Shown here: piece after piece, positions 1 through 64,000 of the stretch | Numbering within the stretch: position 1 is the stretch's first letter | How the letters are laid out: every line of letters starts with the position of its first letter | Assembly: GCA_963706025.1 (NCBI GenBank) | Contig: CAVPLM010000005.1 | Span: 576,001-640,000, forward strand | Direction of reading: 5' to 3' | DNA: 64,000 nucleotides | Source of the DNA: an uncultured Actinomycetes bacterium | GTDB lineage: Bacteria; Actinomycetota; Thermoleophilia; RBG-16-64-13 | Made by a program: the position numbers and the translations under genes | Notes under the pieces: generated by a model | Database searches by the model: none | Told to the model about the DNA's origin: nothing | Seen by the model: the letters and a program-made list of their open reading frames with translations, nothing else

Positions 1-3000
1 GGCCTGGCTGACGGTCTCCCCTCGCCATTCCGGCGTGTAGTAGGAGTAAGCCGCCGAGGCCGCGCCCTTCCCCCGGACCGGGTAGAGGGCGCGGGCCTGG
101 AAGGAGAAGCTGACCTTGTCGCCGGGGCTCATGTCTTCGATATACACGATCACCTTCCGGCCGGCCACGTCGTAGCGCTTGATCTTCGGGTTCTCCATAA
201 GACGAGCGAGAGATTCGTCCACCGCGGCAAACCCGGTGGGCACCGATACGTCAAGCACGGTCATGCCCGCTTTGATGGGCTCGGGGGGATCGAAGGTCAG
301 CGTCACGTTCACGTCCACCAGATCGTTGACCGCCACCTGATCGGTATTGTAGTCGACGTCGATGTCGAACACGCTCGCAGCCTTCTCCGCCGCCGGCAGG
401 TTGTAGCGAAGCACTCCCTGGATCACGGCCTCGCCTTTGCCCACGGCAGTCAACTTCACCGGCATCCCGGCCGGGATCTCCACCACTTGGGTGACGTCGT
501 AGTTCTCAGGCGTGATCTGAATTTCTTCGTTCACGTCGCCGGCGTTGAGGGTGACAGTCAGGTCGGTGTCGGTGGCACCGATCGTCGCGTACTCAGTGAG
601 AGCCTGAAGCGCCACCACCGTGTCCTGGGTAGTGCCGAAACCTCCCTGGCTGTTTCGTTGCCCAACGAGCCACTTGGCCGCTTGGGCTGCGTTCACCCGG
701 TCGTCACTCTCGATCAGGGCAAGAGTGGCATAACCGGTCGCTTCTACATCGAGACTGGGCATTATGTCGAAGGGTGGCATCAGGTCGCCTTCAGGCACCG
801 GGAGCTTGTCCACCCGCTGGGACCCGCCGCCAGCCGCTGCGCCGCTGCTCCAGTGAAGCCCGTTCTCGTCCTCGATGGCCAAGGCCATGAGCTTCTGCTG
901 CGCGGCCGCCGCCCGGTCGCTCCCGCCAAGCTCGAGCGCATAAGTGGTCAGAGCCAGTCCGTAGGGATCATCGATGGCGTCCAGCCGCCCCTCGAGGTAG
1001 GCCACGGCTTTGTCCGCGGCGGCGGTCTGACCGGCCTCCAGAAGGGCGATCGCCACATAGGCTGTGAGAGCGTCCTTGCCTTGCACACCCCCCACCATCT
1101 CTTGGTGATGCACGAAGCCGACGGCCTCGAAGGAACCGTCCTTCTGCTGGTGGTCGGTTATCCACCCGGCCGCGTCGGAGAGCACGGCCTCGTCGATGAA
1201 GGTCAGATCCTTGGCTTGAGCAAACGTCTTGAGCACGAAGGCGGTGAGCCAGAGGCTGCCCGTTTCATCCTGGTCGCCGAAAGCGGAGAAGCTCCCGTCC
1301 GAGCGACGATAGGTGAGTTCCCGCTGATAGCCGGTGACCAGGAGCATCTCGGCTTTGGCCTGTATTTCCGGCTTGAGTTGGCGTGTCCCTTCCAGGTACT
1401 TGAGTATGAAGGCGTCCGGCGCGAACAGGATCATGTTCTGTTCCCCACACCCAAAGGGCATTTGGAGCAACTGGTCGAGACCCTCGATGGTCTGCGCCAG
1501 GAGACTGCCGGTGACGGCCACATAGGCCCGGTCCGAGTCGGGGACGATCTTGAGCAGGTCCGGCAGGACCAGGCCCAAAGTCCGCGACTGACCGGCGGGA
1601 AGGACGACGTTCTCCACCGTCTCCCGACCCACGCCTTCCGGCTCCACGATCATGCTCTTGATCACCGCGTCCGCGGCTTCGGAGCTGCGGGCCGTTATCT
1701 TGACCAGCTGCGTCCCGATCGTCGTCGGCCGGATCCTGAACTCGGCGCTGCCGATGTCGCCGCCCGCTATGGTCACAGTGGTCTTCGTGCCGTCCAGAAG
1801 CTCGAACCAGGAGGCAGGCTCGATCTCCACCTGGATCTCTTGAGGCGTGTCCAGGTAGTTGTACAGAGCGATCTTGACCGGGAACTCCTCCCCGCGGATA
1901 GCGGAATACGGCAGGTCGGCCTGCAGGAAGAACGGCTGGAACACACGTAGCGAAGCCTCGGCGATACCCAGGCCATTCGCGGGCGAGAGCGCCACAGCTC
2001 TAAGGTCCCAGGTGGTGATGGAGTCGGGCGCTTCAAAAGAGAGAGAAGCGATGCCCGCATCGTCGGTGATGGTCTCTTCCCAGATCCAGGTCTCGGGGAA
2101 GTACTGTCTCACGCGCTCCACCTCGGCCAGCTGGCCGGAACCGGTCGGCGTGGTCTCACCGGCCATCGAGGTCGTCGTCGCGGCCGCTGCGGTCGTCATA
2201 GTCTCTCCCGGCGCCGCTTGACCGGCCTTGACCGCCTCCGCGCCGTCGAACATCATCTGCGGCGACTCGATCTCTTTGCCTTCGGGCACGTCCTTGTTCG
2301 AGAGCACGATCAGACCCGCATCGTCGAAGGTCTCCTCGGCTCCCGGGATGACCAGAGGCCCACCCATCCACTCACCCTCGTGCAGTTCGGCTTGAGGCTG
2401 CATGTAGAGGCGCTCCAACTCGGCGAACACTTGCTCGAGATTGAGACGGTTCTCGGCCAAGATGAACACCGAGCGATCGACCGCCACTAGGCCCACTTTG
2501 GCCGGACCCTCGGTCTGCACCTGCACCTCCACCGCATCTCCAGGCTTGGCTTCGTCGGTATTGAAGGCGGCGCTCACCTGTTGCGGGTATTCACCCGCGA
2601 CTTCGAAGGGAAGGGAATCCGCGGCCACTTCGCTGCTCGGCAGGATCTGGTAGACGAGCAGGCGCGCCGAAGGCGCCATGGCCGGCGTCACTTTGAAGGA
2701 GATGTCTCCTGGGGTGCTGCTGGTGAAGACCACCCGTCCCCGTGAGACCACCTCGTAGTAGAAGGTGCCGGCTTCAGCAGTGGAAGCGACTTGGAAACTC
2801 GCCGTGTCCCCCACGTCCAGAGCCAGTTCCCCCTGCTGCTGCACGTGGACGAAGTTGCCGGAGGGAGAGTACGACGCCGTCACTTCCTTGTAGGCATACG
2901 CATCGCCCGAGGCGGCCTGGAACGTGGCGCGTACTGCGTCCTCCGGGGGATCGAACTGCACCAGAGCTGTTCCCCGGCTGGTCTCTACCCGCTGGAGCTC

Positions 3001-4163
3001 GTGCCCCACTTCGCTGTAGTCCTCGTCCATGTAGTAGACGTCCACGTTGACGCTCGCTTCGACCGGCTCGCCCCCCGGGGTCTCGGTAACCACCAGCACG
3101 CTGAAGGGCAGCGTGGGCTTGAAGGCCGAGCTCTCGGGGATGAGCTGGATGTTCACCGGAGACTGCGCGACCGTGATCAGCTCGGTGGTCGTCTGCTCGT
3201 ACCCGGTCGATTCCTCGACCACCGTGATGTCGAGCCTGACGTTCCCCAGCCCTCCGGCCTCAGGTACGCCGGCCACGTAGCCGGCCGGCCGGATGGTGAA
3301 ATCGCCCTCGCCGTCGATATCGGCAGTATAGGTGGCGTACTCTTCCCACTCACCCACGTAGCGAGAGGCGGTCACCTTGAGCTCGCCCTCGACCGCCCGG
3401 CCAAAACTGTACTGAGCCGCTACATGACCGGCGATGGTCTCGTCCACCAGGAACCAGCCCTTCGCAAGCTCGGCCTTGACTTCGTATTTGGGAAGGACGT
3501 ATTCCTCCACCCGCACGTCCAGTTCGGTCGAGGTGTCGCCTGCGTAGGCGGTGAGCTTCCACACCCCCAGGTTCGGCTCGGTCGACAGTGGCAACTCCGT
3601 GGTGACAGTGCCGAACTCGTCGGTGGTTACCATCTGCTTGAAGATCTTGATGCCCTTGGCGTCCTGGACCTCGATCGTGGCCCCGGTCCGCACCGGCTTC
3701 AGCTCTGAATCGAGCGCCACCAGCCGCACGAGGATGGTCTGTCCCGGCTTGTAGATGGGCTTGTCGGTCTCGAGGAAGAGAAGTGTTCCGGCCTGGACCT
3801 GGACAGAGGCACGTTCGGAGAAGCCCACACCGGTGACCAGTATTTCGTACTCGCCTGCCGTCACCTGGGGAACATCGAAAGTCACGGTGCCCTTGCCGTC
3901 GATGTCGGCAGTACCCGAGGTCAGCAGCTTCTTGTTCTGATCGAAAAGCGACACACTGACCTGGCTCTTGACCAGGTCTTTCCCGTTGAAGAGAGACATG
4001 GAGAAGGAGGCGGTCTCGCCCGACCTGAGCACCTTGGGGACCAAGGCTACGTACCCGTCGACCCTCTCGCCCCCGCGGGCGGAGGAGGCGAGGTGCACCC
4101 CAGGATCACCGCTCCAAGAAGCCCCGCGAGTATGAGCGGGACAAGCATCCTCAAACGACTCAT
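1..4163 (-). CDS. Secreted alpha-2-macroglobulin / thioester-containing protein (3' end runs off the window; probable 1-nt indel near 4100 in the signal peptide)
   Basis: Manual translation gives LFLETDKPIYKPGQT, EEYVLPKYEV, VRQYFPETWIWE, LLQMPFGCGEQNMILFAP (thioester, about 1423-1470), TGYQRELTYRRSDGSFSAFG, WLTAFVLKTFAQA and a C-terminal receptor-binding domain. ATG at 4163 starts a hydrophobic leader in a different frame. Confidence 0.93.
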
Positions 4164-4195
4164 GGCGCACCCCCCTGGTCTCGGATACCTGCTGA

Positions 4196-4222
4196 GACGG
4201 AGGGGGGCTTCCTTGAGTTTCC
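4196..4222 (-). promoter_or_regulatory. ECF-sigma-like promoter upstream of the A2M gene
   Basis: Minus strand GGAAAC-N17-CGTC, matching the AAC/CGT pattern of ECF promoters. Confidence 0.4.
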
Positions 4223-4322
4223 GAAGACGGGGCTGCCCGCGAGTGCGGGCCGCGGCACAAGGGTGGCGACCAAGCGTGGCGTAGGCTGGTGAAAGCCTCA
4301 GCCGAGCTGCGAACCACCCCGC

Positions 4323-4560
4323 CTAGGCGAGCGGCCAGAACACCTCGGTGACGTGCTTACTGAGGTCCGGCTCCGCCGGGCCGGTGAGGTAGCGCTCCCA
4401 CATCGTGTCCGCCAGAGTCAGATCGTTCGCTTTCGCGTACTTGTCCGCGCGGACCCAGGGGTTCTCGATCGGATTGATGTCGACCGCCAGACCGTAGGCA
4501 TGCATGCTCCACACGCTGGCGTAGTAGCCCTCGACCCAGGTCGAACTGGGAAGCGTGTCG
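4323..4560 (-). pseudogene. Chimeric remnant: M15 peptidase fragment joined to a GyrI-like C-terminus
   Basis: WSMHAYGLAVDINPIENPWV (SxH-x6-D, M15) directly followed by ...TMWERYLTGPAEPDLSKHVTEVFWPLA (GyrI-like ending). Confidence 0.5.
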
Positions 4561-4784
4561 CGGCCAGAGAATACCTTGTCCCCGGCTTGACTTTCCGAGA
4601 CACCGAGCTGATTCCGCTCCGTGATCGAGATCCGAATGCAAGAGTCGCATCTGTTGGCTGCTGTGCCTCGATTGGTATGATGGACTCCTGTACTGCTCGT
4701 CTATCGATCGGGCCTGATGAGGGGCTGGTCGTGGCATCGCGGGTGACAACGGCACTTTGAGCGAGGGGAGAGTCGGGAGAGACG

Positions 4785-6380
4785 ATGAAGGTCCTGGTGA
4801 AGGAGAAGATCGCGCAGGCGGGGGTCGACATCCTCAAAGAGCACTTCGACGTCGAGGTTCGCACCGATATGACCGACGAGGAGCTCACGCAGAAGATCAA
4901 CGACTACGACGCGATCATTGTGCGCTCGGCCAGCAAGATAACGGCGGATGTCCTCGAGAATGCGAAACGGGTCAAGATGATCGGCCGGGCCGGTGTCGGG
5001 GTGGACAATATCGACGTCAAGGCCGCCACCCAGAAGGGCATCGTGGTGGCGAACGCCCCCGGATCGAACAGCCTCTCGGTGGCCGAGCACGCTCTCGGAC
5101 TGCTCCTGGCTCAGGTTCGGCAGATCCCGAACGCCAACGCTTCGATGCATGCCGGCAAATGGGAGAAGTCCAAGTTCAAGGGTGTAGAGATCACCGATAA
5201 GGTCCTGGGCATCATGGGTCTGGGCAAGATCGGGGTGCTGGTGGCCCAGCGGGCACAGGGGCTACGCATGAACGTCATCGCGTACGACCCCTATGTCTCC
5301 GCCGACCGCTTCCGCGAGCTGGGGATAGGGCGGGCAGAGACCCCCGACGATCTCTACGCTTCTTCCGACTTCATCAGCGTTCATCTTCCCAAGACCCCTG
5401 AGACCATGGGTCTGATCGGTGACGCGGCCTTCGACAAGATGAAGAACGGGGTGCGCATCATCAACAGTGCCCGGGGAGGCATTGTCGACGAGGCTGCGCT
5501 GGCACGCGCACTCGAAGCGGGCAAGGTGGCCTCGGCCGGTCTGGACGTCTTCTCGGCAGAACCTGTCCCCGAGGATTTCCCTCTGGCGAAGTTCGACAAC
5601 GTGATCATGACCCCGCACCTCGGCGCCTCCACCACTGAGGGACAGGACCGCGCCGGCGTCATCGCGGCCGAGCAGATCGTGGCCGGGCTCACGGGCGGCG
5701 TGGTGACGTACGCCGTGAACATCCCCTCCGTCTCCAAGGAAGCCATGGAAGCTATCGGACCGTTTCTTCCCCTCGCCGAGACCTTGGGCCAGCTGATATC
5801 CGCCGTCGCCGAGGGTCCGCTCTCCAAGGTCACCGTCCATTACGAGGGTGAGCTGGCCGACCACGATACCCGGCTTCTGACCCTTGCCGCCACCAAGGGT
5901 CTGGTGGAAAGCGGCGCGGACGAGGCGGTCAACTTCGTGAACGCACCTTCCGTCGCGGCCGAGCGAGGCCTGCAGGTCTCCGAGGCGAAGGATCGCCGGT
6001 CGCCTGACTACACCAACCTCATCACCCTCAAGAGCACCGACAAGCAGGGCGAGTTGACAGCTGCCGGCACCGTCTTCGGCCCGAAGAACCGGCCCCGGTT
6101 GGTCAAGATCTATAGGCACGCCATCGACATCGAGCCCTCGGCGCACATGGTCTTCCTGCGTTATGAGGACGTGCCCGGCATGATCGGCAAGATCGGGACC
6201 ACAATCGGTGGCCACGGCATCAACATCGCCTTCATGAACGTCGGCCGAAAGAAGGTGGTAGGCAAAGCGGTGATGGGCCTCGCCTTGGACGACCCGTTGC
6301 CCGCAGCGGTGCTCGATGAGATCCGAGCCGTCCCCGGCGTCGACGGCGTTCGCGCGGTCGAGCTCTCGCTGGCTTCCTAG
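4785..6380 (+). CDS. serA: D-3-phosphoglycerate dehydrogenase
   Basis: [25 protein letters not shown] motifs; C-terminal ASB and ACT domains; 531 aa. Confidence 0.97.
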
Positions 6381-6493
6381 CCAGGAATGCCGGTACTATC
6401 GCCGGTGGTCGTCGCGACCCAGCAAAGACAAGACACTACGGCCTTTCGTGCGGCGCGAAGCCCGACCGATCGGCTGAAAGGAGGATCACATCC

Positions 6494-7642
6494 ATGAAAC
6501 CAGCCGCCAGACCGCGGAACCCCTGCTTCTCCTCGGGCCCATGCGCGAAGCGCCCGGGTTGGGCCGTGTCGGCTCTGGAGGGCGCCTTGGTGGGGCGCTC
6601 CCACCGGTCGAAAGAAGGCCGGGCGCGGATCAAGGAGGTGTCGGATAGATCGAGGAAGCTTCTCGGAGTGCCCGATGAATACCGGATCGGGCTGGTGCCG
6701 GCGTCCGACACCGGGGCGGTCGAGATGAGCCTCTGGTCGTTGCTCGGCCCCCGGGGCGTCGATGTGCTCGCCTGGGAGAGCTTCGGGCAAGGCTGGGTCA
6801 CCGACATCTCCAAACAGCTCAAGCTGCCGGACGTACGGGTCCTTGCCGCGGACTATGGGCAGATCCCCGACCTCGCCCAGGTCGACTTCAGCCGTGACGT
6901 GGTCTTCACATGGAACGGCACCACCTCCGGAGTGAGGGTGCCGGACGCGGCCTGGATCCCGGAGACGCGTGAGGGCCTGGCGATCTGCGACGCCACCTCC
7001 GCCGTCTTCGCGATGGACGTCCCCATCGGCGCGATGGACGTCGTCACCTATTCCTGGCAGAAGGTCCTCGGCGGAGAGGGCCAGCACGGCATGCTGATCC
7101 TCAGCCCCCGCGCGGTCGAGCGCCTCGAAAGCTACGCTCCCCCCTGGCCCCTTCCGAAGATCTTTCGCATGACCAAGGGCGGCAAACTGAGTGACGGCAT
7201 CTTTCAAGCCGACACCATCAACACGCCCTCGATGCTCTGCGTGGAGGACGCCCTGGACGGCCTCCGGTGGGCGGAAGAGATCGGCGGATTGCCGGAATTG
7301 GTGCTCCGCAGCAAAGCCAATCTGGCCGCGGTGGCCGACTGGGTCGCGCGTACTCCCTGGGTCGAGTTCCTCGCCGAAGACCCTGCGATCCGATCGAGCA
7401 CGTCTATCTGCCTGAAGATCGTCGATCCCTGGTTCACAGAGCTTCCGGCCGAGGAGCAGGCGCCGATACCCAAGAAGATGGCCTCACTTCTCGAGAAAGA
7501 GGGCGCGGCGTACGACGTCGCCTCGTACCGGGATGCACCTCCAGGCCTACGCCTCTGGGGCGGTGCCACCGTCCTCAAGGCGGATCTGGAGGCACTCTTC
7601 CCCTGGCTCGACTGGGCCTACGAAGAGGTCAAGAAGGGGTAA
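6494..7642 (+). CDS. serC: Phosphoserine aminotransferase (Methanosarcina/alphaproteobacterial type)
   Basis: [30 protein letters not shown] (PLP lysine), [11 protein letters not shown]; adjacent to serA. Confidence 0.95.
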
Positions 7643-7721
7643 GGGCAGGAGTAGGGGCAGGGCAGGGATTCGAGTCCGCCGCGGCTCATCAGAAAGACCC
7701 GCCGTGACTATCAGGGGATAT

Positions 7722-8276
7722 CTATTCCTCTTCGGGCGGGGAAACCTCCACCTCCGAAGCAGGTAACGGGGAAGGCGGCGGGGGATCGGCCGGTATGGGA
7801 GCCTCGTCCCCAGGTTTCTCGTGTGTGCCGGCGGCTCGCAGCAGCGCTTCGGCCTCCACTCCGTCATCAGGGCATGACGCGGTGCCGAAGCTCACCTTCA
7901 GGGTGACGCCGTCTCGGCCAAGCTTGAACGTTGTCTTTTCGGCCGAGGCGGCGATACGCCTGCCCACCGTCTGGACGGCCTCCTTGTCGGCCTCCTCCAT
8001 GATGACGATGAATTCATCCTTGGCACACCGGCAGGAAATGTCCACATCGCGTAGATTCACCTTGATGAGCGTAGCCAAATACTCGAGGGCGGACTCCCCG
8101 GCCGCACGTCCAAACGTGTCGTTGAACCAGTCCAGATTGTCAAAGTCGACCGTGAGCAGAGAAAACGGGCGTCGGTACCGTCTGTAGAGGTCGACATGGC
8201 GTTCAAGCTCATGCAGCACGTAACGGCGGTCTTGAAGACCGGTAAGCGGGTCCCATCCGGGACTTTCTTCCGTCAT
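7722..8276 (-). CDS. Stand-alone degenerate GGDEF domain protein
   Basis: DPLTGL, DFDN..WFNDTFG, active site AKDEF, intact RxxD. Start placed at ATG 8276 (RBS GGGGAGG); the ORF extends to 8378. Confidence 0.85.
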   Translation of the reverse strand: MTEESPGWDPLTGLQDRRYVLHELERHVDLYRRYRRPFSLLTVDFDNLDWFNDTFGRAAGESALEYLATLIKVNLRDVDISCRCAKDEFIVIMEEADKEAVQTVGRRIAASAEKTTFKLGRDGVTLKVSFGTASCPDDGVEAEALLRAAGTHEKPGDEAPIPADPPPPSPLPASEVEVSPPEEE

Positions 8277-8383
8277 GTCGCGCCTCCCCTGGTCGTCTTC
8301 GAAACCCGCATTCGAAAGGTCACAGCCCGTAAATCTATCAGGTTCCGATGACGCTTGACTCGCGTTTCTACCATCCATCTCCT

Positions 8384-8391
8384 ATATCGGC
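8384..8391 (-). promoter_or_regulatory. sigma28-type -10 box
   Basis: GCCGATAT on the minus strand upstream of the GGDEF gene; -35 box poor. Confidence 0.45.
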
Positions 8392-8550
8392 CTCCAGAGC
8401 CGAGAACAGAAGAAGCGCGCTTTCAGTGTCCTAGAAAGCCAGCAGGGAACCCGCTCCGTCAAGCAGGAGAATGTTGCGTTCTTTGCGTCCAACTAATAAG
8501 CTGAGAAAAAGGCGGTACCCTATACCCTGAGTGCCTCCCGTTCTTCCTTA

Positions 8551-8716
8551 GAGCTCGTTTCAGAATGACGCTCTGCCGACAGGGTGCGATCGGCGGGAGT
8601 GAGGCGAGGACTAGAGGGAGCGCTCGTAGCAGCGCCACGAGCGCGACTGAAGGACAGATGGATCGCTCCGCCCAGCGCGGAATGAGTCGGCCAAGACTTC
8701 ATTCTGAAACGAGTCT
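8551..8716. mobile_element. MITE (IS5/PIF-like ends)
   Basis: Terminal inverted repeats with 15 identical bp (CTCGTTTCAGAATGA), TTA on both flanks (8548-8550, 8717-8719), internal hairpin, no transposase. Confidence 0.75.
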
Positions 8717-8725
8717 TTAGTCAGT

Positions 8726-9985
8726 GTGGCTATGAAAGCATCCACCGATCGCATCGTGTGCCGGGAGTGCCGGGGACAGAACGACCCGGCCGCCCGTTTC
8801 TGCTGGTACTGCGGGGCTTCGCTCCACAGCCGAGGTTACTACGCCAGCGGTTCCCGCAAGGCTGCGCGGGTCACGAGGGACGTGTTCAAGTGGCTGATCC
8901 CCGTGGTCGTGGTGCTGGCCCTCGCCGTCGGTGTTTTCTATGTGGTGGACGCCTACCTGCTGTCGCCTCTGCGGAGTAGCCCTGCCCGAGTTGAGACCCA
9001 GCCCAGTACCACAGTGAAGGTGATCTCCACCACCACTACCACCACGATCGCGCCCCGTACCGACCGCGTCGTGGCCGGGAGCGATCGGTACGGCACGGCC
9101 ATAGCCATCTCCAAGCTCGGCCATCCCCAGGGTGCTCCCGCTCTGGTGCTTGCGACCGGCGACGATTACACAGAAGCGGTCTGCGCAGCTCCTCTGGCGG
9201 CGGCGTACAAGGCGCCCATACTGCTCGTGCCCCCGGAAGGTATCAGAGCCGACCTCAGCACCGAGATAGAGCGGCTCAATCCTTCGCGGATATTCCTGGT
9301 AGGGGTCTCGGGATCCTCCAAGGTAAAGAGACAACTTCGCGATCTCTTGGGGGATCCCGGCATAGCCAGCCTGACCGGCGACGATCGGTACGAGACGGCG
9401 GCTCTCGTCGCCCAGCAGGTCAAGGCCAAGCTGGGGACGGTTTCGAAGGTGGTCGTAGCTCCCTCGGACAGCTTCGCGGAGGCGATCGCGGTGGCTCCGC
9501 TGGCGGCGGCCAAGGGTTGGCCTATCCTCTTCGGCCCCCTTGAGGGCAAGATTCCCGCTGCTACCACCGACGCCATAGGAGAGCTGGGGGTGGCTTCGGC
9601 GCTGGTGGTCGGTACCAAGTCAGAACTGAGCCTTACCGACGTGGAGCGCCAGGTGGGAGCGGACAGCTATGCGACCGCCGCCCTTATCGCGCGGTACGCC
9701 CTCACCCAGGGCTTGAGCTTCGCCCACACGGCTATCGTCACCGGGGAAAACTTCCCGGACGGTCTGCCCGCGGGACCCTACTTAGCTCTCGACAACGGTA
9801 TCCTCCTGCTGGCCAAAGAAGGACGGCTCCCCCCGGCTATCCTGGCAGTGTTCAACGCCAACCAGTCGGCCATCCGCACTCTGGACTTCATCGCCTTGCC
9901 GGATCTAGCTGAAGCCATGGCACGCCCCCGCACCGCGACCACAGTAACCTCCGGCACTACGGAGACCACCGAGACAACCCCGTAG
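8726..9985 (+). CDS. Cell-wall-binding repeat 2 (CWB2) protein with N-terminal zinc ribbon and TM helix
   Basis: CRECxxxN...FCWYCG, TM segment, Thr-rich linker, three G(S/D/A)D(R/S)Y repeats with PILL-like motifs. Confidence 0.88.
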   Translation: MAMKASTDRIVCRECRGQNDPAARFCWYCGASLHSRGYYASGSRKAARVTRDVFKWLIPVVVVLALAVGVFYVVDAYLLSPLRSSPARVETQPSTTVKVISTTTTTTIAPRTDRVVAGSDRYGTAIAISKLGHPQGAPALVLATGDDYTEAVCAAPLAAAYKAPILLVPPEGIRADLSTEIERLNPSRIFLVGVSGSSKVKRQLRDLLGDPGIASLTGDDRYETAALVAQQVKAKLGTVSKVVVAPSDSFAEAIAVAPLAAAKGWPILFGPLEGKIPAATTDAIGELGVASALVVGTKSELSLTDVERQVGADSYATAALIARYALTQGLSFAHTAIVTGENFPDGLPAGPYLALDNGILLLAKEGRLPPAILAVFNANQSAIRTLDFIALPDLAEAMARPRTATTVTSGTTETTETTP

Positions 9986-10108
9986 GCCGCGGCGCGTGGC
10001 GAGGGGCACCGTCCGATACGCCGACTGAGGTCTGGTCGCAAGCCACGTAGCGGGTGACGCATGGTTCGTTGCCAAACCGTTGCCAAGAAAGACCCCGACT
10101 CTGCCGTC

Positions 10109-10354
10109 TCACAGCCCACCGGGATTCGACGGGTACTTTGGGCCGTTCCCTTTCGACTTGTCTCCCTCCCAGCGGCGGGTGACTTCGGTGCCCCAATCAA
10201 GGAGTGCCCATCCCCCGACGAATAGCGCAGCGGCGATGGCGAGGGTGATGTATTTGGACGTGAAGCTGCTCTCAATAACGTAGTGCGCGATGGCGACGCC
10301 CGCGCCGACGAGTAGGAGGACTGCCCCAACTATGGTTGCGACGACCTTCCGCAT
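10109..10354 (-). CDS. Small two-TM membrane protein
   Basis: MRKVVATIVGAVLLLVG...; RBS GAAGGAG; two hydrophobic segments. Confidence 0.6.
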   Translation of the reverse strand: MRKVVATIVGAVLLLVGAGVAIAHYVIESSFTSKYITLAIAAALFVGGWALLDWGTEVTRRWEGDKSKGNGPKYPSNPGGL

Positions 10355-10472
10355 CCCTTCTCCTTCATCCCCCTCGATGACGATGGTATCGGCGCTGGTC
10401 CTAGAGACGGAATCCAAGCCACCCGCGCACCTGCAACTTCTCCACTATAGGACATGTGGCGAGAACAAAGCA

Positions 10473-10541
10473 GAAGCCCCCGCCGGCCGAGCTTGGGCAG
10501 TAATACAGAAGCTCCGATCTTCCGATATCAGGGGTAGGAAG
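10473..10541 (+). repeat. Hairpin-family copy A (left arm) fused to a sigma28-like promoter; near-duplicate of 13022-13090
   Basis: GAAGCCCCCGCCGGCCGAGCTTGG then TAAT-N16-TCCGATAT. Confidence 0.75.
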
Positions 10542-10553
10542 AAGGAGGACATC

Positions 10554-10760
10554 ATGCGAGGCTGTCACGACTGCAAGTATGGCCCACTCCGCCTTGACAA
10601 AGAGTTTCAGTGCGACAGAGAGAGATTGACGCTTCCAGACCCATCCGAATGGTGTTCGATGGATCCTAGTTGTATGAACTGGCAACCCATGTCGGTAGAT
10701 GACCCCAGGCGGGTCAAGTCGTACCAGGAAGTCCTCTGCGGCACAAAGATGTCGCCCTGA
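10554..10760 (+). CDS. Small Cys-rich hypothetical protein (68 aa)
   Basis: Strong RBS AAGGAGG; CxxC plus four more Cys. Confidence 0.6.
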   Translation: MRGCHDCKYGPLRLDKEFQCDRERLTLPDPSEWCSMDPSCMNWQPMSVDDPRRVKSYQEVLCGTKMSP

Positions 10761-10791
10761 CGTCAGCTCGCAGAGCCTGAAAGGAGAAAGC

Positions 10792-10828
10792 GCCCGCGCC
10801 GGCCAAGCGTTGACGCTACCGATCGGGC
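10792..10828 (+). repeat. Hairpin-family copy B
   Basis: GCCCG-CGC-CGG-CCA-AGCGT-TG-ACGCT-A-CCG-AT-CGGGC. Confidence 0.7.
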
Positions 10829-10932
10829 AGAACCACATAAATGAACGGAGGCCCCGAAGAACCTCCGCTTCTAGCGTCCACGTCTATCACGTCAGGTCAT
10901 GGGCCATCTTCGCTGCGGAAAGACGGTACCCT

Positions 10933-12666
10933 CTAGTCCTGCAAGACGCGGGTGGGTATGTGACGGTCGGTGGTGGTGCCGTCCCCGAGCTGGCCGGAAC
11001 TGTTCCATCCCCAGGCCCACCAGGAGCCGTTCTCCCTCAGGCCGAGGGAGTGACGCCAACCGCCGGCAGCAACCGCCTTCCAGTCGGTGCCCGTGCCGAT
11101 ACGGGTGGGCTTGTGACGGTCGGTGGTGCTGCCGTCTCCGAGCTGGCCGTAGTAGTTCCAACCCCAGGTCCACAGGGAGCCATTCTCTTTCAGAGCGAGG
11201 GATTGGTGCTCGCCGCTCCCAACGGCCTTCCAGTCGGTGTCCGTGCCGATGCGGGCGGGAAGGTGGCGTTCGGTGGTGCTGCCGTCGCCCACTTGCCCTT
11301 CGCTATTCCGTCCCCAAGCCCACAGGGAGCCGTCGGTCTTCAGAGCGAGGCAGTGGAAATTGGCAACAAAGGCCTTCCAGTCGGTGTCCGTGCCGATGCG
11401 GGTGGGAAGGTGGCGGTCGGTGGTGCTGCCGTCACCCAGTTGGCCCTCACGATTGTCTCCCCAGGCCCACAGGGAGCCGTCGGTCTTCAGGGCTACGCAG
11501 TGCCATACACCGGCGGAAACGGCCTTCCAGTCGGTGTCGGTGCCGATGCGGGTGGGAAGGTGGCGGTCGGTGGTGCTGCCGTCACCGAGTTGGCCGAGGT
11601 GGTTCCGACCCCAGGCCCACAGGGAGCCGTCCTCTTTCAGAGCGACAGAGTGCCACTCTCCGGCAGCAACGGCCTTCCAGTCGGTGTCAGTGCCCGATGC
11701 GGGTAGGAAGGCGGAGGTCGGTGGTGCGTGCCGTCACCCAGTTGGCCGTAGCGGTTATCTCCCCAAGCCCACAGGGAGCCGTCACTCTTGATGGCCAGAG
11801 AGTGGTACCAACCGGCGGCAACGCCCCTCCAGTCGGTGTCCGTCCCGATGCGGGTGGCAAGGTGGCGGTCGGTGGTGCTGCCGTCTCCGACTTGGCCGTC
11901 ACGATTGTCTCCCCAGGCCCACAAGGAGCCATCGGTCTGGAGAGCCAGGGAGTGGGACCCGGCAGTGGCGAGGAGGTTTGTGGGGTCCGTGGGCGGAGGG
12001 CCTTCCAGAGCTTTCAACAGGTTCCAGAGCATCTGGGCGCATTCGCCCCGGGTGGCAGACTGGAGTCCGTCCCATGAGGGAGAGAGACCCTCCAGACCCT
12101 CCAGCAGGCTGTTGAATTCCGCCTTGCGAATATTGGCGCCGTGGGTGGCATCAGAATACGTAAAGGACACCCGCCCAGGCGTCGGTGGGATTCTCCAGCT
12201 TTGATCCACCGGCTCTCACAACCATGGTTATGACCTGTTGCCGGGTGATCTGGTTGTAGGGCCGGAAGGTGTTGTCCAGATAGCCCGTGGTGAGACCGGT
12301 TCGTGCGGCGACGGCGATGTAGTGGTCGGGGTAGAGCGGATCGACGGAATCGACGGGTAGGACATCGTTGAAGGGGCAGATGTCGTCTTCCGTGGTCTGG
12401 AAGCCCATGGTCAGAACGATCATCTTGGCAAACTGCTGACGCTTGACCAGATCCTCCGGTCCGAAGTTGCCGTTGGTGTATCCGCCGATGACGCCCTGCG
12501 TGGCCATGCCCTCGATGGCTTCGTAGTACGGGTGGGAAGCAGGGACATCGGGGAAGGAAGCCTTAGCAGCAGTGGGCAGGGCAAGAATGAAGCCTACACC
12601 GAGCAAGAGCACGATTAGGGCTGTTCGCAGTCTGAGCGGCGACACGTGGCTTGGCGTGGCTCTCAT
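10933..12666 (-). CDS. SLH-domain + RCC1/BLIP-II beta-propeller surface protein (frameshifts near 12165 and 11690-11730)
   Basis: Signal peptide, [17 protein letters not shown]...TRQQ SLH repeats, then about seven 50-aa repeats [25 protein letters not shown]. Confidence 0.88.
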
Positions 12667-12802
12667 GGAACACGCACCTCCTCCTCGGGCAGGATCGATG
12701 CCCGCACGGGGCGATGACCGAGTGTCAGCTCTTGCGAAGCCCCGTCTCCAAGGTTTCCCCGAGCTATGAATGGGGGAAGTTCCTCGCTCCCCGTACAGGT
12801 TC

Positions 12803-12830
12803 AGTATAGGCCGGTTCTACTCTGGGTCAA
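12803..12830 (-). promoter_or_regulatory. sigma70-like promoter for the SLH-RCC1 gene
   Basis: TTGACC-N16-TATACT. Confidence 0.5.
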
Positions 12831-12840
12831 TACGAGGAGA

Positions 12841-12885
12841 CAAGCCCCCGCCGGCCAAGGCTAAACGCTACCGATCGGGGGCTTG
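12841..12885 (+). repeat. Hairpin-family copy C
   Basis: CAAGCCCCCG-C-CGG-CCA-AG..CT-A-CCG-AT-CGGGGGCTTG. Confidence 0.75.
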
Positions 12886-13021
12886 CCTTAATGGTAGGCG
12901 CGGCGATACGACGGGGCTATGGGACTCTGGCTGCAAAACAAGAAAGGCCCCGGGGACGCCGTCCAGCCAGAGCCTTCTGCTCACACAATCGGCAGCCACG
13001 AGTCAGTTCATTAGCAAATAG

Positions 13022-13090
13022 GAAAGCCCCCGCCGACCGAGCTTGGCGGGTAACACAGAAGGTTTGATCTTCCGATACTGAAGGTAGAAG
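13022..13090 (+). repeat. Hairpin-family copy D (left arm) fused to a sigma28-like promoter
   Basis: GAAAGCCCCCGCCGACCGAGCTTGG then TAAC-N16-TCCGATAC; aligns with 10473-10541. Confidence 0.75.
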
Positions 13091-13141
13091 GATCGAACGG
13101 GGCATGCGTGCCGATACAAGCACAACGGCAAAGGGCCTGAG

Positions 13142-13402
13142 ATGGACACTTCCGAGAAGGTGCGCGAAAACAGAGCGCGACGTACGGCCGCCCTGCAGGG
13201 CCTCGCCCTACGCAAGTCACGCCGACGCGATTCCCATGCCCTCGACTACGGGGGCTACTGGTTGATCGAAGGGGAGGCCAATGCTGTGGTCGTTGGGGAC
13301 CTTTGGGGCATGAGCCTCGATGACGTGGAAGGCTGGCTCAAGCGCGATAGACAGCAGGTTCCGATCGTCCGCTTCATACCGTCTACGTGCTCGCTCCGCT
13401 GA
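13142..13402 (+). CDS. Small basic hypothetical protein, mobile-element-associated type
   Basis: KVRENRARRTAALQGLALRKSRRRD..ALDYGGYWLI..MSLDDVEGWL; recalled as resembling actinobacterial phage/ICE small proteins. Confidence 0.6.
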   Translation: MDTSEKVRENRARRTAALQGLALRKSRRRDSHALDYGGYWLIEGEANAVVVGDLWGMSLDDVEGWLKRDRQQVPIVRFIPSTCSLR

Positions 13403-13403
13403 G

Positions 13404-13441
13404 AGCCCCCAGCGGCCGAGCGTGAACGCTACCATAGGGGC
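13404..13441 (+). repeat. Hairpin-family copy E
   Basis: AGCCCC-CAGC-GG-CCG-AGCGT-GA-ACGCT-A-CC-ATA-GGGGC, directly after a stop codon. Confidence 0.7.
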
Positions 13442-13736
13442 GTGTCCTCACGGTAGTCGCGATCGTGCGTGGTAGCGTGCTGACTTGTGTGCAGAAGCTC
13501 TTCGAGGAAGGACTGAAGAAGAGGTCATTGTATGCACGTGATGCCAAGTCACCCCTACGAGAGGGAGCACACCATTACCCAGAGGAAGTCTAGAGCGTTC
13601 GCTCCCCCTCGACTGCCGTCCGGTCGCGGCACGAAGCCCGAAGGGGTCTCTTGGGAGCTGACAAGACTCGCCGCAGGGGCTCTACGCCGACTACAATTCA
13701 AATGAGGAGGATCTCCGAGAATAGGGAGGGAGAGCA

Positions 13737-14189
13737 GTGGCAGAGAAGAGGATAACCAAGGAAGACGAACTGAGGAAGGTACCTCTATTCAGCAAGTTAA
13801 GTAAGAAGAACCTGGCGGAGATCGCCCGAATAGCGGATGTGCTTGAACGGCCGGCAGGCGAGGTCTTGGTCAACGAAGATGCGCTGAGCTTCGAATTCGT
13901 GATGATCCTGGAAGGTCAGGCGAAGGCTGAGCAATGCGGGAAACTGCTCGGCCGACTCTCCCAGAACGATTTCTTCGGGGAAGTAGGTCTTATCGCGCAC
14001 AGGCCGAGCCCAGCAACCGTTACGGCCGAAACCACCGTGAGGCTCCTGGTGGTAGAGCCGAGGTATTTCTATGATCTGCTTGAACAGGCGCCTGATCTAT
14101 GGAAAGAAATAGCGATCGCTCTGTGCGATTACATTCCCAGCACATGTGATTTCCCATTGGAGATGGAGACGGCACGCGTCACACGGTGA
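13737..14189 (+). CDS. Stand-alone cyclic nucleotide-binding domain protein
   Basis: LRKVPLFSKL, FVMILEGQA, FFGEVGLI..RPSPATVTA. Confidence 0.9.
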   Translation: MAEKRITKEDELRKVPLFSKLSKKNLAEIARIADVLERPAGEVLVNEDALSFEFVMILEGQAKAEQCGKLLGRLSQNDFFGEVGLIAHRPSPATVTAETTVRLLVVEPRYFYDLLEQAPDLWKEIAIALCDYIPSTCDFPLEMETARVTR

Positions 14190-14446
14190 GTGGGGCAAGA
14201 GCTCGTTGCCGTGGCGCCTTGGGGTGTAGCCAAAGAAACCCTCGCTATCGACCCCTGCCTGCCCGCACCCTCAATCCCCCGCCCAAAGACTCTCGGGAAG
14301 TTCACCGGGCCGGGGGCCAGTCGGTAACGATCACCATGACCAAGTAGCGTGCTTCAGGGCCCTGAGATTCAGCCCGCGCCCCGACACCCAGGGTCTTCAA
14401 TCGGGAGCAGTATCTGCCCTTGCTGCCGGCGGTAGCTTTGGCAGCC

Positions 14447-16324
14447 TCATTCGCCGCTCGTCGTCGGCATGAGGACCCCGCCTTTAGCGAGGAAGTTCCA
14501 GAGGGCTTGAGCCGCCTCTGCTCTTGTCGCCGGTCGCCAGGGATCCCACCCCCTCCCGTAGCCGATCAGCCCGTCGACCAATCCGTTCAGCTCCGCCCGA
14601 AGCATGTAGGGGCCGTGAATCGGATCGAAGGGTCCAAGTGCGCCCTGGTAGTTGGGCGGCCAGTTGGTGGTGGGGTGACTGCCGAGCACACCCGGCTTCA
14701 TAGTGTCGAGACCGCGCACAAGGAGGGTCATAAGCTGCGCCCGTGTGAGCGTCGCGTAGGGGGAGAATGTCGTGGGACTGGTTCCCTTGGCAATACCCCG
14801 GCCGGCAAGGGCAGCCACATAGGCGCCGGGGTACAAGCCCGGCTCCATGTCCTCGAACGGAGCCACAGCGTCCGGGTCCACCGGTATGTCCAGGGCGAGG
14901 GCGAGCATTTTGGCGAACTGCCCGCGGGTGAGGGTGGCATCGGGGCGGTACTCACACCCGGCAGCGGAAGGGTAACCGCCGACTACCTCCCGCTCCTTGA
15001 GGCCTTGAATGGCGGTGCGATAGGGATGGGTCCCGGGAACGTCGAGAAACGCCTCAACCGGCGAAGCCACAGGAGAGGCGAGGAGAAGCTCGAGAGGTTT
15101 GCTCGCAGGGGAAGGCCACCAGCCACTGCCGCTGGCAAAGACCACATGCTCCCCGTCGGCGTCGTAGTCGTTGTTTTGGCCAAAAAGGGTGGCAAGCCGG
15201 GTGGTCGTCTGGCGGGAGCGGTCGTAGACGCAGAGGTAGTTCATGGCGGTACCCACCCAGCGCCCGGTGAACTGTGCGTGCCAGATGAGGAGATCGCCGC
15301 GCAGAACGAGGCCTCCCACGCTGTAGCCCGGGCTTGGGATCCGGGTAAGGGCACCGGTAGGCACGTGGTAGAGCGCTGCATAGGGGGAGCCATCCGCGTA
15401 GCCTGCCCAAGCGATGAGATCTCCATCGCCCTGGACGGATTCGAGTTTGGTTGACTCCTTATCGAGAGGCCGTAGCTCACCAGAAATCAGGTCGTAGGTG
15501 AAGAACTGCTCGACCCCCCCATAGATGCTCCAGGTACGGAAGACCACGAGCGTGTTCCCGGCCAGCGCCAGAACCTGATAGCCGGCAAGCGGCACGAGTT
15601 CACCCATCTCGCCCGTACTCATGGAATAGACCCACACCTGGTCAGGTCGTTCCGCAGAGAAGGGGTCATAGTAGTCCCACGCGACCCAGTCCGAGCTCGC
15701 AACATGAAGGCCCGGGGCGCCGCCGCCCGGCTCTCCGGAGGCCAGGGTGACCGTCTCGTTTCTGGAGAGATCGTGCATAAGGAGCCCCGTGTCCCCGGCC
15801 TCTGGTCCCTCGATGCCAACCTGGGCGGCAGATACCCAGAGCACCTTGTCGCCGTGAATGCTTAGGTAGTACTTGGTATTTGTCTGGGCATCGGCCGTGA
15901 GTTGCCGGTTCTCGCCAGTAGAGATGGTGTGGACAAAGACATCTCCTCCAGGTAGACCGGCTGAGCCGGCCGGAGCCACTCCCAGGTAGGCAACGTGGTC
16001 GCCCTCGATCTCCGGCTCGATGCCGTCTGTCGCGATGGTCTGCCGATCGCCGGTGGCGATGTCGTAGAGGACGACCCTGGTCCCCACCGCGGTATTCCCT
16101 TCTACCCAGACGACCCAGCCGTCGCCCAGGCGGGCATGAGAGCGGCTACCAGATGCCTGGTCAGAAAGAGACGTGAACTGCCAGCCATCGACCGAGGGGG
16201 CAGCGAGCACCGGCGAGGCAAAGAGAAGAAAGAGAAGAAAGAGAAGGATTGGGCCAAGGAGCAACAGGGTGAGTAGTCCAGGACGGTTCACGCTTCGTTC
16301 CTGCTTCTTGCAGAGCAGTTTCAT
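14447..16324 (-). CDS. Secreted beta-propeller repeat protein with C-terminal SLH domains
   Basis: Signal peptide; GDxxxW repeats; FLDVPGTHPYRTAI, TRGQFAKML, TRAQ, TRAEAA. Confidence 0.88.
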   Translation of the reverse strand: MKLLCKKQERSVNRPGLLTLLLLGPILLFLLFLLFASPVLAAPSVDGWQFTSLSDQASGSRSHARLGDGWVVWVEGNTAVGTRVVLYDIATGDRQTIATDGIEPEIEGDHVAYLGVAPAGSAGLPGGDVFVHTISTGENRQLTADAQTNTKYYLSIHGDKVLWVSAAQVGIEGPEAGDTGLLMHDLSRNETVTLASGEPGGGAPGLHVASSDWVAWDYYDPFSAERPDQVWVYSMSTGEMGELVPLAGYQVLALAGNTLVVFRTWSIYGGVEQFFTYDLISGELRPLDKESTKLESVQGDGDLIAWAGYADGSPYAALYHVPTGALTRIPSPGYSVGGLVLRGDLLIWHAQFTGRWVGTAMNYLCVYDRSRQTTTRLATLFGQNNDYDADGEHVVFASGSGWWPSPASKPLELLLASPVASPVEAFLDVPGTHPYRTAIQGLKEREVVGGYPSAAGCEYRPDATLTRGQFAKMLALALDIPVDPDAVAPFEDMEPGLYPGAYVAALAGRGIAKGTSPTTFSPYATLTRAQLMTLLVRGLDTMKPGVLGSHPTTNWPPNYQGALGPFDPIHGPYMLRAELNGLVDGLIGYGRGWDPWRPATRAEAAQALWNFLAKGGVLMPTTSGE

Positions 16325-16566
16325 TGGCAGCCCCCTCACACTTCAGCCGAAGGGCCCGGACCCTGACTCCAGAATAGGTTATCACCTCGTCCTCACGCTA
16401 CCCCTGTCGGGCACGGTTGCTCTGTGCCCCCCCCAGACAAGCGGACACTATGAGCACATGGTGGGGCCCCCCAGGCCCTAACAATGCGGATAGCTAGCCT
16501 CTGTCCGGCTGGGCCCGGCCTGTGATGCGGTGAGTCGTCCGCTTCGCCATAGAAACCGTGACGTAC

Positions 16567-18609
16567 CTACCAGACCGCCTCCAGCCACTCGGCAAGCTGT
16601 TGGGGTGCGCCGTCTGCCATCCAGTCCGTCGCGGTGTGTCCGGTGCCGTAGTTCACTACCGTCCACTCGGCCCCGACTCTCTGGAGAAGAAGTTCCAGGC
16701 GGTCCGAGTCATTCAGATGGTTGATGATCAGGGCACCCGCCCATGAGCCGACTACCTTGAGCTGAGCAAGGCTGAACTCATTGGGGTAGAGGTCAAGTTC
16801 AAGCCCTATCGCCTGGCTGATGGCCTCCTCCTCTTCGCCCGGGGTCGGTCGGTTGAGAAGGTTGTACAACAAGGCGGCTACCTCGCCCCGCGTGGCGGGG
16901 GAGAAGAAGTCAAAGTCCGCTCCTATCCCTTCTATCTTGTTCAGTAGTCCGACCCAAGCCGCCCTGCGCGCATTCAGGTAATGCTCGCTCGGATAGAACT
17001 GCCCAGCGTTGAAGGGCGGCGCATAATAGGGAGGTATGTCGGGGAGGTTGGCCGCTCGGACGACCATGGTGATGAGTTGCTGTCGAGTTATGTAGTCGTA
17101 GGGAGCAAAGGTGGTGGCGGTCTTGCCCTCAGTGATGCCATGGACGGCACAGACAGCCACGTAGTGGTCGGGGTAGTTCAGATCGAGAGGGTCGACACTG
17201 CTCCCGGGTAGGCTCTTTTGCACGTCGGTGAAGAGGCAGATGTCGGCGTCCGAGACAGGGTAACCCAGAGCGCGGACGATCATCTTGGCGAACTGCTGGC
17301 GAAGAACCGGGCTATCGGGGCGGAAGGTGCCGTCTGGATAGCCGGAGAGGATTCCGCGCGCGTAAAGGTCTTCGATGGCGTCCTTGTAGTGGGTGTCCGG
17401 GCCCACATCGGTGAAAGCCCCTACAGGGCCGGCAACGGCGGTGAAGATCTCGTCGTCCGTTCCGTCGTTCCCTGTCCACACGATCCGGTCGCCGGAGACC
17501 TGCGGTTCCCTCTCCTCGCGGCTGTTCGAGGTGATCTTGACCGTGCCGCCCGCGGGGGTCCAGGCGAAGACCTCGTAGTCGGTGCCGTCTTCGCCGATCC
17601 ACACCACTCGGTCGCCGGAAACCCGCTGGTGGTCTTCTTGATAGCTGTTGGCGGTGAGCTGAGTGATGCCGTCGGCCGGGGTCCAGGTGAAGATGTCGCG
17701 ATCGGCTCCGTCGTAGCCATACCAGACCACCCGGTCGCCGGAGACCTCCGGGTACCCGTCCGAGTAGCCGTTCGATGTGATCTGTACGGTCCCTTCCGTC
17801 GGCGTCCAGGTGAAGATCTCCCAGGGACCGCCGGTGCTGAACCATACGACCCGGTCACCGGATACCGCCAGCTCCTCGTTGGCATGGCCGTCTGACGTGA
17901 GCTGAACGGTTGCACTTCCCGGGGTCCAGGTGAGGACATCCGAATAGATGCCGCGCGTGCATATCCAGGCGATACGATCACCCGACAGCTCGGGCCAAGC
18001 ACCGCTGTAGCCGTTCAAGGGGATCTCGACGGTTCCGCCAGCGGGGGTCCAGGTGAAGATCTTCTCGCCCGTGCCGTCGAAGCGGTACCATGCCACCCGA
18101 TCGCCGGAGACCCGCGGGATGACCTCCCGATACGCGTTCGTGGTCAACCGCACCGTCCCCCCAGCGGGCGTCCAGGTGAAGATCTCGCCGCCCGTGCCGA
18201 CATCGCCGCACCACACCACCCGATCGCCGGAGACCTGCGGGCCATAGTCCTCGACCCCGTTCGAGGTCAACTGCACGATTCCGCCCGCTGGGGTCCAGGT
18301 GAAGATCTCGCCGTCCGTGCCATCGTTGCCGGACCACACAACCCGATCGCCGGAGACCTGCGGCTGGCTATCGTACCTGCTGTTCGAAGTCAGTTGGGTA
18401 GTGAAGTACGCCTCGGAGGCCGCCCCCGCACCGGTCGACAAGGTCAGCGCCAGCAGCGTTGACAGTGCTGCCGCTAGAACGAGCCCTCTTGCGGCACGTC
18501 GGCGGTGTCGCACAGATGGAGCGCCCAGTGCCGCTCTGCCAGACTTCTCCGCCGGCGTGGGCCGAGGAGCGGTCCTCGGCCGTCCTGTGACGTACCCAGC
18601 AGTCGCCAA
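16567..18609 (-). CDS. TolB-like repeat (PQVSGDRVVW..EIFTWTPAGG) protein with SLH domains
   Basis: About eight 41-42-aa repeats, SLH x3, extra C-terminal domain. Confidence 0.9.
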   Translation of the reverse strand: MATAGYVTGRPRTAPRPTPAEKSGRAALGAPSVRHRRRAARGLVLAAALSTLLALTLSTGAGAASEAYFTTQLTSNSRYDSQPQVSGDRVVWSGNDGTDGEIFTWTPAGGIVQLTSNGVEDYGPQVSGDRVVWCGDVGTGGEIFTWTPAGGTVRLTTNAYREVIPRVSGDRVAWYRFDGTGEKIFTWTPAGGTVEIPLNGYSGAWPELSGDRIAWICTRGIYSDVLTWTPGSATVQLTSDGHANEELAVSGDRVVWFSTGGPWEIFTWTPTEGTVQITSNGYSDGYPEVSGDRVVWYGYDGADRDIFTWTPADGITQLTANSYQEDHQRVSGDRVVWIGEDGTDYEVFAWTPAGGTVKITSNSREEREPQVSGDRIVWTGNDGTDDEIFTAVAGPVGAFTDVGPDTHYKDAIEDLYARGILSGYPDGTFRPDSPVLRQQFAKMIVRALGYPVSDADICLFTDVQKSLPGSSVDPLDLNYPDHYVAVCAVHGITEGKTATTFAPYDYITRQQLITMVVRAANLPDIPPYYAPPFNAGQFYPSEHYLNARRAAWVGLLNKIEGIGADFDFFSPATRGEVAALLYNLLNRPTPGEEEEAISQAIGLELDLYPNEFSLAQLKVVGSWAGALIINHLNDSDRLELLLQRVGAEWTVVNYGTGHTATDWMADGAPQQLAEWLEAVW

Positions 18610-18754
18610 GAGTCCATCTCCCGACCTCCAGACCTCTACGTTGGACGCAGCATAGCTGCACTCACATTACGATTAGGCGCAGGCGACCACAGTGCCCGGG
18701 CGAAGAAACGAATACTATGGCCCATAGACACCCACCCTTCAACGCGGGAGCTAC

Positions 18755-20629
18755 CTATTCCCTCCCCTCCTGTTCGAGCAGCGAAAGAGCGTTCCAGATC
18801 ATCTGGGCGGCCTCTCCCCGAGTGCATGAGTCATAGGCATCCCACCGCTGCAGCCAATCGATCAGACTGGATAGCAGGTCGTTGGCATAGGCCCGTCTCA
18901 GGTTGGTTCGATGAGGCGGGTCCCAGAAGTAAGCACCGGGAGCTTCGGCCTGGGCCACGGTGACGAGGCCCGGATAGATCGTATCCAGCGCCCGCACCAG
19001 CATGGAGACAGCTTGGCCGCGGGTTAGGGGACCGTAGGGATCAAAGCGGTCCGGAGTCTTCCCCTGTACGATGCCACGAGCGGCAAGTGCCGCCACGTAC
19101 TCGTGCGGGTAGAGGTTTTCCTCGTCGTCAGCTCCCAGGTCGCCGAAGGGAGCGACAAGCTCTTCGGTGACGGGCAGGTCAAACGCCTCGCAGATCATCT
19201 TGGCGAACTGCGCCCGCAGGAGCGGCTCGTCCGGCCGGAACACCGTCCCTCTCCGGCCGGGCTCCGGTAGGGGTAGCCGGTGGCGATCCCCAGCTCGTCC
19301 ATGCCCAGGATGGCCGTGCGGAAGCGATGCTGGCCCGGTACGTCGGCGAAGGGATCGACGAAGGACGAGGGCGCCGTCGCAACCATGAACCTGTCAGGGG
19401 GCTCGGGCACCCCGGTCTCCATGGAGAACCAGTGCTTCCACCAGACGACGGTGCGGTCGTTCACCAACGCAAGCTGGTCCATCGACGTCCGGTTGGACGA
19501 GAGCTGTGTGATCTGCCCGGTCAGGAGATCGTAGGCCATGATCTCCGACTCGAGTTCACCACCCCGCTCCCAGGCCACGATGCCGTCCGCGATCTCCGGG
19601 GTGAAGTTCAGGAACTGGTTCTCACTCACGTCGATGATCTGGCCGGTCTGGCTATCGTAGGCTTTGATCTTCCTCAGGGTGGTTTCGTAGGCGGGCCCGC
19701 CCTCGTAGGTATCCCAGACCACGAAGCGCCCGTCGGTCTTGGGGAAGGCTTCCGGCGCTTCCCTGGCCGCGATCTTCTCGGTCTTTCCAGTCGAAATCCG
19801 GTGCAGGAAGATGTCCAGGGATTGCGTAGGGGCTCATGTGTGGAGAGGAAGAAGCGGGCGAAGAGACCCAGGTGACCAGATCACCCTCGAGACTTACGTG
19901 AAGAGACTCGGCCGGAGTGGAGCCGAGCTTGGTCTTGGCTCCTGTCTGGATATCGTAGAGCCACACCTCGCCGTCTTCCTGCGGAGAGGGGGTGGTGATG
20001 AAGGCCAGGTGGGAAGCGTCCAGGTCGATGGAGGTATTGCCGCTCGAGCTGGCCCCGCCTACATAAACGCGGTCGGCCACCTGCACGGTGGCATTAGCAC
20101 TGATGGTGTAGAGGTAGAGCGCCGGTCGGCCGAAGGTCTGTCCGTCGGCGGGATCGATCTGGACCCAGGCTATGTGGTCGCCCACGATCCAGGGCCCGGT
20201 GCCCATCCCCAGGTAGAAGCGAGCATGAGCGACGAGCCGCCTCTCCTTGGTGGCAAGATCGTAGAGCCAAAGGTCCCCGGGATCACGATAGTCGGAGGTG
20301 GCCTCGTGGCTCACGAAGACCACCCGGTCTCCATCCAAGGCTACCGAGGTCTCAATCTCGGGGGTGTTGGTCAGCTGGGTGCTCGCGCCGGCTGCTAGGT
20401 CGACTACGTAGATATCCGCCTGCTCAGCCGAGGATGCGCTCCAGGCTATGGTGTCTTGATCGAAGGCCAGATCGAAGGTGATGGGGATCTCCAAGTCCCC
20501 CAGGTCTCTGAAATGCCAGCCGGCCACGTCCAGTGAAGCGGAGGCCGGGCTGGGAACGAGCAGCAAGGCCGCCCCCGTGAGGAGGAGGAAAAGGACGAAA
20601 GATACCGCGGTGCGGGCGCGGTTCACCAT
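18755..20629 (-). CDS. Beta-propeller + SLH surface protein (frameshifts near 19830 and 19250)
   Basis: Three consecutive ORF pieces: signal peptide MVNRART..., propeller repeats, FADVPGQHRFRTAI / LRAQFAKMI / TRGEAA. Confidence 0.8.
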
Positions 20630-20807
20630 GCACTCCCTTGGCAATAGCCGAGGTACCTCGGGACGCCGCTCCGGGCCGCTAAGCTGGAACATGGACTCCA
20701 CCTCTTTCATGTCCAGACAGGGGATAAACATGCCATAGGAAGGGTGATCGACAGGCTCGTCCGGTTTCCTCTGTCCTGCATCGAGTTGTAACCCTACACC
20801 CAAGCAC

Positions 20808-21551
20808 CTAGAGGGTCGGGATGAGGAAGTAGGTGAGGTCGCCCTCCGCCGCCAAAGAGGCCATGCCGCTCGGACGCTTGTGGAACAGGGCAAACTGAAG
20901 GGCAACATCTGTTGGACCAAATTCGCGGCGCGGATCATCCGGATCCAGCCGCACAAACGAATCCTCCTCCAGGTAGAAAGCCCGCTCCATCGGCAGGACG
21001 GCTCCGTGGCCTTCGTACTCGCGCATGTCGATGGAGAGCTGGTAGCCGCTCAGGTCTTTCGCCGCCGCTATTTCCGGCTGCAGCTCGTTCTCGAAAGCGC
21101 GAAGTCCCAGGCGATCGAGCACCCGAAAGGTATTGTCTAGAGACGTAGCCCAGGAGCTCTGGGGGAGCGGCGTCTCCTCCCAACGGCCGCCATACACCTG
21201 CATGGTTGACGAACCGGAGAAGAAGTCTAGCTCAAGCAGGTAGTGATCCGCGGTCAGTACCTGCACCTGCAACGAGCTGATACTGCCAGAGGGAGCGTAG
21301 AGCAGTCTAAACTGCTGGAGCTGCGCCCTTTCAGACTGCACCCCGGCTTTGCCCGCGACGAGCCCCCACAAGCGATTGAAGCTCAGTGAATAGGCGTCCG
21401 TAGGCGCATCGACCGAGACGCTGATCCGATCGGCCGCTCCCGCGTGACTTCTCGCCGAAAGGACCGGGATGACAGCCGCGGCGATGACTAGCACAAAAAC
21501 GGTGATAAGTAGTTTGGGAGATCGCCATCGATTGGAGGTTACGCCGCCCAT
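20808..21551 (-). CDS. Secreted or membrane-anchored hypothetical protein
   Basis: RBS GGAGG; N-terminal hydrophobic helix; 247 aa. Confidence 0.7.
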   Translation of the reverse strand: MGGVTSNRWRSPKLLITVFVLVIAAAVIPVLSARSHAGAADRISVSVDAPTDAYSLSFNRLWGLVAGKAGVQSERAQLQQFRLLYAPSGSISSLQVQVLTADHYLLELDFFSGSSTMQVYGGRWEETPLPQSSWATSLDNTFRVLDRLGLRAFENELQPEIAAAKDLSGYQLSIDMREYEGHGAVLPMERAFYLEEDSFVRLDPDDPRREFGPTDVALQFALFHKRPSGMASLAAEGDLTYFLIPTL

Positions 21552-21676
21552 GCCCTACCTCCGACTTCCTTCCAGTAAGCCGCGCCTGATGTCAGGTCAA
21601 GCCGAAACCCGCCGTCAGCTCGCCAAGGTCCCAGCTACCAGCCTACATCGAGAGCGCCGCTTGTGCCAGCGAGGAC

Positions 21677-21693
21677 TTAGCGAGTCTCGCTAA
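21677..21693. promoter_or_regulatory. Perfect palindrome, candidate operator
   Basis: TTAGCGAG-T-CTCGCTAA, just downstream of a minus-strand TTGACA (21715-21720). Confidence 0.4.
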
Positions 21694-22344
21694 CTTGCAT
21701 GGTGATAGTGCTTGTGTCAAGACGGAACGGGAATCGCCGGCGAGGACGCCGGGACCACCCAGACGAAGGACCGCGACAAGGACGGCATCAAAACATGATC
21801 AAGATAGCTTCTTCTGATGATATTAACGGATACTGATCCTGTTCCGCGACGGTCCGCCGTCGCCAACTATCCGACCTGACGCGTTCATTATCGCGATCTC
21901 TGCTGCCGACTCCGACCCCGAGTCCATCACAGCAGTTAGGCGGCCTCCACCCCCACGCCGCTGCGTACAGCCCCGACCCGCTGATACATCATCAGGCTAG
22001 GAACCCGAAGGTGCGAACTGCACCGCCGACGACAGGAACCCAGGAAGATCAAAACTGAGACGACTCCCGATCTACGCAATCCGGGCTTCCACGAGTCGCA
22101 AGCACCAATTGGGGAGAAGAAGCGAGCCCCAAGAGACCCGACCTCGAAGGCCCGCGTGTTCGTGGCTGTGGGGAGGTCGCTAGTGGATCTGAATGTAGCT
22201 CCCGTGAGTCCTTCACTAAGTCGGTGCGGGCTTACCTGCCGAATAGCCCCGGCGAAACTCCGGCTGGGCGAACTTCGCCCCCGGCCGGGGCGTTTCTCCC
22301 ACGTTGAGAAGGAGCTTGGGTACCTTATCGAGAGGGCTTCATGT

Positions 22345-22352
22345 GCCGATAA
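22345..22352 (+). promoter_or_regulatory. sigma28-type -10 box
   Basis: GCCGATAA upstream of the HD-GYP gene. Confidence 0.45.
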
Positions 22353-22400
22353 CAAAGTAGATGGTCCTCCAGCGGAAGACCCGACTGATCTGACCTGCAA

Positions 22401-23192
22401 GTGGTGGGGCGACAGTTGAAGGGAAAGTTCACGCCAGCATCTCGGCGCAAGCGGGAAGTCAACCGCGAGGTTTTGCACCTGACCCTCCGTATTCTGGCCC
22501 GAGAGGCCGTGGCCAGCATGTTCACGACCATGGCTCTCACAGACAACCGCACCGCCCGCCGTTCGGCGGCGGCCGCCCAGTGGGCCACCAACATCGCCGA
22601 GGCTCTCAACCTGAGCGAGCACGAGGTGAACGTCACGTATCTAGCCACCCTCCTGCACGATGTAGGGATGATGGCGGTTCCCGACGAGGTGCTTGATTCC
22701 CCAGGGGAGTTGGATCCCTCCGCTTGGGCCCTGATAAAGACCCATTGCCAGAACGGGGAGAACATCCTCAGCACCATCGATCAGTTCGACGAACTGGCCA
22801 AAGCGGTGCTCTCTCACCACGAACGCTACGATGGCACGGGATATGCGTTGGGGCTCGTCGGCGAGGAGATCCCGCTCATCAGCCGGATTATTTGCGTGGC
22901 CGACAGCTACTCGGCCATGATGAGCGACCTGCCGTATCGACCCAAGCTTTCCCTCGAGACGGCCCAGGCGGAGTTGGCGACCAACAAGGTCACACAGTTC
23001 GACCCTGTGGTGGTCGACACCTTCCTTCGCGTGCTAGAGCAGCATGACGATGACTATCAGCGCGGCGAACAGCCAGACTTCAGTGTGGAGTTCCAGAAGG
23101 TCAAGCTCTTGCGCGAGCTCGACGCAGAATGCTCTTGCCACCTGGAACAACGCGGCTACGCTGCCCGCGTCAGGCCGAGTTCCTCGTGGTAG
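22401..23192 (+). CDS. HD-GYP domain protein (partly degenerate)
   Basis: LLHDVG, HHERYDGTGYALGL, IPLISRIICVADSYSAM, QFDPVVV. Confidence 0.88.
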   Translation: MVGRQLKGKFTPASRRKREVNREVLHLTLRILAREAVASMFTTMALTDNRTARRSAAAAQWATNIAEALNLSEHEVNVTYLATLLHDVGMMAVPDEVLDSPGELDPSAWALIKTHCQNGENILSTIDQFDELAKAVLSHHERYDGTGYALGLVGEEIPLISRIICVADSYSAMMSDLPYRPKLSLETAQAELATNKVTQFDPVVVDTFLRVLEQHDDDYQRGEQPDFSVEFQKVKLLRELDAECSCHLEQRGYAARVRPSSSW

Positions 23193-23296
23193 TCGTTGGG
23201 GCTGATGGTCCGCTCCGTTCTGCTCGGCCTGCGGTCGAGCGATGGTCTAGTCTGTGGGCCGCTGACGTTCCCCGTAGAACCTCGAAAGGAGATGTC

Positions 23297-24868
23297 ATGA
23301 GCAAACGATCCATCGCCGTAGCTCCGCTACTTGTCGCGCTAGTCCTGGGTACGATGCTCCTGGGCGCGATGGTCCTGGGAGTGGCGCCATTCATCGGCAC
23401 CGGAACGGCCGTCGCCGCCCCTCAGCAACCGGCCGAATCGGTGCTCGCATATATATCCGCCAACTGGGTTATGGAATACGACGCGGTCGCCGACACCTCG
23501 ACGGCTCTCGACTACATCGAGGAGGGAAGGCCCGTGATGCCTTCGCGGGCCCTGAGCGGCACGGCGGTCTCCTGGTCGGTCTTTTCCGAGTCGGGCCCTG
23601 TCCAGACCTATGTGAGCGAGACTTTCACCCACCCCGGGCAGGAGACCGTACATACCCTGACCACCGATCTGTTGTACAGCTTCCCCCGGCTCTCTCCCGA
23701 CGGCACAAGGCTCCTGTACGTCGTTGAAGAACCCGACCCTGATGGAGGCCTCACCAGCAATCTGTACGTCCGGCGGGTCGCCGATGGAGCGGAGCTCTTC
23801 TCCATAGCCAACGTCGACGCCGCGGATTGGTCGCCGGACGGCACTAAGATCGTGTTCTCGAGTTATGGTCGAGCCCGCTTCGATCCCGATATGGTGATGC
23901 TGTACGCATACGACGTCGCCACCACTCAGGAGACCAAGGTACCGTCTGGTCACCTTACCGTGATGGGTTACGTGAACACCTACTCGCCCCGCTGGTCCCC
24001 GAGCGGTGACTGGATCGCCTTCCAGCGTCACGGCGAGGACGCCATCGATATCGTGCTCACGGATCCGACGGGCTCCACCGAACAGGTGCTGATGACGCTA
24101 CCGCCGGATCAGAGCGGCCTGGGGATGGAATGGGTGCGGATGCCTGATGGTACCGAGCGTCTGTTCGTAGAATCCGTGGAAGCGGGGGGAGCGCCCTTCG
24201 TGATCATGGAAGTGCCCGGGCTGCACTCCGGCGCCTCCGATGGGCGGATCCTGCACGGCGCGTTGTCCGGACAGCCTCTGCCGGAACTGAGCGACGTCTC
24301 GGCCCAGCATCCCTTCTACCGTCAGATCCGCGATCTGGCCGCGCTCCAGATCGCCGGGGGGTTCGACGACGGGTCGTTCCGTCCCGCGGCGCTGGTGAAG
24401 CGGGCGCAGTACGCCAAGATGATCAGCATCGCTCTGGGTGTGCACGACAGCGAGTGGACGAACTGGAATGCGCCCAGCTTTCCTGACGTCCCCCGGCCCG
24501 CCGCTCAGGACGACGCGTTTCGGTACCCCTTCGACTACGTAGAGGAGGCGGCCGCGGCCGGCTTGGTGAAAGGCACTACGACCGGGCGGTTCAACCCGTG
24601 GGCCGAGATCAGCCGGGTGCAACTCGCCCTGATGATCGCCCGCGCCGGCGTGGGTAGGTTGGAGCCGGCCACAGCGGCGGACTACTCAGTCTTCACCGAC
24701 CTCGCCGGGCTATCTCAAGAGGCACGGGATGCGATCGCCGTCGTCTATCACAATGGGATCATCACCGGCAAGACGGCCACCACCTTCGCTCCGTACGCCC
24801 CGGCCACCCGAGGACATGCCGTGACTATGACCTGGCGGCTCATGGAGAAGCTGGGCCTCATAGGCTGA
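23297..24868 (+). CDS. PD40/TolB-like propeller + SLH surface protein
   Basis: Signal peptide, SPDG/WSPDG/WSPSG repeats, SLH x3; RBS AAAGGAG. Confidence 0.9.
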   Translation: MSKRSIAVAPLLVALVLGTMLLGAMVLGVAPFIGTGTAVAAPQQPAESVLAYISANWVMEYDAVADTSTALDYIEEGRPVMPSRALSGTAVSWSVFSESGPVQTYVSETFTHPGQETVHTLTTDLLYSFPRLSPDGTRLLYVVEEPDPDGGLTSNLYVRRVADGAELFSIANVDAADWSPDGTKIVFSSYGRARFDPDMVMLYAYDVATTQETKVPSGHLTVMGYVNTYSPRWSPSGDWIAFQRHGEDAIDIVLTDPTGSTEQVLMTLPPDQSGLGMEWVRMPDGTERLFVESVEAGGAPFVIMEVPGLHSGASDGRILHGALSGQPLPELSDVSAQHPFYRQIRDLAALQIAGGFDDGSFRPAALVKRAQYAKMISIALGVHDSEWTNWNAPSFPDVPRPAAQDDAFRYPFDYVEEAAAAGLVKGTTTGRFNPWAEISRVQLALMIARAGVGRLEPATAADYSVFTDLAGLSQEARDAIAVVYHNGIITGKTATTFAPYAPATRGHAVTMTWRLMEKLGLIG

Positions 24869-25082
24869 CGCCCAGAGAGGTTCTGCCCCGCGCACCGGGC
24901 GCCTCGAACGGCCGGTCCGCTATTGCCCGAGTTCGCAGTGTGGAACGAGTGTCAAGACCCCGAATTCCCCTGGAACGCCGGGGTCCGCGCCTTGTCAACG
25001 CTTGTTGTGCAATCCTCCACGCTGACGCTAGCATCCGCGACCTGGCGTCACACCAGTCGGACGGCAACTGGAGCAAGGACCG

Positions 25083-25125
25083 GAAGCCCCCGTCGGCCGA
25101 GCTTGGTAGCTACCGGCGGGGGCTC
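25083..25125 (+). repeat. Hairpin-family copy F (most complete)
   Basis: GAAGCCCCCG-T-CGG-CCG-AGCT-TGGT-AGCT-A-CCG-G-CGGGGGCTC. Confidence 0.78.
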
Positions 25126-25181
25126 TAACGCCGCCCAATGTCACGGAAGTCCGGGATGTCAACCCCGCGGTCCTTGCAAGA

Positions 25182-25628
25182 CTAGACCTCAGTCAACTGC
25201 TTGAGGTTCTCCAGAGTATGACGCGCCGCACGCTCCTGATTGCGCTCGATAAAGAGTCGGTCGGCGACCTTGCCCAGCACGCTGCCCGGCACGGCGTACT
25301 CAATCTCAAACGTCACCGTGGTTCCGTCGTCCTTGGGCTCGTAATCCCAGCTAATCCAGCCGGCAAGGGAGCCTTCATTCTCGCCCTTCCAATGGAAGGA
25401 TCCGTCGGCTTCGGAGCGGTTCTCAATGACCTTGGTGGTGAGGGGGATATGCACGCCCGCCATCAGATAGCTGTGGCTAATGACGGTGCCGGGCGATGTG
25501 TCGCCCTCCAGGCTTTTCACCTCACCCAACCCTACGAACCAGCTAGACCACTTGTACGGGTCGGCCGCGAAAGCGTGTACTTCTTTAGGCGGAGCCTGGA
25601 TGAAGATGCTGTCCTTGATACGGGCCAT
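25182..25628 (-). CDS. SRPBCC / polyketide-cyclase-like protein
   Basis: IKDSIFIQAPPKEVHAF...GTTVTFEIEYAVPGSVLGKVADRL..LENLK. Confidence 0.9.
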   Translation of the reverse strand: MARIKDSIFIQAPPKEVHAFAADPYKWSSWFVGLGEVKSLEGDTSPGTVISHSYLMAGVHIPLTTKVIENRSEADGSFHWKGENEGSLAGWISWDYEPKDDGTTVTFEIEYAVPGSVLGKVADRLFIERNQERAARHTLENLKQLTEV

Positions 25629-25766
25629 CTAAGCCTCCTCGTCATGAAGACATGGATTGGGGATCGTCTTTCCGACGAAACCCCCTACACTACATTCTCC
25701 GCAAGACAATGCGCCTGTCAAGAAGTCCGACCCGGTCGAGACAGGATGTGGCCGGACCGCGAAGAA

Positions 25767-25800
25767 CCCGCCCACGGCCGAGCTCGGTAGGTACCGAAGG
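25767..25800 (+). repeat. Hairpin-family copy G (degenerate)
   Basis: CGGCCGAGCTCGGTAGGTACCG. Confidence 0.5.
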
Positions 25801-25934
25801 ACGCTTGGGACCAGGTTACTGTCGAGGTGCTGATTCATCATGGGTTCCCGTTCGGGAATGAACACTATGACCAAATGGAGCGCAGGCCTTTGAGCGAACT
25901 GGCGCCGCCGGACCTGGCCGAGCCAAACGTCAGA

Positions 25935-25965
25935 TCGATCGAGCCTGGTAGCTGCCGGCGGGCTC
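25935..25965 (+). repeat. Hairpin-family copy H (degenerate)
   Basis: TCGATCGAGCCTGGTAGCTGCCGGCGGGCTC versus copy F TCGGCCGAGCTTGGTAGCTACCGGCGGGGGCTC. Confidence 0.55.
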
Positions 25966-26009
25966 CCGCCGGAAGGAGAAATCCGGGCTGAAGATGAATA
26001 ACTAACTAC

Positions 26010-26600
26010 GTGTTCTTGCTGGAGGTCGAGCTCATCAAGAAGATTCTTCTGCTTCCGCCTGTTCTTGCCGCCGTGCTGCTTGTCTTGGGCTGCGCGACGC
26101 CAGCCACCACCACAACCACCTCCACAATCAGCCCTGCCACTACCGCTGCTCCCACCACGACCACAGCAAGCGCCACCTCGACAACGGAGCATGCCGTCTC
26201 GGCCACGACTTTCACAGCAGAGCTTTCAGGCGCCGAGGTCGTTCCCGCGGTCGACACACTTGCGACAGGCACAGCCACCTTCACCATCGATGCCACCGGC
26301 ACTCGGGGCTCCTTCAAGCTCACGGTGCGCAACCTAACCGGTGTGATCGCATCCCGCGTCCACGAGGGCACGCCGGGCATCAACGGGCAAGGTCTGCTCA
26401 TTCTCTATCCCGGGCCGACGCTAAACGATACCCTCACTGGAGTGCTCGCCCAGGGCAACTTCAACGCCTCGGTCCTCATCGGATCGCTCACGGGCAGGTC
26501 CCTCGCCGAGTTCGCAGTCCTACTTCAGGGCGGCCTGGCCTACGTCAACGTGGGCACGGTCAACAATCCCCAAGGGGAGATCCGGGGTCAGATTCACTAA
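26010..26600 (+). CDS. CHRD-domain lipoprotein
   Basis: LVLGC lipobox, Thr-rich linker, LSGAEVVPAV...AYVNVGTVNNPQGEIRGQI. Confidence 0.88.
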   Translation: MFLLEVELIKKILLLPPVLAAVLLVLGCATPATTTTTSTISPATTAAPTTTTASATSTTEHAVSATTFTAELSGAEVVPAVDTLATGTATFTIDATGTRGSFKLTVRNLTGVIASRVHEGTPGINGQGLLILYPGPTLNDTLTGVLAQGNFNASVLIGSLTGRSLAEFAVLLQGGLAYVNVGTVNNPQGEIRGQIH

Positions 26601-28441
26601 ACCGGGCCGTCTCTCTGGGCAAGTTCCGCAGGTGCGCCGTCTGCCATCCATTCAGCGGCGGTATACCCAGTGCCATAGTCCACCACGGTCCACTCGCCCT
26701 CGACTTCGTGGAGAAGAAGTTCAAGACGGTCCAAATCCAATAGATGAGGGATGATCAGGGCACCCGCCCACGAGTCGACGATCCTGAGTAGCGATAAGCT
26801 GAACTCGGACGGATAAAGGGAAAGGTCACGGCCGATCGCTTGGCTGATGGCGGCTTCTTCTTCACCCGGGGCCGGCCGGTTGAGCAGGTTGTAGAGCATA
26901 CCGGCGACCTCCCCTCGGGTGGCGGGAGAAAAGAAGTCGAACGCCGGTCCTACTCCCTCTATCTTGTTCAGTAGCCCAACATAGGCGGCCCTCCGCGCGT
27001 TCTGGTAATGCTCCTCGGGATAGAACTGCCCGGGGCCGAAAGGTGGCACATAGTAAGGAGGTGCGTCGGGGAGGTTGGCCGCGCGGACGATCATAGTAAT
27101 GAGCTGCTGCCGGGTCATGTTGTCGTAGGGCGCAAACGTGTCTGCGGTCCTGCCTTGAGTGATCCCATTCGCGGCGCATACCGCCACATAGTGGTCAGGG
27201 TACAGCGGGTCTGTAGAACCCATGTCGGTCATGACGTCCGTGAAGGGGGAGACGTCGTTCTCGCTCACGGGGAGATTGAGGGTCTTCACGATCATCTTGG
27301 CGAACTGCTGGCGGATCACAGGGTTCAGCGGCCGGAAAGCGCCGTCGGGATAGCCACCGACGATGCCAGCCTGGGCGAGACTCTCAATGGCCTGTTGGTA
27401 GGGCGACGAGTCAATATCCGTGAACGTGTGTCGCTGCAGCGGCTTGATCCAGCCAATCACACCATCTTGATCGACCCAGACCTTGCCGGAGTTCCTCGTG
27501 AGAGCCAGGGTCCTCGTGCCTTCCGGGTTCGCGCCGTTCTGTTCATAGATACGGAGACGATCTCCCTCGACCGCTCCCACCACCGCGACGTGGCCATATG
27601 TTCCAGTGCCCCACACGAGCAGGTCCCCGACGTCGGGTGGCGACGTTGCGGTGCGGTCGTTGGAGACCGTCGGCAGTCCATAGGTCACCTGGGCAATCGT
27701 CAACATGTCTTTCGCATACGACCCCGCCCAGTGGGCCGGGAGCGCGTTCCCGTTCTTGTCCTGCCAGTGTTGTGTCTGAGTAGTCCAGCGTTGCGCGAGT
27801 TCCACGCACTGGTAGCGGAACCCAGCGCCGCTATCCCCGAATACGGGAATGCTACTAACGCCAGGCGCGATCCAGTTCGGGCGGGGGAAGTTGCTGTACA
27901 CCTGGAGTCCGTTCCACTCCTGTACGACGGTGCCCCAGGGAATGAGTGCGAACGTGGGCGAGGTGCCTTCCACCGCGGGGTCCAGGAGGGAAGCAACAGT
28001 GGCATGGCAGTTCGCATAGTGGCTATACGTCTGCCCATACGCGACCGCGGGCTGCCACAGGTACGAGCCGGCCGAGGCGGCCACGGTCCCACTGTGTATG
28101 GTCTCACCGTCCATGATGACCTTGACGGTCACGTCACCGGCGACGCCGATAGCTTGCCACCTCACCGTCACCAGGTCGGCGGTCTCCTCGAACAACGCAG
28201 GCGCGAATGTTCCAGACCGGTCCGGGAAACTGTAGCTTCCTGTGGGGTACGCCGCGTACGAAGTACCGCTCGCGGGAGATGTGACAGTGATCTCGGCGCT
28301 TGACTCCGCGGTGGAGAAGGCGTGATCCGACTGCTCGTGTAGCCCGTACGGATAGCTCGCCTGAGCGAAGGCAGGGGCAGCAATGGCAAAGACCGCCACC
28401 AGTCCGATCAGTACCCCGATGATGACGCGGCTAGCTGCCAT
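26597..28441 (-). CDS. CHAP-domain cell-wall hydrolase with SLH domains
   Basis: YQCVELAQRW, YGHVAVV, EQN; SLH x3; C-terminal domain shared with 16567..18609. Confidence 0.88.
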   Translation of the reverse strand: MAASRVIIGVLIGLVAVFAIAAPAFAQASYPYGLHEQSDHAFSTAESSAEITVTSPASGTSYAAYPTGSYSFPDRSGTFAPALFEETADLVTVRWQAIGVAGDVTVKVIMDGETIHSGTVAASAGSYLWQPAVAYGQTYSHYANCHATVASLLDPAVEGTSPTFALIPWGTVVQEWNGLQVYSNFPRPNWIAPGVSSIPVFGDSGAGFRYQCVELAQRWTTQTQHWQDKNGNALPAHWAGSYAKDMLTIAQVTYGLPTVSNDRTATSPPDVGDLLVWGTGTYGHVAVVGAVEGDRLRIYEQNGANPEGTRTLALTRNSGKVWVDQDGVIGWIKPLQRHTFTDIDSSPYQQAIESLAQAGIVGGYPDGAFRPLNPVIRQQFAKMIVKTLNLPVSENDVSPFTDVMTDMGSTDPLYPDHYVAVCAANGITQGRTADTFAPYDNMTRQQLITMIVRAANLPDAPPYYVPPFGPGQFYPEEHYQNARRAAYVGLLNKIEGVGPAFDFFSPATRGEVAGMLYNLLNRPAPGEEEAAISQAIGRDLSLYPSEFSLSLLRIVDSWAGALIIPHLLDLDRLELLLHEVEGEWTVVDYGTGYTAAEWMADGAPAELAQRDGPV

Positions 28442-28937
28442 ATCTGCGCCTATACTAGAGTCTGGCACCTGTGATTACGAGCACCGGGAGTCGGCGGGCA
28501 GAGCAAGGAGCCGCTTGACCCCCGTGAAACCGGCTGTGCCGCATAGACCTATACCTGCGGACGCCGCCACCAGCTGACCCGAAACGGCGAGCCTGTTTCT
28601 TCACTTCCAGAAACGAACACTATCGCTGACTAGTGTTCCTTAATAATCGATTATCCGTCGTTGCGCGTCAAACTCACTGATTGACCATCAGTCGGGGGCT
28701 CGGACGTGCAGGGGGTGGGATTGATGGGACATAGGATCGTGTTGGCTAAACACGCTCTTCGCCGAGAGGAACTCCCGGCGGCCAAGCGGCCACGAACCAC
28801 CGCGAACCAGGTAGACAACTTGAGGCGCCCTGCTGATCAAGACGAGGCCACCGCTAGATAACTCATCAGTGCCGGGCACTCCGAGCCGAAGCTCTTGGCC
28901 ACAGACTCGCCCCCTCCGTTCGAGCCTACGCCCCCGC

Positions 28938-30089
28938 CTATCCGCCTTCGTTGAGGATCTGCAAGTACCCGTCGTAGGCGAACACGCGCCCGCGGCGGCG
29001 CCCGGTTAGCTCATGCAGCACCCCGAGCCCGATCAGAGCCTCGACAGCCCGCGCAGCGGTGGGGTAGGCGATTCCGGTCTGCCGGGCCAGATAGTCGATG
29101 TGGCCCAGGGGACGATGCCGCAGGGCTTCAAAGACACGCAGCGTGTTGGCAGCAGCGCGACCGAGGCCCTGAATCCGTTCTTGGTCTTCCTGGAACATGG
29201 CCAGCAATCGGTGGGCGGTGTCGACCGCACCTGTCGCGGTTTCCCGTACTCCCTCGAGAAAGAAGTCTAGCCAGGCCTCCCAGTCGCCGGTATCACGCAT
29301 GGAGTTCAGCAGCCGGTAGTACTCGGCCCGGTTCTGCTTGAAATACAGGCTCAGGTAGAGAAGTGGCTGCCGCAGCACCCCGTCATGATGCAGAAGAAGG
29401 GCAATCAGCAGTCTGCCCACCCGGCCGTTGCCATCGAGAAAGGGGTGAATGGATTCGAACTGCACGTGGGTAAGAGCCGCCTTGGTAAGGACTCCCGGCG
29501 CGGCAGGGTCATGGATGAACCGTTCGAGCGACACCATACACGGCTCCACCTCCTGCGGGGGCGGAGGAACAAACTGAGCATTGCCGGGACGAGTGCCACC
29601 GATCCAGTTCTGGCTGGTACGGAACTCGCCCGGCTGCTTGCCTGCGCCCCGCCCGCGGGAAAGGAGCCGCGCGTGAATCTCGCGGATCAGCCGATTGGAC
29701 AGTGGAAAACCTTCGGCCAGGCGAGTAAGCCCATGCTCTAGGGCCGCTGCGTAGTTGGAGACCTCTACCACGTCGTCGAAGGGCACGCCCGGTGCCTCCT
29801 CAAGTTCGAAGAGCAGTAGGTCGGAGAGCGAGGACTGAGTTCCCTCGATCTGGCTGGATAGCACTGCCTCCCTGCGCACATAGGCGTACAGGAACAAATC
29901 GGGATCTGGCAGCAGAGCCGTGATGGCATCGAGTCGGCCGCAAGCCAGCAGGGCGTTTTCTAACAGGCGCTGGCGCCCATGATCCATCTCGATGGGCGGC
30001 CGCGGCGGCAAGGCTGCGGGCACGAAGGCCTGGACTCGCTCACCCGCCACCGCGGTGACCTCCAATCGCCCGGTCATTCCACGCTGCAT
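28938..30089 (-). CDS. Fic family protein (N-terminal inhibitory motif, C-terminal HTH)
   Basis: HPFLDGNGRVGR catalytic motif; SSQIEG inhibitory motif. Confidence 0.95.
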   Translation of the reverse strand: MQRGMTGRLEVTAVAGERVQAFVPAALPPRPPIEMDHGRQRLLENALLACGRLDAITALLPDPDLFLYAYVRREAVLSSQIEGTQSSLSDLLLFELEEAPGVPFDDVVEVSNYAAALEHGLTRLAEGFPLSNRLIREIHARLLSRGRGAGKQPGEFRTSQNWIGGTRPGNAQFVPPPPQEVEPCMVSLERFIHDPAAPGVLTKAALTHVQFESIHPFLDGNGRVGRLLIALLLHHDGVLRQPLLYLSLYFKQNRAEYYRLLNSMRDTGDWEAWLDFFLEGVRETATGAVDTAHRLLAMFQEDQERIQGLGRAAANTLRVFEALRHRPLGHIDYLARQTGIAYPTAARAVEALIGLGVLHELTGRRRGRVFAYDGYLQILNEGG

Positions 30090-30131
30090 CTGAAGCTCCC
30101 TTGTTCTCACAAGCGTAAATAGCCGTGAACA

Positions 30132-30163
30132 TTATTAACACATCATGGCATAAGTGTTAATAA
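30132..30163. promoter_or_regulatory. AT-rich inverted repeat upstream of fic
   Basis: TTATTAACAC-N12-GTGTTAATAA. Confidence 0.55.
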
Positions 30164-30330
30164 CGCGGACGCTGTACCCGCCATATTCAAGGTTACGGAC
30201 GACACGGCCGATTGGCCAGACGCCTGGTCGGCCCGCTGATAAGTCAGCAGCCGCTGCGGTGTTTCGCCCTCAGCCCATCCCCACTCGCCCCAGAGGGCAA
30301 AAAAGGTCATGCCGCTCCCCCGCGCCTGGG

Positions 30331-30882
30331 TTACGACGCCTTACGGGCCGCCACCCGGAGCTCGCGCAGTAGCTCTGCGAATCTCGTGGGCGTGTAGTGC
30401 GCATTGAGACCGCTGGTGTTGGGCAGCACCCAGATACGCGAACCTCCGATTCTCTCCTCCTGAAGTCCCAGCAACACCTTCCGCCGGCCGAACGCCGTGG
30501 CGTAGGCGCCGATTCCCACAAAGGCCGTCCAGGCAGGAGAGTAGCGGGCCACCTTGTCTTCGAGGGTGACCTTCCCGCCGCGCAACTCCTCAGCCGAGAG
30601 CTCAGATGCCGCGGCGGTCGCCCGGGACACGAGATTGGTGATGCCCAGACCCCAGATCGGCAGCTCTCCGTCCTCGTCGGGGCGCAGCAAGCGGGGGGTG
30701 AAGCCGGCCTCGTGCAAGGCTGGCCAGAAGCGGTTACCCGGTCGGGCGAAGTGATGACCCACGGCGGCCGAGTAGAGCCCCGGATTGATGCCGACAAAGA
30801 GCACAACCAATCCGGGAGCGATGACGTCGGGAACGGTGTTCCCGACTGCAGCCTGCAGCTCAGCCTGTGTGGGTCTTCGCAC
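30331..30882 (-). CDS. mug: G/U mismatch-specific DNA glycosylase
   Basis: GINPG, HFARPGNRFW, LPNTSGLNAH. Confidence 0.93.
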   Translation of the reverse strand: MRRPTQAELQAAVGNTVPDVIAPGLVVLFVGINPGLYSAAVGHHFARPGNRFWPALHEAGFTPRLLRPDEDGELPIWGLGITNLVSRATAAASELSAEELRGGKVTLEDKVARYSPAWTAFVGIGAYATAFGRRKVLLGLQEERIGGSRIWVLPNTSGLNAHYTPTRFAELLRELRVAARKAS

Positions 30883-31134
30883 CGTCTGATGTCAACCTTC
30901 CACGGCCTCTTTCGCTCTCTTTCAACTCACACCCTCGAAGCACAGCATACCGGAACCGTCCCGACCCCCTCCCCCTCCTTGCTGCCCCGATTCACTGAGG
31001 AAGCGTCAGTTGCCCAACTCACTGACAGATAGTGCGAAGGTCACCCTGAAATGTGGCCCCGTCATAAGGAAATCCCCGAGGTCTGCCAACGCAGCGCCAA
31101 CGCGGGGAACTGTTGACGACCCGCTGACTAGGCA

Positions 31135-31398
31135 TCAGTCGTAGTGCGTCCACATCCTCAGCACCTTGACGATCTGTTCGTCCTCCAGCACCTGGTAGAC
31201 CAGTCGGTGCTGGATGTTGATGCGTCGGGAGTAAGCGCCACTCAGGTCTCCAACCACCTTCTCGTAAGGTGGCGGCGACTGGAATGGGTCCTCTTCCAGC
31301 ACGCGAAGCAGCCCTTGAGTCTTCTCTTTGAGCCCGGCAGAGGCGAGGCGCTTGGCGTCCTTTTGGGCCTGCTTCGTGTAGAGGAGCCGCCAGCTCAC
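31135..31398 (-). CDS. yoeB: Txe/YoeB family toxin
   Basis: PPYEKVVGDLSGAYSRRINIQHRLVY..LRMWTHY. Confidence 0.95.
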   Translation of the reverse strand: MSWRLLYTKQAQKDAKRLASAGLKEKTQGLLRVLEEDPFQSPPPYEKVVGDLSGAYSRRINIQHRLVYQVLEDEQIVKVLRMWTHYD

Positions 31399-31637
31399 CA
31401 GTCCAACTTGTCATGAAGTTCACCCACTGGTGTAGCCATGCCCTCGAGAATGGACTCCCGCATACCGGGGATCGAGACCAGGTGCAGTGTCTCCTGGACG
31501 GCACGCCAGTCGCCTTCCGAAACCAATACGGCGCTGCTACGCGGGCCCGTGATCTCGATAGGATCGTGGGAGTCGGATACCTCATCAAGAAGCTTGTAGA
31601 GTCGCTTGCGAGCTTCGGTCGCGCTGATGGTTGTCAC
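31395..31637 (-). CDS. yefM: Phd/YefM family antitoxin
   Basis: ATEARKRLYKLLDEV...QETLHLVSIPGMRESI; overlaps the toxin start. Confidence 0.95.
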   Translation of the reverse strand: MTTISATEARKRLYKLLDEVSDSHDPIEITGPRSSAVLVSEGDWRAVQETLHLVSIPGMRESILEGMATPVGELHDKLDW

Positions 31638-31655
31638 AACGACTACCTCCTCATA

Positions 31656-31673
31656 CGTACGGTAAAGCGTACG
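31656..31673. promoter_or_regulatory. YefM-type operator
   Basis: Two CGTACG palindromes 12 bp apart upstream of yefM. Confidence 0.65.
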
Positions 31674-31705
31674 CTAAGAGGCCACCGTAGTCAAGGCCCT
31701 CATCC

Positions 31706-32077
31706 CTATGTTTCACTTTGTTTGCGGCACCCGCTAGACTTCACCCAGCCGGGTTCTCGCCCATCGGAATGCACGTGCCGCTTGTAGGCATCGTCGCCGG
31801 GATGCCCGCCGAGATGCTGCTTCACCCACACGAGCTTGTCTGACCAGGCCGACACATTCTCCCAAGGCGCGGTGGACAAGATGTACGTGTCGAACAGTTG
31901 CGACAGCTCTCGGTAGGCCTCGAGCGCGCCCGGCATCGGATCCATGAGCGCGAAGATACCGGGAACGTCGTCAAGCCTGCCCTCGTACTCGCGCTGCTCT
32001 TCGGCCGAGATACGCTTGATCCCCGACTCGAAGTCGACGATCACGCCGTCCATGTCGATGTAGAGAATCTTCTTCAC
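31706..32077 (-). pseudogene. 3'-truncated NT5C-type HAD 5'(3')-nucleotidase
   Basis: YIDMDGV, PMPGALEAY, ILSTAPW, SDKLVWV; similarity ends after AYKR and the LIDD motif is missing. Confidence 0.75.
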
Positions 32078-32120
32078 CGTATCCCTCCCGGGTTGTTGAC
32101 AATGTCGCGTCTCCACGGGC

Positions 32121-32888
32121 TCATCTGCAGAGAGCCGAGGCAAAGTCTTCGCGTCGAGAGAACTCGCGACTGCTCAGAAGCGTCCCTTCCTCCACCCGGA
32201 CCCGGCCGTCCTCAATCACAGCGTAGCGAAACCTCCCGGGGTCGTCCATTCCCAGGAACGCGCACGGATCGATCATGTGGAAGCCGCGCTTCTCCAACTC
32301 CGGTATGGACGGCGTGTGCCCGACAACCTGGCGGATTCCAGCCAGGGGAAGGAGAGGTGAGTACGGTCGCGGCCGAAACCACGTAGGACCGTCGTCGCCC
32401 AGGATCCCCCGTTCGTCGTATTCCCCCGTCTCGAACTCCCGTCTGAGAGCGGTGAGAAAGGCCTGGTTGAGATGTGCGGCCAGGCGCTCGGGGTCGGACT
32501 CACATTCCTCTTGGAAGACCCCCTCGTAGGCCTCGGAGACCCCGGCGTGGGTGATGAGCACTCCCTCGATGCAGGTGGCCACCTTCCAGGCCGCCGACGG
32601 TCCCGCGTTCAGCACCTTATCGATGAGGAGTGGCCGAAAGCCGCGGTTTTCCGGCTCCTGAGGGTAGACGATGTAGTCCAGCAGCACGGCCACATCGTGG
32701 TTGCCCATGAGCACCTCGGTGGCATGGTCCTGGACGAGGTCGATGCAGCCACCGGGATCGGGGCCGCGATCAAACAGGTCCCCGGCGTAGACGAAGCCGT
32801 CCTCGCCGGGCCGAAAGCCGCCGTGATCGAGGGCGTTCTGGATGAGCTCGGGGTAGCCGTGAGCATCGGATATGACGAAGGTTCGCAT
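32121..32888 (-). CDS. Calcineurin-like metallophosphoesterase
   Basis: SDAHG, GDLFDRG, GNHD, THAG, VGHT motifs. Confidence 0.92.
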   Translation of the reverse strand: MRTFVISDAHGYPELIQNALDHGGFRPGEDGFVYAGDLFDRGPDPGGCIDLVQDHATEVLMGNHDVAVLLDYIVYPQEPENRGFRPLLIDKVLNAGPSAAWKVATCIEGVLITHAGVSEAYEGVFQEECESDPERLAAHLNQAFLTALRREFETGEYDERGILGDDGPTWFRPRPYSPLLPLAGIRQVVGHTPSIPELEKRGFHMIDPCAFLGMDDPGRFRYAVIEDGRVRVEEGTLLSSREFSRREDFASALCR

Positions 32889-32933
32889 CAGCTATCTCTT
32901 TCTGCTGGTCCCCTGCGGACCAGATGCCTGCTT

Positions 32934-33130
32934 CTCAATCTTTGGTTTCGGGAAGACCGAGTTCGCGCACGAAGCGGTCGATATCTTCATCCGAGACGTT
33001 TCCATCCCGGTCGACCTTGAAGTAGCGCCGGGATCGGGCCTGCTTCCGGCCCGTCGGAAGCGATCTCGACAGGCGAGGAACGCTCCCGGGCGAGCCGGTC
33101 TTCCTGCTCTTTGCGCTTGCTGCGCGTCAT
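32934..33130 (-). CDS. Small hypothetical protein (probable frameshift near 33030)
   Basis: ATG overlaps the upstream stop (ATGA); MTRSKRKEQEDRL..., continuing in another frame as YFKVDRDGNVSDEDIDRFVRELG. Confidence 0.4.
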
Positions 33131-34142
33131 GCGGCTACTTTGGGAAACAGCGACAGCTGGATCAACTCTTCTTCCCAGACCAGTCCTGAGCCAGAGACCT
33201 GCTTGGTCTCCAGACGCAGGTCATAGCCCAAATCAGCGGCCGGCTGCTCCTCGACCCCGGCCTCGCGAATCTCGGCGAACAGTCGGAGCGCGGATGCCTC
33301 CGCATCGAAATCCTTCGGTACCGCTGCTTTGTGAAGCAGAGCTTCGAGCGCGTACCCGCGAAGCAGCTTGGGATAGAGCCGTGTGAAGCGCTTGGCCGGC
33401 TGCAGGAGGTCCAGACAGACGAACTCGCCGCCGAGGAACACCAGCGCTCCCACGGTGTCGTTCGCGGTGGAGGAGACGTCGAGCGCGAAGGCCCGAAGGA
33501 TCCTCTCGAGATCGTTCTTCCCGGCCTCATAGGTGTCGGCCATGGCCATGGTCGGTGAGTCGATCCCCAGGGCCAAAGCCGATCTTCGGACCTCGTTCCA
33601 GACCGCTCCTTGGTCGGACATACAAGCCTGAGCACGTAGAAGCTGAGGCTCCTCGCTCATCCTCCCCTGCAGCCCGCTCAGCTTCGCGACCTGCGGGCGT
33701 GGGCTTTCATGTGCTCGCGCACCTTACGCTCCTTTTCCCGGCGCAAGGCGGAGTGGCTGATGTACACGCCCGAGTCGAAGGCTCGGCTGCGGTGACTCCA
33801 GCGGCCCTGCTCCACGCAGCTCACCGGGAGCACCGTCTTACCCACCCCCACCAGGATGGTGGCGTTGGCGATGCGGTTCTGCTTCGCCCCCACCAGTTCC
33901 TCGCCGTCGAAGATGAGGACCGGCCAGGGACCCTTGTTCACGGCCTGCAGATAGGGAACGGATCCGGCCTCGCTCACCTCGGTTATGGTGAGCGTGCCTC
34001 GGGTGATAGCCTGCTCGAGGAGCACGTAGCGAGCCTTGACCTTCGCCTTGGAGCGGAGAGGCAGGATGCACAGAGCACCGTCCCACATGGGCGCTCCCGG
34101 CCTGAGCGTCCCCATCGCTTCTTTTACCTTCTGTTCGTACAT
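33127..34142 (-). CDS. ARPP-1 (DUF6569) family protein (split near 33700)
   Basis: ITEVSEAGSVPYL..N.GPWPVLIFDGEELVGAKQNRI..PVSCVEQGRW; SDQGAVW; LLRGYALEAL. Confidence 0.85.
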
Positions 34143-34326
34143 CACGGCCTCTCTTTCTTTCAGTATCGCGGCTCCCCGGCCCCTCCGGGAATCACTGCTC
34201 CGCATCACTTACAGTAGTAATTATACCACTGTTAGCGACTTATTAAACACAGAACCCCTAGCGCACGGGCTCTCAGCGTGATATCGTCTAGACATAGTGT
34301 GACACGCGCCTCGGACAGGAAAACGC

Positions 34327-34866
34327 ATGGGACGCAGAAGCAGCCAGCATGACGAGCCCGGATACTCCCCGGCCTTCGCCAAGGCCCTCGGGCGGGAGAT
34401 CAAGGTGATGCGTACTGATCTCGGTATCGAGCGACGGGAGTTTGCCGAGCGGGCGGGGATCTCCTACTCCTACATCACCGAGATCGAGAACGGCAACAAG
34501 CCGCCATCGTCCTCGGTATTGGAAGATATCGCGAGCGCCTTGGGCATGCGCATGTCCCAGCTCATTCAGGCGGCCGAGGAGCGCATGGACACGGCAGAAC
34601 TAGAACAAGGGCGGTCGGCGCCCTACGAAGCCGAGCTGCTCCAGCCCTCCCCTCGCCTCTCCATGGAGGAGTTGCCGTCGGCTCCGGAGCACCTGAATCT
34701 ACAACTGCGCGCTGCTCTTCCCCGTCGCTATGCCATGCGGCCCAGCCTCAGAGGCCCGAACCGGAACCTGCGCGCGGCCCTTATGGAGCTGGAGGAACTG
34801 CTCAGGAACATGGCGACGGAGGACGTCGAGCGCCTGCTGGACTATGCGCGCCGGCTGGCGCGTTAA
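34327..34866 (+). CDS. XRE-family HTH regulator, divergent from the ARPP-1 operon
   Basis: FAERAGISYSYITEIENGNKPPS..LEDIASALG. Confidence 0.92.
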   Translation: MGRRSSQHDEPGYSPAFAKALGREIKVMRTDLGIERREFAERAGISYSYITEIENGNKPPSSSVLEDIASALGMRMSQLIQAAEERMDTAELEQGRSAPYEAELLQPSPRLSMEELPSAPEHLNLQLRAALPRRYAMRPSLRGPNRNLRAALMELEELLRNMATEDVERLLDYARRLAR

Positions 34867-35002
34867 GCAACGTCAGCTACATCACAGAGTCGAGCTCTCA
34901 CCGGCCGCACCTCACCGCCGTGGCCGGCTTCCGCCCCTTTTGCAGTTCGGCCCACTGATAACGAATCAGCGGGCCGGCCGGCAAACCGGCCCCCAGCTTG
35001 GC

Positions 35003-35203
35003 CTACTTCCCTTTCTCACCGTAGCGAATGACAGCCAGGCCTATGCGAGCGAATATCGCCACCACAAACCCCACGATCCCCACGATTAGCGTTATCGTCG
35101 CCAGTACGAGCACGGCCGCGCTGTCTGTGTACCGTGCAGGTGGATTCTCTTTCTCGAAGCCCACCAGCCGGTCTTCCTCCACCTTTGGATCGAATCCCTT
35201 CAT
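35003..35203 (-). CDS. Small single-TM hypothetical protein
   Basis: 66-aa ORF with one hydrophobic helix. Confidence 0.4.
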   Translation of the reverse strand: MKGFDPKVEEDRLVGFEKENPPARYTDSAAVLVLATITLIVGIVGFVVAIFARIGLAVIRYGEKGK

Positions 35204-35209
35204 TCCCTA

Positions 35210-35324
35210 CCGGGGAGGGTCTCTCGGCAACCGCGGGTTGGAGATCCAGTACCTCGAAGACCCGTTCGAACGACACCACTGTGGTCATGATATCTCGAAC
35301 ACCCGACACGAGGTTAGGGGTCAA
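35210..35324 (-). pseudogene. Internal fragment of an ABC exporter
   Basis: DIMTTVVSFERVFEVLDLQPAVAERP resembles the TMD-NBD linker. Confidence 0.5.
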
Positions 35325-35450
35325 GACTCATTCGAGAAGTGGACGGCTCCGAGCTGCCGCGGCGCTGCTTGGGGTACCATGCAGTATGCAGCAGAAGAGC
35401 CAGCGTGGGTCGAGCTGGACAGCGAAGTGGAAAGTGGGGAATAGGGCGAG

Positions 35451-36467
35451 ATGCCTCTCGGCGGATACTGCGAGGCGTGCGGTCGATGGGTGTGGGTGGC
35501 GCCCAATGGATCCTGCCGGTCTGGCCACCCGCCCAGCCGGGTGCGGGAGGTGCAGCAACTCAGGCCGCTGACCTCCCCCCGCGGGACGCTCATGCGCACG
35601 CCGCCAACACCTAAGGTCACTCCCTATCACGTGCGTTTCTGGTGGAGGCACTCGGCCTGGATCCTGCTCACGCTGACCCTCGGCTTCCTCAACTGGCTGG
35701 CCTTCGTCTACATCGGCCTGCGTGCGCGTCAATCGCAGTGGTTGATCTGGGGCTTCGTCTACCTGTTGCCCTTGGCCGCGACCGTCGCCGCCATCGGCTC
35801 GCCGTACTTCTGGTTTGCCCTCGCGGTCCAGATCGTCGTTGCAGTCGTCTCCTTCATCCATGCGGTCGCTGTGCGCCCGCGGTACCGGGCGCTCATGTTT
35901 GGTGATCCCCCTATCGGGTCGGTGCCCGCACCGCCCATGATGGTCGCTCAACAACGGCCGGACCTGGCGCGAAATCTGGACCAGAACGTGGCCCAGACCT
36001 TGCGCGAAGCCTACCAGCGAGTAGGTGAGATGAGTGACGCCGCCAACCACATCGCCAGGCCCGAGACCCGCCAGGCCATCGCCCAGCTCTGCGCCACGGC
36101 CCAGCAGATCCTGGCCGAGATCCAAAAACACCCCCAGAGGATGGACGTGGCCCGGGGGTTCCTAACCTACTACCTGGAAGCGGCGGCCCGCATAGTGAGG
36201 GGCTACGAGGAACTGGTGGCCCGGGGCAGCGATTCGCCCGAGGTCCGGAAGACCCTGGCCCAGGCCGAGAACTCGCTCCCCGGCATCCAGAGAGCCTTCG
36301 ACAGCCACCTGGAATCCCTGCTGCAGCTCGACTTACTGGACCTGGAGAGCGAGATAGACCTGCTGGACAAGACCGTGCAGATGGAGAACCGGTTCAACTC
36401 CGGGCCCGAGATCGACTCGGCACCCGTGACCGTTACACCGATGCGTCCTGCTGGGGGCGCGAGATGA
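35451..36467 (+). CDS. XpaC-like (5-bromo-4-chloroindolyl phosphate hydrolysis family) membrane protein
   Basis: N-terminal CxxC..C..H, TM helices, ARGFLTYYLEAA..Y, DLESEIDLL; upstream of telA. Confidence 0.85.
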   Translation: MPLGGYCEACGRWVWVAPNGSCRSGHPPSRVREVQQLRPLTSPRGTLMRTPPTPKVTPYHVRFWWRHSAWILLTLTLGFLNWLAFVYIGLRARQSQWLIWGFVYLLPLAATVAAIGSPYFWFALAVQIVVAVVSFIHAVAVRPRYRALMFGDPPIGSVPAPPMMVAQQRPDLARNLDQNVAQTLREAYQRVGEMSDAANHIARPETRQAIAQLCATAQQILAEIQKHPQRMDVARGFLTYYLEAAARIVRGYEELVARGSDSPEVRKTLAQAENSLPGIQRAFDSHLESLLQLDLLDLESEIDLLDKTVQMENRFNSGPEIDSAPVTVTPMRPAGGAR

Positions 36468-36510
36468 CCGTGGGAGGTGTCCGATGACCGCAGGAGGTGC
36501 CCGATGACCG
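36451..36510 (+). repeat. 20-bp tandem triplication of the xpaC/telA junction, encoding two 7-codon mini-ORFs
   Basis: GATGACCG at a 20-bp period, with GGAGG in copies 2 and 3. Confidence 0.85.
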
Positions 36511-37652
36511 ACGATACAGCCTCTCGCCCGGCGGACCTTCCCGCCGCGTTCGAGCCGGTGCTTCCCGGGGAGGTCGGCGCCGCCCTTCCCGCAGAGGGCG
36601 AAGTCGCGCCCGGACCGCGGGCGTTGACGCCCGAAGAGCAGGCCCGGGTGGACGCCATCCGGGAATCCATCGACGTGACCGACGCCCAGATGGTGCTCCA
36701 GTACGGCCTCACGGCGCAGAACAAGATCTCAGCCTTCACCGACTCGCTGTTGGCCGACGTTCGTACGCGCGACACCGGGGAAGCGGGGCGGGCACTGACC
36801 TCCCTCCTGGGCAAGGTCAGGGAGCTGAACGTCGACGCGCTGGCCAAGGGAACGTCAGGATCGCGCATCCCTCTGGTGGGCAAGCTCATGGACGGGTTCA
36901 AGCGTTTCGAAGCCCGCTACGAGAAGCTCTCCTCCAGCCTGGAGAAGCTCATCACCGGCCTGGAGCGGACCCGCATGGGCCTGCTGAAGGACCTCACCGT
37001 GCTCGACAAGATGTACGAGCTCAACCTCGAGTACTTACGCCAGCTCGACCTGTACATCGCCGCCGGTGACGAGACTCTCGAGGAGCTTAACACCAGGCGG
37101 CTCCCCGCCATGGAGGTGGGAGTAAGGGCGTCGCAGGACCCGCTCGTGGCTCAGCAACTGGCCGATTTCCGCCAGGCAGGGCTGAGGTTTGAGCGACGCC
37201 TCCACGACCTGAAACTCACGCGCACCATCGCCATACAGAGTGCGCCGCAGATCCGTCTTATCGAGGCCAACAACCAGGGTCTGGTGGAGAAGATCCAGAC
37301 GTCGGTGACCAACACCATCCCCCTGTGGAAGAACCAGATCATCATCGCCCTCAGCCTCTACCGCCAGCAGCAGGCCCTAGCCGTGCAGAAGGCGGTCACA
37401 GACACGACGAACGAGCTGCTCGCGAAGAACGCCGAGATGCTCCGGACGGGTTCGGCCGAGGTGGCCCGCGAGACCGAGCGCGGGATCGTGGATATCGAGA
37501 CCCTCCGCAAGGTCAACGACGACCTGATCGCCACGCTGGAGGAGACGATCCGCATTCAGGACGAGGGTCACGCGCGCCGGGTACAGGCAGAGGTGGAGCT
37601 GCTTCGTCTGCAGTCGGAGCTCAGGAAGAAGCTGGTCGACCTGGCTGGGTAG
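36504..37652 (+). CDS. Toxic anion resistance protein TelA/YaaN
   Basis: LQYGLTAQ, RLHDLKLTRTIAIQSAPQIRLI, TIPLWKNQ, TNELLAKNAE. Confidence 0.95.
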   Translation: MTDDTASRPADLPAAFEPVLPGEVGAALPAEGEVAPGPRALTPEEQARVDAIRESIDVTDAQMVLQYGLTAQNKISAFTDSLLADVRTRDTGEAGRALTSLLGKVRELNVDALAKGTSGSRIPLVGKLMDGFKRFEARYEKLSSSLEKLITGLERTRMGLLKDLTVLDKMYELNLEYLRQLDLYIAAGDETLEELNTRRLPAMEVGVRASQDPLVAQQLADFRQAGLRFERRLHDLKLTRTIAIQSAPQIRLIEANNQGLVEKIQTSVTNTIPLWKNQIIIALSLYRQQQALAVQKAVTDTTNELLAKNAEMLRTGSAEVARETERGIVDIETLRKVNDDLIATLEETIRIQDEGHARRVQAEVELLRLQSELRKKLVDLAG

Positions 37653-37821
37653 TCGGCACCGCGGCCGGGATGGGTTCATCAGCCCGCCGGTCGGGTGTCC
37701 AGTCGCAAGGTAAGCAGAAGGGATCAGAAGTAAGCAAGGAGGGGTAGAAACGGAGTTCCACGCGAACGACGATACTCTCTCGAATAATGCCTTTTTACAG
37801 GTATTTTCTTCTTCTGCTAGG

Positions 37822-37893
37822 AGCCGGTGAAGGGACTTGAACCCCTAACCTGCTGATTACAAATCAGCTGCTCTACCATTGAGCTACACCGGC
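37822..37893 (-). tRNA. tRNA-Thr(TGT), CCA not encoded
   Basis: GCCGGTG acceptor stem, TAGCTCAATGGTAGAGC D-arm, CTGAT-TTGTAA-TCAG anticodon arm, GGTTCAAGTCC T-arm. Confidence 0.97.
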
Positions 37894-38232
37894 CCGAGAG
37901 GCGGCACCGCACCACGCCGCCGCTCCCCGCCCACCGCCGGCACGCCCCCATTGCCGGCATTCGCCGGCACGGTAAGCGCGCCACCGCAAAGCCAGAAGAT
38001 TTTAGCGCGCCTGCGCCCATCGCGCGGCCTCGTGATGGTCCGTAGCCGCAAGAGGATCGACCAACGCTTGAGAATCACCACTCCTGGGTAAGGATTCATA
38101 CTAGAAGGCTCGCTCGCATCAGCCCTTGATGAGTCCGCCCCCTTCCGCTCCTTTCACGCACGACGCGAAGCCGAACCTCTCCTGCAACTAACCGAACGCG
38201 TATCCGACTCGCCGATCTGAGGGAGGCTAATC

Positions 38233-38502
38233 ATGCTATTCGTGACATTGGGCGCCGCAAAAGCGGCAACGACCAAGGAGCGGGTCGCTCGACGGATGCA
38301 GTGGTCCTATCCTCCGGGAACACGCATCATCGCCGAATACTGGCTCCAGATCCCCGATCCGACGGTGATCGTGATCTCCGAGGCCGACGATATCGCCCCC
38401 ATAATGGCTGCGACGAGCGCCTGGGACGACGTCTTTTCCTTCACGGTCGTGCCGGCCGTGACCGCGGAACAAGGAATGGAGCTCGCCAAGAAGATGACGT
38501 GA
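38233..38502 (+). CDS. DUF3303-like small protein
   Basis: W.YPPG..IIAEYW..ISEADD..W.DVF.FTVVPAVTAEQG; RBS GGAGG. Confidence 0.75.
   Translation: MLFVTLGAAKAATTKERVARRMQWSYPPGTRIIAEYWLQIPDPTVIVISEADDIAPIMAATSAWDDVFSFTVVPAVTAEQGMELAKKMT
38404..38456 (+). repeat. Direct repeat, copy 1 (partner at 42256-42308)
   Basis: 28-bp exact match ATGGCTGCGACGAGCGCCTGGGACGACG plus a diverged extension. Confidence 0.85.
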
Positions 38503-38659
38503 CGGTCCGAGACCGGAACGACCAAGCGGTCGTCGACCGCCTCGACGGAGCAGTGGGGCCCTCATAGGGGCTGATGCGAGCGGCCCGCAGCACTGCCCGG
38601 AACGCCCCCCGTGTCTCGTTGTCCTCTCCGGCGCACACCGAGAGTGAAGGTACCCACGC

Positions 38660-40115
38660 TCAGCAGGCGTTTCCGCCCCTGGCCAGCTCGAGATAGCGCT
38701 CGGCGACCTTTCCCCAGGAAGCAAACCGTAGGCGGCAGAGATCGTGGAGTTGGTCACGAAAGGCGAAACCAGCCGTGGGGTAGCGACCGAGAACGTGTAT
38801 CGCCAGGCGCGAGAGCTCCTCGCTGAGGCATTGACCGGGAGCGAGGGCCCTCAGCAGCGGGTCCGCCAAGGCGTCCGCCACCACATCGACTATAGGGGCG
38901 AGGCCGGAGTGGAAGCTTGCGAGGGGCAGAGCGCCGGCGGAAAGCGCCTCGATGGTGACGAGCCCGACTGCCTCTGGGAATACGGACGGGGCCAGCGAGA
39001 CATCCGCGGCAGCAAAGAGGCGACCGAGCTGGGCTGACGTTGAGATGGCCGAGAAAGTGCAATGGCAGAGGGCCGACGTGGGGCACCGCGGCGGGAACCA
39101 ACTCACCGAACTCTGGTGGGGCACGGAGCTCATCTGACTTAGCGGCAAGCGCACGCGCGGCCGCCTCATCCCCCTCGCCGAGCAGTCTCGCCAGCTCCGT
39201 CAAGGGCGCCTGAGCCGGGCCCTCCCCCGCGATCAGCAACCGCACCGAAGGATAGTGCGCAAGCACACGAGGCAGGCAAGAGACGGCGTATTGGACGCCT
39301 TTCGTCCACATCAGCCGACCGGCGTAGACGATGATGCGGTCCTCGGGGCGCAATTCAAGCCCGTCGGGCAGAGCGACCTCGCGGGTTAGAGCCTCGATCG
39401 CGGCCATTCGATCGGAGGCAGGGGCAAAGGTGCGCGCATCGACCCCCGGCGGGATCGCAAACGTCTTGCTCGCCATAGGCAAGCGGTGCTCCGCCGCCCA
39501 GGTGACGATCTCGGCAGCGCCTGGTTCGGAGACGGCCACCACTGCGGCAGCGGCCTCGAGGCCCTCCAAGGCGAAGGGGGCAAGCCGCCGATCACGCTTG
39601 ACGCTGAAGTTGAGCTCCGACCCATGCACGGTCACGACGTAGGGAGTGTCCGCGGCGAGCGCCTGCTTGACGAGGTACGGGGCCATCATCGCGTGGTTCG
39701 CGAGGACGAGGTCAGGGGGCCAGGTCGCGAATATGGTCCGTAGGGCGGAAGCATTGTCGAGTACGTACGCTTCGATCCACTCGGTGGGGCTGTCTTGAAA
39801 CGCCCTTACCTGCTCGGCCTCGAACCCCGGGAAAGGACCGTCGACGTACACGAGCAGACGCCGAAGCTGCGGCCGAACGAGCCGGCAGCGCCCCTCGTAG
39901 AGCGGTGGTCGTACATCACCGAGGGGCATCGGCTCGGCGTTGTTCTCATCGACGACGTAGACGGCATCGACGAAGTCGTACAGTTCGGGACTGCGCTCCT
40001 GGCAGACGAGAGTGACGTCATGACCCCGCCGGACCAGCTCACGCACCACCTCGCGCGCGTATATCCCGCTCCCTGAGTCATGAAGGTAGTACCCATGAAC
40101 AACGGCGACGCGCAC
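38660..40115 (-). CDS. Glycosyltransferase family 4 (frameshift near 39040)
   Basis: GSGIY, VTVHGSEL, IPPGVD, YAGRL..KG, PSVFPEAVGLVTIEALSAG. Confidence 0.88.
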
Positions 40116-40246
40116 TGCGACCTCCAGGAGGGATGCGGCTAGGGCATCGATTCTCGGTTCAGAGGACCGAGACTACCACTACTGCCAGAGTCAGACGAGG
40201 CGTCCGAGAGGAGCGGGCCTCTTACGGGAACTCGGGCTCGTGAGGG

Positions 40247-41339
40247 TCAGTACTTGGCCGCCTGCAGATCCTCGAGATCGCCGGGACTGAGGTCGGCCAG
40301 GAACCCCAGTACGAATGCGCCGGCCTCCTGGATCCTGGCCGCGCTGCAGTGCTCGTAGGTGTCACCGGTGGTGTGGTAGAGCGGGTCCTCGCGCCACTCC
40401 AGCCAGGCGGCCGGGTAGCCCGCCAACTCGAAGGGCTCGTGGTCACTGTATCCGAAGGAGGAGGGGTCCTTCACGTAGGTGAGACTGACCCCCGTCGCAC
40501 GTGCGTAAGCCTCGAGCATGTCCCGGAGTCTGCGAGGACCCTGACTCATCGTCCGCACGGTGAACGTGTCACCGTAGCCCACCATGTCCAGGGAGATCAT
40601 GGCGACCACGAGCCCTCGGTCGGCGGCCGTCATCTGCTGAACGTAGGCTCGGGAGCCATAGTGATGATGGTCGGGGTCGGTGTCGATCATCTCCTCATTG
40701 CCGAAGAGAACAAAGACCACGGTCGGGGAGATATCGGCGCCCATCACGTCGCGAGCGAGTTCGAGGACCGCGGCCGAACCCGACGCGTTGTCATTGCCTC
40801 CGGGGGACGGTTCTTTGCTGTCCATGTGTCCGCCGATGACGACCGTCAGAGGAGACGAGCCCTTCTTGACCGCGATGACGTTGTGCGACGTCAGGCCGTT
40901 CGGCACGGGAACGTCGGTCAGAACGGCCTCGTAGCCGAGGCCGTTCAGATAGCCCGCGGCATACTGGGCGGCCTCGGCCTCGGCCTCGGTCCCGCCCCGC
41001 CTCACGCCGATCTCGGCGGCCAGCTTCCCGACGTGGTTCATGGCCTGTGCCGCATCGAAGGCCAAGACCGGCTGCGGCGGCGGCTCCGTCGATGTGGTTG
41101 TGCTCGGGAGCGTGGACGTCGTGGTGCTCAGGAGCCTCGAGCGCACGGTGGTGGTGCTTGCGACTGCGGCGCCGGGCGTCGCACTCCTCGTGCTCGTCGT
41201 GGAAACCGCGAGCGACTCGCGTCGTGCTGCTCGAGACGACCGGCTGAGAGCGGGGTCCGGCGAAGAGATAGAGGAGTCCCACCCCGAGGAGAACCGCAAT
41301 CACGACGACTGCTACGACGACAAGGATGGTCCGCTTCAT
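40247..41339 (-). CDS. M28 family peptidase, membrane-anchored (frameshift near 41220)
   Basis: GGHMDS, GGNDNASG, GNEE, SLDMVG, SDHEPF, YHTTGDT. Confidence 0.9.
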
Positions 41340-41480
41340 GCGGGCAGTCTAGCAAAGGGCACTGACGAGCCCACTGTGGAGCAGTCGTGTCGGTCTCCTG
41401 TGGACCGGTCTCGCGCCGACTCCGGGTCGTCCGATCCGGCCTCCCAGGTAGGAACAGCGGTCGGAGAAACCCGGTCGGCG

Positions 41481-41921
41481 TTACTTGAGCATCTTGAGCG
41501 CCAGAACCCCCATGGCCCCGAAAGCCGTGAGCGCCGCCAGGCTCACTTTGGTGACGTCGAACAACGGCTTCACCTGGACTCCGTCTGGGGTGACGATGAT
41601 GGCGGCTACCGGTCGGCCGACGGATCCACCGCCACCGCCCCCTCCTCCGCCGGCCCCTTCAAGGGCGCTTCCTGCGGAAGTACTTGGTTCCTCCGAGGCT
41701 TCGCTTCGGCGGGCGCGAGGCAGCCCGAACCCCATGCCTGAGCCGAACCCCCCGCCGCTGGCGACTTCGGATGCGGTTATCACCGTGTATTGGCCGGACG
41801 TGACCGGTTGGCCGAACACCTTGGTGGAATCCCCTGAGGACAGCAGCCGGTCCAATGCCTGCAATCTCCCTTGGGACTCCTTCTCCACGTTCTGCAGGAA
41901 CTCGCGGATCGCTTCGTTCAT
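41481..41921 (-). CDS. YtfJ/GerW-like protein
   Basis: KVFGQPV..TVITASEVASGGGFGSG..GGGGGG..RPVAAIIVTPDGV. Confidence 0.8.
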   Translation of the reverse strand: MNEAIREFLQNVEKESQGRLQALDRLLSSGDSTKVFGQPVTSGQYTVITASEVASGGGFGSGMGFGLPRARRSEASEEPSTSAGSALEGAGGGGGGGGGSVGRPVAAIIVTPDGVQVKPLFDVTKVSLAALTAFGAMGVLALKMLK

Positions 41922-42220
41922 GGCGATCTCTCCTTTCGCCTGGTTGCTCGAGTCAAGAGCCCGTATGCGCAGAGCATCGCGACCATCGCGATGGCGGCCT
42001 GGACCACCCGGGTCACGTTCACGATGGGAATGCGCGCCGTTCGTCCCTCCCTTGAGACGAGCACCGCGCACGGCCAACTTCGCACCAGGACTCCACTCCT
42101 CCACCTCAGAGCCGCTGACCTGGAGACCGGGGTGACCGTGACAGAACCCACCTCCACCGCGGGTGACATTACGGTCCTGAAGGTAAGGAAGCGACGCCTA
42201 TTGTCCCGGGCAGATTCCAT
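41918..42220 (-). CDS. Hypothetical protein coupled to the YtfJ-like gene
   Basis: ATGA overlap; VEVGSVTVTPVSRS..RIPIVNVTR plus a TM helix. Confidence 0.6.
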   Translation of the reverse strand: MESARDNRRRFLTFRTVMSPAVEVGSVTVTPVSRSAALRWRSGVLVRSWPCAVLVSREGRTARIPIVNVTRVVQAAIAMVAMLCAYGLLTRATRRKERSP

Positions 42221-42255
42221 CTAAGGGTTGATACCCACTCGACGCAGTTCTAGTC

Positions 42256-42308
42256 ATGGCTGCGACGAGCGCCTGGGACGACGCGTCAACCTTCACGTTC
42301 GTCCCGGC
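42256..42308 (+). repeat. Direct repeat, copy 2: fragment of the DUF3303-like gene
   Basis: MAATSAWDDASTFTFVPA versus MAATSAWDDVFSFTVVPA. Confidence 0.85.
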
Positions 42309-42365
42309 GAGCGGCCCACAGCACCACCCGCCTCGGTCACGGCGGCGCGCATCCGGCGGCCGCTT

Positions 42366-43025
42366 CTACAGAACTACCCGCCGGCTCTCCAGATGCAGCG
42401 TCACTTTGCGCTTGATGCGCTGGAGGGCGTTGTCCACCGTTTTGGTGTCGTGACCTATGTGGGCGGCGATGGCCTCGTAGGAGTTCCCCTCCAGGTAGTA
42501 CTTGAGCACCCGCGACTCCAACGGGCTGAGCAGCCGCACCAGGCAATCGGTGAGGCTGACCACTTCCTCCGAACTGATCACTTGTTGCACCGGGTCACTC
42601 GCCCGCCCTGAGGGGATCACATCGGCAAGAGTGCGGCTGTCGAAATCGGCGCTGGATGGCGAGTAGCTGAAGCTCACGTAGGTATTGAGCGGGAGGTGTT
42701 TCTGCCGAGAGGCCGTCTTGATCGCAGTGATGATCTGCCGGGTCACGCACAGCTCGGCGAAACTGCGGAAGCTCGTGCTACGGTCGTGCTCGTAGTCGCG
42801 AATGGCTTTGTAGAGCCCGATGTAGCCCTCTTGGATGAGATCGTCGCCGTCTCCTCCGGCCAGGAAATACGAATTGGCCTTGAGACGAACAAAGTAGTGA
42901 TATCGGGTCAGGATCCGTCGGGTGGCGTCGGCATCACCGCTCTTAGCCCGCGCTACAAGCTCCTCGTCGGTCCAGTCGGCTGTGGTCGCCTCAGCAGCCT
43001 TCCTCGCAAACGCCGCGCTTTCCAT
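42366..43025 (-). CDS. sigH: RNA polymerase sigma factor SigH (Firmicutes Spo0H type)
   Basis: YFLAGGDGDDLIQEG, SFRSFAELCVTRQIITAIKTASRQKHLPLNTYVS, DNALQRIKRK. Confidence 0.93.
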   Translation of the reverse strand: MESAAFARKAAEATTADWTDEELVARAKSGDADATRRILTRYHYFVRLKANSYFLAGGDGDDLIQEGYIGLYKAIRDYEHDRSTSFRSFAELCVTRQIITAIKTASRQKHLPLNTYVSFSYSPSSADFDSRTLADVIPSGRASDPVQQVISSEEVVSLTDCLVRLLSPLESRVLKYYLEGNSYEAIAAHIGHDTKTVDNALQRIKRKVTLHLESRRVVL

Positions 43026-43070
43026 CGGTCGTCCCTCCCGCTAGAGGTTGCGGAGCCGAGTCTCGGACCC

Positions 43071-43697
43071 CTATTCCGGTCGGCTCGGTTCCTCCGGCTG
43101 CGCGGACAACTCGTCCCGCAGCGCCTTCAGCCTCTCCACCGTGTCGGGGTCGATCCTGTCCTCGATCCTGTGACTCATTGTAATGCAATTCTCAGGATTT
43201 GCAATCCTTTTTGTGTGTTCTTGCAAATCTGCCACGAATTGCCGGGACGAGCGCCGGATGACGTTGGGGACAAAAATGGTCTTCTGCAGTTGGTAGTCGG
43301 ACGACACCACCACTACATTTTTCCCTGCACTTATCGCATAAACCTCCCTTTCGATGATGCTGTCCGCAGAGCGTGAGAACGACCCGAAATACACGTCCAC
43401 ATTTGCGGTTGCACTCTCGGTCTTTTGCAATACCTGGGAGTGCGAATCGAACACCACGATGGCTCTGTCGGAACTCCCACCCATGTAGCTGGCGATACGG
43501 TCGAGCAGCCGGCGCCGCTCGTCTTCCAGATCGACTGCACCCGGGCCGGTGGACGACCCCAGGCCGTGCTGGGGCCGGCGCCCGTCACGTCCCTGTCGTG
43601 CTTGAGCCGGCTGCGACCGACTGGGACGCTCGTTCTCTTGATGATGCCCCAGGAACTGGTGGAGCACGTTGTAGCCGTCGATGAGATAGACCGTCAC
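43071..43697 (-). CDS. NYN-domain RNase, YacP/Rae1 family
   Basis: YLIDGYNV, VVFD, SADSIIER, VVSSD; located between rlmB and sigH. Confidence 0.88.
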   Translation of the reverse strand: MTVYLIDGYNVLHQFLGHHQENERPSRSQPAQARQGRDGRRPQHGLGSSTGPGAVDLEDERRRLLDRIASYMGGSSDRAIVVFDSHSQVLQKTESATANVDVYFGSFSRSADSIIEREVYAISAGKNVVVVSSDYQLQKTIFVPNVIRRSSRQFVADLQEHTKRIANPENCITMSHRIEDRIDPDTVERLKALRDELSAQPEEPSRPE

Positions 43698-43710
43698 GGG
43701 TGACTCTCCC

Positions 43711-44656
43711 TCACGCGTCGTCCGGCGACGCTGCGCCCGGCCCTGGCGGCCGCGGAGCGCCAGATGCGGCCGCCTGCGTGGCCGCCCGAGCGGCCGCCTG
43801 CGCACCACGCTGCCGTAACGCCTCATACAGGAGGACGCCGGTCGACACGCTCACATTGAGCGAACCCACCCGTCCGGCAAGCGGCAGCCCGACCATCACG
43901 TCACACAGCGAGTCCACCCGGCGACCCAGTCCCTCCCCCTCGGAACCCACCACGAAGCAGGTCGGATACTCATAGTCCTGGCAGGTGTAGAGGCTGTCTG
44001 CCCCGGAAGCTGCCCCGTATATCCAGAAACCCGCTTCTTTGGCCTGCACCAAGGAGTCGGCCAGATTGCGAACCCTGACGACGGCTGCATGCTCGCTGGC
44101 GCCGGCGGAGGCCTTAACCACGGCAGCGGTCACCTCGGCCGCGCGGTGCCGCGGGATGAGCACGCCCGCCCCGGTCCCCTCCGCGGTTCTGATGACGGCC
44201 CCCAGATTGTGCGGGTCCTGTATCTCGTCCAATGCCACCAGCAGCGTGTGATCGCGCGAGGACTGCCTCCAGTTCGAGGTACGGATAGGGATCGACTTCC
44301 GCGGCGATGCCCTGATGGTCGCCCGTCCTCAGGCGGGAGCTCAGTTCCCCGGCCGGCAGCCGCTGCACAGCGGGAACTGCGCACGAAGCGTCGGCGCACC
44401 AGTCCTGCAGGCTGCGCTCCAGCCCCTCGCCGCCTTCGCCCATCGCGACCAAGACCGCGTGCACGCGCCTGCGCCCCCGTAGCGCCTCACGCACAGGATT
44501 ACGACCGTAGATGAACTCGGTCCCAGCGGATGGGCCGTCACGGTTCTCCGACTCGCGGCGCCTCGGGCGCGGCGCCCCGCCGTGCGCCGCGCCGGGAGCG
44601 GAGCCGGGCGCGAGCCTGCGCGCCGGTCTACCTGGCTGCGACGATCTTGTAGCCAC
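43711..44656 (-). CDS. rlmB: 23S rRNA Gm2251 methyltransferase (frameshift near 44255)
   Basis: IYGRNPVREAL, HQGIAA, DPHNLGAVIRTA, GSEGEGL, SLNVSV. Confidence 0.92.
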
Positions 44657-46163
44657 TGGGGACGTCCCGGATTTCGAAGCCCCGCTCGGCTATGGCGGCG
44701 CGCAAGGCGTCGGCCCGGGCGAAGTCCCGAGCAGCCCGGCATTGCCGGCGCTCTTCGGCCATGGCCACGATGTCAACAGGGATGGCCTCATCGCCGCCGG
44801 CTAAGGCCTCAAGCCCCAGAACGTGCACCATCTCCACCATCCCCGCGCGTACCCGCCCCGCCGTCTCCGGCGATAGCCCACCGCCGGCCAAGGCGGCATT
44901 GGTCTCGCGAGCCAGTCCGAACACCTCGGCCAAAGCTGCGGCGGTATTCAAGTCGTCGGCCAAGGCATCGGTGAAAGCGCGGCCGCGTACCGCCGCATGC
45001 GCCAGGAAACGGGCGTCCCCTTCCGGCGCTGTCGCGGCCGGTGCGGCGTCACCCTCGGCGACCGGAGTGCAGCCCGAAGCCGCGGCCCGGTCGGCCAACT
45101 CCCGGAACACGTTGCGCAGCCGGTCGACCTGTTGCTCGCTCTCCTCGAGGAGTTCCGAGCTGAATTCCAGCGGACTGCGGTAGTGACTGCCCAGGAAGGC
45201 GGCGATGAGCGCCTCCGGCCGGTGCTCGTCCAGGATATGGCGCAGGGTGAGGATGTTCCCTATGCTCTTGGACATCTTCTCCTCGCGCAGGTTGAGCATC
45301 CCGTTGTGCATCCAGAAACGCACGAACGGCTCCTGCGAGGCATCTCCGGACTGCGCGCCCTCCGTCGGGGCGCGCCCGGATAGTCCGCCCCCGGCCATCG
45401 CGCCCCCGGCCATCGCGCCCTCGGCCATCGCGCCCTCGGCCTGGGCGATCTCGTTCTCGTGATGGGGGAAGATAAGGTCCCGGCCTCCCCCGTGGATGTC
45501 GAACCCCATTCCCAGATACTTCAGACTCATGGCCGAACACTCGATGTGCCATCCGGGCCGGCCCGGCCCCCAGGGGCTATCCCAGGCCGGCTCTCCCGGC
45601 TTGGCTCCTTTCCAGAGGGCGAAATCCAGCGGGTCGGCCTTCTCTTCTCCAGGGTCGATGCGGGCTCCGTGCCGCATCTCCGCCACCTGCTGCTTGGATA
45701 GCTTCCCGTATGCGGCCCAGCTATCGACGTCGAAGTAGACGTCTGGACCCGACTGGTACGCATGTCCCCTCTCCACCAGTGCGGCAATGAGATCGATGAT
45801 CTCCTGGATGTGCTCGGTGGCCAACGGCTCGATGTCCGGGCGCCCCAGACCCAAACGATCGGTGTCCTCGCGATAGGCCTGGGCGAATTCCTCGGCCACC
45901 TCCCGCGAACTCCGGCCCTGAGCGTTTCCCTTCTGGATGATGCGGTCGTCGATGTCGGTGATGTTCTCCACCAGAGTGACCCGATAGCCGAGCGATTCGA
46001 AGTAGCGCTTCGCCACCATCGAGACCACATACGGCCGGGCGTTCCCCACGTGCACGTAGTTGTAGACCGTGGGCCCGCAGAAATACATGGTCACGTGGTC
46101 CCCGTCGCGAGGGACGAATTCCTTCTTCTCCTGGCTCAGGGAGTCGTACAGGCGCATCGTCAC
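44628..46163 (-). CDS. cysS: Cysteine--tRNA ligase
   Basis: CGPTVY, HVGN, GWHIECSAM, FPHHENE, KMSKS. Confidence 0.97.
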   Translation of the reverse strand: MTMRLYDSLSQEKKEFVPRDGDHVTMYFCGPTVYNYVHVGNARPYVVSMVAKRYFESLGYRVTLVENITDIDDRIIQKGNAQGRSSREVAEEFAQAYREDTDRLGLGRPDIEPLATEHIQEIIDLIAALVERGHAYQSGPDVYFDVDSWAAYGKLSKQQVAEMRHGARIDPGEEKADPLDFALWKGAKPGEPAWDSPWGPGRPGWHIECSAMSLKYLGMGFDIHGGGRDLIFPHHENEIAQAEGAMAEGAMAGGAMAGGGLSGRAPTEGAQSGDASQEPFVRFWMHNGMLNLREEKMSKSIGNILTLRHILDEHRPEALIAAFLGSHYRSPLEFSSELLEESEQQVDRLRNVFRELADRAAASGCTPVAEGDAAPAATAPEGDARFLAHAAVRGRAFTDALADDLNTAAALAEVFGLARETNAALAGGGLSPETAGRVRAGMVEMVHVLGLEALAGGDEAIPVDIVAMAEERRQCRAARDFARADALRAAIAERGFEIRDVPSGYKIVAAR

Positions 46164-47647
46164 GCCCCTCCCCGTGTCCCAGGACCAGGCGCGTTCCGAG
46201 CCACGAAGGCGGCCGCCGCTTCCAGCCTCGAAAGGATCCTGCTCTTCCCCAGCCCTCCCACGAGGTAATACAGTTCCGGGCCTTCGTCCCTACCACTCAA
46301 CGCCACGCGCAGAGGTTGGTAGATCGACTTGCCTTTGATGCCCCGCTCTCTGGCCACTTCGACCAAGTCTCGCAGGACTTCCCGAGCCTCCAGGGAGGGC
46401 ACGAACTCGGCCGGCAACCCGGCGAAAGCCTCCTTGGCCAGCTCGAAAACGGCGCCGGCCCCCGGAGCGAGCAAGGCCTGGGCAAAGGGACATGTGGCCG
46501 GATCGCTCTCTTCCACGAACACGGCCGCGTATTTCGGCGCGTCCCCCAGCACCACCAGGTTGGCCTGCACCGCCTCGGTCACCACCTCCCGCTGCACCGG
46601 GGCCAGCTTGACGCCGCCTGCAGCCAGATATGGCTCGATCGCCTCGTAAAGCTCCACCGTACCGAACTCCCGTATATACAGGCCGTTCAGCCAATTGAGC
46701 TTCTGTGCGTCGAAGATGGCGGGGCTCTTCGACACCCGTTCGAGCTCGAACTCCTCCACCAACTCGGCCAGAGTGAACTTCTCCCGTTCGTCGGCGGGGT
46801 GCCAGCTCAGCAACGCCAGGTAGTTGACGAGGGCCCCGGAGAGGTAGCCCAGGCCCTTGAAATCGCCAATGGAGGTGGCCCCGTGCCGCTTGGACAGCTT
46901 GCTCCCGTCGGGAGCAAGGATCAAGGAATGGTGTCCGTAGCGTGGCGTCGGTTCACCCAGAGCGGAGAAGAGCATGAGCTGGCGGGCGGTGTTGGTGATG
47001 TGGTCCTCGCCCCGGATGACGTGGGTGATCTCCATGCCTGCGTCGTCGATGACAACGGCGTAGTTGTAGGCAAAGCCACCGTCAGTGCGCTTGATGATGA
47101 AATCCCCTATCACGTCCGACGAGAAGGTGATGGGCCCGTGGATGAGATCGTCGAAGGTCACGTCCCCTTGGGGCACCCGGAAACGGATCGCCGCCTCCTC
47201 CCCAGCCGCGAGCCGCGCCTCCACCTCGGTCGCAGGCAGCCGGCAGCAGGTGCGGTCGTACTTGGGCATCTCGCCCCGGGCCAGTTGCTGCTCCTTGCGC
47301 TGGTCCAACAGCTCTTGCGGGCAGAAGCAGGGGTAGGCGTGACCATCACCCAGCAATCGCTGCACCCCGGCTTCATACAGATGGGCCCGCTCGCTCTGTC
47401 TGTAGGGACCGTGGGGCCCACCCATGTCGGGGCCTTCGTCAGCATGGAGCCCCAGCCAGGCCAGGTCGCTGATGATGCTGGCGTCATGCGCGCTGGTGGA
47501 GCGCTTGAGGTCGGTGTCCTCGATCCTGAGCACCATGGCGCCGCCGTGATGACGGGCGTAGAGATAGTTGTAGAGGGCAGTGCGCGCACTGCCCACATGG
47601 AGCGACCCTGTGGGACTGGGAGCGAAACGCACACGAACGTCGGTCAT
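46160..47647 (-). CDS. gltX: Glutamate--tRNA ligase
   Basis: RFAPSPTG, HVGS, RGEDH, KLSKR. Confidence 0.97.
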   Translation of the reverse strand: MTDVRVRFAPSPTGSLHVGSARTALYNYLYARHHGGAMVLRIEDTDLKRSTSAHDASIISDLAWLGLHADEGPDMGGPHGPYRQSERAHLYEAGVQRLLGDGHAYPCFCPQELLDQRKEQQLARGEMPKYDRTCCRLPATEVEARLAAGEEAAIRFRVPQGDVTFDDLIHGPITFSSDVIGDFIIKRTDGGFAYNYAVVIDDAGMEITHVIRGEDHITNTARQLMLFSALGEPTPRYGHHSLILAPDGSKLSKRHGATSIGDFKGLGYLSGALVNYLALLSWHPADEREKFTLAELVEEFELERVSKSPAIFDAQKLNWLNGLYIREFGTVELYEAIEPYLAAGGVKLAPVQREVVTEAVQANLVVLGDAPKYAAVFVEESDPATCPFAQALLAPGAGAVFELAKEAFAGLPAEFVPSLEAREVLRDLVEVARERGIKGKSIYQPLRVALSGRDEGPELYYLVGGLGKSRILSRLEAAAAFVARNAPGPGTRGGA

Positions 47648-48189
47648 GGTCTCTCTTCGTTAGTAGTCCCCGGGGCTTCTGTCGACCTGTCGTTCGCCGC
47701 GACCCGCTGAACGAGAGCCACTGCCTGCGCGGCAATGCCCTCCCGCCGCCCGCTGAACCCCATTCCTTCGGTGGTGGTGCCCCTCAGGCTCACTTGTTCC
47801 ACGCGGACCTCCATCGCCGCCGCCAGGCGCTCGCGCATGGCCTGACGGTGCGGGGCGATCCGCGGCTCTTCACAGATGACCACGGCATCAACGTTGACCG
47901 GCTCCCAACCATTATGCCGCAGGATCCCAACCACCACCTTCAGCAGCTTAAGGCTGTCGGCACCGGCGAAGGCCGGGTCGGTGTCGGGGAAATGATGGCC
48001 GATGTCCTCGAGACCTGCGGCGCCCAGCAGCGCGTCCATGATCGCGTGTGCGAGCACATCGGCGTCACTGTGGCCTCCGAGGCCGCCTTGTTCGCGCAGT
48101 CGCACCCCTCCGAGCACGAGAGCGCGCCCAGGCTGGAAGCGGTGGGCATCGTAACCCAGACCTACTCTGAGTCCGGGATCGCCGTTCAC
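47644..48189 (-). CDS. ispF: 2-C-methyl-D-erythritol 2,4-cyclodiphosphate synthase
   Basis: RVGLGYDAHRF, GHSDADV, DIGHHFPDTD, TTEGMGF. Confidence 0.95.
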   Translation of the reverse strand: MNGDPGLRVGLGYDAHRFQPGRALVLGGVRLREQGGLGGHSDADVLAHAIMDALLGAAGLEDIGHHFPDTDPAFAGADSLKLLKVVVGILRHNGWEPVNVDAVVICEEPRIAPHRQAMRERLAAAMEVRVEQVSLRGTTTEGMGFSGRREGIAAQAVALVQRVAANDRSTEAPGTTNEERP

Positions 48190-48256
48190 TTTGGGGGTCC
48201 GACTCTTGGCCGGCACTCTGCAGCGGTCTCGTTGCCGGCTTCCGGCCGGGTCTCGG

Positions 48257-48976
48257 TCACCATCGACGCTCCGCCAGTATCTGTTCGGCAAGCCGCAGAT
48301 CGACCCGGTCGGTGATCTTGAAGTTCTCGGGCGAGCCTTCCACCACCGCCACCCGGCCCCCGCGCGCCTCGACGAGCGCGGCATCATCCGTCGCGTCTGC
48401 GAGTGCCTCGTCGGATACGCGGTAGGCGTCCATCAGGGCCTGCCAGCGGAAGATCTGCGGAGTCTGGGCCCGCCAGAGATTGCGTCGGTCGGGGGTGCTC
48501 CTGATGAGACCACCTTCGTCGACGATCTTCACCGTGTCGACGCTGGGAATAGCCAGAACTGCCCCGTCCAGGGTCGGGTCGGCCGCGAGGGCAGCGACGG
48601 CCCGGCCTATCGCGTCGCAAGTCACCAGGGGCCGGGCTCCGTCATGCACTCCCACCAGATCCCAGGAGCCGACTTCAGCCAGCGCCAGAAGACCTCTCTT
48701 GACCGATAAAGGTCGCTCCTCACCGCCGGCCGTCACCAGCGCCACCTTGCCGATCCGTTCCATCGCGATCTCGTTGATGCAATACTCCACGTCCGGGAAG
48801 TTGACCACCACCGCGAGGGCGTCGACTTCGGAACAGGAGCCTAGGGTGCTGAGAGTGCGCTGCAACATGGGGATGCCCAGCAGGGGAACGTACTGCTTGG
48901 GAAGCCCCGAATCGAGGCGGGCGCCGTAGCCGGCCGCGGCCACCACCAAGGCCAGACTGAGTCCTGGGCCTCCCAT
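48257..48976 (-). CDS. ispD: 2-C-methyl-D-erythritol 4-phosphate cytidylyltransferase
   Basis: AAGYGARL..PKQY, VHDGARP, AQTPQ, TDDA, NFKIT. Confidence 0.95.
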   Translation of the reverse strand: MGGPGLSLALVVAAAGYGARLDSGLPKQYVPLLGIPMLQRTLSTLGSCSEVDALAVVVNFPDVEYCINEIAMERIGKVALVTAGGEERPLSVKRGLLALAEVGSWDLVGVHDGARPLVTCDAIGRAVAALAADPTLDGAVLAIPSVDTVKIVDEGGLIRSTPDRRNLWRAQTPQIFRWQALMDAYRVSDEALADATDDAALVEARGGRVAVVEGSPENFKITDRVDLRLAEQILAERRW

Positions 48977-48988
48977 ACCCTCTCCCTC

Positions 48989-50035
48989 TCAGGAGGTCAG
49001 TCGCGCGAAGATCATCTTCCCCGCCGGGTTCTGCAGAACCGAGGTGACTTCCACCTCCACGTCCTCACCCAGCCGGCCGCGACCGCCCTCGATCACCACC
49101 ATGGTCCCGTCATCCAGATACGCCACTCCCTGGTCTTCTTCCTTGCCCTCGCGAAGGACCCGCACACCCAGGCTTTCTCCGGGCAACACCACCGCCTTCA
49201 GGAAGTTGGCCAGTTCGTTGACGTTCAGGACCTCTACCCCCTGGATATGGCAGAGCTTGCTGAGGTTGTAGTCGGTGGTGAGGATGCAGGCCTTCATCTC
49301 CTTGGCCAGCTTGATCAATTTGGCGTCCACTTCAGCCACATTCGGATAATCCCGCTCGATTATCATCACCCGGTTGTGGGCCTCCTGGAGATCGCGCACG
49401 GTGTCTAGACCACGCCGACCGCGGGCCCGTTTGCCGGGCTCGGCCGAATCGGCGATTGACTGCAGCTCCTCCAACACGAAACCGGGCACGACCAGATCCC
49501 CTTCCAAGAACCCGGTGGCCACAACGTCGCCGATGCGCCCGTCGATGATGACAGAGGTGTCGAGCAGTTTGGGCCTTATGAACTGCTCCGCCCCCGGTTG
49601 CTGCAGCAGCCCCTTGAACCCCAGAACCCGAGCTAGGTCGGTGTGGCGTTTGTAGGCCAGGTAGGCGAACAAGTAACCGCTTATCGCGAACAGCAGCGGG
49701 AGCAAGTACGGCCCCACCACCGGCAGGTCCTTGATGGCAAGGCTGCCGAGTGCGGCGATGCCCAGGCCGATAAGGAGCCCGAGGGTGGTGAAGATGAGAC
49801 CGCTCGCCGTGAGCAGCGAACTGGCTCTATCGAGTCGCCGGCCCAGACCGGTCGCGGCCCGACCGAGGAAGCCGCCCAACACCACCCCGAGAAGGATCCC
49901 CACCACAACGCACAGCGCCACAAGAAGCGGGTACGCGACCGTACCCAGGTCGGAGTGGGGCAAGTACTCGATGGCCAACTCGTAGCCGGTCACCCCACCC
50001 ACGAGGGCCAGGAGCAATCTCAGGGCGAATACCAT
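48989..50035 (-). CDS. PIN/TRAM domain membrane protein (YacL)
   Basis: TM helices, LDTSVIIDGRI, RARGRRGLD, QGVAYLDDGTMVV. Confidence 0.93.
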   Translation of the reverse strand: MVFALRLLLALVGGVTGYELAIEYLPHSDLGTVAYPLLVALCVVVGILLGVVLGGFLGRAATGLGRRLDRASSLLTASGLIFTTLGLLIGLGIAALGSLAIKDLPVVGPYLLPLLFAISGYLFAYLAYKRHTDLARVLGFKGLLQQPGAEQFIRPKLLDTSVIIDGRIGDVVATGFLEGDLVVPGFVLEELQSIADSAEPGKRARGRRGLDTVRDLQEAHNRVMIIERDYPNVAEVDAKLIKLAKEMKACILTTDYNLSKLCHIQGVEVLNVNELANFLKAVVLPGESLGVRVLREGKEEDQGVAYLDDGTMVVIEGGRGRLGEDVEVEVTSVLQNPAGKMIFARLTS

Positions 50036-50039
50036 CCCT

Positions 50040-50552
50040 CTACCGGCCCGCGTAGCGTGGTCGAGCGCAGATCTCTGCGAGAATGCCGTCGAGCAGGCGA
50101 AGAGCATCGTCTTCCCGCATGCGCTTGGCGCACATCACCTCGGAAGCAAGGATGCGCTTCACTCTGCCGTACATCTGCTTCTCGCCGGTAGAGAGCCCCT
50201 GTTCGTGCTGCCTGAGGGCGAGATTGCGGAGAACGTCGGCGATCTCCAGGACATCTCCGCTCTTGATCTTCTCCCTATTGTGCTTGATCCGGCGATTCCA
50301 GTCCTTGGGCATCTTGGTGGGATCGTCACGAAGGACCCCGAGCACCTCGTCGACCATCGGCTCTGGGATGACCGCCCGGATGCCGGCATTCTCCACTCCA
50401 TCCACCGGCACCATCACAGTCATGTCGTTGTGTAGTATCCGGATGTTGTAGAAGCGGCGCGGCAGCCCCTGGAAATCCTGCTCCACTATGCCCAGTATCT
50501 GACCGGCCCCGTGCTGAGGGTAGACGATGGTCTCGCCCACGCGGAACATCAC
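50040..50552 (-). CDS. carD: CarD family transcription regulator
   Basis: FRVGETIVYPQHGAG, WNRR, LSTGEK. Confidence 0.93.
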   Translation of the reverse strand: MMFRVGETIVYPQHGAGQILGIVEQDFQGLPRRFYNIRILHNDMTVMVPVDGVENAGIRAVIPEPMVDEVLGVLRDDPTKMPKDWNRRIKHNREKIKSGDVLEIADVLRNLALRQHEQGLSTGEKQMYGRVKRILASEVMCAKRMREDDALRLLDGILAEICARPRYAGR

Positions 50553-51631
50553 CCGTACCGCTCCAGGAGGTTGACTTCGCGCAGGCGCACCAGACCCTCG
50601 CGGATATCGTTGGCCCGGGCCATCCCCACTCCGTCGATGGCGGCCAGTTCCTCTACCGTCGCGTCGAGCAGGCCCCGCACATTGCCGAACCGGGAGGCCA
50701 GCGCTTCGATGACCGTATCGTTCAAGCGGGGGATCTTCCGCAGCATGCGGTAGCCACGGGGGCTCATGTGCTTCTCCAGGGTCAGGACGTTGGGGCCGTA
50801 GCCCAGGATCTCGCCCACTCGAGCCAGGGAGAGCAACTCCTCGGAGCGAAGGGCCCCCAGGGCCTCGCGAGCTTCCTTCAGCCGCGCGGGGGAGGGATCC
50901 GGCAGATAGTCGGCCAGGATCGCGGCCCGGTCCTCGCGCACGTCCACCATCAGTTCCTCCAGCTGAAGTTGCACCAGTCGGCCTTCGTCACCCAACTCGA
51001 TGATGTAGTGCTCGATCTCCTGGACGATCACCAGCACCATCTCCGAACGCTGCAGCACGGATAGAACGTCGTGGAGGGTCACTGCATCCTCGAACTCAAG
51101 GGCCGACAGCGACGTGGACACCTGGTTGAGCCGGGCCTTGAACTTCTCCAGGGTCTGCAGCGCCTGGTCGGCCTTATCCAGGATCACGCGGATCGGGTCC
51201 ATTATGTAGCGGATGCCGGCCAGATAGATGGTCACCACGTCGCGGGCCGCCGAGATGGAGATGGCAAGAGCGTCGATCTGCTTGGCGACCCGCTCGGCAG
51301 TGCGATGGCGGGTACCGGTCTCTTGGGACTCGATGCGGGCGTCGGGCATCAACTGCACGTTGGCATGGATGATGTGCCTGCCGGTACGGTCGAGAAGGAT
51401 GGCCCCGTCCATCTTGGCAAGCTCGTAGAGGATCATGGGCTTGAGTTCGACGTCGATGTCGATCCCCCCGGAGATCATGGGTCTGATCTCCTGCTCGTCG
51501 GCGAACACGAGCAACGCTCCCGTGCGGGCCCGAACGACGTTGTCGATCGCCTGCCGGATCATCGTTCCCGGGGCGACCATCTGCAGGGCTTCGACCAATC
51601 GTGCCTCTAGGGCCGGGGGACGCTTACCCAC
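50549..51631 (-). CDS. disA: DNA integrity scanning diadenylate cyclase
   Basis: ELAKMDGA, ETGTRHRTAERVA, C-terminal HhH. Confidence 0.96.
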   Translation of the reverse strand: MGKRPPALEARLVEALQMVAPGTMIRQAIDNVVRARTGALLVFADEQEIRPMISGGIDIDVELKPMILYELAKMDGAILLDRTGRHIIHANVQLMPDARIESQETGTRHRTAERVAKQIDALAISISAARDVVTIYLAGIRYIMDPIRVILDKADQALQTLEKFKARLNQVSTSLSALEFEDAVTLHDVLSVLQRSEMVLVIVQEIEHYIIELGDEGRLVQLQLEELMVDVREDRAAILADYLPDPSPARLKEAREALGALRSEELLSLARVGEILGYGPNVLTLEKHMSPRGYRMLRKIPRLNDTVIEALASRFGNVRGLLDATVEELAAIDGVGMARANDIREGLVRLREVNLLERYG

Positions 51632-53045
51632 GGGTGCTCCTTGCTGCCGTGTTCTTGACCACCTGATTCACCGCTTGTCCGATATCCGTCACCGCCACCA
51701 ACTCCACTCCGGGAGCCATCCCTCCGGCTCCCAAAAGCTCTTCCGCGTTTCGGCCGGGGATCAGGATGCGAGGAAACCCGCGCCGCGTGAGCTCCTGGAC
51801 ACGCTTCTCGCCTTGCAGGACGTAGCGTATCTTCCCGGTGAGACTCACCTCCCCGAAGGCGGCCACGCCTTCAGCGCCGCCGCCGTCCCGCCAGGCCGAA
51901 GCCACCGCCAGAGCCACCGCCAGATCGGCGGCGGGATCCTCGAGCACCAGTCCTCCTGCAACGTTAACAAAAATGTCGCATTTGAGCAGCGGCAGTCGAG
52001 CCCGGCGGTTAAGAACTGCCACGATCATGGCCAGACGGTTGCGGTCGACGCCTCTGGCCACCCGCTGGGGCATCGCCAGGTTGCTGGGGGTCACCAGCGC
52101 CTGCACCTCGGCCAGAAGGCAGCGAGTGCCTTCAAGGACCGGCACCACCGCCGATCCGGAGCGCAGGTCGCCGTCTTCAAGGAAGATCGACGAAGGGTCG
52201 GGGACTTCCACCAGCCCTTGCTCGGCCATCTGGAACACGCCCACCTCGTTCGTGGAACCGAAGCGGTTCTTGACCGCCCGTAGGATGCGGAACGGCTGCG
52301 TCCTCTCCCCTTCGAACGACAGCACCGCGTCGACCATGTGCTCGAGCACCCGCGGGCCGGCCAGTTCTCCCTCCTTGGTCACGTGGCCGACCAGAACCAG
52401 GGCCATCCCACCGGCCTTGGCCACCCGGAGAAGCTGAGCGGTGGAATCACGGATCTGCGCGATCGAACCCGGAGTGGACCCCACCTCCGACGACCACAGG
52501 GTCTGCACCGAGTCGACCACGCACACCTCCGGCCTCAGGTGCTCGAGAGCAGCGACCACCGACTCGGTCTGGGTCTCGGTGAGCAGGCGAAGGTCGCCCA
52601 TGCCCGGCTGGGTCCCTCCCAGCCTGGTGCTGCGCAGCTTGACCTGAGCCGGCGACTCCTCCCCCGAGATCAACAGCGTGGAGACGCCGCGTGCCTCCAT
52701 GCTGAGCAGGGCCTGAAGGAGAAGGGTGCTCTTGCCCACGCCCGGTTCGCCCCCCACCAGCACCACCGACCCGGCCACCAGCCCGCCGCCCAACACCCGG
52801 TTGAACTCGCCCAGACCGGTATCGATGCGGGCCTGGGCGCCGAGATCGACGGCGGACAGGTGGAGGGGCGCGGGCGCCGCCACGGGCGGGCCCGCGCTGC
52901 GCGATCCGAGGCCACGCGGCACTTTCGGGGGCACCACTTCCTCGACAATGGTGTTCCAGCTGCCGCATCCCGGGCACCGTCCCAACCATCCCGGGGAGGC
53001 ATAGCCACACTCCCGGCAGATGAAGGAGCTCTTGCCGCGCGGCAT
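51624..53045 (-). CDS. radA: DNA repair protein RadA/Sms
   Basis: CxxC..WLGRCPGC, GEPGVGKST, KNRFG. Confidence 0.96.
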   Translation of the reverse strand: MPRGKSSFICRECGYASPGWLGRCPGCGSWNTIVEEVVPPKVPRGLGSRSAGPPVAAPAPLHLSAVDLGAQARIDTGLGEFNRVLGGGLVAGSVVLVGGEPGVGKSTLLLQALLSMEARGVSTLLISGEESPAQVKLRSTRLGGTQPGMGDLRLLTETQTESVVAALEHLRPEVCVVDSVQTLWSSEVGSTPGSIAQIRDSTAQLLRVAKAGGMALVLVGHVTKEGELAGPRVLEHMVDAVLSFEGERTQPFRILRAVKNRFGSTNEVGVFQMAEQGLVEVPDPSSIFLEDGDLRSGSAVVPVLEGTRCLLAEVQALVTPSNLAMPQRVARGVDRNRLAMIVAVLNRRARLPLLKCDIFVNVAGGLVLEDPAADLAVALAVASAWRDGGGAEGVAAFGEVSLTGKIRYVLQGEKRVQELTRRGFPRILIPGRNAEELLGAGGMAPGVELVAVTDIGQAVNQVVKNTAARSTRG

Positions 53046-53058
53046 GGGCCGCTCCGTT

Positions 53059-55549
53059 CTACTTGGTCTCGTCGGCCACGAGGATGTCCGGCGCCCCGAG
53101 GATGACCTCCAAGATGACCAGATGGTCGTCCTCACGATCCAAGAGCACGGTGCTGCCCCGAGGGAACCGGCCCGAAAGCACTTCTTCGGCCAGCAGGTCT
53201 TCCACGTGACGCTGGATGGCGCGCCGGAGCGGGCGCGCGCCCATGGTGGGGTCGAAGCCCACGTTAACGAGGAACTCCTTGGCGTCCAGGGTGAGGGCAA
53301 GGCCTATCTCGCGGTCTTTGAGTTGCTCTTCCACCCGGGCCATCATCAGTTCGACGATGTCGGTGATCTCCGGACGGGAGAGTTTGCGGAACACGATGAC
53401 TTCGTCCACCCGGTTCAGGAACTCGGGCCGGAACATCTTCTTCAGCTCCGCGGTGACCCGGTTCTTCATCTCTTCATACTCCAGGCCGCCCTCTTCCACC
53501 GGCTCGCCGAAGCCCAGAGTCTGACCTTTTGAGATGGTGGAGGCACCGATGTTCGACGTCATGATGATGATGGCGTTGCGGAAGTCCACTGTGCGCCCTT
53601 GGGCGTCGGTGAGCCTGCCGTCCTCCAGTATCTGCAGGAGGATGTTGAACACGTCCGGATGAGCCTTCTCGATCTCGTCGAGCAACACCACCGAGTAGGG
53701 GCGGCGGCGCACCGATTCGGTGAGTTGGCCGCCTTCGTCGTAGCCCACGTAGCCGGGCGGCGAACCTACCAACCGGCTGACGGCGTGCTTCTCCATGAAC
53801 TCCGACATGTCGACCTGGATGAGCGCGGCCTCGTCCCCGAAGAGGAACTCCGCCAGGGTGCGGGCCAACTCCGTCTTGCCCACGCCCGACGGGCCCAGGA
53901 AGATGAAGGAACCGGCGGGACGGTGAGGATCTTTGAGGCCGGCGCGCGAACGGCGGATGGCCCGAGAGACGGCCTTGACCGGCTCGTCCTGGCCGACCAC
54001 CCGCTTGTGCAGGGCTTCCTCCATCCGCAGCAACCGGTGCCGTCTCGGCCTCAGTGAGCTTCGTCACCGGGATGCCGGTCCACATGGCGGTGACTTCCGC
54101 GATCTCGTCCTCTCCGATGGAGATCTCGGCGGCTTCGTCGGACTCGCGCCACTTGTCTTCCAGTTCCTTGCGCTGGTTCAGCAGCTTTCGCTCCCGATCC
54201 CGCAACGCGGCCGCCTTCTCGAAATCTTGGATCTCGATGGCCGCTTCTTTGTCCCGGCGTACCTCGAGGATGGCATCCTCCACCTCGCGCATGTCGGGCG
54301 AGGCGCACATGTTCTGGATACGCTTGCGAGAGGCCGCCTCGTCGATCAGGTCGATGGCTTTGTCGGGCAGGAAGCGGTCGCTGATATAGCGGTCGGCCAG
54401 GTAGGCGGCGGCTTCGAGAGCCTCGTCGGTGATGCGCACCTTATGGTGCGCCTCATAGCGCTCGCGGAGTCCAGACAGGATCTGCCTAGTCTCGAGGACA
54501 CTCGGCTCTTTGACCAGGATCTTCTGGAAACGTCGCTCAAGGGCGGCATCCTTGGCCAAGTGCTTTCGATACTCATCCAGAGTGGTGGCCCCGATGGTCT
54601 GCAACTCTCCCCGCGCCAGGGCCGGCTTGAGAATGGAAGCCGCATCGATGGCACCTTCGGCGGCGCCCGCCCCCACCAGATTGTGGATCTCATCGACGAA
54701 GAGGATGATGTCGCCGCGCTCGCCGATCTCTTTCATGACCTTCTTGAGGCGCTCTTCGAACTCGCCCCGATACTTCGACCCGGCCACCAGGGCACCCAGG
54801 TCGAGGGTGTAGATCTGCTTGTCTTTGAGCAGGCTGGGCACATCGTTCTTGGCGATACGCTGGGCCAATCCCTCTACCACCGCCGTCTTGCCGACACCGG
54901 GCTCGCCCACCAGCACGGGGTTGTTCTTCGTGCGCCGCGAGAGGATCTGCATGACGCGCTCGATCTCCGTCTCCCGTCCGATCACCGGGTCGAGCTTGTC
55001 CTCCTCGGCGTACTTGGTGAGATTGCGCCCGAACTGATCGAGGACTTTGGACGTCTTGCGGTCCTTGCTCTCGCCAGTGGCGCCCGCCGTGGTCCCCCGG
55101 CTCTGCCGGCGGGTCGGACCGGCCAGCACCCGCATGACCTCCTGGCGTACCCGGTCGGCGTCGACCTCCAAGTCGTTCAAGATCCGCGCAGCCACCCCTT
55201 CGCTCTCCCGTACCAATCCCAACAGGATATGCTCGGTACCGATGTAGTTGTGCCCCAGGGACAGAGCCTCGCGCAACGCCCATTCCAGCACCTTCTTGGC
55301 CCGAGGTGTAAACGGGATCTGGCCCTGCGACTCGTTGTCGCCCTCCCCTACGATGCGGACCACCTCTCCCCGCACCTCTTCGAGGCTGACTTCCAAGGCG
55401 CCCAGCACTCGGGCGGCGACTCCGTCGGCCTCCCGCAGGAGACCGAGGAGCAGATGCTCCGTCCCGATGTAGTTGTGGCGAAGGACCCGAGCCTCTTCTT
55501 GGGCTAAGACGACCACCTGTCGGGCTCGCTCTGTGAACCTTTCGAACAT
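53059..55549 (-). CDS. clpC: ATP-dependent Clp protease ATP-binding subunit ClpC (frameshift near 54035)
   Basis: [31 protein letters not shown] domain, GPSGVGKT; split over two ORFs. Confidence 0.96.
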
Positions 55550-55564
55550 TACTTCCCTCTCCGA

Positions 55565-56581
55565 CTAGCGCGCGCAGGCGCCTGCGAATATCTCGCGCAG
55601 CAGCCGCGCCCGGGTCTGATCTATCTCGGGGCTTTCCAAACAGCCCGTTTTCGCATCCAAATGGTCCATCACGATGTGCGCCGGCTGCAGCCTCGTCATC
55701 AGATCGAAGACGGACTCCGCCGGCAGACCGGGGACTTCCACCAGCCCTTGCTCGAGCCCCACCTGGGCGGCCGAAAGCACATTGACCGCCTCCGAGAACG
55801 ACATGGACCACCCGTGCTGGCCCACTCCCAGAGAGCGCCCGATGTGGTCGCGAGCCTGGATGGGGTTCTCCCGCAGAAGCATCTTCCTCACCGATCGTTC
55901 CTTCTCCGCGATGCCGTGGGAAATGACCTCGATTTGCTGGAGTATCTCCGCTTCGGGTTTACCCTGCCGTCCCAGGTTGGAAACCTGGACGACGCCTCCT
56001 GCTCCGCCCCAGAGAGGTGTCAAAGCCAGGCCGTCGGTCACAAGTTCGAGGGCGATGCCTCCCAAACGACCCGTGAGCATGAGAGCGGGAACCTGCAGGG
56101 TAGCGTAGACCCGCATCCCGCTGCCCGCCTGACTCGGCCTGCTGGTCAGATAGCCCCAACTAGCATCGAAGGCGTAGGCCAGGACCGTCTCCAAGCGGTC
56201 GTCGAGCGCAGCCAGGAGCGACCAGAGATCGTCCAGATGGTCGCCGGCCCGGAAGCCGAGCAAACGTACGTGGTCGACCCCATTGATCTCGAGGGAAGCC
56301 TGATCCTCGCCGTACACCGCGAAACCCCTGCCCTCCCCGGCACCATCGGCGAAAGTCGGGGTCATGAGTCCCTGTTCCACCAAACGGATAGTCTCGACGC
56401 CGGAGAGATCATCGAGATCGTAGACCCGCCAGGGTCGCTCCCAAACGCCTTCGGTCAGAGTATCGACGATCTCTTGGCGCAGCTCCTCCAGCACCTCACC
56501 CTGTTCGACATGGGAGAAGCGCCTCCGCGCCTCGTTGCGGGAAAGCCCCAGACCCGAGGCTGCAAGCGTGGAGGCGCTCAC
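55565..56581 (-). CDS. mcsB: McsB-like ATP:guanido phosphotransferase with degenerate catalytic motifs
   Basis: Between mcsA and clpC; INGVDHVR, GYLTSRPSQAGSGMR, QVSN, LQPAH. Confidence 0.8.
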   Translation of the reverse strand: MSASTLAASGLGLSRNEARRRFSHVEQGEVLEELRQEIVDTLTEGVWERPWRVYDLDDLSGVETIRLVEQGLMTPTFADGAGEGRGFAVYGEDQASLEINGVDHVRLLGFRAGDHLDDLWSLLAALDDRLETVLAYAFDASWGYLTSRPSQAGSGMRVYATLQVPALMLTGRLGGIALELVTDGLALTPLWGGAGGVVQVSNLGRQGKPEAEILQQIEVISHGIAEKERSVRKMLLRENPIQARDHIGRSLGVGQHGWSMSFSEAVNVLSAAQVGLEQGLVEVPGLPAESVFDLMTRLQPAHIVMDHLDAKTGCLESPEIDQTRARLLREIFAGACAR

Positions 56582-57171
56582 GACGCACCGCTTTCCAGCT
56601 TCTGGCCCAGTTCGGCCAGCCGGTCGCGGACACCCGCCGCTTCTTCGAAGCGCTCGCATTCCACAAGCTCGCGCAGCATGCGCTCGAGGCGCATGATCTC
56701 GTGACGCAGGGAGTCGTTCTCCGGCACCCGACGAGGCACCTTGCCCAGGTGCTCCGTCGGCTGTACATCACCGTCCAGTGCAGTCTGCAGGTCGTCGGCG
56801 AAAACCCGGTAGCAGTTGGGACAACCCACCATCGCCGATTCCTCGAGATCGGTAAGAGTGGTGCCACATACACCACAAAACCGGTCCTCCTTCGGGGGTG
56901 CGGGAGTCTCGGCTGCCTCGCTCTCGATATGCTCCTGGGTCAGACGACGAAATACCGACGGTACCGCCAGCACCAGAGCCAGGCCGTCCGTCTGTTCGGC
57001 GATGCTCTGGGCGCAGTCGGGACAGAGATGAGTGTGGGTGACGGCCCCATCCACCACCCTGAGCAGGTGCATGGTCGCCTTTTCTTCACCGCACAGCTCA
57101 CAGTCTGCTGAGCCGTCAAGGTCAAGATTCCAGTCGGGTGATTCCTCTGCAAACACCCGGTCCACCTCCAA
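56578..57171 (-). CDS. mcsA: McsA (four CxxC plus UVR motif)
   Basis: CELC, CPDC, CGVC, GCPNCY, HLGKVP, ERFEEAAGVRD. Confidence 0.92.
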   Translation of the reverse strand: MEVDRVFAEESPDWNLDLDGSADCELCGEEKATMHLLRVVDGAVTHTHLCPDCAQSIAEQTDGLALVLAVPSVFRRLTQEHIESEAAETPAPPKEDRFCGVCGTTLTDLEESAMVGCPNCYRVFADDLQTALDGDVQPTEHLGKVPRRVPENDSLRHEIMRLERMLRELVECERFEEAAGVRDRLAELGQKLESGAS

Positions 57172-57434
57172 CGGTAGGCCTGCCTGGCCCGCCGGCCACC
57201 GGCACGAAAGTAGGAGAAAACAGCGCTCACCGTGCCGGGAATGGTCGAGAAACTACTGCCCGAAGTGTAGCATAATGGGCTTTCGGCCTCGGGCCTGGAC
57301 CTCCTTCCCACAGTCCTTCACATCCGCTAAGACTGGCGGAAGCGTGCCGCCGTTCCAAGCCCTCAGCAGAGGCGTATCCAGGCCCTCAGCGCGCCGGGAA
57401 TGCAGCACCCCCGGTCGTTCGGCGCGCAGGTCGA

Positions 57435-58964
57435 TCAGCGCTCAGGTCGCAGCTGGGGGAAGAGGATAACGTCTCGGATCGATTCCATGCCCAGCAGCAT
57501 CATGGCCAGACGGTCGATACCGATACCCAGTCCGCCCGCCGGCGGCATGCCGTACTCCAGAGCCCGAAGGAAATCCTCATCGACCACGTGAGCCTCCTCG
57601 TCGCCGGCCTCCTTGTTGCGCTCTTGCTGCTCGAACCGGCGCCGCTGGTCCATGGGGTCGTTGAGCTCCGAGAAAGCATTACCCATCTCCTTGCCGCCGA
57701 TGATGGGCTGGAACCGCTCCACCAGCTGCGGATCGTCCGGCCGGCACTTGGCCAGGGGGCTGAGTTCCAACGGGTAGTCGATGGCGAAGGTGGGTTGGAT
57801 GAGCGCCGGCCACACGACATGCTTGAGCGCTTTGTCGACCAGGGTGGCGAAGGTCTCCCGGTTATCAACCTCGATCCTTCGCTCGTGGAGAACTCTATTG
57901 GCAGCCTGAGGGTCGGCGCGGATGGCGGCCAGCGAGAGACCCACATGCTCCCGAAGGAGGGAATCTATGGTGCACCTGGGCCACGGGGGCTTCAGCTCGA
58001 TGCTGTTCTCCCCCACCACGACCTGGGTGGTGCCGATCACTTCCACGGCCAGAGCCGGGATCATGTTCTCAACCAACTCCATGATCGCGTTGTAGTCCAC
58101 ATAGGCCCAGTAAAGCTCCATCATGGTGAATTCGGGATTGTGGACCAGCGAGATACCCTCGTTCCGGAAATTCTTCCCGATCTCAAAGATGCGATCGAAC
58201 CCCCCCACCAGCAGCCGCTTGAGATAGAGCTCGGGCGCTATGCGCAGGTAGAGGTCGGTGTCGAGCGCGTTGTGGTGGGTCACGAACGGTCGGGCCAGGG
58301 CTCCACCGGGCAACGGCTGAAGGATGGGCGTCTCCACCTCTACGAACCCCTGGGCTTCCAGATAGCGGCGCATGGCCGACACCAGCTTGCCCCGAGCCTG
58401 CAGCTGCCACGCGACCGCCGGGTTGGCGACAAGGTCGACATAGCGCTGACGGTAGCGGGTCTCACGGTCCTGCAGGCCATGCCACTTCTCAGGGAGCGGG
58501 CGCAGGGACTTGGTGAGGAGAGTCCAGTCCTTGGCGAAGACCGTCAGCTCCCCTCGCCGGCTCCGAAACACGTGCCCCTCGCAGCCGATGATGTCGCCGA
58601 CGTCGATGTCGGTTAGCCTTGAGAAAGAACCTTCACCCAGAGTATCGACGTTGGCGTAAACCTGCAGATCGTCCCAACCGTCACGCAGGGTGACGAATAC
58701 TGCCTTGCCGTGCTCTCGGCGCGCCATCACACGGCCGGCCACCCGGTAATGCGCACCCTCGTCCTTCGCGCCGGGTTCGAGGCCGGTGTGCGCCTTGGTG
58801 ACCTCCCCGAGGTGAGTCCGCGGATCGAAGCAGCGCGCGTAGGGCTCTATGCCGTCGTGGCGCAGCCGTTCGGCCTTGTTCAGACGGTCTCGCTCCCAGT
58901 CGGGCAGTTCCGCCGCGAGGCCGTCGCCTTCGCCGTTCTCAGCGGATCCGCCGGACGCGCTCAT
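57435..58964 (-). CDS. lysS: Lysine--tRNA ligase (class II)
   Basis: RYRQRYVDL, LRIAPELYLKRL, FRNEG, GLGIGIDRL. Confidence 0.97.
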   Translation of the reverse strand: MSASGGSAENGEGDGLAAELPDWERDRLNKAERLRHDGIEPYARCFDPRTHLGEVTKAHTGLEPGAKDEGAHYRVAGRVMARREHGKAVFVTLRDGWDDLQVYANVDTLGEGSFSRLTDIDVGDIIGCEGHVFRSRRGELTVFAKDWTLLTKSLRPLPEKWHGLQDRETRYRQRYVDLVANPAVAWQLQARGKLVSAMRRYLEAQGFVEVETPILQPLPGGALARPFVTHHNALDTDLYLRIAPELYLKRLLVGGFDRIFEIGKNFRNEGISLVHNPEFTMMELYWAYVDYNAIMELVENMIPALAVEVIGTTQVVVGENSIELKPPWPRCTIDSLLREHVGLSLAAIRADPQAANRVLHERRIEVDNRETFATLVDKALKHVVWPALIQPTFAIDYPLELSPLAKCRPDDPQLVERFQPIIGGKEMGNAFSELNDPMDQRRRFEQQERNKEAGDEEAHVVDEDFLRALEYGMPPAGGLGIGIDRLAMMLLGMESIRDVILFPQLRPER

Positions 58965-59446
58965 TACGACATCTTGCCGATGGCCAGTATCTCGTAGTGA
59001 AGAGAGCCGACCGGCACCGGCACGGTGAGGACGTCGCCCACGCGCCTCCCGATGATGGCCTGCCCCACCGGTGATTCGTTCGACAGCCGGGCCCTCGCCG
59101 GATCGGCCTCAGCAGAACCGACCAGAGTGTAGATGCGGATCTCCCCGGCATCCACGTCTCGCAGGGTGACCGTGCTCCCGACGCTCACCTTGTCGGTCTC
59201 GATCTCAGAGTCCTTGATGACCCGGGCCCGCCGGAGTTTCTCCTGAAGCAGGCTGATGCGATGCTCCAGCATGGCCTGCTCGTTCTTGGCGTCATCGTAC
59301 TCGGAGTTCTCGGTGATGTCGCCAAACTCCCGGGCGGCGCGGATGCGCTCGGCCACCTCTTCCCTTTTCACCGTCGAGAGATAAGTGACCTCGTCCTGGA
59401 GTTGCTTGAGACCTTCTTCTGTGAGCATGATTTCTGTGCGAGACAC
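58964..59446 (-). CDS. greA: Transcription elongation factor GreA
   Basis: AREFGDITENSEYDDAKNEQ, SNESPVG. Confidence 0.96.
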   Translation of the reverse strand: MSRTEIMLTEEGLKQLQDEVTYLSTVKREEVAERIRAAREFGDITENSEYDDAKNEQAMLEHRISLLQEKLRRARVIKDSEIETDKVSVGSTVTLRDVDAGEIRIYTLVGSAEADPARARLSNESPVGQAIIGRRVGDVLTVPVPVGSLHYEILAIGKMS

Positions 59447-59502
59447 GATTACCTTCCTTGGACGGCCGCCAAAAGGACAAGTGCGCCTGAAAGTAGCCGC
59501 GC

Positions 59503-59531
59503 ATTATAAGTTGGGTGACCGTAGTTGTCAA
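59503..59531 (-). promoter_or_regulatory. Consensus sigma70 promoter for greA-lysS
   Basis: TTGACA-N17-TATAAT. Confidence 0.85.
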
Positions 59532-59595
59532 TACGCGAAAAGCTCGGGCGATAAGGCAAACACCCCGAGCGACGGTGCCCTCGGAGGCCGGGGAC

Positions 59596-60666
59596 TCAGG
59601 CCTCAGTCGCGGCCAGTCCTGCCAAAGCCTCGTCCAACGCCCCGGCGTCGCCGGTAGACCTCAGTCGCTCCAGGGTGGACGCTGGAACTCCCGATGGACG
59701 CAGGTACCAGCTCAGCAACTTGCGGATCCACCGGGCCGCTCGCTCCGGGCCCTGCTCTGCCGCGGCCAGACTGAGAAGCCGGCGAAGGTCTTCCACGACC
59801 ACGGGGAGAGGGGGGCGCGCTGCGCTCCTGCCGGAGAGCAGCGCGCCCACCAGCCAGGGGTTGCCGGCCACACCCCGGGCGGCCATCAGAGCCGCCGCCC
59901 CGGTGGCTTCCCACACCGAGAACGCCGAGGTTACGCTCACTACGTCGCCCGAGGCCATCACCGGCACCCCCACTGCGGCCACCACCGCCGCAGTGATAGC
60001 GTGATCGGCGGCCCCCCGGTAATACTGCTCGGCCGCGCGGGGATGCACCCCCAGGCCCTGCACGCCCACCGCCTCCAGGCGGGGAGCCAGTCCCACCACG
60101 GTCCGCTCGCCCTGTCTCATTCCGCTCCGAAGCTTCACCGTCACCGGCACACCCGCCTGTAGCGCCACGCGCACCACGGCCGCCGCCACAGCCACCGCCC
60201 GATCGGGGTCGCCCAGGAAGGCGGCTCCTGCGCCGGTCCGCACCACCTTCCGCACCGGGCACCCCATGTTGATGTCGATCAGGTCGGGTACGGCGGGACG
60301 ACTGAGGACCACCTCCGCGGCCCGGGCCATGACGCCAGGGGTGTCACCGAAGAGTTGAACCGCGATCGGCCGTTCTTCTTCCGCGAAGTCGAGATATCCG
60401 GCAGTGCGGACATTGCCGTGAAGAAGACCGTAGACGCTGACCATCTCGGTGGTCACCAGACCGGCGCCGTGCGCCTTGAGGTGCCGCCGGTAGGCGCTGC
60501 TGGTGAGCCCGGCCATGGGAGCCAACACCACCCGGTTGGGGACATGGAGGCCTCCGATACAAAAAGGAGCAGCCAGAGACGCGCTGGTGGACGGACCAGG
60601 CGCATCGGACGAAGTAGATCTCGGGGGCGGTGCCTCCGGCACCGCCCGCCCATCCGGCACCCTCAT
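59596..60666 (-). CDS. dusB: tRNA-dihydrouridine synthase
   Basis: LAPMAG, VQLFG, DINMGCP, PVTVKLR. Confidence 0.92.
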   Translation of the reverse strand: MRVPDGRAVPEAPPPRSTSSDAPGPSTSASLAAPFCIGGLHVPNRVVLAPMAGLTSSAYRRHLKAHGAGLVTTEMVSVYGLLHGNVRTAGYLDFAEEERPIAVQLFGDTPGVMARAAEVVLSRPAVPDLIDINMGCPVRKVVRTGAGAAFLGDPDRAVAVAAAVVRVALQAGVPVTVKLRSGMRQGERTVVGLAPRLEAVGVQGLGVHPRAAEQYYRGAADHAITAAVVAAVGVPVMASGDVVSVTSAFSVWEATGAAALMAARGVAGNPWLVGALLSGRSAARPPLPVVVEDLRRLLSLAAAEQGPERAARWIRKLLSWYLRPSGVPASTLERLRSTGDAGALDEALAGLAATEA

Positions 60667-60693
60667 GTTCTGACCCTCGGGGCGCCGAGCATC

Positions 60694-61461
60694 CTAAGGA
60701 AGATTGCGCCTGTAGATGATCTCCAGGCCCTTGAGAGTGAGCAGTGGATCGAGCTTGTCGAGGGTGCTCGCGTGATCGAAGATGAGAGGAGCCAGGCCCC
60801 CGGTGGCCACCGTGACCGCCTCTGCCCCCATCTCGACGCGCATCCGTGTCACGATCCCGTCCACCTGCCCGGCGAAGCCGTACAGGGCCCCGGCCTGCAT
60901 GGCCTGAACCGTGCTCCGGCCGATCACAGTGCCCGGATCCGCCAGCTCTATCTTGAGAAGCCGCGCGGCCCGAGTGGCGAGCGCATCCAGCGACACCTCT
61001 ATGCCGGGCGCGATGGCATGGCCCAGATACTCTCCCGCAGCCGATACGGCGCTGAAAGTGGTGGCAGTGCCGAAGTCGACGGCGATGCAGGGGCCTCCAT
61101 AGGCATCGTGAGCGGCGACTGCGTCGACGATGAGATCGGGACCGACCTGCCGCGGATCACTGGTGAGAATGGGCATGCCCGTCTTCACACCCGGGCCCAC
61201 CATGAGGGCCTCCAGGCCGAACCTGCTCACAGCCATGGACGCATACTCCTGGCTCAGCCTGGGCACCACCGAAGCCACCGCCAAACCGGTGACCGAATCT
61301 CGCGAGAACCCGTCCAGGTGTAGCAGTCCCTCGATCAATACCGCGATCTCGTCCCCGGTCTTGTGGACATCGGTGGCAAAGCGCCAATTGCCGGCGAAGT
61401 CCCTCCCGGAGAAGAGCCCGACCGCGGTCTGGGTGTTGCCTACATCGACCGCCAGCAACAT
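60694..61461 (-). CDS. coaX: Type III pantothenate kinase
   Basis: LLAVDVGNT, VDFGTATT, ATGG, LTLKGL. Confidence 0.95.
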   Translation of the reverse strand: MLLAVDVGNTQTAVGLFSGRDFAGNWRFATDVHKTGDEIAVLIEGLLHLDGFSRDSVTGLAVASVVPRLSQEYASMAVSRFGLEALMVGPGVKTGMPILTSDPRQVGPDLIVDAVAAHDAYGGPCIAVDFGTATTFSAVSAAGEYLGHAIAPGIEVSLDALATRAARLLKIELADPGTVIGRSTVQAMQAGALYGFAGQVDGIVTRMRVEMGAEAVTVATGGLAPLIFDHASTLDKLDPLLTLKGLEIIYRRNLP

Positions 61462-61534
61462 GATGGTCCTCCTCGCCTCCTCGAATCCGTGGGTATTCTC
61501 ATGTCCCCCAGGCGATATCCCGCGGGCGAAGGCT

Positions 61535-62386
61535 TCACTTGTCCGCCAGCAGAGTCAGCCCCACATTCGCCGCAGGAGCGCCCATGGTCAGAGCGCTGGT
61601 GGAGATGAGGTCCACCCCGGTCTCCGCCACCACCCGCACACTGTCCAGAGTCACGCCGCCTGAAGCCTCCAGCACCACTTCTGGATCGAGCTCTCGCGCC
61701 AGTCGCACCAGCTTCCGCAAGGACTCCGGGCTCTGGTTGTCAAGCATGATCAAGTCTGCGCCGCAGGCGATAGCCTCGCGGAGATCGGCCTCGTTCTCCA
61801 CTTCCACTTCGACCTTGATGTAGTGAGGATGAGCCATCTTGACCCTGTCCATCGCCGCCCGCACCCCACCGGCGGCGGTGAGGTGGTTGTTCTTAAGCAG
61901 CACCATGTCGAACAGACCGAACCGGTGGTTGTGACAACCTCCGTAGATGACCGCCCGCTTCTCCCACACGCGCAGCCCCGGAGTGGTCTTGCGGGTATCG
62001 ACCACGGTCGCGCCGGTGCCTTCCACGGCGCGTGCAAATCGCCTGGACTCGGTGGCTACGCCGGAAAGATGGCTGAGGAAGTTGAGCATGGTACGCTCCG
62101 CCGTCAGGATGCTGCGCACCTGCCCTTCGATCGTCGCCAATCGGTCTCCATCGGTCGCCGACGCCCCGTCCTCCACCAGCGCAACGAAGACCGCTTCCGG
62201 ATCTACCTCGCTCATGGCGGCCGCGGCCAACGGCAGGCCGCACACCACCATTTCCTCCCGAGCCGTTATGACCGCCCGGCCGCGGAGGCCAGGGGGCACG
62301 GTCCACGTGGAGGTGACGTCCCCGTAGCCGGCAAGATCCTCGGCCAAGGCCTGCCGGACCAGGACGAGACTCGCCTGTTCGTTCAC
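61535..62386 (-). CDS. nadC: Quinolinate phosphoribosyltransferase
   Basis: ERTMLN, DTRKTTPG, NHRFGL, EVEV, MLDN, EASGG. Confidence 0.96.
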   Translation of the reverse strand: MNEQASLVLVRQALAEDLAGYGDVTSTWTVPPGLRGRAVITAREEMVVCGLPLAAAAMSEVDPEAVFVALVEDGASATDGDRLATIEGQVRSILTAERTMLNFLSHLSGVATESRRFARAVEGTGATVVDTRKTTPGLRVWEKRAVIYGGCHNHRFGLFDMVLLKNNHLTAAGGVRAAMDRVKMAHPHYIKVEVEVENEADLREAIACGADLIMLDNQSPESLRKLVRLARELDPEVVLEASGGVTLDSVRVVAETGVDLISTSALTMGAPAANVGLTLLADK

Positions 62387-64000
62387 GATCCTACCTCCCC
62401 CGCGCTCGACTGGACGATCGGACCGCCGGTGACGGGGTCCCGATGTATGCTGATGTGCCGCCGCCAGTGGTCGTCATCCCGTTCGGGATAATCGGACCGC
62501 AGATGAACGCCGCGACTCTCCTCGCGAACCGCGGCAGACTCGACAATGTGCTCGGCCACGGTCAGGAGATTGAGCAGTTCCAGTTCGGCCACCGTGAGAG
62601 CTGGAGGGGCGAGCAACTGCCGCACCGCCGCCAGACCGACCCGCACGCGCTCCAAGCCGGCCCGCTCGCGAACGATGCCACACCAGTCCGTCATCAGGCG
62701 GCCCACGGCCGTTCTCCCCTCGGCCACCACCGCAGGGTCGTTACCTTCTCTCATCTCCTGGGCCAGGTTCAACCGGATCTTCCGCACTGCCGGGTCGGCC
62801 ACGGCCAGATAGCGCTCCAGGTCGCGGACCGTCCGCTCCCCAAAGACCAGACCTTCAAGTAGGGAGTTGGAAGCCAAACGATTGGCGCCGTGGATGCCCG
62901 TGTTGGCCGTCTCGCCGCAGGCATAGAGCCCCGGGATCGTCGTCCGGCCCCAGGTATCCGTCAGCACACCCCCGATGAAGTAGTGAGATGCGGGCGCGAC
63001 CGGGATGAGTTGGGTGCAGAGATCGAAGCCTCTCTTCTCCAGCCCTGTGTACACCGTGGGGAACCGCTCACGCAAGAAGTCGCACTCCAGGTGACGGGCG
63101 TCCAGCCACACATGGTCGGTGCCGTCCCGCTCGAACACCCGCTTTATATGGCGTACCACCACGTCCCTGGGAGCCAGCTCCGCCCGAGGGTGCGATCCGA
63201 CCATGAACCTCTCCCCTCCGTCATCCCGCAAGTAGGCACCCTCCCCCCGGAGAGCCTCGGTGACCAGAAGGGTAGGATTCTCGGTCCCGTAGAAGGCGGT
63301 GGGATGGAACTGCATGAACTCCATGTCCCTCATGACCGCGCCGGCCCGATAGGCCATCGCGTGCCCGTCGCCGGTCGCCACGGCGGGGTTGGTGGTGCGC
63401 GCGAAGACCTGGCCGGCTCCCCCACACGCCAGCACGACCGCGCGGGCCAGGCTGACCGTCAGTCCGCCTTCCCGATCCAAAGAGATCGCTCCCACACAGC
63501 GGCCTGCGTCCATGAGCAGGTCGATGACGAACTCGTTCTCGTGCAGCTGCACCCGAGTGCCCGAACTCATCGCATCGGCCAACGCGCCGGCCACCACGCT
63601 ACCGGTGGCATCCCCCCCCGCGTGCACGACCCGGGGGACCGAGTGCGCCCCTTCCGAGCCGAGGATGAGCTTGCCATCACGCCGGTCGAACTTCGTCCCC
63701 ATCCGCTCCAGGTCCCGCACGCGAGCAGGGCCTTCTTCCACGAGCACGCGCACGGCTTCATCGTCACAAAGCCCCACTCCGGCCTCGAGGGTGTCTTTAA
63801 GGTGCAGCTCCGGGGAGTCATAGGGACCAAGCGCCGCCGCGATGCCTCCCTGAGCAAGGAAGGTGGTGGTCTGATCCAGAGTGCCCTTGGTGATGAGGCC
63901 GACGTTCCACCTGCGGGCGGCGCCCACCGCCGCCGTAAGTCCGGCGATGCCGCCCCCGATCACCAGCACGTCGTAGCTGGAAAAGCGGACATCGGCTCCC
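62383..64000 (-). CDS. nadB: L-aspartate oxidase (5' end outside the window)
   Basis: GGGIAG, AQGGIAA, EGAHS, QFHPT, HGANRLASNSLLE, ESRGVH. Confidence 0.96.
   Translation of the reverse strand, partial: GADVRFSSYDVLVIGGGIAGLTAAVGAARRWNVGLITKGTLDQTTTFLAQGGIAAALGPYDSPELHLKDTLEAGVGLCDDEAVRVLVEEGPARVRDLERMGTKFDRRDGKLILGSEGAHSVPRVVHAGGDATGSVVAGALADAMSSGTRVQLHENEFVIDLLMDAGRCVGAISLDREGGLTVSLARAVVLACGGAGQVFARTTNPAVATGDGHAMAYRAGAVMRDMEFMQFHPTAFYGTENPTLLVTEALRGEGAYLRDDGGERFMVGSHPRAELAPRDVVVRHIKRVFERDGTDHVWLDARHLECDFLRERFPTVYTGLEKRGFDLCTQLIPVAPASHYFIGGVLTDTWGRTTIPGLYACGETANTGIHGANRLASNSLLEGLVFGERTVRDLERYLAVADPAVRKIRLNLAQEMREGNDPAVVAEGRTAVGRLMTDWCGIVRERAGLERVRVGLAAVRQLLAPPALTVAELELLNLLTVAEHIVESAAVREESRGVHLRSDYPERDDDHWRRHISIHRDPVTGGPIVQSSAGEVGS

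Follow-up and report, generated by a model that had tools for sequence, protein, structure and literature searches.

The window analysed here, a 64,000-nucleotide stretch of the genome of an uncultured Actinomycetes bacterium, carries at its left edge, on the minus strand, a gene for a predicted thioester protein of the alpha-macroglobulin superfamily, which combines the domain architecture of its eukaryotic counterparts with the histidine known from complement C3. The gene's family is large and prokaryotic, with its centre in the Actinomycetota and Chloroflexota, and it branches outside the clade formed by the eukaryotic thioester proteins (TEPs).

A Pfam search of the protein recovered seven alpha-macroglobulin families in the order found in animals, six of them above the cut-offs and MG4 slightly below, and no domain outside this set. 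Among them, all on the minus strand, are the MG2 domain (3523..3780; PF01835, 2.1e-19), the bait-region domain (A2M_BRD, 2458..2823; PF07703, 2.9e-27), the A2M or MG7 domain (1825..2091; PF00207, 6.1e-28), the thioester domain or TED (589..1515; PF07678, TED_complement, 1.8e-87) and the MG8 or 'receptor-binding' domain (16..270; PF07677, 8e-16). MG domains followed in fixed order by the bait-region domain, MG7, TED and MG8 assign the predicted product to the alpha-macroglobulin/TEP superfamily, and the whole layout, MG1-6 with a bait-region domain, MG7, CUB/TED and MG8, is the predicted architecture of a eukaryote-type thioester protein. The intrachain thioester motif CGEQ, by which the superfamily is recognized, is supplied by a GCGEQ pentapeptide in the TED (1438..1452, minus strand; residues 956-960, with Cys957 and Gln960 in the numbering of P0002). 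In phmmer comparisons the human protein A2M was matched at 5.4e-146, CD109 at 9e-139 and A2ML1 at 9.7e-131, these three animal proteins being the best relatives with solved structures, and the TED alone matched those of human A2M (8e-61) and CD109 (3e-57). Moreover, the alignment with the eukaryotic A2M chain 7s62 was collinear from end to end, residues 82-1429 of the query pairing with 18-1429 of the chain in a single stretch. Judged from the TED_complement match, the six further domains and the human A2M match, the resemblance to thioester proteins is far beyond what chance would be expected to produce. The protein has two cysteines in all, one in the leader and one in the thioester, and exactly two are found in 82 of 114 full-length relatives; most eukaryote-like rows carry 8-55. 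The cysteine-rich disulfide framework of the eukaryotic TEP clade is thus absent from the window protein.

The sequence-only reading of this DNA had drawn attention to the motifs around the thioester, and in this respect it proved accurate. The strings that it quoted, LLQMPFGCGEQNMILFAP, QLKPEIQAKAEMLLVTGYQREL, WLTAFVLKTFAQA and VHHQEMVGG, were all located in the minus-strand translation of window positions 1-4317, with GCGEQ at 1438-1452 and VHHQEMVGG at 1087-1113 as reported, and the spacing that it gave as about 110 residues is of 114 from the thioester Cys to the second His of VHHQEMVGG. Its comparison strings are also correct: the three human A2M segments (llqmpygcgeqnmvlfap, qltpeikskaigylntgyqrql and wltafvlktfaqa) appear in the printed alignment with chains 6tav and 7von, and C3 reads pvihqemigg in 1qqf. 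The second His of the motif, His1071 (codon 1105..1107, minus strand), aligns as proposed with the catalytic His of C3 and with the His of C4-B, TEP1 and CD109, the place being taken by Asn in human A2M. By alignment, then, the predicted protein has a His at the acyl-imidazole position, as do the His-bearing TEPs C3, C4-B, CD109, A2ML1 and TEP1. Both GCGEQ and the His-containing motif occur in all 114 full-length relatives, and the His is invariant in all 26 prokaryotic GCGEQ proteins compared from wider clades. What did not stand is the idea of this residue as a peculiarity of C3, given that it outnumbers every other state in the sample of the superfamily, being present in 24 of 30 eukaryote-like rows and in 19/19 rows of two prokaryotic GCGEQ clades.

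Positions 1..4163 had been taken as one gene for a secreted protein. A full-length thioester protein is indeed encoded there on the minus strand, and a lipoprotein signal with a lipobox Cys lies upstream of its body, but leader and body are in different frames in this assembly, so that 1-4163 does not form a single intact ORF and this copy may fail to be exported. The body (1..4062, minus strand), which extends from MG1 to MG8 over about 1358 residues, is an open frame that ends four codons and a stop beyond the left edge of the window, as inspection of the adjoining sequence revealed. The leader frame (4047..4163, minus strand) runs for 38 codons from an ATG at 4163 through a predicted signal peptide, the lipobox Cys (encoded at 4095-4097) and a linker rich in Pro to a stop at 4047, and the body joins at about 4062. 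The break falls at a homopolymer of five G on the coding strand (4070..4074, minus strand), where the one-base offset reflects a homopolymer error or else an inactivation specific to this strain. In the orthologues of G002, G003 and G015 the leader is continuous with MG1, and among the 114 full-length relatives a leader Cys follows a hydrophobic stretch in 109, with G, A or S at -1 in 105 of these. The gene is single-copy, its MG7 being the sole PF00207 match in the genome.

A real loss of one base in the G5 run would make this copy a pseudogene or a phase-off allele: its body, if translated at all, would start at an internal GTG, would lack a signal peptide and would never reach the envelope. 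We consider this unlikely, but it is an alternative to be taken seriously: the frames do differ in the assembly, the gene caller did choose the internal GTG as start (product P0003, 1370 aa), and the orthologues of G001, G019 and G021 are broken as well, into 5-7 matching pieces. These multiple breaks per gene, however, resemble assembly noise rather than decay, the break in the window lies within a homopolymer, a classic site of assembly error, and the remaining 1358 codons are open, conserved and 88-89% identical to P0004. Moreover, in Logan contigs of two runs from two studies, related strains present in freshwater and sediment metagenomes have an additional base behind position 4071 (two of two contigs in X1 and the single one in X2; a further run, X3, is without cover of 4078-4104).

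The suggestion that the gene stands behind an ECF-like promoter is supported by comparison across orthologues. A promoter-like motif of the ECF-sigma type, GGAAAC-N17-CGTC, is located at 4196..4222 on the minus strand, some 33 nt ahead of the ATG, and recurs before orthologues in two phyla. In its strict form the motif is found upstream of 12 of 63 orthologous loci versus 4 of 2867 background windows; in its loose form, it precedes 24 of the 63, with none on the opposite strand (0/63) and 80 occurrences in 5863 background windows (1.4%). A lone occurrence proves nothing, because the motif is not enriched genome-wide in the window's genome, G000 (54 seen versus about 69 expected from composition), and the same motif search identified neither a regulon nor a cognate sigma factor. 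The RNA run X20 covered 5 of 30 bins with contigs of less than 95% identity, too sparse to bear on expression. The thioester gene has rmuC and serA as neighbours, a Pfam search matched nothing in the ORF upstream of it (4357-4755), and no conserved neighbour was found across 67 loci, the best flanking ORF cluster being common to 9 of them.

The function that we regard as most likely, and on balance as probable, is that of a stress-induced, lipid-anchored and bait-triggered covalent protease trap. The protein would be exported and then lipid-anchored through its leader Cys on the outside of the cytoplasmic membrane, its induction being probably governed by an envelope-stress ECF sigma factor. 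Cleavage of the exposed bait by a foreign protease would cause a conformational change and expose the buried Cys-Gln thioester, the nearby His may then form a short-lived acyl-imidazole, and the Gln carbonyl would be transferred to an amine or hydroxyl of the nearest target, above all the attacking protease. If monomeric, as we assume, the protein would work as a covalent 'snap-trap' in the manner of A2ML1 and of E. coli ECAM (YfhM), with the His broadening the range of proteases that could be caught.

Two considerations favour the protease trap: the hypervariability of the bait stretch and the precedent of A2ML1. The putative bait stretch (2113..2265, minus strand; residues about 685-735 of P0002) is of low complexity and, among 115 aligned family members, shows the top column entropy in the protein (2.67 bits, with 28% gaps) and a length of 98 to 124 residues between flanking anchors. 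As described in the available part of PMC7864068, A2ML1 is a His-bearing monomeric inhibitor, obliged as a monomer to conjugate the protease covalently, whose His confers hydroxyl reactivity and which conjugates the protease via serine. It shares with the window protein the domain order, the CGEQ thioester and this His, but it is an animal protein, secreted and rich in disulfides. The window protein, by contrast, contains two cysteines, is of a family with predicted N-terminal lipid anchoring and lies outside the eukaryotic clade. ECAM, for its part, is presumed in the available portions of PMC12939704 and PMC7864068 to guard the envelope against proteases as a covalent monomeric trap.

Sequence alone does not separate a trap from a tagger, since an opsonin-like tagger would need the His equally. 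In a complement-like role of this kind, the His-assisted thioester would esterify glycan hydroxyls and so mark or cross-link either polymers of the cell's own wall or the surface of another organism, a competitor or a predator, without inhibiting proteases. We find this rather improbable. The His aligns with that which gives C3 and C4-B their hydroxyl reactivity (the mechanism is that of PMC7864068, in the part available), and a lipid-anchored protein would be adjacent to wall glycans; yet A2ML1, which bears the same His, is a protease inhibitor in that same source. C3 and C4-B also share the TED fold family and the thioester, but the window protein has no convertase-type architecture and no Pfam match to an anaphylatoxin (ANATO) or C345C/NTR domain (E-value up to 0.01), and it carries instead a bait-type activation segment, hypervariable in sequence and length in the way of a pan-protease bait rather than of a defined site for a convertase. 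Anopheles TEP1, an animal opsonin that is soluble and acts together with LRR partners, is similar in size and domain order and has the His (YHKEMQGG aligned), but across the 67 loci no partner gene, receptor or protease, was found to be conserved beside the thioester gene. CD109 is membrane-tethered, as the window protein would be, His-bearing (VIHSELQGG aligned) and of similar length; it is held, however, by a C-terminal GPI anchor, whereas the window protein has a predicted N-terminal lipobox and falls outside the named CD109 clade.

Where such a gene comes from was answered in the sequence-only reading by import from a metazoan, with a GC content since ameliorated, and the trees overturned this view. 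A recent horizontal import of an A2M/CD109-like gene would account for motifs strikingly like those of human A2M and for best solved relatives that are all animal proteins, and it would follow the standing hypothesis for bacterial A2Ms, namely their acquisition from metazoan hosts (Budd 2004, as cited in the available part of PMC13069473). We nevertheless consider it very improbable. The GC content of the gene is that of its surroundings, without any anomaly, and the family is widespread among prokaryotes: at least 557 related stretches were found in prokaryotic species-representative genomes, some of them on whole chromosomes, and among the matches listed there are 120 relatives with 56-87% identity from Actinomycetota and Chloroflexota MAGs. 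Family members bear the JGI label 'CD109 antigen', and a search of an open-access literature collection for a thioester-protein family of Actinomycetota and Chloroflexota found nothing.

Trees were inferred with LG+G4 on 62-79 rows and with the mixture model LG+C20 on 32 rows, using SH-aLRT supports and naming clades from the source names of homologous proteins. Under both models a branch (SH-aLRT 99) separated all eukaryotic rows, protists included, from the window clade, the six named metazoan proteins all fell inside the metazoan clade, and joining the window clade to the metazoan clade cost 209 log-likelihood units and was rejected by the AU test (p 4e-39). The window family does not lie inside the eukaryotic TEP clade (A2M, CD109, iTEP, C3-5). 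When rooted with YfhM, the trees had the eukaryotes in a single clade, which was nested among several deep-branching clades of bacteria and archaea. The phylogeny thus placed the family neither in the eukaryotic clade nor on the YfhM branch, and the earlier judgement that the protein has far more in common with animal TEPs than with YfhM is upheld by 491 bits with human A2M in phmmer, as compared with BLASTP values of 44 bits and 22% identity for E. coli YfhM.

That the gene encodes an ordinary bacterial type I alpha-2-macroglobulin of the YfhM/ECAM kind, engaged in envelope repair with PbpC, is scarcely credible: ECAM is a lipoprotein with a CxEQ thioester, as the window protein would be to judge from the leader of its family, but to the low identity just given are added the very long separate branch of YfhM in the trees, its 1653 residues, against which the window protein is about 280 residues shorter and without the extra N-terminal domains, and pbpC, which is not adjacent to the window gene and whose product's C-terminal domain, BiPBP_C, is absent from the 92%-complete genome. 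The adjacency was detected in the positive control, E. coli yfhM adjoining pbpC and reading CLEQ, in agreement with the sequence-only reading, in the place of the GCGEQ of the window protein. The His, moreover, seems to be missing from YfhM at the aligned place (a pairwise alignment in a region of low identity, hence uncertain), and E. coli is a Gram-negative, host-associated bacterium. Bacterial type II A2Ms (YfaS/MagD) are defined by the lack of a thioester and by a conserved multi-gene operon. Identity with this type, treated in PMC5764988, was ruled out by the thioester motif and the absent conserved operon.

The branches of the family are short, and its similarity to animal proteins would therefore consist of retained ancestral characters. 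A possible extension, which we put forward tentatively, is that this short-branched, lipid-anchored family with GCGEQ and His may be the nearest living image of the superfamily ancestor, that eukaryotic thioester proteins may descend from a prokaryotic gene of this sort, and that the hydroxyl-reactive His may be ancestral, with losses in YfhM and in the cages of the A2M type. If true, a prokaryotic origin would cover the core of complement and of A2M, and the 2004 hypothesis of acquisition from metazoan hosts would be reversed.

Two reviews of 2026 (PMC12939704, PMC13069473) present bacterial alpha-macroglobulins, in their available parts, as Gram-negative, mostly host-associated and possibly animal-derived. 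The window gene represents a third and much larger kind, found in environmental bacteria, whose animal-type architecture and catalytic His occur beside the eukaryotic clade but outside it. Its existence makes testable both the origin of complement-type thioester proteins and the role of a His-assisted thioester at the envelope of typically monoderm (single-membraned) phyla, and the family offers small, disulfide-free and bacterially expressible models of TEP chemistry.

A single long frame on the minus strand fills the first 4.3 kb of the window and passes its left edge by 4 codons. Every string quoted in the sequence-only reading was found in its translation, including the GCGEQ thioester motif at 1438-1452 (-) and VHHQEMVGG at 1087-1113 (-), with 114 residues from Cys957 to His1071. 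In this protein, Pfam recognised MG2, MG3, MG4, A2M_BRD, A2M, TED_complement (1.8e-87) and A2M_recep, arranged as in animals, with neither an anaphylatoxin nor a C345C domain, and no alpha-macroglobulin match came from the curated prokaryotic models of NCBIfam. The best solved-structure matches were human A2M (5.4e-146), CD109 (9e-139) and A2ML1 (1e-130), with C4, TEP1 and C3 coming next; residues 82-1429 align in one stretch to a eukaryotic A2M chain, and no YfhM chain occurred among the best 60 of 77 such matches. E. coli YfhM itself, which shares 22% identity with the window protein (44 bits), was retrieved with pbpC as its neighbour and a motif reading CLEQ, just as the sequence-only reading stated for typical bacterial A2Ms. 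YfhM has extra N-terminal domains, whereas window-type proteins are built without them.

The thioester protein (TEP) gene, single-copy in its genome, belongs to a large family. With the window's own gene call excluded, a word-indexed protein search listed 120 relatives at 56-87% identity. Those with a name are called alpha-2-macroglobulin (family) protein, CD109 antigen or hypothetical protein or are labelled by lists of Pfam domains, and the organisms given for them are Actinobacteria, Thermoleophilia, Gaiellales, Chloroflexota and Dehalococcoidia metagenome-assembled genomes (MAGs). An exhaustive profile-free search reached 12,243 proteins (E-value ≤0.001), and scanning a single genome for each prokaryotic species gave at least 557 related stretches, the best 80 of which all lie in MAGs, some on complete chromosomes, with Actinomycetota or Chloroflexota titles nearly throughout. 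Within its own lineage the gene is patchy, being present in 3/3 other genomes of the genus, 9/24 of the family and 0/16 genomes from other families of the class. Strains related to the window organism come from freshwater and sediment metagenomes.

Before any tree was built, the gene had been proposed to be a metazoan-like import with ameliorated GC content. The input for the trees comprised the window protein, members of its family and the 150 best representatives, supplemented with E. coli YfhM, protist proteins of known name (one from Micromonas commoda, one an EukProt transcript), six named metazoan and eight prokaryotic proteins (seven of them source-named); the programs were FastTree (134 rows), IQ-TREE with LG+G4 (62, 65 and 79 rows) and LG+C20+F+G4 with PMSF (32 rows). 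All are unrooted, rest on fast MAFFT modes and include many rows of skewed composition; rows count as eukaryote-like by their Cys content, their type of signal and the named sequences falling among them. The trees agree that a single branch (SH-aLRT 99, from short tree searches) separates every Cys-rich eukaryote-like row from the rest. Among the eukaryotes, a metazoan-type clade of 26-32 rows contains P0242, which is C3-like, and all six of the named metazoan proteins, and is distinct from another clade of two rows and from a protist clade standing beside it. The latter comprises TEPs (P0323, P0284, P0273, P0274, P0293) of Micromonas commoda and Polarella glacialis as well as from MMETSP and EukProt transcripts, Pyramimonas among them, so the eukaryotic members of the family are not restricted to animals. 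The window clade, which includes named Chloroflexi, Thermomicrobiaceae and one partial Bathyarchaeota record, is short-branched and stands outside the eukaryotes. Farther out come two divergent groups, a clade to which Methanosarcinales, ANME-2, Euryarchaeota and Planctomycetes records belong, and YfhM, whose branch is very long. IQ-TREE puts a small long-branched group, whose nearest relatives sit on 2-3 Mb metagenome contigs, between the eukaryotes and the window clade, and FastTree puts it on the prokaryote side, so its placement is unsafe. Forcing the window core clade together with 26 metazoan-like rows cost 209 log-likelihood units (p-AU 4e-39), and the GC content of the gene equals that of its surroundings; a recent metazoan origin is excluded, and the proposed import and amelioration fall with it. 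Judged from these trees, either a prokaryotic protein would be ancestral to the eukaryotic ones, or eukaryotes would have passed the gene to prokaryotes very early, before all prokaryotic diversification.

In the trees, the Actinomycetota-titled copies (the window protein, P0004, P0029 and P0058) group together as a single subclade within the Chloroflexota-titled ones, a hint of possible transfer between both phyla. The P0250 group consists of prokaryotic proteins of 1600-1800 residues with the motif MPYGCFEQT, P0250 being much nearer CD109 (2e-66) than YfhM (2.5e-12), which makes bacterial alpha-macroglobulin diversity far wider than both described types. Four thioester proteins of 1660-1750 residues (P0397, P0403, P0404, P0407), located on metagenome contigs up to 4.2 Mb, combine leucine-rich-repeat (LRR) Pfam domains with the A2M/TED set, a curious fusion because insect TEP1 acts with separate LRR partners.

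The second His of VHHQEMVGG aligns with the His of C3 (pvihqemigg), C4-B (pvihrsmqgg), TEP1 and also CD109, which identifies it as the His of hydroxyl reactivity; in human A2M it faces the second Asn of llnnaikgg. The catalytic His had been described as of the C3 type, and the alignment bears this out, but the residue is not specific to C3: in a 62-row alignment it occurs in 24/30 eukaryote-like rows, 12/12 of the window clade and 7/7 of a second prokaryotic GCGEQ clade. GCGEQ and His occur together in 114/114 full-length family relatives.

Upstream of the body, a leader runs from an ATG at 4163 over 38 codons to a stop at 4047 (-), coding for a signal peptide and a lipobox Cys followed by a Pro-rich linker. 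A Cys follows the hydrophobic leader in 109/114 full-length relatives, with G, A or S at -1 in 105 of the 109, making this a lipoprotein family. The leader is one base off the frame of the body, which is recognisable from about 4062, and the break is at a run of five G at 4070-4074 (-). Three related genomes (G002, G003, G015) keep leader and body in one frame, and in two runs from two studies the related strains' contigs have one additional base behind 4071 (X1 2/2, X2 1/1); the window copy is either a homopolymer mis-assembly or a leaderless allele. Orthologues in three further related genomes are each split into 5-7 matching fragments (G001:C16:61607-65714, G019:C32:15217-19320, G021:C6:53971-58043), two of the G001 fragments containing internal stops, which fits noisy assemblies with widespread indel error or else repeated gene decay.

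Downstream of the TEP gene lie rmuC, an EcsC-family gene and carboxylase genes, and upstream a divergent serA; no flanking ORF cluster is common to more than 9/67 loci, and no PbpC C-terminal domain was found in the 92%-complete genome. In line with the ECF-like promoter that had been proposed, the motif GGAAAC-N17-CGTC lies at 4196-4222 (-), upstream of the ATG, and appears to resemble ECF-sigma promoters. Within 360 nt before the gene, the strict motif occurs at 12/63 orthologous loci versus 4/2867 other windows, and a looser one at 24/63 (0/63 on the opposite strand, 80/5863 background windows). Across the genome, however, the strict motif is not enriched (54 seen versus about 69 expected), so the evidence is its conservation across loci and not its occurrence at this gene. 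Directly upstream, a short ORF at 4357-4755 (-), possibly a gene remnant, ends in ...HAYGLAVDINP..., which looks like the motif by which LAS/M15-type cell-wall peptidases bind metal; it had no Pfam match and no in-frame N-terminal half was found. Other genes of note encode a protein of 419 residues that carries three CWB2 cell-wall-binding repeats (8726-9985 (+), 6e-34) and, in the sequence left of the window (L002, 6592-8316 (+)), a 574-residue protein made almost entirely of TPR_12/TPR_10 repeats (NPHP3-like TPR, 6e-156).

Members of the family are already named alpha-2-macroglobulin family or CD109 in databases; full-text searches of an open-access library found no paper on this family. Passages of two 2026 reviews place bacterial A2M in Gram-negative bacteria (PMC12939704, PMC13069473), one of them repeating acquisition from metazoan hosts as a non-definitive hypothesis (PMC13069473), and PMC5764988 describes two bacterial types. 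The window family is a third type, found in environmental Actinomycetota and Chloroflexota; it has eukaryotic architecture with GCGEQ and His and is accompanied by neither pbpC nor an operon. Across 115 aligned members its most variable segment is residues about 685-735, between the bait-region domain and MG7, this putative bait stretch having an entropy of 2.67 bits, 28% gaps and a length of 98-124 residues between flanking anchors; it looks like a pan-protease bait. According to the passages of PMC7864068 on human A2ML1, this monomeric inhibitor bears the His, which confers glycerol reactivity and permits protease capture via a serine ester where no amine is available, and monomeric inhibitors such as ECAM (YfhM) require covalent capture. 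Complement-like tagging of glycans, raised in the sequence-only reading, is possible, and sequence does not separate it from a trap. With the variable putative bait and the precedent of A2ML1 and ECAM, the window protein is most likely a lipid-anchored, probably stress-induced and putatively monomeric protease trap. Once exported, it would be held by its anchor at the external surface of the membrane in bacteria of typically single-membraned (monoderm) phyla, where bait cleavage would trigger covalent capture of the protease through the thioester, and the His may widen the range of targets that can be caught.
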